This document shows, one piece after another, positions 1 to 64,000 of a stretch of DNA of 64,000 bases. Below the pieces are notes generated by a model that saw only the letters and a program-made list of their open reading frames with translations, made no database searches and had not been told where the DNA came from. This stretch comes from Eledone cirrhosa (lineage: Eukaryota), in assembly GCA_964016885.1 (NCBI GenBank), contig OZ024740.1, forward strand, positions 406,782,001 to 406,846,000, given 5' to 3'. How positions within the stretch are numbered: position 1 is the stretch's first letter; every line of letters begins with the position of its first letter. A program made the position numbers and the translations under genes.

Positions 1-503
1 GGTCGGGTACCCTGTATTACTGCGTGACGCCAGAAGTCACGGTCGTGTGTCATTGACTTTGAGAGGTGTAGTTGGGTAAGGTCGGCTTTTATCACCTCAT
101 CCCAAGTCATCTTGGGTCTCCCCACTCCGCGGTTTCCATCAACTTCTAGTGCTCTGCACCTTTTTATGCAGCTGTCATCCTTCATACGCATCACATGTCC
201 ATACCAGCGTAACCGCCTCTCCTGCACGCAGCATTTGATTCCTCTTATGCTCAGTCTCTCTCTCAATTCATTTATGCTTTGTCGTTCACGTATATTACTG
301 TTACACATCCATCGGAGCATGCAGGCTTCGTTTCTCTCTAATCTACGTAAGTCTTCCACCTTCAGCGCCCAGGTCTCACTACCATGCAACATCGCTGTTC
401 GGATACACGCATCATACAGTCTGCCTTTCATTCTGAGGGAGAAGCCTTTTGCAGCTAGCAGTGGTAGTAGTTCCCTAAACTTCTTCCATCCCGTTCTTAC
501 CCT
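1..503 (-). mobile_element. RTE-clade LINE C-terminal fragment (runs off the window edge)
   Basis: Minus strand encodes RTE C-terminal motifs ([40 protein letters not shown]). Bases 1-157 match 26760-26916. Confidence 0.9.
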
Positions 504-1009
504 ATTATTGAAGGATTAATTGACCGAATGGATAGTTTTGTTTGCTGTTAGTGTGTCATACAAGATAGAGGAAAGGCACCCTAGAGTGAGACAAATATGT
601 TTTAAATACTGTTGAATACCAACAGTTGCTCAAGGCAATGTGGCTTGAAAGATTAAATCTGTCATGTGACTTTAGTAGTGTTCTGCATACAAGGTTACTA
701 AGAGATGTAACTGGAAATAGGTGGGAGGGGAGTTCTAGTATATATAATTCTAAAATTGGCACAAGGCCAACAATTTTGGGAAAAGGTAAAATCAATAATA
801 TTGATACCACTACTTAACTGGTACTTCAAATCCTTAAATCGCTGAGACTCACAGAGATGACAAAGAAATGTGGTGAGTGGAGAGATGCTGTGCCAAGAAG
901 GACCCATCTAATTCAAGTAAGTATGGAAAAATGGTCATAAAAGTGATGATGATGATGATATATATATACTTAAAGTCCCTCTTTGGTGAAGGATGCGCCT
1001 CCAAACATA

Positions 1010-1385
1010 ACCTAGTAGTTAGCAACCTTATAGATAGGGCTAGATGAGCTCGGTGACAGAGGACAATGTGGAGGAGAATATGAAAGTTAAAGAATCCATC
1101 AGCCAGTAACAAATTTAGAGGTATGTTGCTTGATGCTTAGACAGTAATGAAGAGACATACAATATAGAGGAGCAGTGGAAGTTCCTGCAAAATAACCTAC
1201 TGAAGACAACAAACGAAGTCTGTGGTTGGAGCAGGTATCTAGAGAGGAGAGAGACTTAGAGGTGGAATAGTAGGGTGGAGGAGATAATTAGGCCAAAAGA
1301 CAGGCAAGGAAAGAATGGGGGAAGTAGAGAACACTACCAAGAGGCTAGGAAAGAAGCTCGGTGACAAGTATACTTTGTAAGCAAT
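1010..1385 (+). mobile_element. Degenerate RTE LINE fragments (pre-RT region)
   Basis: Similar to 21810-22015 (gaagtctgtggttggagcagg...ggtggaatag...aagagaggctagg-like), heavily mutated. Confidence 0.5.
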
Positions 1386-2299
1386 AAAAAGTGTCCTGTC
1401 CATAATGTAAGGTGGTCGTGTGGGTGACATGACAAAAATCGCCCCATCTTCACTGTTGGTGTCATGACAAAAAGTGTCCAGTCCACACTGTAAAATGGTT
1501 GTTTTGGTGCCACGATAAAAAGCACCCAGTCCACACTGTAAATGTGGTTAGTGTTACGAAAGGCATCCCGCCATAGAAACCAAGCCAGAAACATTTCTGT
1601 ATGAGCAAGACATGGTCATCTGATCTGGCTTGTCTCAAATGAGACAACTCATCTAACCCAAGCTAGTGTGGAAAAATGGATGTAAAACAATGTTGAATGA
1701 AAATGTGAGTAGCCTAAATACAAAAAAAATGACTGTAATAACAGGCGATCACTACAAATAATACCCGAGATTTTCTATTAATTATAGTCAGCAACTTATT
1801 AGTCTTTTTTGGCGTTTGGGACATCCACATTTTCAAATTCTCTCAGTGCTTCGTAAATCATTAGAATTTGTTTACATTCTAGCTATAAAGCTATATAGCA
1901 CCTTAATGAAGTGGTTAACAGATTATTCGAGAGATGTGGGGTTTAATTCCTTGCCGGCACTTCTGTCCACCTTTTTTTTCCATCTCTAAGTGTTTTTCAA
2001 GTATTATTTATAATGATTAATTGTTATTATTCATTTTCTGCACTTGGGACGCTCACATTTTAAAAATTCTCCCAGTGCTTCATAAATCATAAGAGATTAT
2101 ACAATACACACATGCACCACACATGTGTGTATTGTATTTGATGACAACCACTTTTTTAAATAAAAAAAAAGGCTAAAAATATCTGGGTCTTCTATAAGAA
2201 GTTGAGCTACATGTTTTAACAACATTTAAAAACATTTTCCTTAATATATGCTGTCAAATATCCTATAGCTAGGTGGTTGCTAAGGAAATTGAGTGTAGC

Positions 2300-3120
2300 T
2301 GAATATGTCAAAGAATAAGAGAAGAAATTCCAAACATGGAAGCAGAGCCTAAAATCATGAGGCCTTAAAGTAAAACTAGCAAAGACAAAGGTTTTAGTTG
2401 GCAGAAAAAATACAGAACTCTGCCATCAGAGAACTTAATGTAAATTATTGTTGAACAAAAGATGCTGTAGGATTGCAGGCAAGTTAACTGAGGACTGCAT
2501 ATGTAGCAGATGTTCAGAAATAAGTAGTAAGAGCTTTCATGAAATAAATTATTTCAAATACTTAAAAGGCTTCATAGAACTAATTGATAGCTTCTCTTAC
2601 CTGGATGACTTCATCAGTGAAAGAAGAAATACAAGGAACTATTACTTCTTATGGCAACAAAAGTTTTCTTTATTTGAATTAAGAGCAGATTGCATGATGC
2701 TTTCATGATACTTTCATGTGACATTGAATGTAGCAAAATATGGGCACTGAATACAGAGAATGCATGAAGGCTGAATAGAAATTGTATAATTATGCTTTGA
2801 TCAAAGGGTAATGTTAGCATGCATGAACGATGGAGAGGGAAAAAAAGGATATATGAGGTATCAGCTGTGATGTACAAGAAAGAAGATAGAGCTGGTATGG
2901 ACATGTGATGCATATGAAAGATGACAGTTGGGTGAAGAAGTGGCAAGTCATCCAAGTAAAAGGAGCCTGTGGAAGAGTAAAATATGTGAAGATGTAGTGA
3001 AGCTGATCTCAGAATGCTGAACCCCAGAAAAGAAATGACAAGAGACCATAAGTTGTGAAAAATAAAGCTGGAGAAGATCCATTCAAAGAAATTTTGGAAA
3101 AACTGGGTGTAAAATGAAAG
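2300..3120 (+). mobile_element. Old degenerate RTE LINE 3' fragment
   Basis: Remnants of KFQTW..GLKVKLAKTKVL, KRCCRIAGKL...CSRC and WYGHV, with many stops. Confidence 0.7.
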
Positions 3121-3165
3121 TGGTGAGATAACTATTCATGTCTACAAACAAGGCAAAAAGATTAC

Positions 3166-3561
3166 TTACAGTATATAATTGTTTCTAGTTTTGGCACAAG
3201 GCCAGCAATTATCCCAGTTCATTACTGGTACTTTATTTTATCAACCCTGTAAGGATGAAAGGCAAAGTGAACCTCAGCGGGATTTGAACTCAGACCATAA
3301 AGGGGCGTAACTCTATGCTGCAAAGCATGGTGTCCAACCTTCTACCAATACTGCTAATCCCCTGCCCTTACAGTATATAATTGTTTCTACTTTAGGCACA
3401 AGGCCAGCAATTACCCAGTGTATTACTGGTACTTTATTTTATCGACCCCATAAGGATGAAAGGCAAAGTTAACCTCGGCAGGATTTGAACTCAGAATGGC
3501 AAGGGCCGTAACTCTATGCGTCAAAGCATGTCGTCCGACCCCCTACCGATACTGCCAATCC
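3166..3561. repeat. Tandem pair of a ~202-bp SINE-like repeat
   Basis: ttacagtatataattgtttcta recurs at 3166 and 3368. Both units contain ggcacaaggccagcaatt...aaggatgaaaggcaaagt...gatttgaactcaga; related fragments lie near 46.7, 51.7, 53.1 and 55.0 kb. Confidence 0.8.
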
Positions 3562-3835
3562 ACATTTGTTCAAAGCTAAACATTCACTCTAGGAATACTA
3601 GTTTCTTGCTTTATATAATATTTATATGAACATTTTCTATGGTATGAATATTTTCTATGAAATATTTCTACAACACACTTGACAGAACAAAGTTTTAACT
3701 TCAATAAAAAATATATAAGATAAAGATTAATATACTTCAGGAATGAAGCTAGTGTCAGGGGCAGAGGGTGAAAGTTCCAGATATTTAAAAAATCCATTCT
3801 AAGTATAGCTATAGGCATATTAGACAAATGAAGGA

Positions 3836-3990
3836 AGGCATGTGGCTGAGTAGTTAGAGAATTTGATTAGCAATCGTGAGGTTGTGAGTTTGATTCCTAG
3901 ACTGGGCGATGCGTTATGTTCTTGAGCAAGACATTTTATTTCACGTTACTCCTATCTGGAGTTGTGACCGACAGATAGTATTAATTGGAA
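3836..3990 (+). mobile_element. tRNA-derived SINE head (diverged)
   Basis: A-box-like TGGCTGAGTAG, B-box-like GTTTGATTCC, then the conserved ttgagcaagacattttatttcac core. Confidence 0.7.
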
Positions 3991-4906
3991 AGACCAATGG
4001 AAACATTGTTTCCTTGGTCCAATTTGATGAAAGTCGATCGTTCCTAGACAAATGAAGGAAATTACCATTAAAATAGCTTTGATCATTCATTCTCAGTTCC
4101 TAGGCAATACTTTCTAGACTATCAAAGTCAAAATGATGTATCAAAACTAATATAAGGATTAGTTTGCACACACAAAAATAAATAAATAAGGGGAGAAAAA
4201 GAAAAAATTGTAGGTGGTCAGGTCAAATACAAAATTCTTAGAAATTCTTAGAAGTGCCAATTTTAGACTAAATAATATTTCATATATACCGAAAGCTTGG
4301 AAAGAAACAAAAACAATATTTTAAAAAATGTTAAATTATAACATAATCATATCAAAATGTTGTTTAAATATTCAAGAAAAAGTATGTGAAAAATGAGAGT
4401 TGAAATGAATAACATATGTATTTGTTCAATTTCTTTATTTTTATTCCCAGTTTCATTCCATGTGTGGTAAATTTTATGAAATGAAATAAAAATAAACACT
4501 GTATAAAAATTAATTTCTTTTCATTAAATTAGAAGCTTGAAACAAATGAAACAAATGAAACAAAAAGAAAAAAAAAAATTAAAAGAATAAATAAATTCAA
4601 AAAGTGAACAGAATAAAAATAAACATCTTACATTTTTTTTATCCTTTTTACTTCACTCTTTATAAATATATACATAGCTCCACATTCACACACATATTTG
4701 TAGTCACAAGTTTCTCGTGATATGGAGTGTTTTTATGACATCTTTCTGCCTTCTGAATTTGGTTTTATATTATTATTTTACAATTTGTCCATTAGTCAAT
4801 ACTAGCAAGGTTTGATACCCCATAAATACTATTGTTTTTGTACCTTTCAGGAAGATAGCTCAGTTCATTAAATTACAACTTGTTAAATCAAAGTACAAGC
4901 ATTTTA

Positions 4907-5382
4907 TTACATCAAAGTGTTTTGTTCTTCGTTGAAATACTTGTAACAGACAGATATAGCTTCGCGGATATCTTCTTGCGGAATAATTTTTGTAGTTGAA
5001 GATATTCTTCCAAAATACCAGTCTCCAATAGCTTTCTGTGGTGATATATGTCCAGCTAGAGGTTGGGAGTAAAATCTGTTGACTAAAACACTATGTACAG
5101 GACATGCAGTTAAATAGCGTCCATCTTTGTGAGAGGTAAATATCTCTCTTACAATGTCTAAGAGACTTGATTTAATATCAGATATATATTTGATATCACT
5201 TGAAGAACATTTCTTAAAGTCACAAGTAATGTCCAATGCTTGATTGAGGTACCATCGATCATGTACAGAGTTGAGGAAGAATGCTGGTGTGAACACATGG
5301 CGGTAAAAATATACAGGAGAAAAACACTGCCACTTAATCTCATCTGGTACTGATTGTGAGCAATCTTTCAGAGATACAGAAT
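4907..5382 (-). CDS. Pectin acetylesterase/Notum-family hydrolase, coding exon 6 (last)
   Basis: Acceptor tattacag|AT in phase 1. Translation DSVSLKDC..WQCFSP..TPAFFLNSVHDRW (catalytic Asp)..DGRYLTACPVHS (catalytic His)..AIGDWYFGR..NTLM*. Confidence 0.9.
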
Positions 5383-5759
5383 CTGTAATATAGAGAAAAA
5401 AATAATTAAAATAAAGAAAATATATGCAATTTTAAGGAAGAATCATAGAATAATTCAGGGCCAGAATCATAGAATAATTCAGAGGTGCTATTAACCAATG
5501 CCATTGTAAACTTGGACTTGCAGAGTTAACAAAGATGTAAAATCTAAATAACAATCCACCATATAATTGAAGGAGGTTGGCTTCATGGCCAAAGTTAAAC
5601 ATTCATAGATTGAGAAAATTGAAGAAAAAACAAAAGAAAAGAGAAATGAAGATAGGTGGAGGAGAGGGGAATAGTATATAACTAAGAAATAGAATTCAAT
5701 ATTTGCAATAAACACATAAAAAACATTGAGTAATTCAATAAAATTATATCTTCTGTTAA

Positions 5760-5960
5760 CCCTTCAGCATTTAAACTGGCTGTATCCAGCCAGAATTCTC
5801 TCACCTCTTTCAGTTCAAACTGGCCGTAACTGGCCACTCATACTCATGTTAAGGTATTGTTCTCAAATAATATTAAAATCTCAGATTCGATATTATGTGA
5901 GTTAAAACCTTTACTGTGAACATAGAATAGTAAATATAGAATAATGTAAACGCTAAAGAG
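5760..5960 (+). mobile_element. piggyBac-type MITE (~200 bp)
   Basis: TTAA on both sides; TIRs cccttcagcattta / taaacgctaaagag. Homologous copies at 48924, ~53944 and 55943. Confidence 0.8.
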
Positions 5961-6382
5961 TTAAATAATCAGTTAACATCCATTCTTCATTGCAGGGATG
6001 ATGGTAATGATGATGAAAATGGAAATTCTGCAATGAAAAACAAAAATATTGCAGTATTTCACACCTGAGTACACTTCCTAAAGGTAACTAACTCCTCATC
6101 TACAAAGTGATGATTAAGCAACATTAACAGAAGGTGATGACGTCATGATATGTGTTAAGTGTGGCCAAGCATCTTAACATATGCATTTCATCATTGTTAT
6201 CGTCATCCTCATCACTGTTTTTAAGCTGACATATGTTGGCCGGACCTTTCTGAGACAGTTTTCTCTGGCTGGATGCTCTCCTGCTGTCAACCCTTTTATC
6301 AAATTTATTACCAAAAAACCTTATAGCTTGAAATGAAGGACAGAAGGATATTGCTGTACTTTGATGCAGCTTTGCAGATGAA

Positions 6383-6617
6383 CATGGGTTAGTGGTTAGA
6401 GCATTGGCCTTGCAATCGAAAGGTTGCGAGTTCAATTCTCAGAGCGGGTGATGTGTTGTTTCCTTGAGCAAGACACTTTATTTCACATTGCTCCAGTTTA
6501 CTCAGCTGTAGAAATGAGATGATAGGGACTGGGGTCCATATCATTCCACTGCAAAGAATCAGTTCCCGTCCCACCCTTGCAAGCAGGGAAAAGTGGATGT
6601 AAAATGATGATGATGAT
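6383..6617 (+). mobile_element. tRNA-derived SINE with RTE-derived tail (internally deleted)
   Basis: Head tgggttagtggttagagc...gagttcaattc; tail cccgtcccacccttgcaagcagggaaaag...(gat)n. Confidence 0.85.
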
Positions 6618-6736
6618 ACTCTTCTTCTTTGCCCAATTATTTCTGAGAGGGTTGTGAGGCCAGAGTCCTCAAACACTCCTTCCAGTTGGTCCTGTCTCTT
6701 ACTGATCCAGCTGGATCCCATATATATATGTCTATG

Positions 6737-6819
6737 TACAGTGTGTGTCCTCAAAATATATACCCACTTTTATTAGAATGTTGTTGATGTGTGTATACAT
6801 TTTTGGGTGACACCCGGTA
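6737..6819. mobile_element. Tiny TA-flanked Tc1/mariner-type MITE
   Basis: Imperfect TIRs TAcagtgtgtgtcctcaaaatatatac / gtatacatttttgggtgacacccggTA. Confidence 0.45.
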
Positions 6820-7101
6820 TATATATATCATATACTAGTTTGATATGATTAATTTTGTTTCAATTCCAAAAGAATCTGGTAACAGTCTGGAGTTTGTGAC
6901 CCAATTCCTTAATGGCCTGCATCTCACTTATAAACATTGCCATACTCTACAGAGTGTACTGGGTGTATTTTATCAAGATACCAGCACTAGGAAGGTCGTC
7001 AAGTCTTTGATACAGCTGAAGAGTCTGCTCAGTCCTTTGTTTGGCAGGTTTTCTATGGCTGGATGCCTTTCCTATTACAAATCACTTTTTATTGTGTAGA
7101 T

Positions 7102-7864
7102 CACAGGTTCTCAACCCATTTAGGCCAAACGCCCCCTTTTGTCCCTCGAAATCACGACCCCCCCCCCCACTCTCCCTATTTTTCCATTTTTCAATATACT
7201 ACTGATTTTTATATCAGTAGATTATGAAAAAATTGATTAACAATATTCCAAAGATGTGTGTATTACCTGCTTATGTGTTGTATGTGGTCTTAGATGCGTG
7301 TATTACCTGCTTATGTGTTGTATGTGGGTCCTAGATGTGTGTGCTACTCACTTCTGTTTTTTCTTTTCTTTTTTTTTATTTGTAATATTATTTATACAAT
7401 AAGGAATAAAATAGATCTACATAGTGTTAACTCGTTGCGGTTGAGTCAATAATTTCAGACATGAAATAGATTGTTATCGGTGAAGGAAAAATAAGATTCT
7501 AACTGGCTGCGCTCAAAGTGTCTTTGATCCAGTTGACTGTGGGTTTTTCCATTTTTAGGATCTCAATTACCGGTTAACGTCTCAATTACCAGACATGCCT
7601 GCACACCTGCTCACAGCTGCGGTCAGACTATAGTTATGCTGTCTGCAAGTTCATTCAAATGCATTCACACTGGCTGTCTCAAAGACATACAAATATGGCT
7701 TATAAAACTTACCAAAATAAAGAGCCTTCCAACCCCCCTTTAACCCTCCTCCCCAGCTCTAAACGCCCCCCCCCCCCCCCCCCAACGCGACCTTGTTCCC
7801 AAACGCCCCCCTGGAGTTCCGAAACGCCCCCCGGGGTGCATATGCCCCCCGTTGAGAACCTTTG
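7102..7864. mobile_element. Non-autonomous hAT (Charlie-like) DNA transposon
   Basis: 14-bp TIRs CACAGGTTCTCAAC / GTTGAGAACCTTTG (1 mismatch). Perfect 8-bp TSD GTGTAGAT at 7094-7101 and 7865-7872. Subterminal aaacgccccc repeats. Confidence 0.9.
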
Positions 7865-9067
7865 GTGTAGATCATCAAAACTACATAGGTTGTTGTGACC
7901 TTAACACAACTGAAGAGTCCTTTTGACTGTTTTTGACATGGTTTCTACAGCTGGATGCATTTCTCATGGCACCAATAATAGAGAAGTTGTGTCATGACTG
8001 AAGTATCCTCTCAACATGGTTTCTATGGCTGGAAGCCATACTTAACACTAACCACTTTACAGTGTGTACTGGGTACATTTTATTGTGGCTACAGCACTAG
8101 GGAGATTGCTAGTCACTGACTCAACTGAAAAGCCCTCTACCGATGGGGGGGCAGTAGTATGCTGGGAGTAAGGAGGAATGGATGTGGGAGATGACAAATG
8201 GGTGTGTAATAGGTGTGGTGGGAAATGTCAAGGGGACAAGAGTTGTGTATAGTGATGATGCAAACTGCTACGAAGAAATTTTGACTAGCTCTTTAAGAGG
8301 AAAGTTGCTGTTGGGAAAGAGGGTTCATTTGGATGGGTTAGGTCACATTTTATGCTGGTAGGCAGGTCTTCTCCAGTATAGTATGTCACCAATTCTGAGT
8401 CTTATCATCTTCATTGTAAGGTTCAACTACTTAAGGTCAGTCTTCATTACTTCATACCATGTCTTCCTATTTCTACCTCTTCCATGAGATTTCTCATCCA
8501 CTGAGATTTCTTTGTACTTCTTAATACAGCTACCATTGTTAACCAGCATTTTTCACTTATGGTGATTATCTTATATATAAGAGGAATCCAGAGTTGATTC
8601 ATCAGATTACCAGCCTGTTCGTGATATGCACCCTGTACATGCTGTAAAGTGGTTGGTGTTAGAAAGGGCATCCGGCTGTAGAAAGTTTGCAAAACAAAGG
8701 GCTGGGAGGACTCTTCAGTTGTGTCAAAGGAATGACAATTTTTCTAGTGCTGGTGTCACAATAAAATTTGTTGTGGGACCATATGTAAGTGAGGTGTGGG
8801 TCCTCAGCCTGTCTAAGAGGTCTGTAGCCCCACTTCAATACTCACTGTCCAACCCTTGCTAGCAAGAAAAGTGAATGTTACAGGATGATGATATCACTTG
8901 CTATATGGTATACTTACCTTCTGACTTAATCCCACCATCAAGCAAGACTACCTGTTGCTAAATATTCTCTACTCTACATATCACACCATGCATAACTACA
9001 GTTCCAGACAGCAGTTTTACTTTGCATCCCACCCTATTTCAAGCCACATATATTAGAAAACAACCTT

Positions 9068-9859
9068 TCTGCCAAGCTGCATCAAAGTACAGCAATATCC
9101 TTCTGTCCTTCATTTCAAGCTATAAGGTTTTTTGGTAATAAATTTGATAAAAGGGTTGACAGCAGGAGAGCATCCAGCCAGAGAAAACCTGCCAAACAAA
9201 GGACTGAGCAGACTCTTCAGCTGTATCAAAGACTTGACGACCTTCCTAGTGCTGGTATCTTGATAAAATACACCCAGTACACTCTGTAGAGTATGGCAAT
9301 GTTTATAAGTGAGATGCAGGCCATTAAGGAATCGGGTCACAAACTCCAGACTGTTACCAGATTCTTTTGGAATTGAAACAAAATTAATCATATCAAACTA
9401 GTATATGATATATATATACCGGGTGTCACCCAAAAATGTATACACACATCAACAACATTCTAATAAAAGTGGGTATATATTTTGGGGACACACACTGTAC
9501 ATAGACATATATATATGGGATCCAGCTGGATCAGTAAGAGACAGGACCAACTGGAAGGAGTGTTTGAGGACTCTGGCCTCACAACCCTCTCAGAAATAAG
9601 TGGGCAAAGAAGAAGAGTATCATCATCATCATTTTACATCCGCTTTTCCCTGCTTGCAAGGGTGGGACGGGAACTGATTCTTTGCAGTGGAATGATATGG
9701 ACCCCAGTCCCTATCATCTCATTTCTACAGCTGAGTAAACTGGAGCAATGTGAAATAAAGTGTCTTGCTCAAGGAAACAACACATCACCCGCTCTGAGAA
9801 TTGAACTCGCAACCTTTCGATTACAAGGCAAATGCTCTAACCACTAACCCATGTCCGTC
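9068..9859. repeat. Inverted partner of 6258-7066 (includes a minus-strand SINE at 9618-9853)
   Basis: Near-identical reverse complement of the two blocks in 6258-7066. Confidence 0.9.
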
Positions 9860-11873
9860 CGTCCGTCCACACCACCACCACCAATACCACCACCCCCACC
9901 CCCACCACCATCATCATCATCATCATCGTCGTTTAACGTCCATGTTCCACGCTTGCATGGGTTTGGGCGGGAGTTTTCCCACTTGAGGCAAGAGTGGTTG
10001 TCTTGCTCGCATATATATATACATATATATTTTCCACCACCATTAGTTTATTCTAATAAATATAAATAATATATATAAATATATATATATATACAGTTCT
10101 TATTTATATTCATTAGAATAAACTCCTTTAGAAATTCTAGCAGAGCCTGGTAATGTGGCGGTGGAATGCAAGACAGAGTTAAATCAGAATAAAAAAAAAT
10201 AACAAATAAAAAAAGCTCTAAAGCAGCAGCAACAGTAGGGAATGTGCATCAGAACTATAATTAACTCAATTTGTGAGGCAGCTTCATTATCCACAAACAC
10301 ACATCTCACTAACTATACTAAGCATCTATAAATAGCACCAGTGAAGATATATCTGTAGTGAATTTCCCCTAATCAATGCTATAAATAAACAAAGCAGCTG
10401 AGGAGGACTAACTCTCCTCACACACCACCTTGCTACTCACAAACAAGCCAACAATCTATTATTATCACATGGCCTGTAATATCTCAGGTGTAATAAAGGT
10501 GTCAGTGGTGGTGGAGGAAGGAAGAGAGGTTTTGAGGGACTGACTACAGAATTTAGCTGTTGGTGGTGATTTGATGGAAGTATAGTTACTAATAGTAAGA
10601 GTTCAGATTATGAGCAGTTGAAAGAGAGGGGAATGTAGGGGGAGGGTTAGTTGAAAGATTAGGGCGCTGTAAGTGGTACAGTGATAATGGTGGTTGAGAG
10701 TGTGCTATGGCAGTTATAAATGATTTTTTTTTTCTTTCTTCTGTGAAGTAGGTAGGAAAAAGGAATTAGCAGATTGAAAAATGTTTCCTCATTTTCATTG
10801 CTGTTTTTGTCATTGATTTTTTTCTTTGCTTTTCTTCTTTTCTTTTTAAACATTTTAAAATACAGCTCTACTTTTATCTTCATGGCAAAACAAGAGAATC
10901 CTTCAGGTTAACTACATAAAAAAGGTTACCAGAAAGGTAAAAAAAAAATACTTCATACTAAACTGTTATACTTGCCCACAGACCAAGCAACACCACCAAT
11001 TTATTTCATCCTCCTCACTTCCAGACAGGAGGGGAGGGAGGGGGGCTAAAAAAAGTTAGAAGAGTTGCTTAAAGGAGTAAAAGAATCTATGAACTCTGTG
11101 TATGTGTGTGTATGTGTGCGCGTGTGTGCGAATATATCATTTTCATGTCTGCATTTTCTATATTGGCATGAGCTAGACATGACTTTTGAAAGCAGTTTTT
11201 TTATGGCTCGATGCCCTTCCTGATGCCAACTCATGCTTCATTATAAGAATAGTATATACCACTGATACTTGTCAAACTGCTACACTACAGGATGTATCAT
11301 TTATAAAGGATATATATAAAAGGACATCAATGCTTGCTTTAACAGTGTTGATATGAAAACATTCATAACAATTCACACACACGCACATTGATGGGTTTCC
11401 TTAGTTTTCTGTCTACATAATTCAATATAGATACATCATCATCGTTTAACATCCATCTTCCATGCTAGCATGGGTAGGATGGGTTGACTCTTTGGGAGAG
11501 AATCAGGTCAGAGGACCGTGTTTAGCTCACCCTGAGCAGATGTTGGCTTGGTTTCTACAGCTGGATGCCCTCACTAACGCCAACCACATTTACAGTGTGT
11601 GATGTGTGCTTTTTGTCATGTCACCTACATGACCATATTACAGTGGGGACTGGGCACTTTTTGTCTTGGAACTAGGGAGGGGGAGGGAGAAAACTTGGAG
11701 AAATTGTGGATGTAGGTAATAGGGGAGAGATGGTTACTGCAAAGGGAGAAAGTTGAGGAAGGTATTGCCTACTAGGTATAAGCCTCAACCCGAGAATAAT
11801 AGAGGGTGGGTCTTCTGTAATACAGCATAGCAGCTGTGGTCCTGTGTGGCCTTATATATATATATATATAAAA

Positions 11874-12360
11874 CCTGGGACGACTTGATAAATTCCGACC
11901 TCACACACTTACACCTCTCTAAGACAATGTCACTGGACCGAGATCATTAGCGCTATGCAGTAATACAGAAGACCCGCCTTGCCTAAGTGCAAAGCGAAAC
12001 CTACAGCCAGTAGGCACCTCTTACCAAAATACACCCCCGTCCCACTACCCCAACCCCTTTCGATGTAAAGTTATGTTGGTACCACAACATCCAGTCCTAA
12101 ATAAATGAGGTCGTGTAGGTGTCAAAACAAAAAAAACACACAGTCCACGCCGTAATGTGGCCGTGTAGGTAACACAGTAAAAACCTCCCAGTCTACACTG
12201 TAAACGTGGTTGGTGTAAAGAAGGGCATCCAGCCGTAGAAAACCTGCCCGACAGTCCTATACGAGCAAGACAACCAATCTTGCCTCAAGTGGGAAAACTC
12301 CCGTCCAAACCCATGCTAGCGTGGAAGATGGACGTTAAACCATGATGATGATGATGATGA

Positions 12361-12363
<3 letters not shown>
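11874..12363 (+). mobile_element. RTE LINE 3' end, 5'-truncated
   Basis: Starts at aaaacctgggacgac after (TA)n; carries the full 3'UTR and ends ggacgttaaac(gat)n then (TA)n. Confidence 0.9.
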
Positions 12364-12412
<49 letters not shown>

Positions 12413-12926
12413 ACATATCTAACTCCATCATTTAATATTCACTTTTCATGCTAGCATGGGTTTGACTATAAGTTTATATAAAATGTTCTTACCAAATCAG
12501 ATTGACTGAGTATATAGTCATCAAATCGAAATATTGTCAGCAAGTTAAAATGTATTTCATAATATGTTCATCAACATTTCAGGTCCATACTGACCCTATA
12601 TTTTTTCTTCCTAGTAAAATTTTCCCTAATTCACTTTTTCTTGTTTTGTAATCCATAAAAAGGTTGAACAACCCTTCTGACTTATTTAAAGGAAAAAAAA
12701 AACCCCCATGTTAGCATATTTGAAATAGGTTTTGAAAATATAAATAATTGCAGTAACATAGTTTGAGTTTATACTGCTTCGGGCGATTCTTGTGATTGCG
12801 CCTCATCTCATAAAAAAGAGAGCACAATACACATCAAAAGTGCCACCCAATGTGGAGAGCCTCCACCCATTATGTCTTAGCTGTTACTGGTTATTTGTAT
12901 ACTCAGAGGATGATTTATATATATAT

Positions 12927-13054
12927 ATAGGAACAAGTAGGACCACGACGGCTGAGCTCAAGCCGTTTCGACGGCTAATGCTGGACTAAATTTAGTCCAG
13001 AATTAGCCGTCGAAACGGCTTGAGCTCAGCCGTCGGGGTCCTACTTGTTACTAT
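12927..13054. repeat. Spacerless palindrome, 64-bp arms
   Basis: Axis between 12990 and 12991 (ctaaa|tttag); 3 mismatches. Confidence 0.95.
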
Positions 13055-13131
13055 TACCCACTCTACTACCCTCAGTATTGATTACTTTGGTGCGTTATGG
13101 TCCACCTGGTTCCTTACCACATTTCCTTCAT

Positions 13132-13154
13132 TATATATATATATATATATATAT

Positions 13155-13197
<43 letters not shown>

Positions 13198-13247
13198 TAT
13201 ATATATGTTTATATATATATATTTATATATATATATATATATGTTTC

Positions 13248-13281
<34 letters not shown>

Positions 13282-13325
13282 TGTTTATATATATATATAT
13301 ATATATGTTTATATATATATATATA
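13132..13325. repeat. (TA)n tract interrupted by TGTTT
   Basis: Direct reading; first of many such tracts. Confidence 0.95.
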
Positions 13326-13607
13326 TTTCGTTTCTGAATTTGACACACAGAAACAAAATGGCGTAGGACAGAACAAAGGAGAGGCACAGAAACAAAGAAA
13401 GGAATCCCCAGTCACTGAAGAGGTAACAGAGTGTGTGACGAAAGAACTATGACTATATATAAACAACTATCTGGTTGTGGAACCAACCAACCAACCAGAA
13501 ATTTATAAATTTATAAATTTGTTATAAATTTATTATAATAAATTGAAGTGAAAGCAACTGGTGCGTGTGTTTCTTATTGGCAACATGACCCTCCCAAAGT
13601 ATAACAA

Positions 13608-13610
<3 letters not shown>
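13323..13610 (+). mobile_element. Solo Penelope pseudo-LTR with short inverted tail
   Basis: 13343-13610 is the reverse complement of part of the pLTR at 28242-28675. 13323-13342 (atatttcgtttctgaatttg) is the element's 3' tail in the opposite orientation. Both ends abut (TA)n. Confidence 0.9.
13410..13454 (+). ncRNA. Minimal type-I hammerhead ribozyme motif (pLTR)
   Basis: AGTCA-CTGAAGA-G-GTAACA-gagtg-TGTGAC-GAAA-GAAC-TA-TGACT: perfect stem I, stem II with one mismatch, very short stem III, CUA cleavage triplet. Confidence 0.75.
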
Positions 13611-13696
<86 letters not shown>

Positions 13697-13700
<4 letters not shown>

Positions 13701-14239
13701 CAAAGTGCAGGGCAATAAAGATAGACGGTAGCCACGGAATAGGCAGACCCAGAATAACCTGGGACGAGCTGATAAACTCCGACCTCACACACTCACACCT
13801 CACCAAGACAATGTCACTGGACCGAGACCTTTGGCGGTACTCAGTAATAGAGAAGACCCGTCTTGCCAGTAGGCATCTCTAACAAAATACACCCCGTCCC
13901 ACCACCTCCACCCCATCCACACCGCCCCTTTCAATGTAAAGTTATGTTGGTGCCACAACATCCAGGCCGAAACAAATGAGATCGTGTAGGTGTCACGACA
14001 AAAAAACACACAGTACACGCTGTAATGTGGCCGTGTAGGCAACACGGTAAAAACCTCCCAGTCCCACACTGTAAATGTGGTTGGTGTTAGGAAGGGCATC
14101 CAACTGTAGAAAACCTGCCAGACAGTCCTATGCGAGCAAGAAAATCACTCTTGCCTCAAGTGGGACTACCCCCGTCCAAACCCATGCAAGCATGGAACAC
14201 GGACGTTAAACGTTGATGATGATGGTGATGATGATGATG

Positions 14240-14241
<2 letters not shown>
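13697..14241 (+). mobile_element. RTE LINE 3' end, 5'-truncated
   Basis: [19 protein letters not shown]... then 3'UTR and (gat)n tail, set between (TA)n tracts. Confidence 0.9.
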
Positions 14242-14742
<501 letters not shown>

Positions 14743-14743
<1 letters not shown>

Positions 14744-14783
14744 ATATATGTTTATATATATATGTTTATATATATATATATAT

Positions 14784-14822
<39 letters not shown>

Positions 14823-15045
14823 TATATATATATATATATATATATATGTTTATATATATATATATATGTTTATATATATATATATATATATATGTTTATA
14901 TATATATATGTTTATATATATGTTTATATATATGTTATATATATATATGTTTATATATATGTTATATATATATATGTTTATATATATATATATATATATG
15001 TTTATATATATATATATATATATGTTTATATATATATATATATAT

Positions 15046-15100
<55 letters not shown>

Positions 15101-15219
15101 TATATATATACATATATATATATATGTCTATATATATACATATATATATGTTTATATATATATGTATATATATATATGTTTATATATATATATATATATG
15201 TTTATATATATATATATAT

Positions 15220-15300
<81 letters not shown>

Positions 15301-15410
15301 TATATATATATATGTATATATATATATAAACATATATATATATGTTTATATATATATATATATCTTTATATATATATATATGCTTATAAATATATATATG
15401 TTTATAAATA
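14743..15410. repeat. Long TGTTT-interrupted (TA)n tract
   Basis: Direct reading; source of the spurious IY-repeat ORFs. Confidence 0.95.
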
Positions 15411-16583
15411 TCATCATCATCATCAACGTTTAACGTCCGTGTTCCACGCTTGCATGGGTTTGGACGGGGGTAGTCCCACTTGAGGCAAGAGTGATTGTCT
15501 TGCTCGCATAGGACTGTCTGGCAGGTTTTCTACAGTTAGATGCCCTTCCTAACACCAACCACATTTACAGTGTGGGTCTGGGAGGTTTTTACCGTGTTGC
15601 CTACACGGCCACATTACAGCGTGGACTGTGTGTTTTTTTGTCGTGACACCTACACGATCTCATTTGTTTCGGCCTGGATGGCGCGGCACCAACATAACTT
15701 TACATAGAACGGGGTGGTGTGGATAGGGTGGGGGTGGTGGCGGGACGGGGTGTATTTTGTTAGAGATGCCTACTGGCAAGGCGGGTCTTCTCTGTTACTG
15801 AGTACCGCCAAAGGTCTCGGTCCAGTGACATTGTCTTGGAAAGGTGTAAGTGTGTGAGGTCGGAGTTTATCAGCTCATCCCATGTTTTTCTAGGTCTGCC
15901 TATTCCGTGGCTACCGGCTATCTTTATTGCCCTGCACTTTGTTATACAGCTATCGACTTTCATGCGCATCACGTGTCCATACCAACGCAGCCTTCTCTCG
16001 AGTAAACAACATCTGATCCCTCTTATCTCTAATTTTTTCCTTAGTTCGTTTATGCTTTGCCGTTCACGTATATTACTGTTACACATCCAGCGGAGCATGC
16101 AAGCTTCGTTCCTCTCTAGTCTGCGTATATCCTCTGCACACAATGCCCAGGTCTCACTACCATGCAACATTGCTGTTCGTATGCAGGCATCGTACAACCT
16201 GCCTTTCATTTTTAGGGAGAACCCTTTAGCAGCTAATAGTGGTATAAGCTCTCTGAACTTTTTCCAACCAGTTCTGACTCTAGCTACAGTACTTTCAGAG
16301 CACCCTCCCCCACTGCTGATTTTATCGCCCAGGTAACGGAAGCTGTCCACTATTTCTATAGAACCCTCTGCGCAATTGAAAGAGCTAGTATTTTGTGGGC
16401 ACTTGCTGCTACTTATTGCACCAGAACACCGGCCACATGTAAAATATATGTTCTTAGTTAGCTTACCTGTGATCCCACTACATCTTTTATGCACCCATAC
16501 TTTGCATTTAGGACATAAAATGGAGTTTCTACCTACGCCTTGCCCACACACCGAGCACGACCATTTCCCAGAAGGGACCGCCG
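15410..16583 (-). mobile_element. RTE LINE 3' portion (Cys-rich domain to 3'UTR)
   Basis: ORF 15760-16686: [36 protein letters not shown]; (gat)n tail at 15410-15425. Confidence 0.95.
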
Positions 16584-16591
16584 AAAGGACT

Positions 16592-17367
16592 GCATTGTGT
16601 GCAGAGGATATACGCAGACTAGAGAGGAACGAAGCTTGCATGCTCCGCTGGATGTGCAATAGTAATATACGTGAACGGCTAAGCATAAACGAACTAAGGA
16701 AAAAATTAGAAATAAGAGGGATCAGATGTTGTTTACTCGAGAGAAGGCTACGTTGGTACGGTCACGTGATGCGCATGAAAGACGACAGCTGTATAACAAA
16801 GTGCAGGGCAATAAAGATAGACGGTAGCCACGGAGTAGGCAGACCCAGAAAAACCTGGGACGACATGATAAATTCCGACCTCACACGCTTACATCTCTCC
16901 AAGACAATGTCACTGGACCGAGACCTTTGACGGTACTCAGTAATAGAGAAGACCCGCCTTACCTAAATACAAAGTAAAAACCTACTACAGTCAGTAGGCA
17001 TCTCTATCAAAACACACCCCCGTCCCACCACCTCCACCCCATCCACACCGCCCCTTTCAATGTAAAGTTATGTTGGTGCCACAACATCCAGGCCGAAACA
17101 AATGAGATCGTGTAGGTGTCACGACAAAAAAACACACAGTCCACGCTGTAAATGTGGCCGTGTAGGCAACACGGTAAAAACCTCCCAGCCCCACACTGTA
17201 AATGTGGTTGGTGTTAGGAAGGGCATCCAGTTGTAGAAAACCCGCCAGACAGTCCTATGCGAGCAAGACAACCACTCTTGCCTCAAGTGGGAAAACCCCC
17301 GTCCAAACCCATGCAAGCGTGGAACACGGACGCTAAACCTGATGATGATGATGATGATGATGATGAT
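16592..17367 (+). mobile_element. RTE LINE 3' portion fused head-to-head with the previous copy
   Basis: Begins gcattgtgtgcagagg after an 8-nt linker; has its own 3'UTR and (gat)n tail. Confidence 0.95.
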
Positions 17368-17542
17368 ATATGTTTATATATATATATATATATGTTTATA
17401 TATATATATATATATGTTTATATATATGTTTATATATATATATATATATGTTTATATATATATATATGTTTATATATATATATATGTTTATATATATATA
17501 TGTTTATATATATATATATATATATGTGTATATATATATGGT

Positions 17543-17925
17543 TTTTAGCCTAAGAAAATATATATATGCCTACATATATGCCTATACATGCATACATTTA
17601 TTTTTTTTAATTAATTGAGTTCTTTACACGTGGAATTGATATTAGTTTTGAAATAACTAATTAACCCGCGTGTGTTTTATATTTTACTCTTAATTCGGCC
17701 GGAGATTTACATTCCCATTTGCCCTTTAAAGCATAACTTTCCGTATTTACTATGGTTACGAGATGCGGTTTCTTATTCAGGTACAACCTCTGATTTTAGC
17801 CTAAGAAAATATCTATATGCGTGTGTAATTTATACACGCATATATCTATTTTTTTAATTTCAATTGAGTTCTTAACACGTTGGATTGATAATGTTTTCGA
17901 AAAAACTGATTAACCCGCGTGTATA
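17543..17925. repeat. Imperfect tandem repeat, ~251-bp period, ~1.5 copies
   Basis: ttttagcctaagaaaata...ttgagttct..acacgt...taacccgcgtgt occurs at 17543 and 17794. Confidence 0.8.
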
Positions 17926-18970
17926 TTATTTTTTTTTTTCCTCCTTTCGTGGATCGTAGTTGTCTCCCCTTCCCGCTTAGTGACGCTATAATACTTCCTC
18001 AGTCAAAAACTGCTGGAATTTCAAATTTGCCGGTCATTCGATGCGCGAAGGAGCAACTTAACAGACACGATTTTTAACTGTGGTAAGAAATGTTTTTCTT
18101 ATATCAAAGTTTAATGGGCTTCCACTGATGATTTATAAGCGCCCACCTAAATATATTCTTACATGAATGTATATTAGGCTTCTACATAAACTGGAAATAT
18201 TCTCCGAATTTGTAGAAAACTTATAATGAAACAATTGTTTGGAAAGAGAGATATATTTTAACTTTAATTATATCTCATAAAATAATACAACTGGCTTTTC
18301 CACATAATACATATTGTTAGCACCCCAAACACTTAAATTGGGTTTATATTAAAATATAACCTAATGTTTGTTGAGCGAGATGGTTACCAGTTAGAGATTA
18401 GCTTTAAACTATCTCTGTTATTGTATTAATATGTTTATATATATATATGTTTATATGTATATATATGTGTATATATATATATATGTTTATATATACATAT
18501 ATATGTTTATATATATATATGTTTATATATACATATATATGTTTATATATATATATGTTTATATATACATATATATGTTTATATATATATATATGTTTAT
18601 ATATACATATATATGTTTATATATATATATGTTTATATATATATATGTTTATATATACATATATATATATGTTTATATATATATATGTTTATATATATAT
18701 ATATAAACGGAAAAAAATGAAACAAAATTTCATTTCCCACTCTTAGTACGGCTGTTACTTAAATATAAGTATGTATACATACATACATATATGTATACAG
18801 ACGTACAGTAGTATGTATATATATATACATACATGCACACATATATATATGTACGTATGGATTCACTAAACATTTATTATAATGCTCGGTGTGTTTGTAA
18901 ACAAACATCCCGTATTAAGCCGCAGTGTCTAGCAACCACCGTTGCTTGTTTGTTCAACACTGAAAAAAGA

Positions 18971-19013
18971 ACGCTGTACTAGTTTCAAGCTTGTTAGCTA
19001 TCGTCAGCAACGT
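18971..19013 (-). ncRNA. Minimal type-I hammerhead ribozyme motif
   Basis: ACGTTG-CTGACGA-TAGCT-aaca-AGCTT-GAAA-CTAG-TA-CAGCGT: stem I 6 bp (one GU), palindromic stem III ACTAGT, GUA triplet, U-U mismatch at the base of stem II. Confidence 0.75.
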
Positions 19014-19087
19014 ATACCTTCCTGCCAGATTGTTGAACGTCCGAAAGTATATACTTTCCTTATGCATATTAACGGCTGAGTAGCCCA

Positions 19088-19095
19088 ATTTGCAT
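19088..19095 (-). promoter_or_regulatory. Octamer motif ATGCAAAT upstream of hammerhead
   Basis: Exact octamer; sits at the same position as 20686-20693 in the diverged sister element. Confidence 0.45.
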
Positions 19096-19249
19096 ATTGA
19101 GTGGGTTAATCGGCCGGGTGCACCGAAAACGATAAACGGAGAAAATGAAACGAAATTTCATTTCCCACTCTTTACAAACACACCGAGCATTATAATATAT
19201 GTTTGGTGAATCCATACGTACATATATATATGTGTGCATGTATGTATAT

Positions 19250-20403
19250 ATCATCATCATCATCATCATCAGGTTTAGCGTCCGTGTTCCACGCTCGCAT
19301 GGGTTTGGACGGGGGTTTTCCCACTTGAGGCAAGAGTGGTTGTCTTGCTCGCATAGGACTGTCTGGCGGGTTTTCTACAGCTGGATGCCCTTCCTAACAC
19401 CAACCACATTTACAGTGTGGGGCTGGGAGGTTTTTACCGTGTTGCCTACACGGCCACATTTACAGCGTGGACTGTGTGTTTTTTGTCGTGACACCTACAC
19501 GATCTCATTTGTTTCGGCCTGGATGTTGTGGGACCAACATAACTTTACATTGAAAGGGGCGGTGTGGATGGGGTGGAGGTGGTGGGACGGGGGTGTGTTT
19601 TGATAGAGATGCCTACTGACTGTAGTAGGTTTTTACTTTGTAATTTAGGTAAGGCGGGTCTTCTCTATTACTGAGTACCGCCAAAGGTCTCGGTCCAGTG
19701 ACATTGTCTTGGAGAGGTGTAAGCGTGTGAGGTCGGAATTTATCATGTCGTCCCAGGTTTTTCTGGGTCTGCCTACTCCGTGGCTACCGTCTATCTTTAT
19801 TGCCCTGCACTTTGTTATACAGCTGTCGTCTTTCATGCGCATCAAGTGACCGTACCAACGTAGCCTTCTCTCGAGTAAACAACATCTGATCCCTCTTATT
19901 TCTAATTTTTTCCTTAGTTCGTTTATGCTTTGCCGTTCACGTATATTACTATTGCACATCCAGCGGAGCATGCAAGCTTCGTTCCTCTCTAGTCTGCGTA
20001 TATCCTCTGCACACAATGCCCAGGTCTCACTGCCATGCAGCATTGCTGTTCGTATGCAGGCATCGTATAACCTGCCTTTCATTTTTAGGGAGAACCCTCT
20101 AGCGGCTAATAGTGGTATAAGCTCTCTGAACTTTTTCCATCCAGTTCTGACTCTAGCTACTGTACTTTCAGAGCACCCTCCCCCACTGCTGATTTTGTCA
20201 CCCAGATAACGGAAGCTGTCCACTATTTCTATAGAACCCTCTGCGCAGTTGAAGGAGCTAGTATTTTGTGGGCACTTGCTGCTACTTATTGCACCAGAGC
20301 ACCGGCCACATGTAAAATCTATGTTCTTAGTTAGCTTACCTGTGATCCCACTACATCTTTTATGCACCCATACTTTGCATTTGGGACATAAAATGGAGTT
20401 TCC
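19250..20403 (-). mobile_element. RTE LINE 3' portion
   Basis: Uninterrupted ORF 19645-20367, then 3'UTR and (gat)n tail. Confidence 0.95.
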
Positions 20404-20685
20404 ATATGTTTATATATATATATATATATATATATACAATTAAGTTAAAAATGTACATCCATATATGTATACTGAAATACTAGTATGCATATGAATACAC
20501 ACACGTATACATATGTAGATGTACCAAGTCTTTCACTGGTTACTTTACTGTGAGTATCCAGCTATTCTGTATGTAAACACACAGACAAACCGGTTTTTAG
20601 AGTCATACTGGTTTTTGAGGAAATTTAATTTCGTTTCGTTATTTGTTTTTATCGTCTCCGTTGAACCGGTACGTACTCACACTCT

Positions 20686-20693
20686 ATGCAAAT
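20686..20693 (+). promoter_or_regulatory. Octamer motif ATGCAAAT upstream of hammerhead
   Basis: Exact octamer 100 nt upstream of the CTGATGA core. Confidence 0.45.
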
Positions 20694-20780
20694 TAGTCTG
20701 CCCACTACTAATTTTCATAGAAAAAGCATATAACGATATGTGCTTTTACGATTCTCCAGAAAGGCCGGTAGATAGGTAAA

Positions 20781-20821
20781 TATTGCTGATGAGTTGTAAC
20801 AACAACGAAACTAGTTCAATA
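20781..20821 (+). ncRNA. Canonical minimal type-I hammerhead ribozyme motif
   Basis: TATTG-CTGATGA-GTTGT-aaca-ACAAC-GAAA-CTAG-TT-CAATA: stems I and II perfect, full core, palindromic stem III, GUU triplet. Confidence 0.9.
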
Positions 20822-21150
20822 TTCCTTGTCTGGCTTTCTGGAGAATAGAGGAAAGGAGTTTCCTCAAAAACCAGTATGACTCTAAAAACCGGTTTGTCTG
20901 TGTGTTTACATACAGAATAGCTGGATACTCACAGTAAAGTAACCAGTGAAAGACTTGGTACATCTACATATGTATACGTGTGTGTATTCATATGCATACT
21001 AGTATTTCAGTATACATATATGGATGTACATTTTTAACTTAATTGTTTAAGCGTCAGTCATACAAAAGTGAGTTACAAACGAAACGAAATTTAATTTTGT
21101 TTCGTTATTTGTTTTTATATATATATATATATATATGTTTATATATATAT

Positions 21151-21185
<35 letters not shown>

Positions 21186-21249
21186 TATATATATATATAT
21201 ATATGTTTATATATATATATATATATATATGTTTATATATATATATATA

Positions 21250-21578
21250 TCATCATTTCATTTTACGTCCGCTTTTTCCCTGCTTGCAAGGGTGGGACGG
21301 GAACTGATTCTGGCTTGATTTCTACAGCTGGATGCCCTTCCTAACACCAACCTCATTTACAGTGAGTGCTGGGTGCTTTTTTGCCGTGGCACCTCCACGA
21401 CCACTTTGCAGTGGAATGATATGGACCCCAGTCCCTATCATCTCATTTCTACAGCTGAGTAAACTGGAGCAATGTGAAATAAAGTGTCTTGCTCAAGGAA
21501 ACAACACATCACCCGGTCTGAGAATTGAACTCACAACCTTTCGATTGCAAGGTGCTCTAACCACTAAGCCATGTGCCT
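21250..21578 (-). mobile_element. tRNA-derived SINE with RTE tail
   Basis: Reverse complement of the 14402-14743 family. Confidence 0.9.
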
Positions 21579-21660
21579 CCATATATATATATATATATGT
21601 TTATATATATAAATGTTTATATATATATATATATATATGTTTATATATATATATATATAT

Positions 21661-21697
<37 letters not shown>

Positions 21698-21808
21698 TAT
21701 ATATATATATATATATGTTTATATATATATATATATATATATGTTTATATATATATATATATATATATGTTTATATATATATATATATATATATGTTTAT
21801 ATATATAT

Positions 21809-23980
21809 CAACTTGCTGCAGGCTACTGATGAAACCTGTGGCTGGAGCAGAGCTCCAACCAGACAGAGAGTGACCTGGTGGTGGAACAGCACAGTAGATA
21901 AGGCTATTAGAGACAAAAGACTAGCATGGAAGGCTTGGAAAAAGGGTGGGAGTAGGGAAGAATATACAGCCACTAAGAGAGAAGCTAGACGTCAGGTGTA
22001 CTTAGCACGCAGGGAGGCAGAGAGTAGGAGGTTTGCCAATGTTCTGCGACGGGAAGATCAGAGGCGTGCGGTGTTCCACATTGCAAGGCAGTGTGTCAAT
22101 GCAAATCAGGATGTTGTTGGAGATAAATGTGTCCGGGATGATGCCGGTGTACTTAGTGTCACGAATGACCAGAAAAAGGAGGCCTGGAAATGTCATTATG
22201 AGAGACTGATGAATGTGGAGAACGAATGGGAGAGAGAGAAATTACCCTTGGTAGATCCGACAGAAGGACCAGCTATTGAGATTGACGAATATAGGGTCCA
22301 AGAGGCGATTAGGGAAATGAAAAATGGTAAGGCGGCCGGACCATCGGGAATAGTTGCTGAGATGCTGAAGGCATCAGGGGACGTAGGCACTAAACTGGTT
22401 GCACGCATCATCAATCAGGCTATATATGGTGGTGTCATACCCAAAGACTGGTGCAGCAGTATTCTCATAAATTGCTACAAAGGTAAAGGGGATGCTTTGG
22501 AGAGGAGCAATTATAGGGGTATAAAACTGATAGATCAGGTTATGAAAGTGGCAGAAAGGATTTTAGCACAACTAATTAGAGAAAGGGTCAAACTAGATGA
22601 GATGCAGTTTGGTTTTGTGCCTGGGAAGAGTACAACAGATGCCCTCTTCTTGGTGAGACAAATGCAAGAGAGGTTCTTAGAGAAGAATAAGCCACTATAC
22701 TTAGCCTTTGTTGACCTAGAGAAGACCTTTGATAGGGTACCCCGATCTGTCATCTGGTGGTCCCTAAGGAAGCTAGGTGTTGAGGAATGGCTTGTGAGGA
22801 CAGTGCAAACTTTGTACAGAGGTTCTCTCAGTAAAGTCAGGGTAGGTATGGAGTTTAGTGAGGAATTCCAGATACAAGTAGGGGTACATCAGGGTTCAGT
22901 TCTCAGCCCGCTCTTGTTCATTATAGTCCTCCAAGCCATAACAGAGGAGTTTAAGACTGGCTGTCCATGGGAACTTCTCTACGCTGACGATCTGGCTCTT
23001 ATAGCAGAATCAGTAGAGGAGCTAGAGAATAAATTCCGGCTATGGAAACAGCAGTTGGAAGCAAAAGGACTGAGAGTAAATCTAGCTAAGACAAAAGTGT
23101 TGATGAGTAGAAAAGAGGACAAAACCCTGATTCCGTCAGGGAAATGGCCATGTTCGATATGCAGAAAAGGAACTGGCATAAATTCTATAAAATGCACACA
23201 ATGCAGGTCCTGGGTACACAAGAGATGTAGCGGGATAGCAGGCAAACTAACAGGTAGGGAGAAATATGTATGCAGTAGATGTACAGGGAAATTAGACAGT
23301 AGAAGTCGCACTGATAGACACATTTTTCAAATGCGAGAGGGCGCTATAGAAGTGGTGGATAGCTTCCGGTACCTAGGAGATCAGATTAGCATGGGAGGAG
23401 GGTGTTCCGAGGCCATAGTATCTAGAATAAGGACGGGTTGGAAGAAGTTTAGGGAGCTGCTTCCTCTGTTGACGAAGAAGGGTTTCTCCCTGCGTACGAA
23501 AGGCCGGTTGTATGATGCCTGTGTGAGGAGCGCGATGCTGCATGGTAGTGAGACATGGGCAGCAACCGCAGAGGATATGCGACGGCTGGAGAGAAATGAG
23601 GCAAGCATGCTCCGTTGGATGTGCAATGTAAATGTGCGTGAACGACCCAGCATAAATGTGTTGAGAGAGAAACTGTGTCTGAGAGGGATAGAATGTAGTG
23701 TACGGGAGAGGAGACTGAGGTGGTATGGACATGTGATGCGCATGGAGGATGACCGATGGGTAGAGAAGTGCCAGGAATTGCAGTTGAAGGAAGACGTGGT
23801 AGAGGTAGACCACGAAAAACATGGGCGGAGGTGGTGAGAACAGACCTCAGATCATTGAAGCTCACGGTGGAGATGACGAGGGACCGTGACGAGAGGAGAG
23901 ATGCTGTGCTGAATAAGACCCGTCCCACCCTTGCAAGCAGGGAAAAGCGGACGTAAAATGATGATGATGATGATGATGAT
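21809..23980 (+). mobile_element. RTE-clade LINE, 5'-truncated, complete RT domain
   Basis: About 2 kb open frame with [33 protein letters not shown] and YADD. One frameshift near 23780, stop at 23956, (gat)n tail; no APE domain. Confidence 0.97.
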
Positions 23981-24196
23981 ATATATATATAAACATATAT
24001 ATATATATATGTTTATATATATATATATATATATATGTTTATATATATATAATATATATATTTATATATATATAATATATATATTTATATATATATAATA
24101 TATATATATATATAATATATATATATATATGTTTATATATATATAATATATATAATATATATATATATATGTTTATATATATATATATATATATGT

Positions 24197-24233
<37 letters not shown>

Positions 24234-24253
24234 TATATATATATATGTTTATA

Positions 24254-26074
24254 TTAACCAAGTCGTACAGAATGGGGTTGTTCCGAAGGACTGGCATAGC
24301 AGCATCATCGTTAACTGTTATAAGGGTAAAGAAGACGCCCTAGATAGGAGTAACTATAGAGGCATTAAATTAATCGACCAGGTCATGAAGGTCACGGAAA
24401 AAGTAATAGCGCAACTAATCAGAGAGAGAATTGACCTAGATGAAATGCAGTTCGGGTTTGTGTCAGGCAAAAGCACCACAGACGCTCTTTTCATAGTACG
24501 ACAACTACAGAAGTACCTAACTAAAGGTAAACCCCTCTACTTAGCTTTTGTCGACCTGGAGAAAGCCTTCGACAGAGTCCCCCGCTCCATTATCTGGTGG
24601 GCTCTTAGAAAACTAGGCGTTGACGAATGGCTTGTGAGGGCTATACAAGCCATGTATAAAGAAACAGTCAGCAAGGTTAGAATTAACAACGAATATAGTG
24701 AAGAGTTTAGTGTAAAAGTTGGCGTCCATCAGGGCTCTGTTCTCAGCCCCCTACTATTTATTATTGCCCTTCAGGCTATAACAGAGGAGTTCAAGACAGG
24801 CTGCCCATGGGAACTCCTATACGCAGACAACCTGACACTCATAGCAGAATCAATGGCCGAGCTAGAGAAGAAATTCCAAACATGGAAGCACGGCCTAGAG
24901 TCAAAAGGACTTAAAATTAACCTGGCTAAGACCAAAGTTCTAGTTTGTAGGAAAGAAAACAAGGCGGCGGTCCCTTCTGGGAAATGGTCGTGCTCGGTAT
25001 GTAGGAAAGGCGTAGGTAGAAACTCCATTTTATGTCCTAAATGCAAAGTATGGGTGCATAAAAGATGTAGTGGGATCACAGGTAAGCTAACTAAGAACAT
25101 AGACTTTACATGTGGCCGGTGTTCTGGTGCAATAAGTAGCAGCAAGTGCCCACAAAATACTAGCTCTTTCAATTGCGCAGAGGGTTCTATAGAAATAGTG
25201 GACAGCTTCCGTTACCTGGGCGATAAAATCAGCAGTGGGGGAGGGTGCTCTGAAAGTACTGTAGCTAGAGTCAGAACTGGTTGGAAAAAGTTCAGAGAGC
25301 TTATACCACTATTAGCTGCTAAAGGGTTTAGACCTGGGCATTGTGTGCAGAGGATATACGCAGACTAGAGAGGAACGAAGCTTGCATGCTCCGCTGGATG
25401 TGTAACAGTAATATACGTGAACGGCAAAGCATAAACGAACTAAGAAAAAAATTAAAGATAAGAGGGATCAGATGTTGTTTACTCGAGAGAAGGCTGCGTT
25501 GGTATGGACATGTGATGCGCATGAAAGTCGATAGCTGTATAACAAAGTGCAGGGCAATAAAGATAGACGGTAGCCACGGAATAGGCAGACCTAGAAAAAC
25601 ATGGGATGAGCTGATAAACTCCGACCTCACACACTTACACCTCTCCAAGACAATGTCACTGGACCGAGACCTTTGGCGGTACTCAGTAACAGAGAAGACC
25701 CGCCTTGCCAGTAGGCATCTCTAACAAAATACACCCCGTCCCGCCACCACCCCTACCCCATCCACACCACCCCGTTCTATGTAAAGTTATGTTGGTGCCG
25801 CGCCATCCAGGCCGAAACAAATGAGATCGTGTAGGTGTCACGACAAAAAAACACACAGTCCACGCTGTAATGTGGCCGTGTAGGCAACACGGTAAAAACC
25901 TCCCAGACCCACACTGTAAATGTGGTTGGTGTTAGGAAGGGCATCCAACTGTAGAAAACCTGCCAGACAGTCCTATGCGAGCAAGACAATCACTCTTGCC
26001 TCAAGTGGGACTACCCCCGTCCAAACCCATGCAAGCGTGGAACACGGACGTTAAACATTGATGATGATGATGAT
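24254..26074 (+). mobile_element. RTE-clade LINE (second family), 5'-truncated, RT with YADN and an internal deletion
   Basis: ORFs 24169-25368 and 25341-25724; deletion at ~25329; 3'UTR and (gat)n tail. Confidence 0.97.
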
Positions 26075-26106
26075 ATATATATGTGTTTATATATATATAT
26101 ATATAT

Positions 26107-26273
<167 letters not shown>

Positions 26274-26300
26274 TATATATATATATATATATATATATAT

Positions 26301-26345
<45 letters not shown>

Positions 26346-26364
26346 TATATATATATATATATAT

Positions 26365-26430
<66 letters not shown>

Positions 26431-26434
<4 letters not shown>

Positions 26435-26917
26435 TCATCATCATCATCATCATCATCACCGTTTTACGTCCGTTCTTCCACGCTAGCATGGGTTAGACGG
26501 GTTGTCCTGTTGTGGGCAGTGTCTGGTCGGCTGACCATGCCTTGCTCATACAGGAACTGATCTGGCTTGATTTCTACAGCTGGATGCCCTTCCTAACACC
26601 AACCTCATTTACAGTGAGTGCTGGGTGCTTTTTCGTGGCGCCTACACGTCCACTTTACAGTGTGGGCTGGGTGCTTTTTTGCCGTGGCACCTCCACGACC
26701 ACCTTGCGGTGGGGGGGGGGGGGCATATTGTTTATATGCTTCAGCATGTACCCATGGGAGGTCGGGTACCCTGTATTACTGCGTGACGCCAGAAGTCACG
26801 GTCGTGTGTCATTGACTTTGAGAGGTGTAGTTGGGTAAGGTCGGCTTTTATCACCTCATCCCAAGTCATCTTGGGTCTCCCCACTCCGCGGTTTCCATCA
26901 ACTTCTAGTGCTCTGCA
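26431..26917 (-). mobile_element. RTE LINE 3' end (third subfamily)
   Basis: Matches 1-157; has a 3'UTR and (gat)n tail. Confidence 0.9.
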
Positions 26918-26920
26918 TAT

Positions 26921-26997
<77 letters not shown>

Positions 26998-27125
26998 TAT
27001 ATATGTTTATATATATGTTTATATGTTTATATATATATATATATGTTTATATATATATATATATATGTTTATATATATATATGTTTATATATATATATGT
27101 TTATATATATATATATATATATGTT

Positions 27126-27158
<33 letters not shown>

Positions 27159-27412
27159 ATGTTTATATATATATATATATGTTTATATATATATATATGT
27201 TTATATATATATATGTTTATATATATATATGTTTATATATATATATATATATGTTTATATATATATGTTTATATATATGTTTATATATATATATATGTTT
27301 ATATATATATATATATATATATGTTTATATATATATATATGTTTATATATATATATATATATATATATGTTTATATATATATATATATATATGTTTATAT
27401 ATATATATATAT

Positions 27413-27451
<39 letters not shown>

Positions 27452-27551
27452 TATATATATATATATATGTTTATATATATGTATATATATATATATATAT
27501 ATATGTTTATATATATATATATGTTTATATATATATATATATGTTTATATA
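26917..27551. repeat. Long TGTTT-interrupted (TA)n tract
   Basis: Direct reading. Confidence 0.95.
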
Positions 27552-28105
27552 TGCAGGGCAATAAAGATAGATGGTAGTCACGGAATAGGCAGACCTAGAA
27601 AAACCTGGGACGAGCTGATAAACTCCGACATCACACACTTACACCTCTCCAAGACAATGTCACTGGACCGAGACCTTTGGCGGGTACTCAGTAACAGAGA
27701 AGACCCGCCTTACCTAAATATATAGTAAAACCTACTCCAGCCAGTAGGCATCTCTAACAAAATACACCCCGTACCACCACCACCACCCCATCCACGCCAC
27801 CCCGTTCTATGTAAAGTTATGTTGGTGCCGCGCCATCCAGGCCGAAACAAATGAGATCGTGTAGGTGTCATGACAAAAAAAACACACAGTCCACGCTGTA
27901 ATGTGGCCGTGTAGGCAAAACGGTAAAAACCTCCCAGCCCCACACTGTAAATGTGGTTGGTGTTAGGAAGGGCATCCAACTGTAGAAAACCTGCCAGACA
28001 GTCCTATGCGAGCAAGACAATCACTCTTGCCTCAAGTGGGACTACCCCCGTCCAAACCCATGCAAGCGTGGAACACGGACGTTAAACGTTGATGATGATG
28101 ATGAT
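27551..28105 (+). mobile_element. RTE LINE 3' end
   Basis: [19 protein letters not shown]..., then 3'UTR and tail. Confidence 0.9.
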
Positions 28106-28459
28106 ATATATATATATATATGTTTATATATATATATATATAAACATATATATATATATATATATTGTTATACTTTGGGAGGATAATTGATCAAAAGAAC
28201 ATCTATTTTATTAATATTTATATTTTAATATATATATATATATATTTCGTTTCTGAATTTGTTTAGCAAGATTCTTTATGTGAAAACGTGTGTTGAAACC
28301 GATATTGTTATGCTTTGGGAGGGTCATGTTGCCAATAAGAAACACACGCACCAGTTGCTTTCACTTCAATTTATTATAATAAATTTATAAATTTAGGAAT
28401 AAATCTATAAATTTCTGGTTGGTTGGTTGGTTCCACAACCAGATAGTTGTTTATATATT

Positions 28460-28502
28460 GTCAAAGTTCTTTCGTCACACATTCCGTGATCTCTTCAGTG
28501 AC
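28460..28502 (-). ncRNA. Hammerhead ribozyme motif in 3' pLTR
   Basis: GTCA-CTGAAGA-G-ATCACG-gaatg-TGTGAC-GAAA-GAAC-TT-TGAC. Confidence 0.65.
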
Positions 28503-31500
28503 TGGGGATTCTTTTCTTTGTTTTTGTGCCTCTCCTTTGTTCTGTCCTACGCCATTTTGTTTCTGTGTGTGTGTTGTGTGCTTAGTCTGCGCATGCGCCA
28601 CATCCGGGTGTCTGTGTATGTTTATGTTCATTTATTTATTTGTTTATTTACATGTTACTGGTTGGTTGTTTGTTCTGTGTGTGTGTGTTTTCATTTTGTC
28701 CTTAATTGTAAGTTGTGATGTTGCTGTTCCACTCATATTTTCTATTTAATTTTGGTTGTAATTCTTTTGTTTATTGCCTCTGTGATTTGTCTAAACATTG
28801 CGTCTTTTCTGTGTGTAGATTCTATTTTTATTTCTATGTTCTCTAATTTACACTTGTGTTCTATTTTAGCATGTTGGTAGAGTACAGATGATTCTTTACT
28901 ATCTTGAAGGTCTCGCCAGTGTTCATTTATCCGTTCCCCTACACTACGAGCTGTCTCACCTATGTACACTATATTTTTGTCTCTACATTGTCCTTCAGTA
29001 CATCTTATGCTATACACTACATTTTTAGTTTTACAGTTAATATGGGGGCTTATTTTACAGGTTATACATTTCTTATCTATACATGGGGGTCTTTGAAAAG
29101 GGTATGTCTTGCTAATGTGTTTTTACGGAGGTACCTGGTCTTTCTACTATCTTAATATTGAGTTTATGTTTATCTAGGGCCCTTCTAAATTGTATCAATG
29201 AACATTACACTCTGGTATTTATTGCTATCATACCATGAGTTTATTCTATTAGCCTTATTCCTAGTTCTTTCTATTCTATTCCAAAATTTGCTCCTATACA
29301 AGGAGCAGGTCCCATTTATGTCTATATTTACCATTTTTTCCCATTTGGTTCTGGCTCCTCTATACACTCTGATTTTGTCTCTCTGGTTGTAACCAGAGAA
29401 CTGCATACGGTGGATGAAGTGTTGTATGTGTCTCTCTAGTTCTTCGGGGTTGCACATGCGGGACACGTTTCTCATCACCCGTACCAAATCCGCAATCAGT
29501 ATGTTGATTTTGGTATGGTCCGAAACAGCCGAGTTTCAGTGGATCAGATGTTTGGAAGTCATGGGTTTGGCATAATGGGAATGGAGGATTTGTTTTTTGG
29601 TATTAATGGTATCTAACCAGAGCTCTGTGTCTAGTACAGGTAATCGATGGTTAGGGTGTTTACTTGGGTAGTCTATAGTAACTCTAATACTCTGGTGGAT
29701 GGAGTTAGCTATTTGCTGGATGCTTTCCATTGTGTTTTTCTCTAGTTCCTGACTGTTCTCTAGTGGGGGTGTCTTAACTACGATGTTTATATCATCAACG
29801 TAGCGGGAGTACATTATCAGGGTTAAGGGGTCTTCTAATTGTTCTTTAAGTTTAAGTCTACTGTCCCACCATACCATGAATAAGTTAGCTATGTCGCCTG
29901 CAATGCTAACACCAATGGCTGCTCCTTCCTCTTGGGCATATGTTTTTCCATTAAATTTGAACATATGTTCCTTAAGGGTTAGTTTTATGCTGGCCCCTAC
30001 GGCATGTGCAATCATGTTCTTCAGTTCATCGTGGTTTTCGGGTGTCCGTATGGCTCTGGTCCACCCGTTTCATCTATCTGTGTGGGTTTTCTTGGCCATT
30101 GAGGTAATGGTAGGTGGTCTGCCTCTTGCTGGTCTTGTAGGGCACAGGTTGCTAAGGTCATATGTGTCTAGGTAATTATTACTATAGGTAAGTTTAAGTA
30201 GGAGTCCCAGCTCACTGGTATCAATCCCACGGAACTCAACATTGCTCTCACTGATCATTTCTACGCATTTCTCCACGTCAATAGATGGATACAGGGACAC
30301 AACATCCATACTACCCATTATGCAGTTTGTTAGGTCCCTAGATCGGTTACCCTCGCCGATTCTGCTGAGGAGGTCCTCCGTGCTGTCACATACATCTGGG
30401 GACATTTCAATGATGGGGCGTATGATCAGGGAGAGGAAGTAGGACAGTCTGTAGTTACTAGCAATGTTAACTCCACAGACTGGCCGTGTTGGTGATCCCG
30501 TGACAGGGTCACTGCCCGTTTTATGGTCTTTTCGAAGCCCATACAACGCCGGCACGTCATTGTTCCAGGCCTGGAAGTTGTTGGCAGTCCTTTCGTTGGG
30601 CTGCATTATATTCGTCCACATCACCATATGGGCATTGAGGGCTTTTTCTCTATCCTCATGCTCCTGTGGTGTTACCTCTCTTGTGTTAGTGATGTGGGGT
30701 TGCATTGCCTGGATGTAGTTTGGCAGGCTGTCAACCGACATTCTGCCAGACTTGTCTGTTGGAAAGCATGCTATCTCTCCATTACGCGAGCGCTGCATGA
30801 GCTTACGCAAGCCATTTGCAGATTTTTCTCCCAGTTGCTGGGCCTCCATTCTATTATGCTTCTTGCTATACTGTTCTATAATATTTCTAAGTTCGGATCT
30901 AGCTATACTAAATTGTGCTTCTGTTTGTTCATCGACCTGCGACGGCAATTGCGTGCGTTTGTTAAATGGTAAAGTCGTGGCGTGGACTCGTCGCAGGTCG
31001 AACGACTTATCGGAGGGATTATAAAAAGTAGAGTTCCAGGCTGCTGCTTTATGTGTACTAGTGTTATTGTTATTGTTAGTTGTGTTATTTCTATTTCCAC
31101 CAACAGCCTCATGGTTGTTTCTATGTCTCTCATAATTACTCCCGTCTCTTTCCACTGGCTCATTGTTATTATCTACCCTATTGTGTGTGTCTGTGTGTTC
31201 ATCTTGGTTATTTTCTTTTTTTTTGTCCTTAGTCTCCCTTCTCCTTTTAATCCTATTACTTTCCCTTATTTCTGTGATTTCTGTGCTACTGTCATTACTT
31301 GTTTTCTGTGTCTGTGTGTTTGTTAAGATTGTGGTGGTGGTGAGAGGCGTTGAATGTGTGTTGTTGATGATGTGTGTTGTTGTTGATGTGTGTTGTTGTC
31401 TCCGTGTGTGTTATTGTTGTTTGTGTCTGCGTGTCTGTTGTTGTTTCTGAGTATGTTATTATTGTTGGTGTGTGTGTTGTTATTGTTGTTTGTGTCTGTT

Positions 31501-32425
31501 GTTGTTGGGATGTGTGTTGTATATGTGTGTGTGTATGTTGTTATTTTTGTTTTTGTTTATGAGGCTCCAACGTAATTTTGTAAATGATTTTTCTATTTCT
31601 GACAGACAACTAATCATATTTACCTTCTTGAATGTTGCAAATTTTGGTGGTAGAATTAATACAGATAATTCATCAGGGTCTATTACCGTGTTGCCGTATA
31701 TATTTGTGTTGTTGTTCTTGTTGAACTCATCTGTTAATGAGGTGTCGGCCATATTTATACCGTCAATTTTGTCGGGATATCTATTGGTATTCTCTACAGT
31801 ATCCTGATTTAGCTTTATCTGCTTAAGCCACTTTAGTTTTTTTGTTAAAGTGCTTATCACATTCTTGAGCAATGTACTGTTCTTCAGGACATATAAGGCT
31901 TATAAATATTAGTTTCTCTCTAGGTGTGGTGATCCTAGTTATTTCTTGTATTAGGTTACGCTTATGTTTTTCTTGATGACTTAATTCTCTATAGATCTTC
32001 TTTTTTATGTTTAGAATTAGTGTTCGTTTTAGCCTATCTGATTGCTTTTTGGTGAGTTGTAATCTTACGTCAGTGTTGATGGTGTTGGTGTAAACTCGGG
32101 ATGAGGCACATTCTTTTATGAAGTGTAGTTGTCGAGATGTTATGGTTTTTCGTAGACAACAGAACATGGTGGTTTTCAGTATCTTGTTAGCCTGGCTAAG
32201 GCTTACGATATTTCGTTTCTGAATTTGTTTAGCAAGATTCTTTATCTGAAATCGTGTGTTGAAACCGATATTGTTATACTTTGGGAGGGTCATGTTGCCA
32301 ATAAGAAACACACGCACCAGTTGCTTTCACTTCAATTTATTATAATAAATTTATAAATTTAGGAATAAATCTATAAATTTCTGGTTGGTTGGTTGGTTCC
32401 ACAACCAGATAGTTGTTTATATATT

Positions 32426-32468
32426 GTCAAAGTTCTTTCGTCACACATTCTGTGACCTCTTCAGTAAC
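32426..32468 (-). ncRNA. Hammerhead ribozyme motif in 5' pLTR
   Basis: GTTA-CTGAAGA-G-GTCACA-gaatg-TGTGAC-GAAA-GAAC-TT-TGAC; perfect 6-bp stem II. Confidence 0.72.
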
Positions 32469-32640
32469 TGGGGATTCTTTTCTTTGTTTTTGTGCCTCTC
32501 CTTTGTTCTGTCCTATGCCATTTTGTTTCTGTGTGTGTGTTGTGTGTCTAGTCTGCGCATGCGCCACATCCGGGTGTCTGTGTGTGTTTATGTTCATTTA
32601 TTTATTTGTTTATTTACATGTTACTGGTTGGTTGTTTGTT

Positions 32641-33739
32641 CAAAGTATGGGTGCATAAAAGATGTAGTGGGATCACAGGTAAGCTAACTAAGAACATATA
32701 TTTTACATGTGGCCGGTGCTCTGGTGCAATAAGTAGCAGCAAGTGCCCACAAAATACTAGCTCTTTCAATTGCGCAGAGGGTTCTATAGAAATAGTGGAC
32801 ACCTTCCGTTACCTGGGTGACAAAATCAGCAGTGGGGGAGGGTGCTCTGAAAGTACAGTAGCTAGAGTCAGAACTGGATGGAAAAAGTTCAGAGAGCTTA
32901 TACCACTATTAGCCGCTAAAGGGTTCTCCCTAAAAATGAAAGGCAGGTTGTACGATGCCTGCATACGAACAGCAATGTTACATGGCAGGAAGACCTGGGC
33001 ATTGTGTGCAGAGGATATACGCAGACTAGAGAGGAACGAAGCTTGCATGCTCCGCTGGATGTGTAATAGTAATATATGTGAACGGCAAAGCATTAACGAA
33101 CTAAGGGAAAAATTAGAAATAAGAGGGATCAGATGTTGTGTACTCGAGAGAAGGCTACGTTGGTATGGTCACGTGATGCGCATGAAAGACAACAGCTGTA
33201 TAAAAAAGTGCAGGGCAATAAAGATAGACGGTAGCCACGGAGTAGGCAGACTCAGAAAAACCTGGGACGACTCACACACTTACGCCTCTCCAAGACAATG
33301 TCACTGGACCGAGATCTTTGGCGATACTCAGTAATAGAGAAGACCCGCCTTACCTAAATACAAAGTAAAACCTACTACAGTCAGTAGGCACCTCTAACAA
33401 AATACACCTCTGTCCCACCACCCCCACCCCATCAACACGGCCCCTTTCAATGTAAAGTTATGTTGGTGCCACAACATCCAGGCCGAAACAAATGAGGTCG
33501 TGTAGGTGTCACGACAAAAAAAAAAAACACAGTCCACGCTGTAATGTGGCCGTGTAGGTAACACGGTAAAAACTCCCAGTCCCACACTGTAAATGTGGTT
33601 GGTGTTAGGAAGGCCATCCAGCTGTAGAAAACCCGCCAGACAGTCCTATGCGAGCAAGACAACCACTCTTGCCTCAAGTGGGAAAACTTCCGTCCAAACC
33701 CATGCAAGCGTGGAATGTGGACGTTAAACGATGATGATG
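32641..33739 (+). mobile_element. RTE LINE 3' portion fused directly to the Penelope 5' pLTR
   Basis: Junction gtttgttc|aaagtatgggtg; RTE C-terminal ORF, 3'UTR and tail. Confidence 0.93.
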
Positions 33740-33828
33740 TATATGTTTATATATATATGTTTATATATATATATATATGTTTATATATATATAAACATAT
33801 ATAAACATATATATATATATATATAAAC

Positions 33829-33860
<32 letters not shown>

Positions 33861-33881
33861 GTTTATATATATATATATAAA

Positions 33882-34459
33882 CATCTCTCCAAGACAATGT
33901 CACTGGACCGAGACCTTTGGCGGTACTCAGTAATAGAGAAGACCCGCCTTACCTAAATACAAAGTAAAATCCTACTACAGTCAGTAGGCACCTCTATCAA
34001 AACACACCCCCGTCCCACCACCTCCACCCCACCCACACCGCCCCTTTCAATGTAAAGTTATGTTGGTCCCACAACATCCAGGCCGAAACAAATGAGATCG
34101 TGTAGGTGTCACGACAAAAAACACACAGTCCACGCTGTAAATGTGGCCGTGTAGGCAACACGGTAAAAACCTCCCAGCCCCACACTGTAAATGTGGTTGG
34201 TGTTAGGAAGGGCATCCAGCTGTAGAAAACCCGCCAGACAGTCCACGCTGTAATGTGGCCGTGTAGGCAACACGGTAAAAACCTCCCAGCCCCACACTGT
34301 AAATGTGGTTGGTGTTAGGAAGGGCATCCAACTGTAGAAAACCCGCCAGACAGTCCTATGCGAGCAAGACAACCACTCTTGCCTCAAGTGGGAAAACCCC
34401 CGTCCAAACCCATGCAAGCGTGGAACACAGACGCTAAACCTGATGATGATGATGATGAT
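33882..34459 (+). mobile_element. RTE 3'UTR copy with an internal ~113-bp tandem duplication
   Basis: The cagtccacgctg...cccgccaga block occurs twice, joined at acagtcc microhomology. Confidence 0.88.
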
Positions 34460-34555
34460 GTTTATATATATATATAAACATATATATATATATGTTTATA
34501 TATATATATATATATGGGAGGGTGTTAAAGTTTGCTTGAAGCATTGTGAAATGTG

Positions 34556-34997
34556 TAAAATACGTAGTTAAGAAAGCCACAACAATGCAGAGGGGAATCT
34601 CGAGGTAGGAAGTGAATGATAGATAGGAGAAACAGGTGAAAGTGAAAATTGAGAGAGACAAAGATGAAAACAAAACAAAGGTAGAAGGGTTACCGTAGTG
34701 GAGATTTAATCCCAATATTTCGGGCTCACGCCCATCAACGAGGGAAAAGTTCCAAAAGGGGGGGAACAGGCCAAGCGGAGAAAGTTGTGATGTCCTTTTG
34801 GAACTTTTCCCCCGTTGAGGGGCGTGAGCCCAAAATATTGGGATTAAATCTCCACTACGGTAACCCTTCTACCTTTGTTTCGTTTTCATCTTTGTCTCTC
34901 TCAATTTTCACTTTCACCTGTTTCTCCTATCTATCATTCACTTCCTACCTCGAGATTCCCCTCTGCATTGTTGTGGCTTTCTTAACTACGTATTTTA
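34556..34997. repeat. Inverted repeat, 204-bp arms, 34-bp spacer, degenerate hammerhead in each arm
   Basis: Arms 34556-34759 / 34794-34997 with a few mismatches. Confidence 0.9.
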
Positions 34998-35009
34998 TAT
35001 ATATATATA

Positions 35010-35494
35010 TCATCATCATCATCATCATCATCAACGTTTAACGTCCGTGTTCCACGCTTGCATGGGTTTGGACGGGGGTAGTCCCACTTGAGGCAAGAGT
35101 GATTGTCTTGCTCGCATAGGACTGTCTGGCAGGTTTTCCACAGTTGGATGCCCTTCCTAACACCAACCACATTTACAGTGTGGGTCTGGGAGGTTTTTAC
35201 CGTGTTGCCTACACGGCCACATTACAGCGTGGACTGTGTGTTTTTTTGTCGTGACACCTACACGATCTCATTTGTTTCGGCCTCGATGGCGCGGCACCAA
35301 CATAACTTTACATAGAACGGGGTGGTGTGGATCGGGTGGGGGTGGTGGTGGTGGGACGGGGTGTATTTTGTTAGAGATGCCTACTGGCTGGAGTAGGTTT
35401 TACTATATATTTAGGTAAGGCGGGTCTTCTCTGTTACTGAGTACCGCCAAAGGTCTCGGTCCAGTGACATTGTCTTGGAGAGGTGTAAGTGTGT
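35010..35494 (-). mobile_element. RTE LINE 3' end
   Basis: 3'UTR and (gat)n tail on the minus strand. Confidence 0.9.
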
Positions 35495-35580
35495 AAGTAT
35501 ATATATATATATATATATATATGTTTATATATATATATATATAAACATATATATATATATATAAACATATATATATATAT

Positions 35581-35639
<59 letters not shown>

Positions 35640-35640
35640 A

Positions 35641-35718
35641 GGTCACCACTTGGTGCTACTGGTAACATGTATCCCAGTACAACCTGTCTCATGGTCGGGT
35701 CGTTGGCGACTAAACTGG
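35641..35718 (+). ncRNA. Candidate HDV-like ribozyme at the 5' end of an interspersed repeat
   Basis: P1 GGTCA/TGGTC, P2 CCAG/CTGG, loop CC pairing with GG after P1, P4 TCG-ttgg-CGA, J4/2 C-TAA. P3 is poorly paired. Confidence 0.4.
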
Positions 35719-35930
35719 CAACCCCACCAAGGTTTCTTGGTGAGGAGGGTGACTTTGGACATCCTGCAGGACTAAAAACAAAACCTGTCAAAGGGCAAAG
35801 GAGTTCTTAAGAGTCAATGGCCATCCAAAATCACTGGGAGAGACGACCCCTTAGCCTTTGTCAAGGCAGAATTCTAGGAGAAGGAAAACTCTGATATAAC
35901 ACCTGCAACCCTGATGGTATCCAATGATGT
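35641..35930 (+). mobile_element. Interspersed repeat, probable LINE 5'UTR or derived non-autonomous element
   Basis: 35678-35826 is homologous to the reverse complement of ~60786-60935. Confidence 0.6.
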
Positions 35931-36395
35931 TGACTTGTTCTTCTTTTTGGTAAATATCATCTTGGTTAAGAGAGTGCGACTGGCTTTGTGCAGTGCCTTT
36001 GCTCACTATAAAAGCTTCACGGCACAGGCATTGCTTTATATCTGGAGATCTCTCTGCACTTGTCGTCACATGGTACCATGGGCCCAGCACTATGTGTCAA
36101 TAATTGTCACAACTGTAGTGTTTGTACCAGAGTTTTCAAGTCGCTGGCTGGACTAAAAAGTCACACCCGTTCAGCGCATCGGTAGGGGTTCTCCTACATG
36201 GATATAAAGTAGTGGCCGTACTCGAAAACGAGTTGGCAGCCACCATATATATATATATATAAACATATATATATATGTTTATATATATATGTTTATATAT
36301 ATATATATATAAACATATACATATATATGTTTATATATATATATATAAACATATACATATATATGTTTATATATATATATATATATTTATATATA

Positions 36396-36782
36396 GCGGT
36401 GATGAATTAGTTTTGCGAGGTTTTTTATATGAAATCGTCTGTCGAAAGAAATATTGTTATACTTGGGGAGCGTCATATTTGTGTAATATTGCCAAAAATG
36501 GCGTAGACATACAACACAGCAGGAGGAAAATATAACACCCCTGACGATGTTGCAGATGTGCAACGAAAGATTTATGATAAACTATATATATGTGTTTGCG
36601 TCTTTATTGTATCTGTATTATTTTTGACCGTCGGTCAGTCAATGGCAACATTGAGGACCGAGTAAGTTAGATTACTGATATAAAAGACAGCGAGAAGCGA
36701 AAACCAACCAAACAGTGAGTGTGTTCTGTTATTAATTCTGGCAATATTACACAAATATGACCCTCCCCAAGTATAACAATAT
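36396..36782 (+). mobile_element. Solo pLTR of a second Penelope family, with inverted arm
   Basis: Inverted arm encodes [27 protein letters not shown], versus [27 protein letters not shown] in family 1. Ends atgaccctccccaagtataacaat(AT)n. Confidence 0.8.
36541..36578 (+). ncRNA. Hammerhead core with degenerate stem I
   Basis: CTGACGA-T-GTTGCA-gatg-TGCAAC-GAAA-GATT-TA; same position as the family-1 pLTR motif. Confidence 0.55.
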
Positions 36783-36972
36783 ATATATATATATGTTTAT
36801 ATATATATATATATATATAAACATATATATGTTTATATATATATATATATATATATAAACATATATATATAAACATATATATGTTTATATAAACATATAT
36901 ATGTTTATATATATATATATATATATAAACATATATATATATATATGTTTATATATATAAACATATATATAT

Positions 36973-37015
<43 letters not shown>

Positions 37016-37139
37016 TATATATATATATATATATATGTTTATATATATGGGACGGGGGGGTGTTTTGATAGAGATGCCTACTGACTGTAGTAGGTTTTTA
37101 TATGTCTTTTATATATGTTTATATATATATATATATGTT

Positions 37140-37170
<31 letters not shown>

Positions 37171-37530
37171 GTTTATATATATATATATATGAGAGCCCTA
37201 TTTTCATGAAATAGTCTTTTAAGACTATACAGAGCATTTGATGTTATTCCAAATTGAAGGATAAGTGTTTCAAACTTTATTTTATCATGAGTTAAAGGTC
37301 TATAGATTTTTCCCTGGATTTCACTAAATTCTGTGGATGAATTTATATCCTGATTCTCTTTTGAGATGAGTTTGAGTTATTTTTCCTAAATCTTTCGTTA
37401 ACTACTTTTCCCATCTTGACGTTATAGTCGCATATATGTTATAGAATGCTGTTAGCTTCTTGCTAAAACAATCTCTATACCTCTCATTTATATTTATGTT
37501 TATATATATATATATATAAAAACATATATA

Positions 37531-37580
<50 letters not shown>

Positions 37581-37798
37581 CACTGTTTAACATCCATTTT
37601 TCCACGTTACCATTGGTTAGACAAATTGTCCCATAGATAACCATTTCTTGATCATACAGAACTGTCTACAGCTGGATGCCCTTCCTAACACCAACCACAT
37701 TTACAGTGTGGACTGGGTGCTTTTTATCATAGCACCTCAACGACCACTTTATAGTGTTGACTGAGCGCTTTTTGTCATGGTACTAGAATGATCACTTT

Positions 37799-37845
<47 letters not shown>

Positions 37846-37979
37846 TAGAAGAGATATTTAATTTGTTGGAAATTCAACAAATATAAATGTTTATAACTGA
37901 TTCAGAGCACTCGACAGTTTTCTGGAGTAAATATTCAATGATATTAAATAAATGGAAACTATATTTATAAAACCATATT

Positions 37980-38041
37980 TATTCTATTATATATATTTCA
38001 AGGGTACCAAAAACTTTGGTACGCTTTCATCAGATAAAATA
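37980..38041 (-). ncRNA. Hammerhead ribozyme motif (left arm of palindrome)
   Basis: Reverse complement of 38174-38235. Confidence 0.7.
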
Positions 38042-38173
38042 CAAAGTGTGTTTTATAAATTTTGACATAACCAAGGAAACATACCTTATCAGTTGAATTT
38101 TCCTTACCCAAGGAAAATTCAACTGATAAGGTATGTTTCCTTGGTTATGTCAAAATTTATAAAACACACTTTG

Positions 38174-38235
38174 TATTTTATCTGATGAAAGCGTACCAAA
38201 GTTTTTGGTACCCTTGAAATATATATAATAGAATA
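38174..38235 (+). ncRNA. Hammerhead ribozyme motif (right arm of palindrome)
   Basis: TATTTTAT-CTGATGA-AAGCGTACCAAA-gtt-TTTGGTACCCTT-GAAA-TATATA-TA-ATAGAATA: stem I 8 bp, stem II 12 bp (1 mismatch), palindromic stem III, AUA triplet. Confidence 0.7.
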
Positions 38236-38669
38236 AATATGGTTTTATAAATATAGTTTCCATTTATTTAATATCATTGAATATTTATATATTAAGAACT
38301 CCAAAAGTTCACATAACCACGATGTGCTTTGTGCATCCATAGTACTGCAAAATTGTGTCACACACCATCTTACTTCAATGCTAACTGGAATGAATCCAGT
38401 GACCGAGTACTTCACTACAGAATCAGTGGTCTAGTGGCAATATTAAACAAAATAATTAGGGTTATCATAAGAAATTAATATGGCTATCAACCAATCGACC
38501 ATTAAATCAATTAATATAAAATATCAAAATTATTGATATATCCCACAAATTCATTACGATTACCAATATAACTAATATCAAACAATCAATAATTAAATCA
38601 GTCAATAAAAATATTTAAAAATATTGATATCCAAACCAACGCCAGTTTCACCAAAAGTTGAACTGCTAC

Positions 38670-39090
38670 TGCTTTCATGACTTGGCTTCATGAACGAAGA
38701 TTACGAAGGGGCTGGTCCATGTTGACTGCAGGAATGCTTGTGGCTGTTCAGGCCAATGCCACAGCAGCTGCAGCTGAAGGTTTGGTCAGGGTTTGATGAC
38801 GCGGTGTTGTGGTTCTTCTGATGCCGCTTGTCCGTGAGGGTGGCCCAGTGGGTGTTTTTGAAGGAAGGGACAGATTGGTTGATGATGAACCACCAGATGC
38901 CATGATCCTCAGTTAAGGTGGACCACTGGTGATGGTCAATGAGACAGGCACCAAGGGATGCTTTCAAACAATCCTTGTATTGCTTCCATGGTGCCCCCTG
39001 TCGCGATGGTCAGTGGAGAGTTCACTGTACAGCATGATCCTGGGCAGGCAATGATCCTTTATCCTGGAGACATGCCATGCCCAGCATAGT
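38670..39090 (-). mobile_element. RTE/BovB-like LINE 3' fragment
   Basis: Remnant LCWAWHVSRI..LPRIMLYSEL..GAPWKQYKDCLKASL, a C-terminal Cys/His knuckle and a cttcgttcatgaagccaag end. Confidence 0.7.
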
Positions 39091-40089
39091 TGGGACTTCA
39101 TGGCATGTACTGGGTGCATTTTATCTTGGCCTACTACTACCATCTGATAGAGTGGTACTGGATACTTTTTATTGTGGCACCACCACTATCACTTGATAGG
39201 GTAGACTGCATGTTTTGGGTTTTTTTTATTGTACCACTAGCAATATCATTTTTTGACACTAGGGCACTCATTGTCACCTCATGTATATATATATTTGGAT
39301 GTCTTTCCTACGACTTGAAAGAGCCAGATAGAAAAAATGAAAAAATGAACCACAGAATAATGTGGGTGTAGAAAATTTCTTTCTAAATGTTTTTATAATA
39401 TCACAAGATGTATAAGTTGTCAAAATGATATCTTTCAGCTATCATTATCCTATATGAATTCTACATATAAGATAATAAATTATGTTTTTTTTTTATGAAT
39501 AAGCCAACAGATTACAACTGTTTTCTACTCAAATCATATATAATATATCAAATTGTAAATATCTATTTATTTCATATTAAGAAGTAGTAAAATAATAATA
39601 AACTGATTGTGATTGGCAATTACTCAGTTCTGTTTTTGTGCTATATATTTGTCACTCACAGTAAAGCAAAGGATTAGTTCAATTCATTCAACTTGCAAAG
39701 CTGATAATCTCCTCATAACATGACAAGAGAATTTTTCACACTGAAATAAGACTATAAGCAGCTTTAGTGCCATCTTTGTATTTTACCTCCCATATTAGAA
39801 GACAGAATGTAGAGTAATTAGAGAGAGAAAGTGACAATTGTTAACATGTCTCTTCATCTTCATGATTATCAACATTTTGCATCGTCTTTTCCATGCTTGC
39901 ATGGTTTGGACGTGTCTTTTTCAGCACAGCATCACTCCACTCATCATATTCCTTCGTCATCTCCTATGTTAGCTTCAGCAATTTGAAGTCAGCTCTCATC
40001 ACCTCCATCCAGGTCTTCCTTCAAATAGGATTTCTTGGTTCGTCTTCACCCAGTGATTATCATTCAAGCACATCACTTGTCTATACCAG

Positions 40090-40680
40090 TACAGCCTTGT
40101 CTCTTAATAAAATATCCTGTTCCACAACTCCCAACCTCTCACACAACATCACTGCATCTAACTTAGCAAAATTACCTAGCCGTAGTAATATAAACAATCC
40201 TGAAGTTAGTTCTAGCTGCAATTGTATTAATAGGGACTACTGCCCTCTAACCAACAAATGCCTATCAAGCAATATAGTTGACAAAGGTAAGGTTGATACA
40301 CCCACTACTAGTAAGGCTTACATAAGGTTAACCTCCAATAGATTTAAGCAGTGTCTGTACATGCATTCTCATTCCTTTCAAAACTCTTTAAGAAGGTATA
40401 TGACTTCACTTTCAGCCTATATCTGGAATTAAAAAGACAATAACATTTGATATAGGTTACACTGAGAGATCATAGCTAAAGCTAAATCCTATAATGGAAA
40501 TAAAAGATCCTGTGATCTTTGTGCTGCTGAAGCCCTGAAAATCCTTTATGCCAATGAACAAATCTTAAACAAAAAAATCTGAGGCAATTTTGAATTCTAA
40601 GCATAAACTGTATAAAACGTTTTTGTATTACAGCCTAACATATCTTAACGGATAGTATGTACACTATGCTGATGATATAT
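40090..40680 (+). mobile_element. Degenerate GIY-YIG/C-terminal fragment of another Penelope-like family
   Basis: CNC..YCPLTNKCLSSNIV.K.KV....KAYI.LTSN.FKQ..YMH..SF...TSLSAYIWN, followed by a CDLC..E motif. Confidence 0.75.
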
Positions 40681-41029
40681 GTCATCATTTGGTAGCCAAG
40701 AACAATCTAAGTAGAGTGCACAGCACAGACTTTTTTGAGAATATGAGTTTCTCAGATTTTGCAAAACTGATTTTCATTCACACTGTGCAGCACTCGGCAT
40801 CAAACCTATCAAGTGCAAGTCAGAGATCCCCTTCTGCTGGGTTCAGTAACACCATGTTGCCTACAAATTCCAGCCGACTGATTTTACACCTGCTAGTCGT
40901 GATACTACTTCAAATCCGGCTGTGCATGAAAATAAAGACCAGGAAGGATGACAGTGTGCACCCTTGGCAAGTCCGACTTGCACATTAAATGGTTTTGATT
41001 TAGCACCATTTGTCCAAACACGAATACTC

Positions 41030-41560
41030 AGGCATTCATATAGAGACAGCAAAGCAACAAGAAGCTAACCATTGATCCTATACTCCTGGAGAGCATTCCA
41101 CAGAAGGTCTCAAGGAATGCGGTGATATGCCTTTTTGAGTTCTACAATGCACCTCTTGGCAGTACTCCTATGATTTCTTGAAGATCTGCCACAGTGTGAA
41201 TATTTGGTCAGCTGTGTTGCATCCAGGGTGAAAACCGCACTGTTCATCAGCTAGCTTGGACTCGACAGTCTCCCTGCATCTCTTTGCCAGGCAATTAGCA
41301 TAGACTTTACCAGAGCATACACACCTCATTCCTTTAAAATCTTTGCAAATCCTCTGCATTACAGGTCCAAATCTCACTCCCATGCAGCATTGTAGTTCAC
41401 ACATAGGCATCATACAACTTGTCTGTCACTCTGAGAGAAACCCTTCATAACCCTCAGAGGTAGTAGCTCTCTGAACTTTATCCAACAATTTCTCACTCTA
41501 GCTACTGTACTTTCAGAACATCTACCACTTAATTAGGTCACCAAGGAAATGGAAGCTGTC
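41030..41560 (-). mobile_element. Mixed degenerate RTE fragments
   Basis: GKVYANCL..EQCGFHPG..TADQIFTL; LY...ELQC..GSEIW. Confidence 0.65.
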
Positions 41561-41880
41561 AACTTCTAGAGCTCTTGTGCATTGGCCACATATAAAGTCT
41601 AGATGACACTTGCTGATGATATGTGTATGTGTGTGCACATTATATATATATATATATATATATATAATCATCATCGTTGTCATTAACGTCCACTTTCCAT
41701 GCTAGTATGGGTTAGACGGGTTTGTCCTATTAGAGGCAAGTTGGGTCAGGTGACCGTGTCTTGCTCCTATGGGACTTTTTCTGGCTAAATTTCTATGGCT
41801 TGATGCCTTTCATATATATATATGCTACTAAGAGACATGCCAACCATGCTAATGTTCATATTTTTGTTATATATATATAT

Positions 41881-42197
41881 ATGGCTTAGTGGTTAGAGCA
41901 TTGGCCTTGGAATCGAAAGGTTGTGAGTTCAATTCTCAGACCGGGTGATGTGTCGTTTCCTTGAGCAGACACTTTATTTCACATTGCTCCAGTTTACTCA
42001 GCTGTAGAAATGAGATGATAGGGACTGGGGTCCATATCATTCCACTGCAAAGTGGTCGTGGAGGTGCCACGGCAAAAAAGCACCCACCACTCACTGTAAA
42101 TGAGGTTGGTGTTAGGAAAGGCATTCAGCTGTAGAAATCAAGCCAAAATCAGTTCCCGTCCCACCCTTACAAGCAGGGAAAAAGCGGACGTAAAATG
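41881..42197 (+). mobile_element. tRNA-derived SINE with RTE tail
   Basis: Same family as 14402-14743. Confidence 0.9.
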
Positions 42198-42292
42198 AAA
42201 AATGAATATAAAGTATAGGGAGTGTTTAACAAATGTAAACTGAAATTTCACCTGACTATTGGAACTAAAAAGAGCTTTTTCTTTAATGTTCT

Positions 42293-42585
42293 TAATTACC
42301 TAGATAGCACAAGATTTCAACCACTTCAATGAATCCTTCCTGCAAATGGAAAAGGTTTATATCACTGACACTCTTCCCCTCGATTACCCCTGTGCATCTA
42401 CATACTAAGTCTTCTCTTCCTCTTAGTCTACCTGTTATCCCACTATATCTCTTGTGTACCCAAGATTTACATTGTATATATCTTATAGAGTTTATGTCTA
42501 TTCCTTTTTTACGTATTGAGCAGGACCACCTCCCTGGGAGAATCAGAGTTTTATCTTGTTTCCTACTTACTACCACTTTAGTTTT
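42293..42585 (-). mobile_element. RTE LINE Cys-rich region fragment
   Basis: GRWSCSIRKKG..NSI...QCKSWVHKRYSGITG..CYLG. Confidence 0.8.
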
Positions 42586-42892
42586 CTATTCTCAGACCTT
42601 CTGAGTCAAACATTCTCTTTAAAAGCTCATTTCCTTTCAAACCATAAAAAGAGAATATAATGAATAAGTTCTTTCATGGTTTATTTAGTTATAAATCAAA
42701 CTACAGACAATTACTTTCTAATCAGAATAAAGGAAAAAAGGAAAATCAAATTTATAAATTATCTCCTGTTCAATATTTACATCAGAGGGTTCTTGAACTT
42801 TTGCCCCCCCCCCCCTCCTCACGGCCACATAATACCCTCAGCGCCCCCACCCCTATCTCCAGAGAGACCTGCCTACACGCAAATTGTAAATA

Positions 42893-44941
42893 ATATAATA
42901 TATACGAGTATAATAAGTAAGGCGATCAAAGACATGAAGACGGGCAAGGCGGCTGGGCCTTCGGAAATAGTTGCTGAAATGCTGAAAGCATCTGGAACGG
43001 TCGGACACACTATGGTCACCCGGATAGTAAACCAAGTCATACAGAATGGGGTCGTTCCGAAAGACTGGCATAGCAGCATCATCATTAACTGCTACAAGGG
43101 TAAATGAGATGCCCTAGATAAAGGTAACTATAGAGGCATTAAATTAATTGACCAGGTGATGAAGGTCACAGAAAAAGTAATAGCGCAACTAATCAGAGAG
43201 CGAATTGATCTAGACGAAATGCAGTTTGGGTTTGGGTCAGGTAAAAGTACAACAGACGCTCTTTTCATTGTATGACAACTACAGGAGAAGTACCTAGCTA
43301 AAAGTAAACCCATATACTTAGCTTTTGTTGACTTGGAGAAAGCCTTTGACAGAGTACCCCGCTCGATTATCTGGTGGGCCCTTAGAAAACTAGGTGTTGA
43401 TGAATGGCTTGTGAGAGCTATACAAGCCATGTATAAAGAAACAGTCAGCAAGGTTAGAATTAACAACGAATATAGTGAAGAGTTTAGTGTAAAAGTTGGT
43501 GTTCATCAGGGCTTCGTCCTTAGCCCCCTACTATTTATTATTGCCCTTCAGGCTATAACAGAGGAGTTCAAGACCGGCTGCCCATGGGAACTTCTATACG
43601 CAGATGATCTAACGCTCATAGCTGAATCAATGGCTGAACTAGAGAAGAAATTCCAAACATGGAAGCATGGCCTAGAATCAAAAGGCCTTAAAATTAACCT
43701 GTCTAAGACTAAAGTTCTAGTTTGTAGGAAGGAAAATAGGGCACTGGTCTCATCTGGGAAATAGCCATGCTCAGTGTGTAGGAAAGGAGTAGGCAGAAAC
43801 TCCATTTTATGTCCCAAATGCAAAGTGTGGGTGCAAAAAAGATGTAGTGGGATCACAGGTAAGCTAACTAAGAATAAAGATTTTATATGTGGTCGGTGCT
43901 CAGGTGCAATAAGTAGCAGCAAGTGCCCACAAAATACTAGCTCATTCCATTGCACAGATGGTTCTATAGAAATAGTGGACACCTTCCGTTACCTGGGTGA
44001 CAAAATCTGCAGTGGGGGAGGGTGCTCTGAAAGTACAGTAGCTAGAGTCAGAACGGGATGGAAGAAGTTCAGAGAGCTTATACCACTATTGGCCGCTAAA
44101 GGGTTCTCTCTAAAAATGAAAGGCAGGCTGTATGATGCCTGCATACGAACAGCAATGTTACATGGCAGTGAGACTTGGGCATTGTGTGCAGAGGATATAC
44201 GCAGACTGGAGAGGAACGAAGCTTGCATGCTCCGTTGGATGTGTAATAGTAATATACGTGAACGGCAAAGCATGAATGAACTAAGGGAGAAATTAGGAAT
44301 AAGAGGAACCAGATGTTGTTTACTCGAGAGAAGACTACATTGGTACAGTCACGTGATGCGCATGAAAGACGACAGCTGTATAAAAAAGTGCAGGGCAATA
44401 AAGATAGACGGTAGCCACGGAGTAGGCAGACCCAGAAAAACCTGGGACGACTTGATAAATTCCGACCTCACACACTTCCACCTCTCCAAGACAATGTCAC
44501 TGGACTGAGATCTTTGGCGCTACACAGTAATACAGAAGACCCGCCTTGCCTAAGTAACAAGCGAAACCTACAGTCAGTAGGCACCTCTAACAAAAATACA
44601 CCCCGGCCCCACTACCCCCACCTCATCCACACCACCCCTTCCAATGTAATGTTATGTTGGTACCACAGCATCCAGTCCGAAACAAATGAGGTCGTGTAGG
44701 TGTCACGACAAAAACACACACAGTCCACGCTGTAATGTGGCCGTGTAGGTAACACGGTAAAAACCTCCCAGTCCACACTGTAAACGTGGTTGGTGTTAGG
44801 AAGGGCATCCAGCCGTAGAAAACCTGCCAGACGGTCCTATATGAGCAAGACAACCAATCTTGCCTCAAGTGGGAAAACTCCCGTCCGAACCCATGCAAGC
44901 GTGGAAGATGGATGTTAAACGATGATGATGATGATGATGAT
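42893..44941 (+). mobile_element. RTE-clade LINE, 5'-truncated, several stops
   Basis: MKTGKAAGPS..DLEKAFD..YADD..; 3'UTR and (gat)n tail. Confidence 0.97.
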
Positions 44942-44959
44942 ACTATGTATAAATAAATC

Positions 44960-45229
44960 ATTTCATTTCATTTTTACGTCCGCTTTTCCCTGCTTGCAAG
45001 GGTGGGACGGGAACTGATTCTGGCTTGATTTCTACAGCTGGATGCCCTTCCTAACACCAACCTCATTTACAGTGAGTGCTGGGTGCATCTCATTTCTACA
45101 GCTGAGTAAACTGGAGCAATGTGAAATAAAGTGTCTTGCTCAAGGAAACAACACATCACCCGGTCTGAGAATTGAACTCACAACCTTTCGATTGCAAGGC
45201 CAATGCTCTAACCATTAAGCCATGTGCCT
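44960..45229 (-). mobile_element. tRNA-derived SINE with RTE tail (internal deletion)
   Basis: Same family as 14402-14743. Confidence 0.88.
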
Positions 45230-45617
45230 CCTCCACTCATATATATTTATATATAATACATATCATTTGATATTTAATATACTATTATATCATATGTATA
45301 CAATACTATAATATTATAAATAATAAATTCATAGCGTCCCCCAATCCACTCCCCAAAAAGAGACCTTTCTACATACACAAATATATTCTTGCACAAATTT
45401 ACAACACATATTGGAGAAGTCAATAGTATACCACTAAAACAGCTCACCCAGATAGGTTTTTAGGGATGGGGAGGGAGGGGGTTCAATGAGAAGGATGAAG
45501 TGAAAGTAGCCTCTCAATCTCAGGCTTAATTGTACTAAGATTAAGTTCGGGCGAAATGACAGCTTCTCTGTTCCTCCCAACACCCCCTTTTTTTCTCTAT
45601 CGCCCCCACCCTCCCCC

Positions 45618-45912
45618 CAGGTCCTTCTCTATGAAGTTCCACTGAAGCAGGTGGAGGAGTTCAAGTATCTTGGGGTCGAGTTCACAAATGATGAAAGACA
45701 GGGGGCTGAATTAAGTGCAAGAATTGCAGGAGCTGGTGCAGTAATGCGCCAGCTTCAGCATTCAGTCACCTGAAGAAGAGAGGTAGGTGTAAAAGCCAAA
45801 CTCATTATCTTCAGTTTGGTATTCGTGCCAACCCTTACCTATGGTCATAAATCTTGGGTAATGACCAAAAGTATACAATCAAGAATGCAAGTGGCGAAAA
45901 TGAGATTCCTCA
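45618..45912 (+). mobile_element. RTE-type LINE fragment (different family)
   Basis: LKQVEEFKYLGVEFTND.RQ.AELSARIAGAGAVMRQL...FVPTLTYGH.SWVMT. Confidence 0.8.
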
Positions 45913-48403
45913 GCCCAACACTTTCTAGCAGGGAAAATGGACATTAAATGATAATGGAGATGATGATATATAATCAAATTCTTCCCATTGTTAGCACTAT
46001 CCAGTCTCGTTCTTGCATGAGATAATGATGAGAAGGTTAGCTGCAGGTAAACTAAGATACACCCTCCTGTAACTCAGTGAAACACTTCAGTTGAGATTAG
46101 TACTATTTGTTCTAATATCAACACTCACACATCTTTCTTACTACATATCTACAATATTTCTTGATAAGTAAAAGTTTGTTTTGTAGCTGTTTTTGTTTTA
46201 GTTTGCTTTCTATTTCCCTACTGACAAATTGAGAAAAATCAAGTTTACTGAAGTAAACTTGCTTTTTCTCACCATTTTTCTTGGAATTTTTATGAAGGCT
46301 CTTATTTCACATCTTATTAAACCCTTTAGAGAAATAAGGTTAAAAGTCTGTCACAAGCCAGGAGCCTCATCAGGCTGGAGATTAACCTGGTTTTATTGTT
46401 ATTTAGCAACCAAGAGTACAAGACTCTCACCAAGATATTACACCAATAAATTACAAAGTTACTCCTTTTCAGCTGAATTGACTGAAGCAATATGGAATGA
46501 AGTGTTTTGCTGAAGAACACAATGTGCCACCTAGTAAAGGAATAAAACTCATGACATTGCGATTGTAAGCCCAACACCCTAACTATGCATACATAGAGTT
46601 ATCAGGATGCCATAATAATAATATACAATATCTGGTGGAATCCATGTTTCTTCAGGTCAGAGCACAGCCAACTTCTTCTAGAGAAATAGAGGGCAAAAAC
46701 GAAAGAGGAAGTGAGGGAGAATTGACTTTAGTGCTGGACTGGTATTTTATTGACCTTGAAAGGATGAAAGGCAAAGCTGACTTTGGTAGGATTTAAACTC
46801 ATGCCACAGATAGCTGGAACAAATAGCACAAAACTTTCTATCAGACATTCTAATGATTCCACCGTAACACTATAACTACTAGGTTAAATGATGATCATCA
46901 TCGTTTAACGGCCATTTTTTCCTGCTTGCATGAGTTAGATAAGTTATCTCGTGAGACAAGTCAGATCAGAAGACCATGTCTTGCGCATACAGAACTGTTT
47001 CTGGCTTGGTTTCTATGACTGGATGCCCTTCCTAATGCCAACCAAATTTATAGTGTGAACTGGGCATTTTTTGTTGTGAGATAAACATAACTTTACAGTA
47101 TAGACTGGGTGCTTTTTGTCATAGCACCAACTCAACCACTTTACAATGTGGACTGGCCACTTTTTGTCAGGTCCCCAACATGACCACTTTACTGAGTGGA
47201 CTGGCCACTTTTTGTCACGACACCAGTCATCAAGCTATATAAATCACTGAATTTAACTGTTTCTCTACATTCAGCATTCAAATTTTACCAAGGTTGACAC
47301 ATCATGGCAGAATGATTAAGAAGTTTTCTTTGCAATCATTAGGTCCTGGGTTTGATCCCACTGCATGCTATCTGGGGCAAGTGTCATTTACCATTGACCC
47401 AGGCCTTGAGTGAAACTGGATAGACAGAAACTGTAATTCAAAGAGCCAACTTTGTGAAACACAATGTAATGCTGAATCTCCCTGAGAATAATGTTATGGC
47501 TATATGTGTCTGTTCCATTGATCAAACAACTGGAGCACTCACAATCAAAACAGATGGAGATCTATCAGATATACTAGGCTTTATTCATGCAACTACTCCC
47601 TTGCCTCTGCGAAAATAAACCAAATCAAATAATTTTCAAAATAATCAAGAATTCAAAAGGACTTAGTAATAAAACTAGCATTTTCGTTATTTATCTGGTG
47701 TTTGGAACTATTCTAGCAATGTATAATAATGACGGAAGGTTTTTCGATAAATATAAACACTTTCGGTCTGTTTGGTAACAAAAAGGTTAACGTTTCGAGA
47801 CAACCTCATAATCATTTTCAGAATAAGAATAATTAATTTCTTCATCAACATGTAACCACAAACAAACAAACTTCAGACAACCAATGTAATATACATATTT
47901 TAATGTAAACATGAAAGTCGTCAACTTCATGACTCCAATTGTTACATCAAACACACAAGTACAACACTTTGTTGGTTAACCATGCATTTACAAGGATCCA
48001 TTGCAATACTGTACAGTACATGCAACAAACTTAGAAAAACATTAGTTGATAATACTAGAATTCTATATAGAATCTCACAAAAAACAAGAGTAACTGTAGA
48101 AGCGTCACTAATATCAAAACATAAACCAACACTCAACACACAAATATGTCATATGTGAAATTAACAATGAAAACAATTAGGACTTAACCCTTGGATAATA
48201 TTTCAAATTGAAGATTTGACCAGTACCTCCATCATCCTTTGAAGCCACTGCAAAGTGTGCAACAGAGAAGTTGCTACACATGTTTCTATATTATATGCTG
48301 TGTCAACTTGATCAAAATAATCTGGTACTAAGATGACCCCCCTCCCCAGAACTCTCTTTTGAAACCACAACCCATTCCAGCAGAAAAAATAAAATTAACT
48401 TAC

Positions 48404-48577
48404 CTTTAATATTATGAAGATGGAATGTATTTTCCAAAATATTCATCATTTTCTTTTGGCCATTACGGCTAGTTAAATTAAGAAATAACATGGCATCAAG
48501 AACTGCATGAAAAGAAGGAATTTTTTGAAGTCTTTGATGTAAATGATCTGCATGAATAAGAGCAGCTAAACCTCCGG
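48404..48577 (-). CDS. Pectin acetylesterase/Notum-family hydrolase, coding exon 5
   Basis: cttcaccag|CC...AAAG|gtaagt; (A)GGLAALIHADHL..AVLDAMLFL..FHLHNIK; phase 1/1. Confidence 0.92.
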
Positions 48578-48722
48578 CTGGTGAAGAAACAAAATAAAGA
48601 AAATTATAACTAACAAGTTGGAAAAGTGATAAAACGATCAAAAATTTTAAATCTTTCAGAAAATAATTAATTAAGTTAACCAGTTACAAATTTTAAATAA
48701 ACAAATAAAATTAAGTTTTTAC

Positions 48723-48863
48723 CTGATGAACCACTCAAGATAACTTTTTTGGCAGTTCCTAAATTAGTTTTAACAAGCAGAAAGTCAATGATAGCATCAA
48801 ATATAGATGCACCTCTGAGATAAATGCTCCTAGAGTTATACACAATTGGCTGTGAGCGGTTTC
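48723..48863 (-). CDS. Pectin acetylesterase/Notum-family hydrolase, coding exon 4
   Basis: ttttcag|GA...TCAG|gtaaa; GNRSQPIVYNSRSIYLRGASIFDAIIDFLL...AKKVILSGSS, which forms the GSSAG nucleophile elbow with exon 5. Confidence 0.93.
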
Positions 48864-48923
48864 CTGAAAAATATAATAAACTTTATAATTTAGTTTTGTC
48901 AATTAATATTTTATGGAAGTTAA

Positions 48924-49121
48924 CCCTTTAGTATTTAAACCAGCCATATCAAGCCAGAATTCTCTCACCTCTTTCTGTTTAATTGGCTGCCCATAGGTAT
49001 TGTTCTCAAAATAAATAATATCAAAATCTCGTAGTTTCGATATTATGAGATAATTATGTGAGGTAAAGCCTTTACCATGAAAATATGATAGTAAATATAG
49101 AGTAACGTAAATGCTAAAGGG
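48924..49121 (+). mobile_element. piggyBac-type MITE
   Basis: TTAA-ccctttagtattta ... taaatgctaaaggg-TTAA. Confidence 0.85.
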
Positions 49122-49671
49122 TTAAACATCTACATGCAAATGTGTTATGTTTAACTTTGAGGTTGAGTAACTGAAAGTCATCGTTGCTGATATCCAAGTG
49201 AGAGAAATTAGTGTCAAGGAGAGTAGAAGTTACATATGAGAAGACACCATGATCCATAATGATATTTGTATAAAGAGTGTAACCTGAACCAGAAAAGGAT
49301 GAGAGATTTGTATCAGAGACAATTGGGAAGTGTGGTTTGCAAGAAAGAAATAAGATGGTTAGTAAGAGGCAATGTATAGGACTAGGTTTGGATCAGATTC
49401 CATGGATATTGAAGAGGTGGAGAGAAACTTTTCCAGCAGATTTAGTAATATTTTGGGACAACATCAATGAACGGTGAGGTCATGATAATTTGTTGAGGAA
49501 ATTGTATGAAAAATTACCATCTTATCAACAATAATTCATCTTAGACATTTAAAATGAAATAATTTGAATTGTGTTTTTCATATTCTTCACATGATTTTAA
49601 TGAATGGATGCTCTTTTTAGCACCAACCACTATACAATATGGACTGGGTGTATTTTAGTGCATTACCACTA

Positions 49672-50300
49672 GCATCATTCAGTAAGACTTTTGTCAGCCG
49701 CTCTCCAGCTATCTATTTAAAGCTGTATATAGCTATCGTGTGTCCACACTTAGAATTTCATCACCAGTCTGGAACCCCTATCTTGCTCAGAATATTGATC
49801 TCCTGGAAACTGTTCAGAGATCTGCAACCAAACGAATACCCTCCATCAGGCATCTACCATACTCTGAACACCTTGCTTCCCTGGGCATGGATACATTGAA
49901 GCTCCAACGTCTGGCAACTGACTTGGTAAACACCCACAAAATTATTAACCATCTTGCCAACAACAAACCTGAGTACCTTTTTGATTTCCATGTGTCTAAC
50001 ACATGGGCATGCCCACAAAGTCAGAAAACAGAACAGCTTCCATGATTTTCAGAAACATTTTTTCAGTTGTTAACTGTTGGGACACTGCATCGTTCAAAAC
50101 GTCCATGCTTCCTGAAATTCACCAACACTACACCTAATATTCCCTCTCCATACACACACACACACGTGTGTGTGTATATCATGACTCATACACTATTCAC
50201 TTCCCTGACATTTGTATATTATTCTAAGTACTATACATGAACCTTTGATGAGTTGTAGTGCACCTGAGCACTATACACAATAATTTCATTATTATTATTA
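49672..50300 (+). mobile_element. CR1-clade LINE 3' fragment
   Basis: LYIAIVCPHLE..VWNPYL..NIDLLETVQRSATKRIP..LPYSEHL..L; ends in a (tat)n tail near 50288-50300. Confidence 0.8.
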
Positions 50301-51801
50301 GAGAAGTTGTCTGGCAGGACTAAACTGTTCTCTCTATACTGAGTCAGTTTTTATTCAGAACTGCTCTCCTAGATGGGTTACTACAGTTTATGGAGACCAC
50401 ACCTCCATACAAGTATTTATTCAGAGTTAATGTTCTTCTAGAATTCACACCTTCCCCAAACATTCAGTCCAAGTCCATAGAATTAAAATTACAGTTGTAG
50501 ATCACTGTATGTTAGCGAAGAGAGGAAGGAGTGAAAGAGATACAAAACTATTAGAGGAAAAAAATGTAATGGAGAATAGAGAGAAGCATGGAGAAGAGAG
50601 GGTATGTGTAAGGCTAAGAGATTTGCTAGCTACAAATCAAAAGCCAGAAGTTAAAACATAACCACTAAATAGTATCATATTTCAGACCTGCCAACCTCTA
50701 AAAAACCCAAACGGAGTGCACCATGAAAAAAAGTGCCCCCAAACGGGGGAGAAATGAGGCAAAATGGGGAGATTTTAATGAAAGCTATACCCATATTCAT
50801 AAGAGAAGACATCTCTCACCCACCCCAAAGTGGGTGGGAGATCTCCCCATCGGACAGGGAGTGTTGACAAGTCTATTTCATTTTTAAAGATAGTTTATTA
50901 TTCTATCAGGCCTAACTATTATGTATATCCCCACTCCATACTTCACAATAGAAAATTAAGAACAGGAAAGAGTATCTGATTATAAAAATACTATTAATTT
51001 ATGACAGTTTTTGTAAATTTATCTAATCAAAATTAACAAGTGGGAAAAATAAACAAACAAAACAAATGTAAAAATTAAAAAACTATGTAAATTATAACCT
51101 CTATACTTCATAAATAACTTATTTGTAAGTTGAAGATCCATAAACTAGAACCATTCTGATTACATACATGCGTGCACATGTAGTGAAAAGCGACAAAGAT
51201 TTTAAAACAGGGGAGATAATCTAATGTATGATTACCTACCTTCCATAGATTTTAGCTTCTCATACTAATTTTACTTTTTCTATTAGCCTTAAGTTTCTGA
51301 TTAAAGCGTGTAATCACTAAATAAAAGATATCTATTTTCAAGATAAATTGACTACAAAGGACTTTTGACTTATAGTAAAGAGTGAAGTCAAATTAGTAGG
51401 CCTTTGGTCTATTATGAATTACAATAACAATGATTTTCTTGAAGACTGTTCATGATTCTTAAAATAGATATGTATCACCTGTAACTTCCGATGGAGTCAT
51501 AGGGGCGTTGTCGTGACATAAAGCATACCTTGGGCATTTTAAAACCTGGCAGAGCCCATCCCCTCTACAGGTGTGAACACATCTGATATCTTCCAGACAA
51601 GGAGAGAGAATGATAAAGTGGAAATAAGAAAGAGGTATAGAAGAAGAATTGGTACATTTTTTTATCAACCTTGAAAGGATGAATGGCAACATTAAACCAT
51701 AGTGGGATTTGAACTCAGAGCGTGCAGAGAGCTGGAAAGAACATTGCAAAGCATTATATCTAACATTCTAACGACTGCCACTTCACTGTCTACAATGAAT
51801 A

Positions 51802-52682
51802 TACGAGGTTTGACCCAAACGTAAGGGTACTAATATTATATTTAAATCTATATTAAACGTACATGAAATTACAAATTATCCCCTTCTAAATATGACCTTT
51901 GGGAAGTCACACAGTGGTTCCAAAGTTTTTTTCCATTGATTGTAGCAGTACCGGAAGTAATTTTCTGTCAGTGTCTTTAGCTTATCAGTTACAATTTTTT
52001 GTATGTTTTCCACTGTCCTAAAATGATGACCCTTCAACTTTGATTTCAAGTTAGGGTAGAAGTAGAAATCACAAGGAGCTAGATCTGGGCTATAAGGAGG
52101 ATATGGAAGAGTGGGAATGTTTTTTTTTTTTCAGAAATTCCCAGATTGAAAGTGCTGTGTGAGCAGGTGCGTTATCGCGGGGCAGTACCCAACCTCCTGC
52201 AATGTCCTTTTCAGACTCACTGGACCTGTTTTCAAAGTCCCTCCAAGACTCTTTGTAGAAGGTGCAATTACCTGTCTGTCTTGGAGGTAAAAATTCTTTG
52301 TGAAAAATACCACAGCTGTCGAAAAAATTGATAATCATCATTTTTACCCTGGATCTACTCGTGTGCTTTCTACAGAAGAGGAGAATGTTTCATGTATCAC
52401 TTCTCAATTTGCTGTTTTGTCTCTGGATCATACTTGAACACCCATGATTCATCTCCTATTATTACTTTATCAAAGAAATTTGGCTCAATTTCGAATCTTT
52501 CTAGCAAATTCCAACCAGTTCACTTTTTGCTCCACAAGTATTTGGGCACTGTTAACATTTTGTGAACTGCATCCAAGCCTCACTCTTCTGCAATCATCCT
52601 AACACTTAATCGGTGATCTTTTGCCATCACCTCTCGCATCACTTCCACATTTTGTTTATTTGTTGACGAGAATGGCCTTTCA
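51802..52682 (-). mobile_element. Mariner transposase remnant with one TIR, cut by an assembly gap
   Basis: FFDSCGIFHKEFLP..QT, DNAPAHTAL, DHRLSVRMIAEE; TA-cgagg terminus at 51802. Confidence 0.85.
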
Positions 52683-52882
52683 NNNNNNNNNNNNNNNNNN
52701 NNNNNNNNNNNNNNNNNNNNNNNNNNNNNNNNNNNNNNNNNNNNNNNNNNNNNNNNNNNNNNNNNNNNNNNNNNNNNNNNNNNNNNNNNNNNNNNNNNNN
52801 NNNNNNNNNNNNNNNNNNNNNNNNNNNNNNNNNNNNNNNNNNNNNNNNNNNNNNNNNNNNNNNNNNNNNNNNNNNNNNNNNN
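52683..52882. other. Assembly gap (200 N)
   Basis: Run of n. Confidence 1.
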
Positions 52883-53255
52883 TTGTCTTATCCCCAGTAA
52901 AACTAAAAGGGTCTTTTCTAACTTGTTGTCTTCGAACATTTGTTCCTTTCTTTCCTTCTTATATAACTGAGTGGGAATAGAGCTCATCACCTCTCCAGAT
53001 CTGAACACAGTTGATTTCTTCCAGAAAAAGATAGAGAAAGAGATATAGAGTAAGAATCAACCCCAGTATGAGAATGGTTCTTTCTTTTATCAACCTTGAA
53101 AGGATGAAAATTAAAGTTGACTTTGGTGGGATTTTAATTCAGACTACAGAGAGTCAATGTCCTAATGTCTGCCAATTCATGGTCTTAATGCTCTAACAAC
53201 TAGGCTAAATAGAGAAAGAAAATAAATAGAAGGATGAAAATAAAATCTGACTAAC

Positions 53256-53401
53256 CTAAAAATGAGCCACCATCACAGTAAAGGAAGCACACCATATTCC
53301 AGTCATGAAAATCAGGGTTTACCAAATCATCACTAGACATAAAACCTTCAAATCTAGCAGAGACTGGAGCTTTTAGGCTTGAACCAACTTCAGTGAAACT
53401 T
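53256..53401 (-). CDS. Pectin acetylesterase/Notum-family hydrolase, coding exon 3
   Basis: tctttctag|A...TTAG|gttagt; RSFTEVGSS...GFMSSDDLVNPDFHDWNMVCFLYCDGGSFLG matches the NP.F..WN.V...YCDG.SF.G signature. Confidence 0.95.
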
Positions 53402-53943
53402 CTAGAAAGATTAAAAGAAGAAAAATATTTCAATAGGGAAGAAGCAACCAACAAATCAACATTAAAATCATTTCTGTTAGTATATAAAAAAACAAACAAA
53501 TAAACAAATGTCTTCATATCCAAAGAAAAATGACATTTACCACAAGCATTTTTATCAAACCATCACCATGTATGTACTAAGTCAGTGAACCAGTATCTTA
53601 TCAGGACTGCCCATTATCCATCTCTATGCTATGTAATGAACAAATCTGCACCTTCCTGACACTATGGCACTTCAAGTAGACTGATAAGGGCTCAACCTAT
53701 TATATTCAGTATGTTAGTGAAGATATGACTTAGATGTTAGAGTTTCAGCTCATTCTTGTATAGTTTTGAGTTTGATTCTTCAACTGAGATAGACACTTCA
53801 TTTCACATTGCACCAATCCACTCAGCCAGCAAAAATGAGTTGTATCTGTAGTTCAAAGGAGCATCATTGTCACGTTGAATCTATGCTCAACGACATGCAT
53901 GTTAATTTCACAAGCAGGCTGTTTCCTTGTCAGAACAATATTG

Positions 53944-54122
53944 TATTTTCATGGTAAAGGCTTTACCTCATAATTATCTACATATCGAATTTATGAGATT
54001 TTGATGCTATTTCTTTTGAGAACAATACCTTAACATTGGTATGAGTTGCTGATTACAGCTAGTTTGAACAGAGAAATGTGAGAGAATTCTGGCCAGATAT
54101 GGTCAGTTTAAATGCTAAAGGG
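53944..54122 (-). mobile_element. piggyBac-type MITE, partial
   Basis: Ends tttaaatgctaaaggg-TTAA; interior matches the 5760 family. Confidence 0.75.
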
Positions 54123-55819
54123 TTAAACTAAACAAAAGCAAGTACTCAAACTAACATAACACTTGAAGTAAAATTTAAATAACTGAAACATATACATGTT
54201 CTTCAGTCATCACTTACATTATCAACTCTTATATATCCCAAGTTTTCTTCCCCACTCTCCCACATGCTTCCTTCAATACATCAATGCATTATTTGCTGTT
54301 AGTGTCAACAATGCCCACTTATACCCAGATGATACTTGCATACATCTGTAAACTTTTGTACACATACGTCACTGACAAATAGTTTTGACAGCTCTCGCCA
54401 AATCTGCTTTGACTGCATGACTAGAAATGTCAGGAAGATTCTCCAATCAGATGGTGCCAATGTTGTCAACAACCCCAACTGACAATCACTGCACATGTCA
54501 AGAAAATGTTAGTGCAGTCGACCGTCTAAACACAAACAGTGTTCAACTAGAACCCCTAAGACTGCTACAAAGCTAGGCCTCCACAACATTGAGATTCTCT
54601 CTTTGTGAACACACACAACTTACTTTCTGATTCAATGAGGTGTAGAGGGTGTTGTTAAAAATAATGATTGACATAGCAGCAGGGCTGGATTAACCATTAA
54701 GCCCAATAAACACATATTTAGGTCATCAAGGGAAGAGAGGCACCATTTAATTCAAATTAAATGTATTTGTCCTTCTCCCCAACAAAAAAATAGATTTTTT
54801 TTAATGACAGACGTTAATTTGAATAAATTGGCTTGTGCTTTTTTATATCTGGGGTACCATTCTCTTATGTGCTTAGGGCCTCAAAAGAACAGACACAGCT
54901 ACCCATTTGATCCTCCTTCCCTTGATTTAATGGAACATCCAGGATCTGACAGCTGGAAGGAGGACTGCACCGGCACTGAGCTGGTACTTTATCAACCCTG
55001 AAAGGAAGAAAGGCAAAGTGAACGATGGTATGATTTGAACTTAGAATGCAGAGATCTGGAAAAATATCCAATGTTCTAATGACTTTGCCAAATCGACAGC
55101 TTTATGATGTGTGTGTATGTGGTCTGTGTGTTCTGTTGCACATGTTAGTTTTCTATAATCTCAGTCAGTCCTCCACGACAATAGGTCTTTGAAATATGTT
55201 GATGTAGATTTCACTAATATTCCTATTAAGAATGTTTTTTTAAATGTATATAAAATTGATACATTTTTATTTTTCAGCTTTTGATCTTGAAGTGAAAGCT
55301 ATTGAAATATTAAAGTACATTCCACACTTCCTTGTGGAGAAGCATGATCAGACAATGGCTGCCAGTTTGTATTGGGTTGGCAGGTGAAACTTCATACTGC
55401 TGCTGCTGTAAGAATATGGAAGGGGTGACGGACAAATTACCAAGTTATTCGAAAATATTAGCCATGAAAATTGTTCTACTATGGGCCATAGGAAAGTAGT
55501 AAATAGGTCTGAAACATGTTTGAGACATCTGTTTTAGACAGATACAGTCAGTGATATATAATATTTATTTAATCGTATTTTACGTTAACTATTTTCTTTT
55601 CAAAATTAGTATTCATTTCATTGCTTTGTATAAGCACTATGAAATTTGAAACAAAGTTACAATTATAACTCTTGTATCTTAACTTTATGTCACCCAGTGA
55701 CTTGAATATACTCCCAAAATTTACCCATATGGTGGATAGTACTCTAGTGAATACACAAGTACATGGAAACATATTTAGAAGAAAAAAAAGGTAAACTATA
55801 TGGAAATAAGCAAACTGAC

Positions 55820-55901
55820 CTTTTATAACATTCATTTTCAGTTGAACACCAAGTTCCACCTTGAAGATGGAGTATCCAGAAATTTTGAGAAGACCCTCTA
55901 C
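55820..55901 (-). CDS. Pectin acetylesterase/Notum-family hydrolase, coding exon 2
   Basis: ttttcttag|GT...AAAAG|gtcagt; GRGSSQNFWILHLQGGTWCSTENECYKR; phases 1/2 fit the neighbouring exons. Confidence 0.93.
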
Positions 55902-55942
55902 CTAAGAAAAATATAAAAAAATAATAAATACATTATTTTAAA

Positions 55943-56105
55943 CCCTTTAACATTTACATTATTCTATATATATATGATTGCATTCTTGGGATAAAGGTTT
56001 TATCTTACATAATATCTCACATAACATCAAATCTATGAGATTTTGATGTTATTTATTTTGAGGACAATACAGTGGCCCATTATGGCTGGTTTGAATACTA
56101 AAGGG
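55943..56105 (-). mobile_element. piggyBac-type MITE
   Basis: ccctttaacattta ... aatactaaaggg-TTAA. Confidence 0.75.
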
Positions 56106-56949
56106 TTAATCAATTTGGAGAGGCAGTTCTAGATAATATCTAAATTAGTCATAATCTAGAACTGTCTCCTCATCTTGATTTATATTCATCATTACCATCA
56201 TTTTTACGTTCATCTTTCCATGCTTGCATGAGTTATGATGAGATTTTTTTGAGGTAGTCAGATGTCCATGCCTTGGTTCAGTTTCTTGAAGGATTCTTCA
56301 CAATTTTGTGCCACATCTTAAGTCTCCCTTTTCCACTGGCATAGATTTATATAGTTTATATAAATTATCATCATCATCATCGTCGTTTAACATCCATTTT
56401 CCACACTAGCATGGTTAGGATGGGCTGTCCCTTTGTGAGAGATCATGTCGGAAGACAATGTTTCACTCACACAGGATTTATTTTGGCCTGGTTTCTATGG
56501 CTAGATGCCCTTCCTAATGCCAATCACGTTTACAGTGTGTACTACTTCAAAATTATTATTTCTATAGCCTTTCCTAGTTATTTCATTCAACTAATGAGAG
56601 TGTGTCATGAAAGCAATTGTATGTGCCCTACCCATGGGCACAAAACAATTGCTATAAACTTTGAACTTATGCACATAGGATCAACAATCCAGTTCAAAGT
56701 TACTGCATAAAAATTCCCACTGTGACATTATTTTCTGATTCACTTTAAACAAAAGTAAACACTCAAACTGACATAACAGTTGAAGTAAAATTTAAATAAC
56801 TAAAATTTTGACATTTTACATTTCAAAATAATTAAGGAAAGTTTAGTAAAGAACTTTTAGAAGTGTCACACACTATGTAGTAAGATTTCTGAGTAATTTG
56901 ACATGGAATACACCTAATACAATGGATTTACTATACTCATGTGAAGGTG

Positions 56950-57245
56950 CACATCATGAGATTGTGAGTTTGATTCTCGGACTGGCTTTGTGTTCTCGAG
57001 TAAGACACTTTATTTCATGTTGCCCCAGTTCACTCAGATGTAGAAATGAGTTGTAACGTCACTGGTGCCAAGTTGTATTGGCCTTAACCTTTCCCTTGGA
57101 CAACGCCGGTGGTGTAGAGAGGGGAGATCGGTATGTACGAGCGACTGTTGGTCTTCCACAAACAACATTGCCCGGACTTGTGCCTCGGAGGGGAACTTTC
57201 TAGGTGCAAATCCCATGGTCATTCGTGACTGAATGTGGGGTCTTT
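56950..57245 (+). mobile_element. tRNA-derived SINE with a different body
   Basis: B-box-like gtttgattc, the shared gtaagacactttatttca...gtagaaatgag core, then a distinct 3' body. Confidence 0.7.
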
Positions 57246-57597
57246 GCTCTTTTTTACTATCCTCATTTTTACACCTACCTTTTCAAGCAGGTATGGGTTG
57301 TATGAGATGGTTTGAGAATGTTTTACAGCTGGATGCCTAAGCAAGGATATGGTGTGCCTATTCCCAAAACCAGGATACATCTGTTTAATACTGACAAACA
57401 AGAGAATGAGTACTCAGTGATCTGTTACTCTGGAGTTTATATGTATCATTATCTTCATCCTTATGTTACATCTGCTAGCTATGCTAGCATGTGTGTATGT
57501 GTGTGTATGTGAGTATGTGACAGCTCACACCTATGCAGGTTTAGCTGGGTATGCAGGTTTAGCTAGGTATATCTCAGAGGTGTCTTGGGTAATTTAA

Positions 57598-57767
57598 TGA
57601 TAGGGACCCCAATCCTGTCATCTCATTTCATTTCTACAGCTGAGTAAACTGGAGGAACGTGAAATGAAGTGTCTTGCTCAAGGAAACAACACATCACCCG
57701 GTCCAAGAATTGAACTCACAACCTTTCAATTGCAAGCCCAATGCTCTAACCACTAAGCCATGCGCCT
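57598..57767 (-). mobile_element. tRNA-derived SINE head and core
   Basis: Reverse complement of the 14402 family head. Confidence 0.85.
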
Positions 57768-58611
57768 TCACAGCTATGCTAGCATGGGTTGGACTGATTC
57801 TTAGATTCTGATTCAATTCTCATTTGTAGTTACTGCACTCATAGATAGATTGGAGGACCATCTCTTGCACATATATTTCATTATTGGCATGATTTCTACA
57901 ACTGTATGCCCTTCCTAATCCAAACCAGTTTACATGTGTACCAAGTGTATTTTATTATAGCACCAGCACTGGAGAGGTTGTTAACAACACGACATAACTA
58001 ATAAATCTTCTCTGCTACATATAGTCTATTTGATTGCCAACCACTTTACAGTGTATACTAAGTGATTATCATAGCATCAACATTGCAAGATTAAAGAGAT
58101 CTCTCCAATTGATGTAGTTTTCATTTTATTCCGAAGAAAACTTGATCGAAAGTGTGATTAGAAGGAGAGAATTGCTAAAAGTTGAAAGAGAGGAGACAAG
58201 GAATGTGATATGGTAAGGGATAACAACAGTAAAGTGTGATGGTGAGAGTAGTAGATGTCAAATAAGAGTCTCACGGAAGTACAATATTACCTCAACAAGT
58301 TTCACCCGACCAATGCTGACATAGCCTGGACAAGACTTTTTATAGCAATATTTCATGGTCGGATGCCGTTTCTGATGCCAATGCTCACCAATCTTTGCAC
58401 AGTGAAGCTCTGAGCCATGGAAGATTGTGTACGCAGACAAACGTTACTAACTACACAAGCAGTATCAAATGTGAAGTGAAAACAAGGAGACAAACATACA
58501 CACACATATATAGAAAGAGAGGGAGAGCGAGTCTGTGGTGCTGAGATCGAGGAGACCCCTAATCATGAAAGTACTCAATGCATGGGGAGATGCAGAGTAG
58601 GTATAAAGATA

Positions 58612-58696
58612 GGTAAAATCCTGACTGTGGTTTCAGCTTGTGTTCAGCAAGCCTTGCTGAACATATAAGCTGAAACCGCTAGGTCAAGATTTTACC
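58612..58696. repeat. Imperfect hairpin (~40-bp arms)
   Basis: ggtaaaatcctgac..ggtttcagctt.tgttcagcaag / ttgctgaaca..aagctgaaacc..gtcaagattttacc. Confidence 0.8.
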
Positions 58697-58777
58697 CCAC
58701 TTTCTCTCATAATCATCGTTTTTATGTCCACTTTTCCATGATTCCATACAAAGATATATATATATATATATGTATGT

Positions 58778-59219
58778 ATCATCATCATCATCACCGTTTT
58801 ACGTTCATTCCTCCATGTTAGCATGGATTAAGTAAGTTGTCCTGTTGTGGGCAATGCCAGGTCAGGTGGCCAAGTCTTGCTCATACAGAACTGATTTTGG
58901 CTCGATTTCTAGTTAAATGCACTTCCTAACACCAACCTCATTTACAGTGAGTATTGAGTGCTTTTTTTATCGTGACACCTACACAACCACTTTACAGTGG
59001 GAGGGGATGGGGCATACTGTCTATATGCTTCAGCTTCGGCATGTACCCGTAGGAAGTCAGGTCTTCTGTATTACTGCGTAATGCCAGATGTCTTGGCCTT
59101 TGAGAGGTGCAATTGGCAAGATCAGCTTTTATCACCTCATTGCAAGTCTTCTTCGGTCTCCCCACTCCAAGGCTTCCATCGACTTTTAACGCTATGCACC
59201 TTTTTATGCAGCTGTCATT

Positions 59220-59222
<3 letters not shown>
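58778..59222 (-). mobile_element. RTE LINE 3' end (diverged)
   Basis: DSCIKRC.ALKVDGS.GVGRPKKT..; (gat)n tail; 5' end at (TA)n. Confidence 0.85.
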
Positions 59223-59296
<74 letters not shown>

Positions 59297-59866
59297 TAAG
59301 ACTGGTATCCCTGTCATTAAAACAACCAACAGACTTCCTATGAAATAAAACCTCATAGCCTCAGGCCAGCTAAAGCTACATAGTAGCTGTTTTAACATGC
59401 GTGTGTGTGATAAGATAACACATATTTATGATGGGTTTCCATACAGTTTCTGTGCACCAAGTTCACTCAGTAGCATTGGTTAGCCTGAAACTATAGAAGA
59501 CACTTGGCCAATTATCGCAAGTGTTACAGTGGAATAAAATCTGAACCACACAGCTGTGCCTCTATTTTGTGTGTATATATATATATATATATATACATTT
59601 TTTCTTCTAACTTTAATTTTATACCTAATTGTGTATGGTTGACGATATATTTAATCGATTTCCACGTGCTATTGAAATGCTGGGTAAATATTCTATGGCT
59701 GTTAATCGCGAATAGATGGCTGTTGTTTAGTTATCTATTATTTCTTCATAGGTGCCTTTTAATCTTATAGCCTGGTTTAATTGGTTTTTTGTGTAGTTGA
59801 TTATGCTGATTGGGAGAGGAAATGGTGTATATATCTTATCAAATGATTCTATGGACATATTTTATA

Positions 59867-59905
<39 letters not shown>

Positions 59906-59931
59906 CATACATTACATAAACACGCACACAC

Positions 59932-60515
59932 ATCATCATCATCATCATTTAACGTCCATCTTCCACGCTAGCATGGGTTTGGATGGGAGTTTTCCCACTT
60001 GAGGCAAGATTGGTTGTCCTGCTCGTATAGGACTGTCTGGCGGGTTTTCTATGGCTGGATGCCCTTCCTAACACCAACCACGTTTACAGTGTGGACTGGG
60101 AGGTTTTTACCGTGTTACCTACACGGCCACAATACAGCGTGGACTGTGTTTTTTTGTCGTGACACCTACATGACCTCATTTGTTTCGGACTGGATGTTGT
60201 GGTACCAACATAACTTCACATTTAAGGGGGTGGTGTGGATGGGGTGGGGGTAGTGGGACGGGGGTGTATTTTGTTAGTGGTGCCTACTGACTGTAAGTTT
60301 CGCTTTGTACTTAGGCAAGGCGGGTCTTCTGTATTACTGTGTAGCGCCAAAGATCTCGGTCCAGTGACATTGTCTTGGAGAGGTGTAAGTGTGTGATGTC
60401 GGAATTTATCAAGTCGTCCCAGGTTTTTCTGGGTCTGCCTACTCCGTGGCTACCGTCTATTTTTCTCACCCTGCACTTTTTTATACAGCTGTTGTCTTTC
60501 ATGCGCATCACGTGA
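59932..60515 (-). mobile_element. RTE LINE 3' end
   Basis: HVMRMKDNSCIKKC..., then 3'UTR and tail. Confidence 0.9.
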
Positions 60516-60529
60516 CACACATATATATA

Positions 60530-60935
60530 TCTAATCTGGCCGAGTTTACACTCACAAATAAGAAGAACCAGGGCTGCCCCTAGGAGCAATGGATTTGGTG
60601 TACTTCATATTTGTTCCGGTCGCTGCTTCGCCTGAAGGTCAATAGTCCTCTTTTAACTCGAGCGGGAGCACCTTTCCATTGATCATCTGCAAAGCCTCAT
60701 TGTTCTTAAAACCACTACACCAGTCTTTCGATGCATACAGCTGGAACTACTGCCACCCATTGATTTGGCAGGATTTTTTTTTTCTAGATGGCCGTTGACT
60801 CTTTATGAGTTCTTCCGCCCTTTATCAGGTTTTGTTTTTTGTCCTGCAGGGTGTCCAAAATCACCCTCCTCACCAAGTAAACTTGGTAGGGTTGCCAGTT
60901 TAGTCGCCGCCGACCCAACCATTCGACAGGTTGTA
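60530..60935 (-). mobile_element. Interspersed repeat related to 35641-35930 (5'-truncated)
   Basis: Shares tacaacctgtc..tggt.gggtcg..ggcgactaaactggcaacc...ggtgaggagggtga.tttggaca.cctgcagga. Confidence 0.6.
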
Positions 60936-61357
60936 AATATACACACACACACAAGTATATACACTACACAGTAGCCATCTACTTACAATGACATCAAATG
61001 CCTTATTTTATTTATTCACTGGCCAGATGTTACCAATCATTAGTAACATATGTTTGTATCTCATAAATAATTTTGATTAGTAATTAATGTTAAGTTAAAA
61101 TGATTTCTGACAATATCAAGAATGACAAGGAAAATTTCAGGATTATTCCTTTGACTGGCAAGAAATATCAGAATACACAAAACCCTAAGCTGACACGTGT
61201 ATAGTAGTATAAAGTAGTATAAAGTAGTATAAAGTAGTATAAAGATCATTTAAAATGTTATCACCCTTCTAAAAAATAGAAAATGTTCACTATAGTAAAA
61301 GAAAAAAAAAAAGAAACAGATGGGACAAACATCATAAAGTAATAAAATGAAGCTTAC

Positions 61358-61721
61358 CATTCCGAATATAATAGCCTGCAGGTGACCCATCTAGACACAA
61401 AGCTCCTTGTTTCTGGGCAAACTCTTCAGGAAGCACAACCAGCTCACCATCAGTATCACTCTCAGCATGGAAGCTGACAAATGTGTTTCTTAGGTTGGAT
61501 ACAGTCCACACTACAAGCACAATTGTCACTAAGAGGATGACACATAAAAGCTGTATGTGACATCTTCTCAGTGTAAATGTTGGCATGAGCAGATGAGGCC
61601 GATGTAAGGAAACCTTGGCTGGGACAAACATCATACATGACTCGGGGTGTAGCTGCCGTTGCAAAGACTGGCGAAAAGTTCCTCCAGTGAGAGGTTTTTT
61701 ATCGACTTCTTGAGAAGACAT
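61358..61721 (-). CDS. Pectin acetylesterase/Notum-family hydrolase, coding exon 1
   Basis: ATG at 61721; hydrophobic stretch IQLLCVILLVTIVLVVWTV; GALCLDGSPAGYYIRN signature; donor AATG|gtaagc. The six exons total 1383 nt (460 aa + stop) in frame. A possible splice acceptor lies just upstream of the ATG. Confidence 0.9.
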
Positions 61722-62947
61722 CACTTATTAAATACAATATGAAAGAGAAAAATATTTCAAAAAAACAAGATATAAAATTTTTGTAGTAAAAAAAAGACTG
61801 TTTACAAAATGTGAAGAGAAAATCTATATCTTATCAAATGTTTTATTTTACTCGTAAATTATAGGTTTCACTACATTTTATCAACAGTAAAACATCTGTA
61901 AGTTTAACTGAGTTTTATCAATAGTAAAAAAATCTATTGTAATTTATAGTGAAAACTATCATCTTAAATTTAAGAATAAAATGATAATCATTCATTTAGA
62001 AACTAGTTATCTTGTCTAGTTTCTTTTGACATACATACCTTTCTCTGATCCTTTCTTTCATGCTTAGTTGTTGCTTTGACAGATACATATCCACTATAAA
62101 GTTGCCATAAAACAAGTCTGTTGTTTTATATAATTTTACTTAATGTTGATATCTAAGAAAGAATAAAACAAACAAGTTGATCAACTTTGAATCTGAGAAT
62201 TATGAAGAATGACTTAGTATCTAACTTCTATGTTCCATCTAAAAAGAATTATAAAAATGATTGTCTTCAAGAGTGGTAGTTGCAATGAGATGTCAAGTAA
62301 GATTAGAATGAATTCAAAGACTATTGGAAAGAAGTGATTATACACTTTCATGACAAAGAAACAAAACTGATGATAACGATCATTATCAAAAGGAAATATC
62401 ATCATAAACTATAATTATTACACAAAACTATGTGTTGTAAGAAGTGACTAGAAGGGCATCCTGCTGTAAAACACTGCATCAAAAAATGTTGTCCAACCCA
62501 TGCCAGCAGGAAAAAGTTGATGTAAAAATGATGATAATGAGACAAATACATGTATTCTTGTGGAGATTGAATGTATTTTATCATGCTGTTAGCACTAAAG
62601 AAGTTGTCTGCCAGGACTAAACAGTTTCCTATACACAACATAAGTTTTTATTCAAAGATACTGCTCTATTTTGAATGGATTGCTTTCCTTGTGTCTTGTT
62701 AAGTCCACATCCTATGTTTAAAAATGGTTCCAGTTGGTGAGACAGTAATAAATAATAAACAAATGCTATAGTAGGAAACAGTATCCAATTACCTTCTGAG
62801 TGAAGACCTTGTCTAAAATACTTGAACCAGAGTGGCTAAAGACATCGAAGAGCTTGATAGCAGTGTTACACTGGGTAATGAATTAGGACTACTAACTAAA
62901 AGCAAGTACAGTGTGATGGGCTTCCATTTACCTAATTCCAAATATAT

Positions 62948-64000
62948 GTTTATTATTGTCCTACAGGCTATAACTGAGGGGTTTAAGACTGGCTGCCCAT
63001 AGGAACTTCTATATGCAGATGATCTAACTTTCATAGCTGAATCTATGGCTGAACTAGAGAGGAAGTTCCAAACATGGAAGCATGGCCTTGAATCAAAAGG
63101 CCTTAGAGTCAACTTGTCTAAGACTAAGGTTCTAGTATGCAGAAAGGAGAATAGGGCATAGGTACTCTCTGGGAAATGGCCATGCTCAGTGTGTAAGAAA
63201 GGAGTAGGCAGAAAATCCATTCTATGTCCCAAATGTAAAATATGGGTACATAAAAGATGTAGTAGGATCAGAGGTAAGCTATCTAAGAATGTAGATTGTA
63301 TATGTGGCCAATGCTCAGGTGCAGTAAGTAGCAACTGCCCAGATGGTTCTACAGAAATAGTAGACACCTTCTGTTACCTGAGTGAGAAAATCAGCAGTGG
63401 AGGAGGGTGCTCTGAAAGTGTAGTAGCCAGAGTTAGAACGGGATGGAAAAAGTTCAGAGAGCTAATACCGCTGTTAGCCACAAGGGGTTTCTCTCTAAAA
63501 ATGAAAAGCAGATTTTATGATGCGTGTATACAAACGGCGATATTACATGGTAGTGAGACTTGAGCATTGTGTGCTGAAGACCTGCGTAGATTAGAAAGAA
63601 ATGAAGCTTGCATGCTCTGATGGATGTGTAATAGTAACGTGCGTGAAAGGCGAAGCATAAACGAACTAAGAAGGAGACTAAGCATAAGAGGTATCAAATG
63701 TGTTGGTATGGTCATGTGATGCGTATGAAGGACGACAGCTGTATAAAAAAGTGCAGGACAATGAAAATTGATGGAAGCTGTGGAGTGGGTAGACCAAGAA
63801 AAACCTGGAACGAGGTGATAAAAACTGACCTTGCCCACCTACACCTCTCTAAGACAATGACACTGGATCGAGACCTTTGGTGCCATGCAGTTGTACAGAA
63901 GACCCGACTACCATTGCATACAAACCTAGTCAGTAGGCACCTCTTAACTCAATGTACACCCCACCGCTAAGCCCTACCCCACAGTCCCTTTCCCGTTCCG
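62948..64000 (+). mobile_element. RTE LINE RT/C-terminal portion, degenerate, runs off the window
   Basis: [23 protein letters not shown]... [12 protein letters not shown]... Confidence 0.93.

Follow-up and report, generated by a model that had tools for sequence, protein, structure and literature searches.

The locus considered here, in Eledone cirrhosa, raises the question of how a short repeat that encodes no protein and carries the fold of a hammerhead ribozyme has spread, and whether selection acts on that fold. The window, that is, the whole 64,000-nt stretch of DNA that was analysed, is crossed by a host gene of the pectin acetylesterase family (4910-61721, minus strand, six exons), an exon of which gives a 96% match to a pectin acetylesterase 5-like protein of Octopus vulgaris. 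The last intron of this gene (from about 48,390 to 5,400, about 43 kb) contains the element under study (18703-19250) in sense orientation and a sister element in antisense orientation; it also holds LINE fragments and a Penelope-like element. Between the two sisters lies the 3' fragment of an unrelated LINE (19252-20409, minus strand), presumably RTE-like, whose (GAT)n tail adjoins the inverted arm described below.

The element is on the minus strand and consists of 1.1 copies of a 428-nt unit (18703-19172): one whole unit (19172-18745) and 42 nt of the next. A sequence-only reading of this DNA had described a terminal direct repeat, an inverted 5' arm, a 3' end running into (TA)n and no meaningful ORF, and all of these are present where it placed them. 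The two copies of the direct repeat (19132-19172 and 18703-18744, minus strand; 41 and 42 nt) are 93% alike at a spacing of 428/429 nt, but this 'terminal repeat' simply reflects the overlap within a partial tandem, and it varies in length among loci. The second copy stops at the distal ('tail') 3' site and is followed by (TA)n, the target tract being the TA-rich microsatellite directly below 18703 (18426-18702). The inverted arm (19171-19250, plus strand) is a copy of 18822-18901, 97.5% alike over 80 nt. The longest ATG-initiated ORF in the circularised 428-nt unit has 49 amino acids (49-50 across both units), and the GC content is about 35% regionally. Other copies of the family prefer a proximal ('short') 3' end (18760-18770, minus strand), 57 nt before the distal one. 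A purine-pyrimidine hairpin rich in TA/TG (18768-18850, minus strand) gives spurious microRNA matches; the matches in the unit fall in low-complexity hairpins, with scores far under the cut-offs, and were rejected. The sister element (20433-21118, plus strand) belongs to a second clade, clade B, and has a 466-nt unit (20620-21085) with a tail to 21118, an inverted arm of 191 nt (20433-20623) and a hammerhead whose C3 is at 20786.

The predicted ribozyme is a type I hammerhead (18971-19013, minus strand) with its core at 19007-19001 and C3 at 19007. Stem I has 6 bp (19013-19008 with 18976-18971) and belongs to an extended hairpin (18952-19038, minus strand) in which a 3x1 internal loop lies beside the 6-bp stem; stem II has 4 bp (18999-18996 with 18991-18988) and a U.U pair at its base (19000/18987); and stem III is the palindrome ACUAGU (18983-18978), with cleavage predicted after 18977 (GUA). 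The stems are as the earlier reading gave them (stem I ACGTTG/CAGCGT, stem II AGCT/AGCT), and the ACTAGT palindrome that it noted is stem III, common to both clades. Three details are to be amended: stem I of the sister has 6 bp or more, not 5; loop II, said to be kept as AACA, is so in these two copies but is AATA or AAGA in many relatives; and the U.U at the base of stem II had been overlooked. In the 64-kb window, a hammerhead descriptor gave four matches: 19007 (minus strand), 20786 (plus strand) and an unrelated inverted pair at 38033/38182.

The copy has the core, the helix I of 6 bp, the helix II of 4 bp, the palindromic helix III and the NUH triplet of a canonical type I hammerhead, but the Watson-Crick pair that should close helix II (10.1-11.1) is U.U instead. 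This pair is U.U in all 53 distinct copies of the same subfamily and in 80/80 copies of A1, A3, A4 and A5, classes that are themselves defined by the 5' U; it is C.A in 22 of the 26 copies of C and G-C in 32/32 copies of B, and G-C is confined to clade B; in the larger clade, A, the pair is U.U or C.A. With one hammerhead only, a stem III of 2 bp and the U.U pair, the copy is predicted to cut poorly alone. A search of Rfam gave no hammerhead match for the 18703-19250 copy at E values up to 10. The sister copy aligns over the whole model of Hammerhead_HH9 (RF02275), with which it shares the type I topology and the internal loop of stem I, but at 38.6 bits it is under the 52-bit cut-off; at Rfam's own cut-offs, no hammerhead is found in either copy.

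As circles, the monomers of both clades are predicted to fold well and into a similar series of hairpins, with z-scores of -6.4 (428-nt unit) and -10.4 (clade B) in sense, and of -6.4 and -7.0 in antisense (30 shuffles each); by z-score, the 428-nt unit folds as well in antisense as in sense. The value of -6.4 is that of the circular 428-nt monomer alone; the z of -19.6 found for a 548-nt stretch takes in the genomic inverted arm. The predicted 428-nt circle is 69% paired, with stems I and II at probabilities of 0.47-0.96; helix III is absent from the predicted monomer fold, and the palindrome duplex has an energy of -4.8 kcal/mol.

Chance can be set aside as the origin of the hammerhead: the pattern of core plus palindrome has 40,569 matches in the 3.0-Gb genome, against 7 for the reversed control. 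At 450 bp each, we estimate that the roughly 40,000 cores make up about 0.6% of the 3-Gb genome. Exact patterns, which cover part of the 40,569 core matches, assign 7,528 to the subfamily of this copy, 6,094 to the sister clade and 1,613 to cores whose helix II starts with C or A. With the copy as query, 2,062 first-look candidates were obtained, and the 40 best full-length matches are 97-100% identical. The loci fetched are biased samples: 60 are the best BLAST matches, 50 are the first pattern matches along contig C1, and a further 24 are C-type matches. When 95 distinct segments are clustered, the subfamilies of clade A lie 5-22% apart and clade B lies 38-43% away.

Throughout the family there is one type I hammerhead per unit, and the start of a unit is usually preceded by its own end, so that the unit closes on itself. 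The short non-coding unit repeats in tandem with a period of 428 or 466 nt (422-430 and 466 across arrays), in arrays of up to 31 units, and the units in most arrays differ by 0-2 of 170 nt, both orientations included. In the public run X1, likewise, 52 contigs lead from the start of the unit into its own end. X1 is one of four runs of unspecified type that were compared as contigs; these runs bear on presence and variants only, and the small shares in X4-X6 were left aside. Under the criterion for an 'active' retrozyme, the family would be classed as one (L158, L151 and L164); the 18703-19172 copy itself is a monomer. One array (G000:C1:49584286-49588107), with cores spaced 420, then 842, 842, 842 and 842, forms a dimeric higher-order repeat, alternate units of which do not match the exact pattern.

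A version of the search with minimal stems gave 134 matches, against 19 for its control, and these are mostly deletion variants of the 428-nt unit. A short motif with core words four bases apart recurs at L203, L207, L212 and L216, and is probably another repeat. In addition, at least four further classes of hammerhead-like motifs recur (L080:771, L080:2600, L150 and L029:824), which puts the genome's hammerhead total well above 40,000.

From the two copies in the window, the sequence-only reading had proposed that the stems covary and that selection acts on RNA structure, and the comparison of subfamilies agrees with this. The 139 distinct copies were sorted into seven subfamilies, one being left unassigned, with labels that used some stem letters; the 7 subfamily medoids were then compared at 13 stem pairs, the 10.1-11.1 pair being left out. 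Re-pairing of columns with equal reference letters leads one to expect 20.5 broken cells among the 91 on average, whereas a single one is observed (0 of 20,000); pairs that have changed on both sides number 6 of the 13, with 1.4 expected (P 0.0006). When the shuffle was restricted more strictly to the stem columns, none of 20,000 trials reached the observed value on any of the three measures. Variation is as frequent in stem columns (46%) as in the others (45%). The split between the two clades is implicated in five of the six double changes, so that the signal comes mostly from one deep split and represents few independent events. Among 13 copies from within clade A, double changes are seen in 6 of 55 pairs, a number reached in 22 of 500 shuffles, and pair types are no higher than in shuffled data. 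The core, the stem lengths, the 3x1 loop and the cleavage triplet (GUA or GUU) are kept across clades 38-43% apart, conservation of the core and palindrome being partly imposed by the search pattern. Most simply, the selection would be on the element's own copying and not on a function for the host.

The ends of the copies indicate how this copying may proceed. Among 133 run ends, 98 enter (TA)n at one of two sites (48 distal, 50 proximal), the proximal site lying 57-69 nt before the distal one; another 15 reach either site with a different flank and 20 are unclassified, in a tally made by regular expressions that counts both arms of an inversion. An inverted arm lies upstream in 60 of the 129 run starts, a rough count from local alignments. 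Two 3' ends, partial tandems, an inverted 5' arm and a TA target together form a Penelope-type footprint. Partial tandems, inverted arms and a TA bias are described for Penelope-like elements by Craig et al. (PMC8557442), and Frangieh et al. (PMC11167929) attribute the tail, deemed unique to these elements, to two starts of reverse transcription. The coding Penelope-like element of the window (28245-32640, minus strand, ends approximate), which has reverse transcriptase (RT) and GIY-YIG regions in a broken frame, displays the same two-end pattern, 60 nt apart, with TA following all 14 of the distal sites and 8 of the 27 proximal ones. The two pLTRs of this element, separated by about 4 kb, each carry a small hammerhead unrelated to that of the 428-nt unit; a solo copy of its pLTR lies at about 13325-13610 (plus strand), and its RT has 18,563 first-look candidates in the genome. 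Since the unit leaves the same TA-microsatellite footprint as Penelope-like elements, it likely borrows their enzymes.

Other Penelope-like sequences were also encountered. An abundant family (L274, L273 and L275-L278; 39,322 first-look candidates) contains many open ORFs of 713 codons, and no hammerhead was found near the ORF ends. Three long ORFs of the Penelope-like kind had no match in Pfam, so that the label rests on motifs, tblastn links and weak matches. At 37860-38290 of the window, a head-to-head inverted pair represents another hammerhead class (cores at 38033, minus strand, and 38182, plus strand; long helix II; TATATA palindrome); it is probably an inverted pLTR stub, as coding Penelope-like ORFs in L258 and L260 have related motifs at their flanks.

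Taken together, these observations make it probable that the high-copy non-coding 428-nt unit with its type I hammerhead fold is a non-autonomous non-LTR retrozyme that is mobilised by Penelope-like enzymes acting in trans. Judged by its genomic features, the family falls within the definition of a non-LTR retrozyme. The steps that would lead from an array to a new copy are modelled on known systems. Tandem arrays would be transcribed, by read-through or from a promoter of their own; two adjacent hammerheads would join by means of the ACUAGU palindrome, and cleavage after GUA would free a 428-nt monomer for ligation into a circle. A Penelope-type RT-endonuclease would then nick a TA tract, target-primed synthesis would begin from either of two positions separated by about 60 nt, and copying of the template for more than one turn would yield partial tandems, often with a second, inverted arm.

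The circle is the step at which an alternative fares best. Although we consider it unlikely on balance, the unit could be a non-autonomous, Penelope-dependent repeat whose template is the uncleaved read-through RNA of tandem arrays, with no need of a circle, the hammerhead serving in protein binding, cutting with the assistance of a protein, or cutting rarely. Every copy with an intact hammerhead spans the cut site, and none of the 129 run starts lies within 3 nt of a cut site by rough local alignments; the template must thus have been intact there, as a ligated circle or an uncleaved multimer would be, and the genomic data fit both. As a ligated circle would leave the same genomic pattern, the count of run starts cannot separate the two. 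The non-standard pair in stem II is in keeping with copying of uncleaved RNA, and so are published assays: in vitro, Penelope protein inserts without need of cleavage, its chief substrate is unprocessed RNA and its hammerhead needs the protein (PMC11167929), and one of nine Xenopus retrozyme dimers cleaved in vitro, the other eight being without cleavage (Li et al., 10.64898/2026.07.22.740005). Against this, the elements of a working hammerhead listed above (core and palindrome in part fixed by the search) are kept across clades, and comparable repeats of mussel, coral and axolotl are described as cleaving and circularising (PMC7229834), the axolotl retrozyme with the same U.U reaching 22% cleavage as a monomer and more as a dimer (PMC7229834).

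A further reading goes beyond the preferred one, and we put it forward as a tentative possibility that is more doubtful than not: octopuses may harbour, in this family, an ancient and free-standing lineage of circular RNAs of viroid size, by now unrelated to any resident pLTR, which exploits the enzymes of Penelope by way of two structured sites for priming. As parts of the same tentative reading, the palindrome common to both clades could let them activate one another by forming mixed hammerhead dimers; U.U or C.A in stem II would have weakened the ribozyme of the dominant clade, allowing circles to last and copies to be tolerated in introns; and expression might be tissue-specific, under the control of a conserved octamer. 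If this were true, the units would be among the abundant circular RNAs of octopus cells.

It is far less likely that the copies are ordinary solo pLTRs, or the 5'-truncated ends of a coding Penelope-like element. The anatomy of the insertions is common to the family and to coding Penelope-like elements, and the genome has many coding families, which the library of 17 proteins from this genome used here covers incompletely; a rare coding partner may lie outside it. The alternative laid down beforehand, that the unit always flanks a coding Penelope ORF, nevertheless did not hold. A same-sense Penelope fragment lies within 1.2 kb upstream in 1 of 130 run starts, and this sole case is broken in the middle of the RT and separated from the unit by a microsatellite, as befits a separate insertion; antisense Penelope-like matches occur at 9 of the 130 starts. 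In the control, 27 of 29 hammerheads lie beside the coding element, in loci that were fetched for that element and for which the figure is high by construction. Moreover, the start of the unit is preceded by its own end with a period of 428 nt, not of several kilobases, and its hammerhead is canonical, not of the minimal pLTR type. Searches of 97 coding-element loci with profiles of the unit gave separate unit insertions, whole or partial, and weak matches with E values of 0.008 or worse. Nor was any pLTR kin to the unit found through the coding element of the window, a search of the GIY-YIG family or a second RT family; weak matches met in these searches were confined to the TA/TG-rich hairpin and were rejected. 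The same lack of homology to coding-element ends in the 97 loci speaks against the helper link of the retrozyme reading, and differs from Xenopus, where pLTR homology is reported for 21 of 57 retrozyme families (Li et al., 10.64898/2026.07.22.740005).

We give still less credence to a satellite DNA that spread by unequal crossing-over or by extrachromosomal DNA circles, with the hammerhead as a relic. Long homogeneous arrays, one of them with the dimeric 842-bp period, would suit such a satellite, and local DNA amplification probably adds to array length; most loci, on the other hand, are dispersed single or partial-tandem copies, whose fixed 3' ends, variable 5' ends and TA targets have the polarity of reverse transcription, and the stems covary between subfamilies. 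A host-selected regulatory RNA at this locus, for instance a ribozyme acting on the host pre-mRNA as the sense position in the last intron might suggest, is the least credible reading, because the copy is recent (97-98% like many other family copies), its private changes disrupt pairs of its own extended stem I and the covariation is between subfamilies, not orthologues; the 18703-19172 copy is likely an inert passenger in the intron.

The non-autonomous retrozyme that we favour has close parallels. Like the metazoan non-LTR retrozymes (PMC7229834; 10.64898/2026.07.22.740005), the family has a non-coding tandem unit of a few hundred bases and low GC, one canonical type I hammerhead per unit, a range from monomers to multimers, a well-folded predicted circle and Penelope-like elements in the same genome. 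The unit of 428-466 nt is longer than the circles of 170-400 nt given by Cervera and de la Pena 2020 (PMC7229834) but falls inside the span of 51-972 bp given by Li, Clavereau and Pollet 2026 (10.64898/2026.07.22.740005). For the present family, expression, cleavage and circles are predictions, and no homology of its unit to a resident pLTR was found. A footprint of two-end tail and inverted arm is not described for retrozymes in the parts of PMC7229834 and 10.64898/2026.07.22.740005 drawn on here. In the axolotl (PMC7229834), as here, one genome contains very many copies of two hammerhead families, and the axolotl Rtz_353 with HHR_Amex2 also has U.U at the base of helix II; stem III there has two pairs and a tetraloop, in contrast to the two pairs and 2-nt loop within a 6-nt palindrome here. 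Newt satellite 2 (cited via PMC2220036) is, similarly, a dispersed tandem repeat with a dimer-dependent hammerhead.

With endonuclease-bearing Penelope-like elements (PMC8557442, PMC4209133, PMC11167929) the family shares partial tandems, 5' truncation, an inverted 5' arm, an optional 3' tail from two starts, AT-rich or (TA)n targets and a type I hammerhead. It differs from them in that the unit has no ORF, in its period of 428 nt versus kilobases, in its tail of 57-69 nt versus the 30-40 nt quoted for Penelope (PMC8557442, PMC11167929), and in its canonical hammerhead versus a minimal one (PMC4209133); the helix sizes of the unit fit the canonical dimer-forming type I hammerhead of PMC4209133. 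Our search of the literature, made in sources outside subscription journals and repeat libraries, brought to light no retrozymes described from cephalopods. The words 'ribozyme', 'retrozyme' and 'hammerhead' do not occur in the text or one supplement of the 2026 repeat annotation of Octopus vulgaris (PMC13282606), and the giant squid paper (PMC6962438) gives only a count of 235 Rfam hammerheads. The 428-nt unit may already be in a repeat library under another label.

Retrozymes are a known class, and their helper has so far been inferred from co-occurrence and pLTR similarity. The present family bears the footprint of Penelope reverse transcription without likeness to any pLTR examined, and thereby offers independent genomic support for mobilisation in trans. 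In addition, the 428-nt unit, being compact, could serve as a substrate in the in vitro assay that already exists for Penelope.

An octamer-like motif, ATGCAAAT, a putative POU octamer, is kept in both clades (19088-19095, minus strand; 20686-20693, plus strand). It lies inside a predicted hairpin, where an inverted octamer-like word pairs with it. The motif resembles the octamer of the snRNA-type promoter of newt satellite 2. A promoter of this kind was considered for the unit and rejected: no octamer occurs in the 300 nt upstream of the host U1/U2 genes (11 upstream regions), and the unit has no significant similarity to these regions, the best match (E 0.057) being in AT-rich sequence, which leaves an snRNA-type promoter unsupported. 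The U2 and U1 genes themselves lie in tandem arrays (L220-L253) and have in common, upstream, a TCAGT-like word near -57 and a CCTCCCTT-like word near -255, both of them candidate promoter elements of this genome.
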